Of a stretch of 32,000 nt of DNA, positions 1 to 32,000 are shown one piece after another. Each line of letters opens with the position of its first letter. The stretch's first letter is position 1. A program made the position numbers and the translations under genes. The stretch is from Gammaproteobacteria bacterium (GTDB lineage Bacteria; Pseudomonadota; Gammaproteobacteria; JBIOEC01), in contig OZ257143.1 of assembly GCA_965279305.1 (NCBI GenBank), positions 1,650,001 to 1,682,000 of the forward strand. Reading direction: 5' to 3'. Under the pieces are notes generated by a model. That model did no database searches and was not told where the DNA came from. It worked only from the letters and a program-made list of their open reading frames with translations.

Positions 1-128
1 GTAATATCCACACCGATGCCATCGCCCTCAATAAAGGGTATAATAGGATGGTCAGGCACATGTAAAACCCCGTTTTTTGCTGAAATCTTCTCTCCTTGAG
101 GGGGAAGTGTAATGTGCTGAAAACTCAT
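1..128 (-). CDS. icd: Isocitrate dehydrogenase (NADP), N-terminal fragment; the gene continues off the left edge of the window
   Basis: Minus-strand translation from the ATG at 128-126 gives [42 protein letters not shown]. This is collinear with the E. coli Icd N-terminus as I remember it (..[35 protein letters not shown]..). It is absent from the ORF track because it is truncated. Confidence 0.85.
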
Positions 129-222
129 GGGAACTTCTCCTTAGATTCAACTTAATTCTAGGGAGTAATTATAGCATGAGTATTCCAAGATGAAATCGTT
201 TAAGACTAGTTTGAGATCCGAG

Positions 223-1314
223 ATGAGTACAAACCCAAAACCTAAAATAATCGTTGGCATGTCTGGCGGTGTTGATTCTTCAGTGAGTGCCTGGTTATTG
301 CAAGAACAAGGCTACGATGTGTCTGGCCTGTTTATGAAAAATTGGGAAGAAGACGATACTGAAAACCATTGTTCCGCCGCTACGGATATGGCCGATGCTG
401 AAGCTGTTTGTGAGCGTTTACATATTCCTTTTTATAAAGTCAATTTTGCTACAGAATATTGGGACGATGTGTTTGAATACTTTTTAACAGAATACAAAAA
501 TGGTAGAACACCTAATCCGGATGTGCTTTGCAACCAATATATAAAATTTAGCGCCTTTTTAGATTATGCAAAAACTTTAGGCGCAGATTTTATTGCCATG
601 GGACATTATGCCCGTTGCATTCCGCCTACTTCAGAATATCCCTATTATCAATTACTCAAAGGCGTAGATCCTCAAAAAGATCAAAGTTATTTTTTATATC
701 GATTAAATCAAGAGCAACTATCGCATAGTTTATTTCCTTTAGGTGATCTCCATAAAACCCAAATTCGCGAATATGCTACACAACTAGGTTTTCCTAATCA
801 TAATAAAAAGGACAGCACCGGAATTTGTTTTATTGGAGAACGCAAATTTAAAACTTTTTTAGAGCAATATCTTCCTGCTCAACCGGGAGCCATTGCTACT
901 ACTGAGGGCGAAGTCATCGGTCAACATCAGGGTCTTATGTACTATACTATCGGGCAAAGACAAGGGTTGGGCATTGGTGGTTTAGCAAATAAATCTGAAG
1001 AACCTTGGTATGTGGTATATAAAAATTTAAAAGACAATGTATTAGTAGTAGCACAAGGCGAAAACGACGCATTATATTTAGATACATTAATAGCAGATGA
1101 TTTACATTGGGTTAGTGGCGGATCTCCTGTGTTACCACTCTCCTGCTCTGCCAAAATACGTTACCGCCAAGCGGATCAAGCCTGCACTATTACTGCAAAA
1201 GAAGATGGTAAAATAGAAGTGCATTTTGCTGAACGTCAACGCGCTATTACACCCGGACAATCTATTGTATTTTATGATGCTGATCGTTGTTTAGGAGGCG
1301 GAGTTATTCAATGA
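223..1314 (+). CDS. mnmA: tRNA 2-thiouridine(34) synthase MnmA
   Basis: The PP-loop motif [11 protein letters not shown] is present and the protein is collinear with E. coli MnmA ([34 protein letters not shown]). The ORF opens at ATG 190, but ATG 223 ([16 protein letters not shown]) fits the homolog N-terminal length better. The start is ambiguous between 190 and 223. Confidence 0.95.
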
Positions 1315-1943
1315 GTATACATAATAAAGAAAGAACATTAGCGCTGGCTGGCATTATGCAATCTTGCACATTAGTTAATCATATTGCTAGAGGACGTTGG
1401 GTAGATCCTCAAATAGTAGATATCGCGATTGATAGTATTTTTGTAAAAAATCCAGATCATGTACTTAGCGTTTACCAAGATAAAATGTCACATTTAGAAT
1501 TTGGTTTACGACGCATGACCGCTTTTTTTCCTAAACCGGAACGTCAAAATGACGGTGAATTGGCCAGTTATTTATTTGGCAGCATTTTATTAGCACGTTT
1601 ATTACAACAAGATAAAATGCGAATGCAACAACTAGGCACAGCGTTAGAAGCGCTTCATGCCAAAAAATTGGCCGATCCTTCATTGGATAGAGACGATATT
1701 TGCACGGAACTTGCCCAGCTTTATGTGGAATATATTGGCAGCTTTAAAAAACGCATTAATCTGGTTGGATCTAAAGAAATCCTTCAAGATCCGGTAGAAG
1801 TAAACCGTCTTCGCGCCCTACTGCTTTCTGCCATTCGAGCAGCGGTATTATGGAATCAAGTAGGCGGACGTATATGGCATTTGTGGTGGAAACGTCCCCA
1901 AATTGCAGAATATGCTAAAGCGCTGCTTGAAGAACGCATATAA
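1311..1943 (+). CDS. hflD: High-frequency-of-lysogenization protein HflD
   Basis: [22 protein letters not shown] resembles the E. coli HflD N-terminus (..ITLALAGICQSARLV). ATG 1311 overlaps the mnmA stop (ATGA) and has an AGGAGG Shine-Dalgarno site at 1293-1298. The track start at 1287 is a TTG located inside that SD region. The mnmA-hflD order matches E. coli. Confidence 0.85.
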
Positions 1944-1971
1944 TTGCTAACCTTAAAATTAGAACTATACT
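1944..1971 (+). promoter_or_regulatory. Putative sigma70 promoter for the 2006-2497 gene
   Basis: TTGCTA (1944-1949), a 16-nt spacer, then TATACT (1966-1971), about 35 nt upstream of the ATG. This is a pattern match only. Confidence 0.35.
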
Positions 1972-2005
1972 CTACTGTTAATAGTACATAGTTTTAAGGA
2001 TTATC

Positions 2006-2497
2006 ATGAAAAATAAAAATACGTGGTTAGTGATTGCCAATGCAATTAAAGCTTATATCTACAATTTAGAGCATCAAGAAGATGCAGTAAAAAACTTACC
2101 TGTTTTACTCAAAGAACATCATGAAGCGCCGCTGATTAAAACCTTTACGCATCCTGAAGGCCGCATGCACACTCAAGATTTAGTGAGTGATAAAGATGGC
2201 CATTACAGCACACCAGGCACTTCTCAAGGTGCTTATTCAGAACATACTCCCGAGCATCAAATTCAATTAGTAAAATTTGCCGAAGAAATTGGGCATTTTT
2301 TAGAGCACGCTCGCACACAACACGAATATGAACATTTAATTATTTGTGCGGAACCGCATTTTTATGGCGTGTTGAAAAAAGCATTGCCACATCATGTAGA
2401 GCCATTAATTGCGCACCATATTTTGAAAGATTATGTGCCATTACAAGCGAATGGTTTGAGAAAAGTGATAGAAGCAATCCAAGAAGAATACGAATAA
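2006..2497 (+). CDS. Host-attachment protein family (Host_attach-like) protein
   Basis: An AAGGA Shine-Dalgarno site precedes ATG 2006. The N-terminal TWLVIANAIKAYIY and the C-terminal half (VKFAEEIGHFLE...YEHLIICAEPHFYGVLKKAL...LKDY) fit my recollection of the 'protein required for attachment to host cells' family pattern (FA..ia..L...fd.L.l.A.P..LG.LR..L......KD). Confidence 0.65.
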   Translation: MKNKNTWLVIANAIKAYIYNLEHQEDAVKNLPVLLKEHHEAPLIKTFTHPEGRMHTQDLVSDKDGHYSTPGTSQGAYSEHTPEHQIQLVKFAEEIGHFLEHARTQHEYEHLIICAEPHFYGVLKKALPHHVEPLIAHHILKDYVPLQANGLRKVIEAIQEEYE

Positions 2498-2514
2498 AAG
2501 TACGGTCATTGTGA

Positions 2515-2541
2515 GCGCCCCCTGTTTTATTAGGGGGGCGC
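2515..2541. terminator. GC-rich hairpin between convergent genes (possible bidirectional terminator)
   Basis: GCGCCCCC (2515-2522) pairs with GGGGGCGC (2534-2541) around an 11-nt loop. It lies between the stop at 2497 (+) and the sodB stop at 2556 (-). Neither side has a clean U-tract, so the call is tentative. Confidence 0.4.
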
Positions 2542-2555
2542 GCGACAATCCATCT

Positions 2556-3131
2556 TTACATATTTTTTTCAGCAAAATCCCAATTAACTAATGCCCAAAA
2601 TGCTTCCACATATTTAGGGCGCAAATTGCGATAATCAATATAATAAGCATGTTCCCACACATCGCAGGTTAACAACGGTTTCTTATTATCCGTCATCGGA
2701 TTCGCTGCATTTCCTGTGGCTACTATTTCTAATTTGCCTTCAGAATTTTTCACTAACCATGCCCAACCAGAGCCAAACTGTCCTACAGCTGCTTTAGTGA
2801 ACTGCTCTTTAAACTGAGCAAAGCTACCAAAATCTTTATTAATCGCATCAGCCAATTTACCAGTAGGTTCGCCACCGCCATTAGGTGCCATAGAATGCCA
2901 ATAAAAAGTATGGTTCCAGACTTGAGCGCCATTATTAAAAATAGGCCCAGAGGCTTTCATAATAATTTCTTCTAAAGTCGCATTCTCAAACGGGGTGCCT
3001 GGTACTAAATTATTCAAGTTAGTCACGTACGCTTGATGATGCTTACCATAATGGTAATCCAAGGTTTCTTCTGAAATATGAGGTTGTAATGCATTTTTAG
3101 CATAAGGTAGAGCGGGTAATTCAAAAGCCAT
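2556..3131 (-). CDS. sodB: Superoxide dismutase [Fe]
   Basis: [40 protein letters not shown] and [13 protein letters not shown] are canonical Fe/Mn-SOD signatures. An AGGAG Shine-Dalgarno site lies upstream of ATG 3131. Confidence 0.95.
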
Positions 3132-3160
3132 AGTAATCTCCTATACCTATTTCTTAGTGT

Positions 3161-3189
3161 GTGACATTGTAGCCAGAAATCGTTAAAAT
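3161..3189 (+). promoter_or_regulatory. Putative sigma70 promoter for grxD-argD
   Basis: GTGACA (3161-3166), a 17-nt spacer, then TAAAAT (3184-3189). This is a pattern match only. Confidence 0.3.
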
Positions 3190-3218
3190 AGCTATTTAGT
3201 CGGCCAATGAGGTTTACC

Positions 3219-3536
3219 ATGAGCAACTCCCCAGATACCCTAGCGAGAATTAAACAGCAGATAGCAGAAAATCCTGTTATCCTCTATATGAAAGGTACGC
3301 CTCAATTCCCACAATGTGGGTTTTCAGCTCGTGCTGTAAATATTTTACAAGAATGTGGCGTAGAATTCGCTCATGTCAATATTTTAGAAGAACCTGAGAT
3401 CCGCCAAGTACTTCCTCAATATGCTAATTGGCCTACCTTCCCTCAGCTTTATATTAATGGCGAGTTGATTGGTGGATCCGATATCATGTTAGAAATGTAC
3501 GAAGAAGGCGAACTCCAAAAGCTATTATCAGCATGA
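3219..3536 (+). CDS. grxD: Monothiol glutaredoxin (Grx4 family, CGFS active site)
   Basis: IAENPVILYMKGTPQFPQCGFS and YANWPTFPQLYINGELIGGSDI are collinear with E. coli GrxD. ATG 3219 has a GAGG Shine-Dalgarno site 6 nt upstream. The track start at 3207 would add MRFT and has no SD. Confidence 0.9.
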   Translation: MSNSPDTLARIKQQIAENPVILYMKGTPQFPQCGFSARAVNILQECGVEFAHVNILEEPEIRQVLPQYANWPTFPQLYINGELIGGSDIMLEMYEEGELQKLLSA

Positions 3537-4699
3537 GTTACTTAATGTCCACTTACAAACCTTTAATGACCATTGAACGCGCCGAAGGCTGCTATCTATG
3601 GGACACCGAAGGTAAAAAATATTTCGATACTATCAGTGGTGTTGCCGTATGCAACCTAGGACATTGTCACCCAAAAATCAGTAAAGTGATCCAAGACCAA
3701 TCTACCAAGCTTATTCATAGCTCCAATTTGGTCAGCAATCCTTATCAAGAAAAATTGGCCACCGCATTAGTTGAACTCTCTGGGCTTAATAATGTATTTT
3801 TCTGCAATAGCGGCGCCGAAGCGGTGGAAGCCAGCTTAAAGCTCGCTAGATTATTCGGACACAAAAAAGGTATTGCTAAACCTAAAATCATTGCTATGGA
3901 CGGAGCCTTTCACGGCAGAACTCTTGCCACATTAAGTGCCAGCGGCAATCCGAGAATTCAAGCAGGCTTTACGCCACTGGTGGAAGGATTTATTCACGCG
4001 CCTTATGACAATACTGAAGCACTGCGAACACTCTTACAAGAACACAAAGACGTAGTGGCCATTATTTTAGAACCTGTGCAAGGTGAAGCGGGTGTTAGAG
4101 TGCCACGAGATAATTACCTCGCTGCAGTACGCGCACTCTGCGATGAATTTGATTGCTTGATGATCTTAGATGAAATTCAAAGCGCCGTAGGACGCACCGG
4201 CAAATGGTTTTCCTATCAGCACACCACCATTAAACCCGATATCGTCGCCCTCGCAAAAGGTTTAGCTAACGGTATTCCTATAGGTGCATGCATTGCAGGT
4301 CCTAAAGCCAGCCAATTATTTCAATACGGAAACCACGGCAGCACTTTTGGTGGAAACGCATTAGCCACTAGTGTTGCCTCAGAAGTGATTAAAGTGATAG
4401 AACATGAACAATTACTAGAAAACGCCACCGAGCGCGGCGCTGAACTAATAGAACAATTTCGCACACAGCTAGCCGATTGTCCTCATGTAAAAGACATACG
4501 CGGCCAAGGATTATGGATAGCCATTGAACTCGACAGGCCCTGCGCAGACGAAGTACTAGCAGCGGGCCTAGAGCAAGGCATGCTACTCAATATGGTACAA
4601 ACCACCACCCTACGAGTAGCCCCTCCCCTTATTATTACATCTGAAGAAGTACGCCATATAGCAAACAAAATTTCTCAAATAGTTCAAAACTTACCTTAA
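3533..4699 (+). CDS. argD: Class-III PLP aminotransferase, acetylornithine/succinyldiaminopimelate aminotransferase-like
   Basis: LMSTYKP..IERAEGCYLWDTEGKKYFD..GVAVCNLGHCHP, ILEPVQGEAGV, DEIQSAVGRTGKWF and LAKGLANGIPIG (the PLP lysine region) are typical ArgD-family motifs. The start overlaps the grxD stop (ATGA at 3533-3536). The exact substrate cannot be determined from the sequence. Confidence 0.8.
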   Translation: MSYLMSTYKPLMTIERAEGCYLWDTEGKKYFDTISGVAVCNLGHCHPKISKVIQDQSTKLIHSSNLVSNPYQEKLATALVELSGLNNVFFCNSGAEAVEASLKLARLFGHKKGIAKPKIIAMDGAFHGRTLATLSASGNPRIQAGFTPLVEGFIHAPYDNTEALRTLLQEHKDVVAIILEPVQGEAGVRVPRDNYLAAVRALCDEFDCLMILDEIQSAVGRTGKWFSYQHTTIKPDIVALAKGLANGIPIGACIAGPKASQLFQYGNHGSTFGGNALATSVASEVIKVIEHEQLLENATERGAELIEQFRTQLADCPHVKDIRGQGLWIAIELDRPCADEVLAAGLEQGMLLNMVQTTTLRVAPPLIITSEEVRHIANKISQIVQNLP

Positions 4700-4839
4700 T
4701 TTAAAAGTACAATCTCAATACACAACTCCGCTGCAAAACAGGTCTCATTTCCTTGGGTTTCACCAAAGTCTGCAGAGAACCGAAACCTATCTTTCGATAG
4801 GCAAAATAGAGGCAAGCAGCTCAATAATCTGGTATAGTA

Positions 4840-4868
4840 TTGAATATTGTTTACGAATATAGTATGAT
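4840..4868 (+). promoter_or_regulatory. Putative sigma70 promoter for the 4934-6931 gene
   Basis: TTGAAT (4840-4845), a 17-nt spacer, then TATGAT (4863-4868), about 65 nt upstream of ATG 4934. Confidence 0.35.
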
Positions 4869-4933
4869 AGTTAACTACAATCATAGGACAAACAACGCAC
4901 CTCAACCTAATTTAAGGCCTAAAGCGGGCATAT

Positions 4934-6931
4934 ATGACACCTGTTATCTCTCTGTACCCATCTTTGCAAAACCCTGATCTTTACGATGCCATTGTTATTG
5001 GGGGTGGTTTTGCGGGTACTTTTAGTGCTGTAGATCTGGTAAAAAAAGGCTACAGAACATTACACATTAATCTAGATCCAAGCATTCTTGGAGACAGCAG
5101 CTCAAGTGATAATCAATGCTTTAAAGCCCATCTTGGTGTTCACTATATGGGAGATGCTCAAACCGCTTACCAATGCTTAATAGGTTCTATCGAATTCGCC
5201 AGAGACTTCCCCCAGTTTCTTGAAGGGAAGATAGGAGACCCGTGGAGACGTGGCCGTCACTATGTGGTTTCAAATTCTTTATACCAACCCGAACCACTAT
5301 GTGAAGAATTAGTAAATCTATATAGAAGAAAAGTAGAAGATGATGAACGAAATGCTGTATTTGGTGATCCTGACGACTTAATCAAATACTTAAATCCTGA
5401 AGATTATCCTTATATTGCAAAAGAAATCCCCTACACTAATGAAGCTTTTTCTTTAGATATTTGTTATGCAATCAATCCATCCGATATTAAAACTCATAAA
5501 ATATATCTTTATCTAGAAGGCAATCAAATAAAATACAAAGCGCTTAACAAAAAAAGAGAACTTCAGGAAGTTTCAATTACAGATGATGAAATGCCTGAAG
5601 CGGAATCAATAAAAAATGTTTTAAGATCAGAAGGTGAAAAAGAGCTTACACCCTCACAGAAAAAATCCATTTATTCAGTTACATCTAAATACGATCCTTT
5701 TTTTTGCGAAGAAGGTTTAATCGAAACAATATATGTAAAAACTGCTATTGAGACACCTGAATCTCAAATTAACATTTCAAAATTACGAGCTTATTTACAG
5801 CAAAAGTTAGCAAAACATGAAAACTATACATTTTTACCCAACACTCGAGTCACTACTCTTAGCTTTGATCCAGGTACTTTAAATTATCAAGTTGGAACTG
5901 TTACAACTGAAGGTGGAACCGTTAAGCATAATACTTATACTACTGCTGGGATTATCAACTGTTCATGGCACAAAATTGAAGAACTGGATCGCCAACTGGG
6001 ATACATTGGAAAAGATGAGCAAATAGTTAACTCTGCTACTGGCTCTAAAAAAATCAAAAAAGAAAGAGTTGTTAGAATTAAAATCAGCTTACTAGTCGAA
6101 CTTCCTCCTAGTCTTAAAAATGTTAATACTTGTATTTTTTCCTGTGGACCTCACTTCTCTTTTACAAACCTTGGTGATGGAACCGCTATTCTTACCTATG
6201 AACCCGTCACCAATGCAGGTTCTTATCGAGCAGGTACAGTAATTCTTAATGATGATATACAAGCATTTTATAAAGAAAAATTAGTGCCTGAATCTGGAAA
6301 AGGAAAAGAACTTGCTGATAAAATTATGGATGGTTGTGCTAAATACTTTCCTGATTTAAGAAGTCCGGAATGCAAAGTGAAAAAAGTACGTTTAGGACAT
6401 GTGAAAATTTTCGTTGAAGAAGGCGAAAGCTATTCATTAACCGATAAAGATAGTGCCATTCATAAAAGACAAGAAACAGGTGTCGAACCTAAAGGTCTTT
6501 GTTTTTTTGATTTCTCCGGTATGAAAATGACTTATGCTATCGGTGGAGCTAAAGTGGTTGGAAATATGCTTGAAGCCCACTTTTTTACAAGAAGAAAATT
6601 ATTAGAAAGAGGCTCAACAACATTAGCACCTAATAAACACGTTGGAGAGCTTCTACGTCGAAAAAACATGGGATCTTTTTACAATTATATTCTCTATAAT
6701 GTATTTAGAAACTTCACTGTAGATACCACTCGTTCTATATGTGAGAAAACATTTTCATCAAATGCATCAAGTCCAGATATGATAGCCTCAGAAATTGAAA
6801 ATATTGATAGATTCACTAAAGCAACTATTATGGAAGGAATTCAGCAAAGAGCCTCACTAGTAGCTGAAATTAATGCTCTTGCTCCTGAGCCAAAATCCAT
6901 ACTAAAATCTTTCACTGCTATACCTGCTTAG
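4934..6931 (+). CDS. Orphan FAD-dependent oxidoreductase-like protein (DAO-type N-terminus) with a large insertion and a C-terminal extension
   Basis: The N-terminal dinucleotide-binding motif YDAIVIGGGFAGTFSA is followed by SSSDNQCFKAHLGVHYMGD, which resembles the DAO-family 'sgr.sg.iHaG.rY' segment. A Lys/Glu-rich low-complexity insertion spans about aa 150-270, and a tail of about 100 aa has no motif I recognise. The ORF is long and uninterrupted. Confidence 0.6.
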   Translation: MTPVISLYPSLQNPDLYDAIVIGGGFAGTFSAVDLVKKGYRTLHINLDPSILGDSSSSDNQCFKAHLGVHYMGDAQTAYQCLIGSIEFARDFPQFLEGKIGDPWRRGRHYVVSNSLYQPEPLCEELVNLYRRKVEDDERNAVFGDPDDLIKYLNPEDYPYIAKEIPYTNEAFSLDICYAINPSDIKTHKIYLYLEGNQIKYKALNKKRELQEVSITDDEMPEAESIKNVLRSEGEKELTPSQKKSIYSVTSKYDPFFCEEGLIETIYVKTAIETPESQINISKLRAYLQQKLAKHENYTFLPNTRVTTLSFDPGTLNYQVGTVTTEGGTVKHNTYTTAGIINCSWHKIEELDRQLGYIGKDEQIVNSATGSKKIKKERVVRIKISLLVELPPSLKNVNTCIFSCGPHFSFTNLGDGTAILTYEPVTNAGSYRAGTVILNDDIQAFYKEKLVPESGKGKELADKIMDGCAKYFPDLRSPECKVKKVRLGHVKIFVEEGESYSLTDKDSAIHKRQETGVEPKGLCFFDFSGMKMTYAIGGAKVVGNMLEAHFFTRRKLLERGSTTLAPNKHVGELLRRKNMGSFYNYILYNVFRNFTVDTTRSICEKTFSSNASSPDMIASEIENIDRFTKATIMEGIQQRASLVAEINALAPEPKSILKSFTAIPA

Positions 6932-8963
6932 GATGTGTGATAGCCCATTCATTATAAAATTCTTTGGCTTCATCTAGCGCATCAATAGTTTCTTGATAAT
7001 ATTTAGACACTTCTTCCATATTATTTTGCTTAGCTGCAGATTCAATTGATTTAATAACAGCTTCTAAACGCGGTAATCCGCAATAAGCTAAGGATCCTTT
7101 TAACTTATGAGTTACATTCTGTAGCAAAGGTAAATCTTGATTTTCATAAGCTTCTATTATAGTTTCTCGATTTTCATCAAAATCTTGTGCTAGGGTATGA
7201 AAAAGCTCTTCTAACATGCTTTTACTTTCGCCAAGGCGAGTATTCCATAAATTAAAATCAACAACCACTTTTTTTTCTTGGGTATTAATGGGCTGATTCA
7301 ATAAAGAAAGAATTTGATCAGATTTTTCTGGAGACAAAGGTTTTGATAGCACTTGTTGCATTCCTGCAGCTAAGCATTCTTTGGCAATGGCCTCATCAGC
7401 GTGTGCTGTAAGAGCAACAATATAAGATTTTTTACTCTTATTATTAACATCTCCTCTTATCTGACGTGTAGCTTCTATGCCACTCATTCGAGGTAAACCC
7501 ACATCCATATAAATGATATCGTATGGAGTAATAAAACTGAGCTCTATGGCTTCTTCACCTGACTTAGCTACATCGACTTTAAACCCCATGCTATTTAACA
7601 TTACTGTACCCATTTTTCTAGCCAGGGAATCATCTTCTACTAACAATATCTTTAATTTTCCTACTTCATAACTAACCGAACCTTTTTTACTTTCTTTGGT
7701 TTTCTTTTCCAATGCAACAGGGGCTATTTCCTCAGCATAATCCGTTTCTACAACATCGTTATCGTTTTCTAAAATTGAACGTTTAAACGGCAATATGGAA
7801 GTAAAAATAGATCCATGGCCTTCTTCACTTTCAACATAAATTTCGCCTTGCATTTTTTGGACATAGTCTTTAACCACATGTAATCCAAGCCCTGATCCAG
7901 GATATTGCCCTTCAAAAGAAGGATTTAATCGGCTAAAAGGTTCAAAAATAGCATCATGTTTCTCTTCTGAAATACCAATTCCGGTATCAATAACACTAAA
8001 CCTTAATAATATTTTATCGTCAGATTCTTGAGCTTTTTCAACCAATAACCTCACGCTTCCTTTTTCAGTAAACTTAAGCGCATTCCCCAATAGATTCATC
8101 AAAACTCGATGTAATCGCAAATGTTTTCCTAATAAATAATTGGGCACATCTTCTGCACATTCTATTTCTAATTTGAGTTTTTTATGCTTGGCAACTACTT
8201 CATAAGTTTCTCTCAAGCCTTGGAGGAGTTTGTATAGATCAAACTTGACTATGCGATCTTCAAAATCAAAATATTCCTTCTTTGAAACATCAATAATTTG
8301 ATTGAATAAGCCCATCAACTTCTTACTCGCTTCCCATGCCGCATAAGCATATTCGGCTGAATCTGCTTCTGGGGTCTTGCCTTCAGCTATCAAGCGTGTT
8401 GCTTGCTGTATGCCGGCTAAAGGAGTTCTAACATCATGGCTTATATTGCGGATAAATTCAGACTTGGCTTTATTAGCTCTTTCAGATTCTTCTTTCGCCT
8501 TTTTCAAGTTTTCTTCTAAATGTTTACGCTCTGTGATATCAGAATAAATAATCAAAACACCTGATATTCGGTTCCGCTCATCATACATAGGTACTTTACT
8601 AACAAGCATCACCCTTGTAGAACCATCTTTCTGCGTTTGAGTCTCTTCATAATCGAGCTTAGGTTTACCGGTACGAATAATTTCTTTTTCATCAGCAACA
8701 TAGGCTGCTCTCTGCTCCTCAGTCCAAGGAAAGTCATAGTCAGTTTTACCAATGATATCTTCCGGGGATTTAAGGCCAAGAGTGTCAGCAAATTTCTTAT
8801 TACAACCTAAAAAAACAGAGTTAGTATTTTTCCATACCAAAAAGTGAGGTACATTATTAATAATGGTATTTAGGTATGAAGCGGCGTTCTTTGAGACATG
8901 CTTACCTTTTGGTGTCTTATAAAACAGGCTTTTAAGCTTTTCTTTGATAAAATCTAAATTCAT
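6918..8963 (-). CDS. Cytoplasmic hybrid sensor histidine kinase (PAS - HisKA - HATPase_c - REC - HPt)
   Basis: There is no TM segment. A PAS-like N-terminus (FLGCNKKFADTLGLKSPEDIIGKTDYDF...) is followed by a coiled coil. Kinase motifs are the H-box ISHDVRTPLAGI, the N-box LLGNALKFT, G1 DTGIGIS and G2 GSGLGLHVV. The receiver domain shows ILLVEDDSLARK...IYMDVGLPRMSG...ALTAHA. The C-terminal HPt domain shows THKLKGSLAYCGL. Confidence 0.9.
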   Translation of the reverse strand: MNLDFIKEKLKSLFYKTPKGKHVSKNAASYLNTIINNVPHFLVWKNTNSVFLGCNKKFADTLGLKSPEDIIGKTDYDFPWTEEQRAAYVADEKEIIRTGKPKLDYEETQTQKDGSTRVMLVSKVPMYDERNRISGVLIIYSDITERKHLEENLKKAKEESERANKAKSEFIRNISHDVRTPLAGIQQATRLIAEGKTPEADSAEYAYAAWEASKKLMGLFNQIIDVSKKEYFDFEDRIVKFDLYKLLQGLRETYEVVAKHKKLKLEIECAEDVPNYLLGKHLRLHRVLMNLLGNALKFTEKGSVRLLVEKAQESDDKILLRFSVIDTGIGISEEKHDAIFEPFSRLNPSFEGQYPGSGLGLHVVKDYVQKMQGEIYVESEEGHGSIFTSILPFKRSILENDNDVVETDYAEEIAPVALEKKTKESKKGSVSYEVGKLKILLVEDDSLARKMGTVMLNSMGFKVDVAKSGEEAIELSFITPYDIIYMDVGLPRMSGIEATRQIRGDVNNKSKKSYIVALTAHADEAIAKECLAAGMQQVLSKPLSPEKSDQILSLLNQPINTQEKKVVVDFNLWNTRLGESKSMLEELFHTLAQDFDENRETIIEAYENQDLPLLQNVTHKLKGSLAYCGLPRLEAVIKSIESAAKQNNMEEVSKYYQETIDALDEAKEFYNEWAITHPKQV

Positions 8964-9030
8964 AATCTTTGCTTCTTACCTAAAGAAATAGTTGATTAAC
9001 TTACAATAAATATAACTTCCTTACTTTTTG

Positions 9031-9039
9031 AGTATATCA
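9031..9039 (-). promoter_or_regulatory. Possible extended -10 element for the hybrid kinase gene
   Basis: The minus strand reads TGaTATACT, about 60 nt upstream of ATG 8963. There is no convincing -35 element. Confidence 0.25.
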
Positions 9040-9128
9040 TTCTTGTCTACTTACAGATATTGGGAAACGGCTCCTTTTCGGCAGGTAAATATCCTACAAA
9101 ATTACCACTACCATCTATGAGGGATGGG

Positions 9129-9165
9129 AAAACATTTCTATCTTCCTTAATGGAAAAAATGTTTT
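9129..9165 (-). terminator. A/T-rich inverted repeat immediately after the SLATT gene stop (weak terminator candidate)
   Basis: AAAACATTT (9129-9137) pairs with AAATGTTTT (9157-9165), and an inner TTCC/GGAA pair lies between them. The repeat starts 1 nt after the TAA at 9167-9169. The stem is almost entirely A/U, so it is weak. Confidence 0.25.
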
Positions 9166-9166
9166 T

Positions 9167-10021
9167 TTAAGCATGATACCGTGCAAGCCATTGAGTATGC
9201 TCTCGAGAAAAAGCACTTTCTGCATCATTTATAAAAGCAGAAAACTCTTCTTCAGAGGTACTTACAACAAATTTTTCCGAAATTAGTCCTATCTCATAAG
9301 TAGTTAAAGAATAAGTTGCAGATAGCTCTTTATATCGTTTAGCTTGCACCCATACCATTATTAACGAAGCAAAAGTAATAAAAACATCTGAAAACTGATA
9401 ACTAGGACGCCATATCTTTAAAATTGAAAAAAAGATCGCTGCCAAAGTAATAGCAATTAGTAGACGAAAAAAATAAGTGTCTTTTTTTTGATTAAAGTTT
9501 GACTTTTCCTTATACCATCCAAGTTGATCCGCTATTCTTTTTTGTTTATAGAACCTTTTCCTTTCATCTAAACTTTTATCGCGAATATTTTCCATAAACT
9601 TTGATATCTGGTTAGCACCTTCTTTCATAGGTGACTCTTTAAAGACACTGGAATTTTCTTTCAAGATACCTTTCAGCCTTACTAAAAAAAGTTGACGAGC
9701 TTCAGTATTTGGTATGTCGTAAGGCTCAGCTCTCATCATATAAAGCCAAGTAATTGTTTTTATTGACTCAGCAAGCGCTCTCTGCGCATACCAGGCTTTT
9801 TGAGGCTCAAAATATCCTATGTAAAAAGTTACAAAAAGATTAGCGGCCAAAATAGTAGTTTGGATTATCGCAACAGGAGTGCTAGAAGGAAGAGTTGAGG
9901 AAATAGCAGCAGCCAATAGGAAAAACAACCCAAATCCCAGCGCCACAAAGAAATTTCTTTGTGCACCAGAAGCTAAAGAATTAGCTGTTTGATAAAGGGA
10001 TGGATAAAAGGTCTCTTTCAT
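9167..10021 (-). CDS. 4-TM membrane protein with tandem SLATT/DUF4231-like modules (predicted membrane effector)
   Basis: Two TM hairpins (aa ~24-44/50-71 and ~183-201/212-226) are each followed by an amphipathic helix (KAWYAQRALAESIKTITWLY; AKRYKELSATYSLTTYEIGLI). The RFYKQKRIADQLGWYKEKSNFNQKK motif before hairpin 2 and the C-terminal SREHTQWLAR are typical of DUF4231/SLATT proteins as I remember them. The ATG overlaps the stop of the upstream TIR-like gene (ATGA at 10018-10021). Confidence 0.75.
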   Translation of the reverse strand: MKETFYPSLYQTANSLASGAQRNFFVALGFGLFFLLAAAISSTLPSSTPVAIIQTTILAANLFVTFYIGYFEPQKAWYAQRALAESIKTITWLYMMRAEPYDIPNTEARQLFLVRLKGILKENSSVFKESPMKEGANQISKFMENIRDKSLDERKRFYKQKRIADQLGWYKEKSNFNQKKDTYFFRLLIAITLAAIFFSILKIWRPSYQFSDVFITFASLIMVWVQAKRYKELSATYSLTTYEIGLISEKFVVSTSEEEFSAFINDAESAFSREHTQWLARYHA

Positions 10022-10527
10022 ATTATACCCAACTTCTTATATAAGTCTTCTTCATAATAGTAATTCTTCTTTTCACCGTCTCTAAGTTTATGACGTGCAT
10101 AATTTGCACAAAAGTCATCCAGTGCATGTTTGATGATGGCTAATTTGAATGGTACGTGGACAGCTCCTTTCCCGTCTAAAATTGCAGGGCACAGTGAAGA
10201 ATCCATCCGTCGATTATTGTTTAAGTTAACTGCAACAATCGCAACTCCATTATCAAGACAGGTCTCAATCTCCCACCTAACATAACGATATAAATTTTTA
10301 GTATTTTCCCCAATTAATACTATTGCTTGCTTGGTATTTGCCAAGCGCTCTCTTAATTTACGCTTTACGGTCTCTTCACTTGAATTATCTCTTAACTCAT
10401 TTAAATCATGTGCATCATGAAAATCGAAGTCTATATGCTCTTGGGTATTCCAACCTTTCATAAAACCATATGCCCACATATCATTGTCGCCATCAAATAT
10501 CACATAAGTTTTATTTCTATATCCCAT
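10018..10527 (-). CDS. TIR-like domain protein (MTH538/DUF1863 type, ThsB-like)
   Basis: The sequence KTYVIFDGDNDMWAYGFMKGW...FDFHDAHDLNELRDNSSEETVKRKLRERLANTKQAIVLIGENTKNLYRYVRWEIETCL...VAVNLN matches the stand-alone bacterial TIR-like family pattern. That pattern is a beta-A strand plus acidic loop, an 'vvLIGe.T' strand, and a 'W(V)xxEIE' helix with a candidate catalytic Glu (E86, nt 10270-10272). A strong GAGGTG Shine-Dalgarno site lies 5 nt upstream of ATG 10527. Confidence 0.8.
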   Translation of the reverse strand: MGYRNKTYVIFDGDNDMWAYGFMKGWNTQEHIDFDFHDAHDLNELRDNSSEETVKRKLRERLANTKQAIVLIGENTKNLYRYVRWEIETCLDNGVAIVAVNLNNNRRMDSSLCPAILDGKGAVHVPFKLAIIKHALDDFCANYARHKLRDGEKKNYYYEEDLYKKLGII

Positions 10528-10559
10528 GTTCCACCTCGTTTGTCAAAAAAAATAATTTA

Positions 10560-10580
10560 GCACTCAACAGCCTAGAGTGC
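10560..10580 (-). promoter_or_regulatory. Inverted repeat at the predicted transcription start of the TIR-SLATT operon (operator or 5' stem-loop candidate)
   Basis: GCACTC (10560-10565), a 9-nt spacer, then GAGTGC (10575-10580). It lies just downstream of the -10 element at 10583-10588. Confidence 0.3.
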
Positions 10581-10582
10581 CA

Positions 10583-10610
10583 ATTCTAACAAAGCTTTTG
10601 CCTCTGTCAA
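10583..10610 (-). promoter_or_regulatory. Near-consensus sigma70 promoter for the TIR-SLATT operon
   Basis: The minus strand reads TTGACA (10610-10605), a 16-nt spacer, then TAGAAT (10588-10583). The -35 is perfect and the -10 matches 5 of 6 positions. It lies about 55 nt upstream of ATG 10527. Confidence 0.5.
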
Positions 10611-10909
10611 GCGATTGGTTATTTTTTGATCATAAGAAATAATAATTCAGCAAGCTCTATTAAAAATTTAAAATATATTTAAATGGTATCTATACTTTTA
10701 TCTATTCCCTACATACTGCATTTTCGAAATGTTATACTGACTAACGGTTATAGTGAGGAAAATGAACCTTTAGACTTAGGAAGGTTTATCATCCCAAAGC
10801 CTAGAACTACTATGAATTAAAATCCCCATATACAGCCTCAAAAATGAGAATCCCATCTCCCTCTGGGAAAGGCGATTTACTTGATTGTTCATTTAAGATA
10901 CAACCCAAG

Positions 10910-10929
10910 TTAAACACAAGTTATCCACA
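10910..10929 (+). promoter_or_regulatory. Tandem DnaA boxes upstream of nrdA
   Basis: TTATCCACA at 10921-10929 is a perfect consensus DnaA box. It is preceded after 2 bp by TTAAACACA (10910-10918), which matches TTATNCACA at 8 of 9 positions. Both have the same orientation and lie about 170-190 nt upstream of the nrdA ATG. Confidence 0.5.
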
Positions 10930-10979
10930 GCTTACTCCACTGTTTTGGGCTTGTTTTTTCATTTCAAACGCGCTATCTT

Positions 10980-10988
10980 GTATACACA
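10980..10988 (+). promoter_or_regulatory. Third DnaA-box-like 9-mer
   Basis: GTATACACA matches TTATNCACA at 8 of 9 positions and has the same orientation as the two upstream boxes. Confidence 0.3.
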
Positions 10989-10997
10989 GGGCGGGAA

Positions 10998-11013
10998 CCC
11001 CTAGATATTGTGT
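10998..11013 (+). promoter_or_regulatory. Candidate NrdR box
   Basis: CCCCTAGATATTGTGT matches the 16-bp NrdR-box consensus acaCwAtATaTwGtgt (as I recall it) at 13 of 16 positions. It lies about 90 nt upstream of the nrdA ATG. Confidence 0.4.
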
Positions 11014-11039
11014 TTTATTACTCAGTAAGCCCTATTCTG

Positions 11040-11055
11040 CTACTAAATCTAGTAA
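11040..11055 (+). promoter_or_regulatory. Weaker second NrdR-box-like palindrome
   Basis: CTACTAAATCTAGTAA (inner palindrome TACTA-N4-TAGTA) matches the NrdR consensus at 10 of 16 positions. Its centre is 42 bp, about four helical turns, from the first box. Confidence 0.2.
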
Positions 11056-11098
11056 TACATGGAAGTTTAAACAGTACAAAAAAAATGGAGAAGATGCC

Positions 11099-13990
11099 AT
11101 GGAAACCCCTATCGCCACGTTGGCACGTGTTGACTACGACAATAACAGTGCTGCGAATACACAAGCCACTGATTTTTCAGAACAAATTAATAATATGCTG
11201 ACTAATGGTCCTTTTAAAGTCATACGCAGAAACGGTACTGTCGCTCCTTATACAGACGGTAAAATTGCGCTCGCCATCACCAAAGCATTTTTAGCGGTGG
11301 AAGGCGATAAAGCGGCCGACTCTTCTCGTATTCATGAAACAGTAGCCAAGATGGTATCTAGAATTACCGAGACTTTCAGCAAACGTATGCCTGAAGGTGG
11401 CACCTTACATATTGAATATATACAAGACCAAGTTGAATTAGAATTAATGCGCGAAGGCTTACATAAAGTAGCGCGCTCTTATGTGCTTTATCGTGAAGAA
11501 AGAAGACGTGCCCGCGAAGCAGAGCAAAAAGCTTCTCAAGTTCAGTTACGCGTTACGTTAAAAAATGGTGAACTAGCTCCTCTTGATATGGCGTATGTGG
11601 ATCGCTTAATCACGGAAGCCTGCTCTAATCTTGATCATGTGAAAAAAGAAGACATGTTACAAGAAACCGTTAAAAATCTTTATGACGGCGTGCCTTTGCA
11701 AGATATACATAAAGCATTGGTGATGACCGCCAGAACCCATATTGAAAACGAACCGAATTACACTTATGTCACCGCTCGTTTGCTTTTAAATGAATTACGC
11801 GAAGAAGCCCTCTCCTTTTTAAATATGCCCCATAAATTGGAGCAATTAGGGCAAGCGGAAATGGCAAGTTCTTATCCTGAATGCTTAGGACGCTTTATTA
11901 AAGCAGGGATCGAATATGAATTGCTAGATCCTCGTATGCAACATTACGATTTAGATCGTTTAGGTAAAGCCTTAGTTCCTGAACGCGATTTACAGTTTTC
12001 TTATTTAGGTTTACAAACCCTTTATGATCGCTATTTTATTCAGTGGGAAGGCATTCGCTTTGAATTACCCCAAATATTTTTTATGCGCGTAGCGATGGGT
12101 TTAGCAAGCCAAGAGCAAGATAAAGAAAAGTGGGCGATTGAATTTTATAATGTGCTCTCTACTTTTGATTTTATGAGCTCAACCCCTACTCTGTTTAATT
12201 CAGGCACATTGCGCCCTCAATTATCGAGCTGCTATTTAACGACAGTGCCTGATAATTTAGATGGTATTTATAGCGCGATTAAAGACAATGCCTTATTACA
12301 AAAATATGCAGGCGGTTTAGGAAACGATTGGACACCCGTGCGTGCACTCAATGCGAAAATTAAAGGCACTAACGGTAAATCGCAAGGCGTAGTACCCTTC
12401 TTAAAAGTGGCTAACGATACTGCTGTAGCGGTTAACCAAGGTGGAAAACGCAAAGGCGCTTTATGCAGTTACTTGGAATCCTGGCATTTAGATATTCTAG
12501 AATTTTTAGAATTACGAAAAAATACCGGTGATGAACGTCGTCGTACTCATGATATGAATACCGCGAATTGGATCCCTGATTTATTAATGAAGCGGATCGA
12601 AGAAAACGGTAACTGGACACTATTCTCTCCTGATGAAGTGCCAGATCTACATGATTTATACGGTGAAGCCTTTGAAACTGCTTACACTCGTTATGAAGTG
12701 TTAGCGTCACAAAATAAAATCCGAAATCATAAAACCATGTTGGCCGTAGATTTATGGCGCAAAATGCTGAGCTTATTATTTGAAACCGGCCATCCTTGGG
12801 TTACATTTAAAGATGTATGCAATATACGCTCACCTCAACAACATACAGGTGTAGTGCATAGTTCTAATTTGTGCACCGAAATTACCTTAAATACCTCTGC
12901 CGATGAAATTGCGGTATGTAACTTGGGTAGTATCAACCTGGTGCAACATATGATTAAAACCGGTGCTGGTGCGATTATTAATGAAGCAAAATTAGAAAAA
13001 ACGATTAAGCTAGCGGTTCGCATGCTTGATAACGTTGTGGATATTAACTTTTATTCTGTTCCACAAGCGAAAAACTCTAATATGCGTCATCGCCCTATTG
13101 GAATGGGATTAATGGGCTTCCAAGATGTGCTTTATTTGCAAGGTATTCCTTATGCCTCTGATTCAGCCGTTGAATTTGCAGATCGCTCTATGGAAACCAT
13201 TAGTTATTACGCCATTAAAGCCTCTACTGATTTAGCAGAAGAACGCGGTACCTATTCTACTTTCCCAGGTTCATTGTGGAGCAAAGGTATTCTGCCTATC
13301 GATTCTATTCGATTATTAGAAGAAAATCGTGGCGCACAATATTTAAAACAAGATCGCTCTATGAGTAAAGATTGGACCAGCTTGCGTGAACGTGTCATGA
13401 AAGTGGGCGTAAGAAACTCTAATATTATGGCCATTGCACCTACTGCCACTATTTCTAATATTTGTGGTGTGAGCCAATCTATTGAGCCTACATACCAAAA
13501 CTTATATGTGAAATCGAATTTGTCAGGCGAATTTACTATTATCAACCCCTACTTGGTCGATGAATTACGTGCCAGAGATTTGTGGGATGATGTGATGGTT
13601 AACGATCTTAAATACTTTGATGGTAGCGTTCAACAAATTGAACGTATTCCTCAAGATATTAAAGACAAATACGCTACCGCTTTTGAAATGGATGCGTTAT
13701 GGTTAGTGGAAGCCGGCTCACGCCGCCAAAAATGGATTGATCAAGCACAATCGCTTAATTTATATATGGCAAAACCGTCTGGTAAAAAATTGGATACTTT
13801 ATATCGCACCGCTTGGCTGCGCGGTTTAAAAACCACTTATTATCTACGAAGCATGGGCGCAACTGGTACTGAAAAATCCACGGTTAACCAAGGTGTATTA
13901 AATGCAGTAGCCCTTGCTAATACAGCCGTTGAAGAAGTCATGCCAAAAGCATGCTCTATATTGGATCCAGATTGTGAAGCGTGTCAATAA
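11099..13990 (+). CDS. nrdA: Ribonucleoside-diphosphate reductase class Ia, alpha subunit
   Basis: An ATP-cone (FKVIRRNGTVAPYTDGKIALAITKAF), the catalytic loop HSSNLCTEI, and a C-terminal Cys pair (DPDCEACQ) are present. ATG 11099 (METPIATL...) has a GGAGA Shine-Dalgarno site about 7 nt upstream. The 85 codons that the track adds from 10844 do not look like protein and overlap the DnaA and NrdR sites. Confidence 0.95.
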   Translation: METPIATLARVDYDNNSAANTQATDFSEQINNMLTNGPFKVIRRNGTVAPYTDGKIALAITKAFLAVEGDKAADSSRIHETVAKMVSRITETFSKRMPEGGTLHIEYIQDQVELELMREGLHKVARSYVLYREERRRAREAEQKASQVQLRVTLKNGELAPLDMAYVDRLITEACSNLDHVKKEDMLQETVKNLYDGVPLQDIHKALVMTARTHIENEPNYTYVTARLLLNELREEALSFLNMPHKLEQLGQAEMASSYPECLGRFIKAGIEYELLDPRMQHYDLDRLGKALVPERDLQFSYLGLQTLYDRYFIQWEGIRFELPQIFFMRVAMGLASQEQDKEKWAIEFYNVLSTFDFMSSTPTLFNSGTLRPQLSSCYLTTVPDNLDGIYSAIKDNALLQKYAGGLGNDWTPVRALNAKIKGTNGKSQGVVPFLKVANDTAVAVNQGGKRKGALCSYLESWHLDILEFLELRKNTGDERRRTHDMNTANWIPDLLMKRIEENGNWTLFSPDEVPDLHDLYGEAFETAYTRYEVLASQNKIRNHKTMLAVDLWRKMLSLLFETGHPWVTFKDVCNIRSPQQHTGVVHSSNLCTEITLNTSADEIAVCNLGSINLVQHMIKTGAGAIINEAKLEKTIKLAVRMLDNVVDINFYSVPQAKNSNMRHRPIGMGLMGFQDVLYLQGIPYASDSAVEFADRSMETISYYAIKASTDLAEERGTYSTFPGSLWSKGILPIDSIRLLEENRGAQYLKQDRSMSKDWTSLRERVMKVGVRNSNIMAIAPTATISNICGVSQSIEPTYQNLYVKSNLSGEFTIINPYLVDELRARDLWDDVMVNDLKYFDGSVQQIERIPQDIKDKYATAFEMDALWLVEAGSRRQKWIDQAQSLNLYMAKPSGKKLDTLYRTAWLRGLKTTYYLRSMGATGTEKSTVNQGVLNAVALANTAVEEVMPKACSILDPDCEACQ

Positions 13991-14016
13991 AACAAGAATA
14001 ATGTGAGGTATTTTTT

Positions 14017-15111
14017 ATGTCATCAGTTGCTACTCCGGAAAAAGCACCCGTAGCCGGTTACACAGGTTTAGAAGCCATTGAAATGGGTGCTGCACGCATT
14101 CAAGTGGACGATAAAAAAATTATTAACTGTCGTGCGGATCTTAACCAGCTTGTACCTTTTAAATATCCATGGGCTTGGCAAAAATATTTAGATGGATGTG
14201 CAAATCATTGGATGCCAACAGAAATTAGCATGTCAGCCGATATCGCTCTTTGGAAAAGCAAAGACGGTCTAACTGAAGACGAGCGCATGATTATTGAACG
14301 TGCATTAGGGTTTTTCTCTACTGCCGATTCTTTAGTAGCCAACAATTTAGTATTAGCGGTTTATCGCCATATTACTAATCCTGAATGCCGCCAATATTTA
14401 TTGCGTCAATCATTTGAAGAAGCACTGCATACTCATGCTTATCAATATATTATTGAAAGCTTAGGTATGGACGAATCTCGTGTATTTAATATGTATCGCG
14501 AGCTTCCTTCGGTATCTCATAAAGCCATGTGGGCATTGCCTTATACACAAAGTTTAGGCGATCCTACTTTTATGACAGGAACACCTGAAAATGATCAACG
14601 CTTATTACGCGACTTAATTGCGTTCTACGTGGTATTTGAAGGTATTTTCTTCTATGTAGGATTTTCTCAAGTATTATCCATGGGACGTCGTAACAAAATG
14701 GTAGGTACTGCTGAGCAACTACAATATATTTTGCGCGATGAATCTATGCATTTAAACTTTGGTATTGATGTGATTAACCAAATTAAATTTGAAAATCCTC
14801 ATATATGGACACAAGAATTCCAACAACAAGCGATTAAAATTATACGCGAAGGTGTTGAACTCGAATGCCAATATGCGATCGATACCATGCCTAGAGGCGT
14901 GTTAGGGCTTAATGCTACCGTATTCCAAGAATACGTGAAATTTATTGCCAACCGTCGCTGCGCACAAATTGGATTGCCAGAGCAATATGCGGGTGTAACC
15001 AACCCCTTCCCTTGGATGAGCGAAATCGCCGATCTCAAAAAAGAGAAAAACTTCTTTGAAACCCGCGTAATCGAATACCAAGCCGGCGGCACCCTCTCCT
15101 GGGAAGACTAA
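14017..15111 (+). CDS. nrdB: Ribonucleoside-diphosphate reductase class Ia, beta subunit
   Basis: The di-iron ExxH motifs ([10 protein letters not shown]; RDESMHLNF) are present. A GAGG Shine-Dalgarno site precedes ATG 14017, which lies 26 nt after the nrdA stop. Confidence 0.95.
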
Positions 15112-15119
15112 GATCTGAC

Positions 15120-15144
15120 TCACCTCTTCTTTAGGGAGAGGTGA
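15120..15144 (+). terminator. Hairpin after nrdB (terminator candidate)
   Basis: TCACCTCT (15120-15127) pairs with AGAGGTGA (15137-15144). The hairpin starts 9 nt after the nrdB stop. No clear U-tract follows it. Confidence 0.4.
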
Positions 15145-15154
15145 ACCTCAAACC

Positions 15155-15174
15155 TTCATTAATATTTCATTAAG
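15155..15174 (+). promoter_or_regulatory. PmrA/QseB-type direct repeat upstream of the response-regulator gene
   Basis: TTCATTAA occurs twice with an 11-bp period (15155-15162 and 15166-15173). Read as ATTAAT-N5-ATTAAG, it resembles the enterobacterial PmrA box YTTAAK-N5-YTTAAK. The first half (aTTAATatT) matches the Legionella PmrA repeat cTTAATatT at 8 of 9 positions. It lies about 120-135 nt upstream of ATG 15293. Confidence 0.35.
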
Positions 15175-15292
15175 GGCTTGCTCAAGCTAGGATAAAGTTT
15201 TATCATTGAATCTCTTACAAAATGGGCATGCCGGTATTAGTTATTAGACAGACTTGGCATGTACGGCTTAATCCCAAATGAGGTAAATAAAT

Positions 15293-15964
15293 ATGCGAGC
15301 GCTACTAGTTGAAGATGATCAGTTGTTAGGTGATGGTCTGCGCACAGGTTTGGATAACAAAGGTTATACGGTTGATTGGCTAAAAGACGGCGAAGAAGCT
15401 GAAAATGCGCTGATTAAAGAAGCCTTTGATGCGGTTATTCTAGACTTAGGCCTACCTAAACGCTCTGGTCTCGATATTATTAAAGCGGTTCGTAATAAAG
15501 GTGTTGCTACCCCTATTCTGGTACTCACCGCACGTGATGAAATAGAACAGCGCGTAAGCGCACTGGATTCAGGCGCTGATGATTATTTAACCAAACCCTT
15601 CGATTTAAATGAGCTAGCCGCTCGCTTACGCGCTTTGGTGCGTCGTACTAGCGGACGTGCTGAGCCCACTATTAATTATGGCCAGCTAAGCTTAGATCCG
15701 GCTTCTCATATGGTGTATCGCCGTGGCCGTCAAATTAATGTGTCTCCTAAAGAATTTGCTTTATTGCATAAGCTATTGGAAAACATGGGACATGTATTGT
15801 CTCGTGAGCAGTTAGCACAAACCTTGTATGGTTGGGATAACGAAATTGATAGTAACGCGGTTGAAGTACATATTCATAATCTACGTAAAAAGCTGGGTAT
15901 TAAAATTATCCGTACCATTCGCGGCGTAGGTTATATGATAGACAAAAACAACAAGCAACTCTAA
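15293..15964 (+). CDS. OmpR/PhoB-family response regulator, PmrA/QseB-like
   Basis: The receiver domain shows MRALLVEDD...AVILDLGLP...VLTARD...GADDYLTKPF. The winged-helix output domain shows LSPKEFALL..L......VLSRE.L........SNAVEVHIHNLRKKL...IRTIRGVGYMI. A GAGG Shine-Dalgarno site is present. Confidence 0.9.
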   Translation: MRALLVEDDQLLGDGLRTGLDNKGYTVDWLKDGEEAENALIKEAFDAVILDLGLPKRSGLDIIKAVRNKGVATPILVLTARDEIEQRVSALDSGADDYLTKPFDLNELAARLRALVRRTSGRAEPTINYGQLSLDPASHMVYRRGRQINVSPKEFALLHKLLENMGHVLSREQLAQTLYGWDNEIDSNAVEVHIHNLRKKLGIKIIRTIRGVGYMIDKNNKQL

Positions 15965-15970
15965 GAACGC

Positions 15971-32000: not shown

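Follow-up and report, generated by a model that had tools for sequence, protein, structure and literature searches.

A probable type VII Thoeris system combining a tyrosine-type ThsB with a tandem-SLATT effector in a gammaproteobacterial genome

Two overlapping genes on the minus strand of a gammaproteobacterial contig (GenBank assembly GCA_965279305.1, contig OZ257143.1) encode a TIR protein followed by a SLATT protein. The locus raises the question of whether this pair is an anti-phage system of a known type and, if so, which signal passes from the first protein to the second. All coordinates below are positions in the window, i.e. the whole 32,000-nucleotide stretch that was analysed (forward-strand positions 1,650,001 to 1,682,000 of the contig). 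The combination of a TIR protein with a SLATT protein was named “type VII Thoeris” (ThsB plus ThsH) by Yirmiya et al. in December 2025 (bioRxiv 10.64898/2025.12.03.692087). The locus carries a ThsB-type TIR with its catalytic Glu and an adjacent, homologous SLATT effector within one operon, and we consider thsB and thsH to be an anti-phage system of type VII Thoeris in minimal form with a probability of about 80%. A sequence-only reading that preceded this analysis had described the pairing as merely predicted computationally. This was wrong, as type VII Thoeris has been described experimentally since late 2025 (Yirmiya et al.). The features of the locus are as follows.

10018-10527, minus strand: thsB ORF, 169 aa, TIR protein of the ThsB type
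9167-10021, minus strand: thsH ORF, 284 aa, tandem-SLATT protein, predicted membrane effector
10018-10021, minus strand: ATGA stop/start overlap of thsB and thsH, 4 nt, read from the sequence
10532-10537, minus strand: Shine-Dalgarno site GAGGTG, 4 nt ahead of the thsB ATG at 10527
10583-10610, minus strand: promoter-like site TTGACA-N16-TAGAAT with a TG-extended -10, 11 of 12 consensus positions, some 56 nt ahead of the thsB start codon
10504-10506, minus strand: Tyr8 codon of thsB, active-site tyrosine position, in the alignment column of the Tyr in EcThsB2 “NKTYVAF” and in type X TIRs
10270-10272, minus strand: Glu86 codon of thsB, predicted catalytic glutamate, in the alignment column of the Glu of BcThsB “RYEI” and EcThsB2 “AHEI”
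10021-10080, minus strand: C-terminal tail of ThsB, approximately residues 150-169, “NYYYEEDLYKKLGII”, aligned to the end of the EcThsB2 (8V6T) tail
9557-10003, minus strand: SLATT_3 domain of ThsH, aa 7-155, overlapping DUF4231 and holding TM1 and TM2 (Pfam 9.1e-36, NCBIfam 2e-41)
9188-9550, minus strand: SLATT_1 domain of ThsH, aa 158-278, holding TM3, TM4 and the C-terminal “AFSREHTQW” motif (Pfam 4.9e-29, NCBIfam 9.5e-32)

The coordinates, lengths and ATGA overlap of the two genes proved exact when checked against the ORFs and the sequence, and the Shine-Dalgarno site and near-consensus promoter (11 of 12 matching positions) are present as had been claimed. Both start codons are backed by invariant N-termini in alignments of homologues. 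The identical 4-nt overlap is found in three homologous pairs (L001, L088 and L089), and a fourth (L087) overlaps by 8 nt. This arrangement indicates that thsB and thsH are co-transcribed and translationally coupled. The TTGACA-N16-TAGAAT site at 10610-10583 is the top promoter-like site between 8900 and 10900 and the putative promoter of the operon, in surroundings where promoter-like sites occur at chance level (7 observed vs 8.0 ± 3.0 expected). No terminator-like site was found past 9167.

ThsB had been read as a TIR-like protein of the ThsB type, and on this point profile searches with Pfam and PADLOC and a Foldseek comparison with ThsB structures agree. It matches PF08937 (ThsB_TIR) in Pfam at 7.8e-19 and the PADLOC ThsB model PDLC00429 at 1.6e-65 over its full length. 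The closest sequence in the PDB is EcThsB2 (8V6T; 6.1e-31, full length), which is also the top Foldseek match of the AlphaFold2 model (pLDDT 78; E 1.1e-13, TM 0.79), and the modelled fold further resembles the ThsB crystal structures 8FZ9, 8WCF, 9B7D and 6LHY. ThsB has 1063 homologues, the best 119 of which are 58-70% identical to it. E86, proposed earlier as the candidate catalytic residue, falls in the catalytic-Glu column of TIRs, which is occupied by Glu in 80 of 81 aligned sequences (ThsB, BcThsB, EcThsB2 and 78 others). The same column holds the Glu of all Table S1 reference TIRs of Yirmiya et al., and the residue is invariant among 26 close ThsB homologues. The alignments thus indicate a stand-alone TIR enzyme with an intact catalytic Glu.

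Two further marks place ThsB within the family. Firstly, Tyr8 occupies an active-site position at which most TIR NADases carry Phe (Shi et al., Sci Adv 2024, PMC11204291), as do the validated type VII TIRs and the class A2 TIRs. Secondly, the protein ends in a Tyr-rich tail of about 20 residues, in which all aligned homologues share Y158 and Y163 and nearly all share L166 and G167. The tail is retained in TIR classes A1 and A2, it contains a helix (160-166) in the AlphaFold2 model, and the EcThsB2 work assigns such a tail a fold-back role (PMC11204291). An active-site Tyr beside the catalytic Glu and a Tyr-rich tail are marks of ThsB subfamily 9 (EcThsB2-like), and judged by its residues ThsB is a member of this “active-site tyrosine” ThsB subfamily. 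The match to EcThsB2 extends over the full length, with Tyr, Glu and tail all aligned; however, the partner of EcThsB2 in type II Thoeris is a TM-Macro effector, and the partner here is a tandem-SLATT protein. Similarly, the TIRs of type X Thoeris belong to the same sequence cluster as ThsB, are 43-51% identical to it and carry the motifs “NKTY” and “VRWEI”, but the type X effector is a predicted ion channel instead of a SLATT protein. Contrary to what had been stated, the EcThsB2-like subfamily is not confined to Macro systems, as was already evident from Table S1 of Yirmiya et al. The three validated type VII TIRs, which were shown to make cADPR, are more distant, with 22-34% identity to ThsB in alignments that are only partial, and differ in having Phe in place of Tyr and in the C-terminal tail that ThsB carries. 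ThsB falls in none of the three cADPR-validated TIR sequence clusters.

The affiliation with type VII is closer on the effector side. The second protein had been described as a DUF4231/SLATT protein with four transmembrane helices, and Pfam, NCBIfam, hydropathy and the AlphaFold2 model concur. In addition to the two SLATT domains, ThsH matches DUF4231 in Pfam (1.1e-16). Hydropathy peaks lie at 24-44, 48-69 and 183-203; the fourth helix, at about 210-228, comes from the AlphaFold2 model (pLDDT 89.3, all-helical) and is the least hydrophobic of the four. Sequence and model together indicate a four-helix inner-membrane protein. ThsH has 739 homologues, and its domain architecture is common to the best 120 of the 739. 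In 79 family members, E268-A280 is at least 97% conserved. The comparison with the validated effectors was made through a proxy, the SLATT gene adjoining a TIR that shares 95% identity with the Alteromonadales ThsB of the validated set, because the validated scaffold is absent from the metagenome collection. ThsH is colinear with the proxy protein over residues 1-281 (35% identity, E 5e-52), and Pfam architecture and domain boundaries are identical in the two. This indicates that ThsH belongs to one family with the experimentally validated ThsH effectors. A PDB sequence search with ThsH gave no match, and neither did a Foldseek search with its model at E ≤ 0.001. Resemblances of the model to alpha-pore-forming toxins and ABC-transporter helices reach TM scores of only about 0.2-0.3, below interpretation, and were set aside. 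PADLOC (2023) holds no model matching the SLATT protein, and this catalogue would therefore report an orphan ThsB alone.

The association of the two gene families extends well beyond this locus. Among the 80 genome loci sampled with this SLATT family, a TIR gene adjoins the SLATT gene in 72 and lies upstream of it on the same strand in 69. When the TIR of the present locus is used as the sole query, 22 of the 72 TIR-adjacent loci are missed, and these carry other TIR lineages. At least four lineages are represented among the partner TIRs, and two of these have been validated by experiment. Some partners share 58-64% identity with the validated ThsB of Pseudohongiella, others 71-87% with that of the Alteromonadales scaffold. 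A tyrosine-type ThsB lies beside ThsH in 11 of the 80 sampled loci (about one in seven), in addition to the present locus. All three close TIR homologues that were sampled are followed by an overlapping SLATT gene.

Published experiments on homologues supply a mechanism for such a pair. Type VII systems protect both Escherichia coli and Bacillus subtilis from phages and produce canonical cADPR upon infection, and toxicity is elicited by cADPR but not by 2'cADPR or 3'cADPR (Yirmiya et al., who also modelled a ThsH oligomer with AF3). The validated systems come from an Alteromonadales metagenome scaffold, Pseudohongiella nitratireducens SCS-111 and Bacillus licheniformis SCCB 37; three other homologous systems, including the closest tested relative of the present TIR, gave no defence in B. 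subtilis (Yirmiya et al.). Type VII has since been used independently as a cADPR biosensor (10.64898/2026.04.20.719644). The present locus shares with type VII the two-gene operon in which TIR precedes SLATT, the effector family of about 287 aa with SLATT_3 followed by SLATT_1, and the catalytic Glu. Carried over from these homologues, the mechanism that we infer is that phage infection would activate ThsB, which would convert NAD+ to a small signalling nucleotide. The nucleotide would then dock on the cytoplasmic face of ThsH, and ThsH oligomers would breach the membrane, so that the infected cell would be arrested or killed ahead of the release of phage progeny, i.e. by abortive infection.

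The roles that the sequence-only reading had given to the two proteins, with the TIR as sensor and signal maker and the SLATT protein as executioner, stand up in the light of the profiles, the homologous loci and the published experiments on homologues. Its alternative, depletion of NAD by the TIR, does not correspond to the behaviour of the validated systems. The corresponding explanation, in which the TIR is a toxic, NAD+-depleting effector and the SLATT protein a membrane anchor, a sensor or an independent toxin, has precedents in the NAD-depleting TIR effectors of CBASS, Pycsar, SPARTA and some Avs systems, and Yirmiya et al. concede the possibility for unverified configurations. We regard it as highly improbable here: in validated TIR and SLATT systems the TIR is the signal maker and cADPR is toxic by itself, SLATT is a recognised effector module, and ThsB is a minimal protein of 169 aa without a sensor or partner-binding domain, whose closest solved relative showed no NADase activity.

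Given a signalling ThsB, canonical (N1) cADPR is the likeliest signal because it is the sole molecule known to trigger the ThsH effector family. As ThsB is from a separate, tyrosine-type TIR lineage, we hold this step to somewhat better than even odds. Architecture and logic could also be as in type VII with a different signal, the tyrosine-type ThsB making an ADPR conjugate or another NAD-derived molecule and this ThsH lineage sensing that product instead. Tyr8 aligns with the Tyr of EcThsB2, the top match of ThsB in both sequence and structure, and Shi et al. linked this Tyr to altered chemistry and saw no NADase activity of EcThsB2 in vitro (PMC11204291). The one TIR sequence cluster to which ThsB belongs supplies both type II systems, where the ThsB product is His-ADPR, and type X systems, where no known molecule, cADPR included, was detected (Yirmiya et al.). 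Moreover, the sole tested combination of a tyrosine-type TIR with SLATT, that of Bacillus sp. PvP124 (its TIR shares 64% identity with ThsB), gave no defence in B. subtilis (Yirmiya et al.).

Against a different signal, the effectors show no sign of being divided by partner. We found no SLATT column that separates the effectors of tyrosine-type TIRs from those of validated-type TIRs, and no grouping of SLATT sequences by partner TIR class, as identity does not follow class. Conservation reaches 97% or more at 41 SLATT positions over every partner TIR class; ThsH keeps all 41, among them R81, K88, R147, R154, R162, K173, R273 and H275. In two loci (L073 and L059), tyrosine-type TIRs and TIRs from cADPR-validated clusters lie together in operons with a single effector; the L073 operon additionally encodes a ThsI-like TPR-S protein, which agrees with what has been described for the cADPR-responsive effector of type VIII. 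Validated ThsH, in turn, responds to cADPR only. The conserved positions and the shared operons indirectly favour a ligand common to the partner classes, and we rate a different signal as a minority possibility, well behind cADPR. Its most specific version, in which the Phe-to-Tyr switch decides the product, this product is the type X signal or a conjugate of ADPR such as His-ADPR, and ThsH has been retuned to it, is a little less likely still.

The two outcomes differ in what they would mean. Production of cADPR by tyrosine-type TIRs would mean that the identity of the product is not set by the active-site tyrosine; any other product would mean that ThsH accepts at least two ligands. Should the signal of ThsB indeed differ, the SLATT effector family, and with it the name type VII Thoeris, would span at least two signalling chemistries. 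The locus adds a type VII Thoeris system in a small-genome gammaproteobacterial lineage, but it is the sub-variant that is of more use, with ThsH beside a tyrosine-type ThsB from a lineage earlier tied to Macro-effector Thoeris.

Other known systems share parts of this logic. Type I Thoeris likewise uses a ThsB-family TIR (PF08937) as signal generator and acts by abortive infection; however, its signal is 3'cADPR and its SIR2-SLOG effector ThsA depletes NAD, whereas the effector here is predicted to act on the membrane and neither ThsB nor ThsH has a match to a SIR2 or SLOG domain. CBASS systems with SLATT or 2TM effectors resemble the proposed mechanism in that their SLATT effector acts at the membrane in response to a nucleotide second messenger, but in CBASS/SMODS the signal maker is a CD-NTase, with for example SLATT_4 as effector, in contrast to the TIR and the SLATT_3 and SLATT_1 tandem found here. 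SMODS, SLOG and SLATT conflict systems were predicted by Burroughs, Aravind and colleagues, and the Aravind group also predicted SLATT to be a TIR-linked permeability effector regulated by ADPr derivatives. The 20 flanking ORFs with 90 aa or more (approximately window positions 190-25563) were scanned against Pfam, and no SIR2/SLOG, Macro or cyclase gene was found among them. This upholds the earlier view that the locus is not a canonical Thoeris system (type I or II), nor CBASS or Pycsar.

In the present genome, thsB-thsH sits among housekeeping genes, with no defence gene or defence island found near it. No mark of a mobile element was seen at the pair, i.e. no tRNA, no meaningful flanking repeats and no clear GC shift. 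These surroundings would fit a decaying remnant, or a non-defence use in a small genome, in which the ORFs are intact and the pair is inactive against phages. The divergence of ThsH points the same way, as its nearest relative is 48% identical vs 70% for that of ThsB and it differs from its family at five otherwise near-invariant positions (R93 to L among them, with Arg at this site in 92% of relatives), and so does the failure of a related system in a heterologous host. We nevertheless consider this reading very unlikely, since the ORFs are full-length with intact starts, the Shine-Dalgarno site, the near-consensus promoter and the conserved ATGA coupling are in place, the invariant TIR positions including the catalytic Glu are kept (by construction of the alignment), and so are the 41 most conserved positions of ThsH. 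Homologues elsewhere have defence surroundings, including McrBC, a CBASS cyclase with SLATT_4, type I restriction-modification, extra ThsBs and a Legionella integrative element. The present bare two-gene unit amid housekeeping genes suggests that type VII systems need not occupy defence islands.

The TIR-SLATT gene pair of the window belongs to a defence system that is already named and experimentally supported, type VII Thoeris. Yirmiya et al. (December 2025, bioRxiv 10.64898/2025.12.03.692087) surveyed TIR operons in defence islands and gave this name to TIR (ThsB) plus SLATT, the effector being ThsH. In E. coli or B. subtilis, three such systems gave protection against phage; their TIRs made canonical cADPR only after infection, growth of cells carrying the system was stopped by exogenous cADPR and not by 2'cADPR or 3'cADPR, and in AlphaFold3 predictions ThsH forms an oligomer that spans the membrane, with basic pockets between its protomers (10.64898/2025.12.03.692087). 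A later preprint uses a type VII system as a specific cADPR reporter (10.64898/2026.04.20.719644), and an earlier prediction by Aravind and colleagues was that SLATT acts as a TIR-linked permeability effector gated by ADPr derivatives. The sequence-only reading had held the pairing to be a computational prediction only, which the experiments and naming by Yirmiya et al. refute; it read the sequence accurately, and its mechanistic guess, an NAD-linked TIR sensor with a membrane-disrupting SLATT executioner, was essentially right.

The two minus-strand ORFs lie exactly where they had first been placed (ORFs from the ORF listing; overlap and ribosome-binding site read from the sequence):

10018-10527, minus strand: thsB ORF, 169 aa
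9167-10021, minus strand: thsH ORF, 284 aa
10018-10021, minus strand: ATGA, four bases common to both ORFs
4 nt 5' of the first ATG (thsB), minus strand: ribosome-binding site GAGGTG
10610-10583, minus strand: putative thsB promoter, TTGACA-N16-TAGAAT with TG extension, 11 of 12 consensus positions
9743-9745, within thsH: codon of residue 93, Leu for Arg in the family conservation alignment
190-25563: other scanned genes, nearly all housekeeping (mnmA, hflD, sodB, glutaredoxin, two-component system, mlaA, scpAB, serS)

The overlap, ribosome-binding site and near-consensus putative promoter described earlier are all present, and both start codons are backed by invariant N-termini in homologue alignments. 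The TTGACA-N16-TAGAAT motif is the top promoter-like site nearby, in an AT-rich stretch whose total of such sites is at the level of shuffled sequence; no intrinsic terminator was detected 3' of thsH. An imperfect inverted repeat at 10547-10627 (24 nt, 71% complementary, 33 nt apart) flanks the -10 and -35 hexamers; it may mark an operator or may have arisen by chance in DNA rich in AT.

Identification of ThsB as a stand-alone TIR protein, as first proposed, is borne out by Pfam ThsB_TIR (PF08937, 7.8e-19), by an end-to-end match to the PADLOC ThsB model (1.6e-65) and by its closest solved relative, 8V6T (6.1e-31, full length), the crystal structure of EcThsB2 from TM-Macro (type II) Thoeris. 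8V6T is also the best superposition of the AlphaFold2 model (pLDDT 78; Foldseek E 1.1e-13, TM 0.79); further crystal structures of ThsB proteins come next. Glu86, the suggested catalytic residue, shares an alignment column with the catalytic glutamates of BcThsB and EcThsB2. The DUF4231/SLATT assignment of ThsH with four membrane helices likewise holds: Pfam and NCBIfam agree on SLATT_3 (residues 7-155, overlapped by DUF4231) followed by SLATT_1 (158-278), and hydropathy and an all-helical model (pLDDT 89.3, pTM 0.84) predict four membrane helices, with a basic linker of ~110 residues between the two helix pairs. No solved structure resembling ThsH was found. Homologues number 739, the best 120 of which are all ~287 aa with the tandem architecture. 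The window ThsH departs from residues 92-96% conserved in the family at L93 (Arg), A17 (Ser), T241 (Ala), I264 (Val) and S269 (Asn).

A pattern scan across 185,579 species genomes yielded 248 SLATT loci, of which 80 were fetched for neighbour analysis. A TIR gene adjoins the SLATT gene in 72, upstream and on the same strand in 69 of these. The partner TIRs form at least four lineages: class A, which includes the window ThsB; the "FISHAW" lineage (58-64% identity to the validated Pseudohongiella ThsB); one with 71-87% identity to the validated Alteromonadales ThsB; and a weakly B. licheniformis-like one. Metagenome contigs whose TIR shares 95% identity with the validated Alteromonadales ThsB, used as a proxy for that scaffold, carry a 288-290-aa SLATT gene colinear with the window ThsH (35% identity, E 5e-52), with the same SLATT_3/SLATT_1 boundaries. 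All three sampled close homologues of the window TIR (63-65% identical) have an overlapping downstream SLATT gene; in one locus McrBC is adjacent, in another a SMODS-SLATT_4 pair together with additional TIR genes. A Legionella pneumophila copy sits on an integrative element. On this evidence the window pair has the architecture of type VII Thoeris.

What remains of interest is that ThsH is paired here with a tyrosine-type ThsB, a sub-variant beyond the validated pairs. The window TIR is a member of none of the three cADPR-proven sequence clusters (22-34% identity, partial alignments). It is 64% identical to the Bacillus sp. PvP124 entry of Table S1 ("SLATT - Type VII", cluster 2598792572) and shares 43-51% identity with type X TIRs from that cluster, also the source of 209 type II systems; the PvP124 system was tested and gave no defence, and no known molecules were detected for the type X TIR (10.64898/2025.12.03.692087). 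[quoted passage not shown] In the TIR alignment, class A1 (window and 11 loci) has the motif "RNKTYVIFD" with the tyrosine, class A2 (about 30 loci) has "LPRTFVGFS" with the usual phenylalanine, and both keep the tail and Glu. SLATT sequences do not group by partner class: the window ThsH is 39-44% identical to members of each, 41 positions, among them many Arg, Lys, His, Trp or Tyr, show conservation of at least 97% whatever the partner class, and no columns conserved differently between A1-partnered and validated-type-partnered proteins were found.

Several ThsB sensors feeding one effector with one signal is accepted for Thoeris. In four loci a single SLATT gene stands with both a class B and a class A2 TIR; three-gene operons in Haemophilus, Campylobacter and Neisseria assemblies (L054 5110-6846, L062 1389-3129, L063 3709-5450, L083 5044-6783) have a "FISHAW"-type and a class A2 TIR in tandem 5' of one SLATT. 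Sabulibacter ruber (L073 3822-6870) encodes, head to tail, a TPR-S protein (403 aa, PF20308), a B. licheniformis-type TIR (42% identity to its validated counterpart), then a tyrosine-type TIR and SLATT. The TPR-S protein fits the published cADPR-responsive type VIII effector, equated with ThsI from the domain description only, and the array looks like a combined type VII/VIII operon. If several ThsBs feed one effector with one signal here as well, these mixed operons, with that of L059 described below, favour cADPR for tyrosine-type TIRs too. On this indirect evidence we put cADPR as the signal of the window system at roughly 55-60%; a different signal is less likely.

Similar TPR-S proteins lie beside the SLATT gene in L019, L022, L072 and L076. 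In a Balneolaceae MAG (L059 802-3305) the tyrosine-type TIR-SLATT pair is preceded by another TIR gene, and Nmad2 (PF18753, "nucleotide modification associated domain 2") is inserted between the two TIR genes; a similar ORF precedes SLATT in L066 (5288-5908). Several relatives have a third, accessory TIR gene, whereas the window pair has none. A conserved 372-376-aa gene directly 3' of SLATT (L011 6891-8018, L027 1694-2821, L001 6943-8061, L055 6905-7318), absent from the window, has a weak TIR_2-like N-terminus ("LVFISHDSRDA..AEAFANLL") and may be an accessory sensor TIR. The SLATT-adjacent ThsB of Pseudomonas sp. GM80 (L018 ~5527-5982) carries Gln where the catalytic Glu is expected ("HVCWQVEVA"), with Ile at the Tyr/Phe position, and is probably inactive. 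The homologue P0178 (282 aa, 1078-bp JGI contig) is annotated with PF08937 (TIR) and PF18181 (SLATT_1) in one product; this is either a fusion of TIR and SLATT or, on so short a contig, a gene call with a frameshift.

In the window the pair is flanked by a hybrid sensor kinase gene and the nrdA-nrdB operon; no tRNA, integrase or flanking repeats were found around it, nor a clear compositional shift. A 665-aa ORF (4934-6931) matches only a 35-residue FAD-binding motif and no convincing family, and a 344-aa ORF (21490-22524) has no Pfam hit. The divergently transcribed nrdA-nrdB operon (10844-15111) abuts the pair, and in Pseudoduganella sp. (L039 1276-6852), which among the genomes has the TIR closest to that of the window (68% identical), nrdA, nrdB, TIR and SLATT follow in order on one strand. 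Such adjacency occurs in only one of 83 related loci, and could be due to chance, to an insertion hotspot or to common descent. The nrdA ORF (1048 aa) starts ~95 codons (10844-11128) 5' of a plausible start ("METPIATLARVDYD..."), and its ATP-cone begins only at residue 125. The extension is probably not translated, in which case some 600 nt of divergent intergenic DNA would separate thsB from nrdA.
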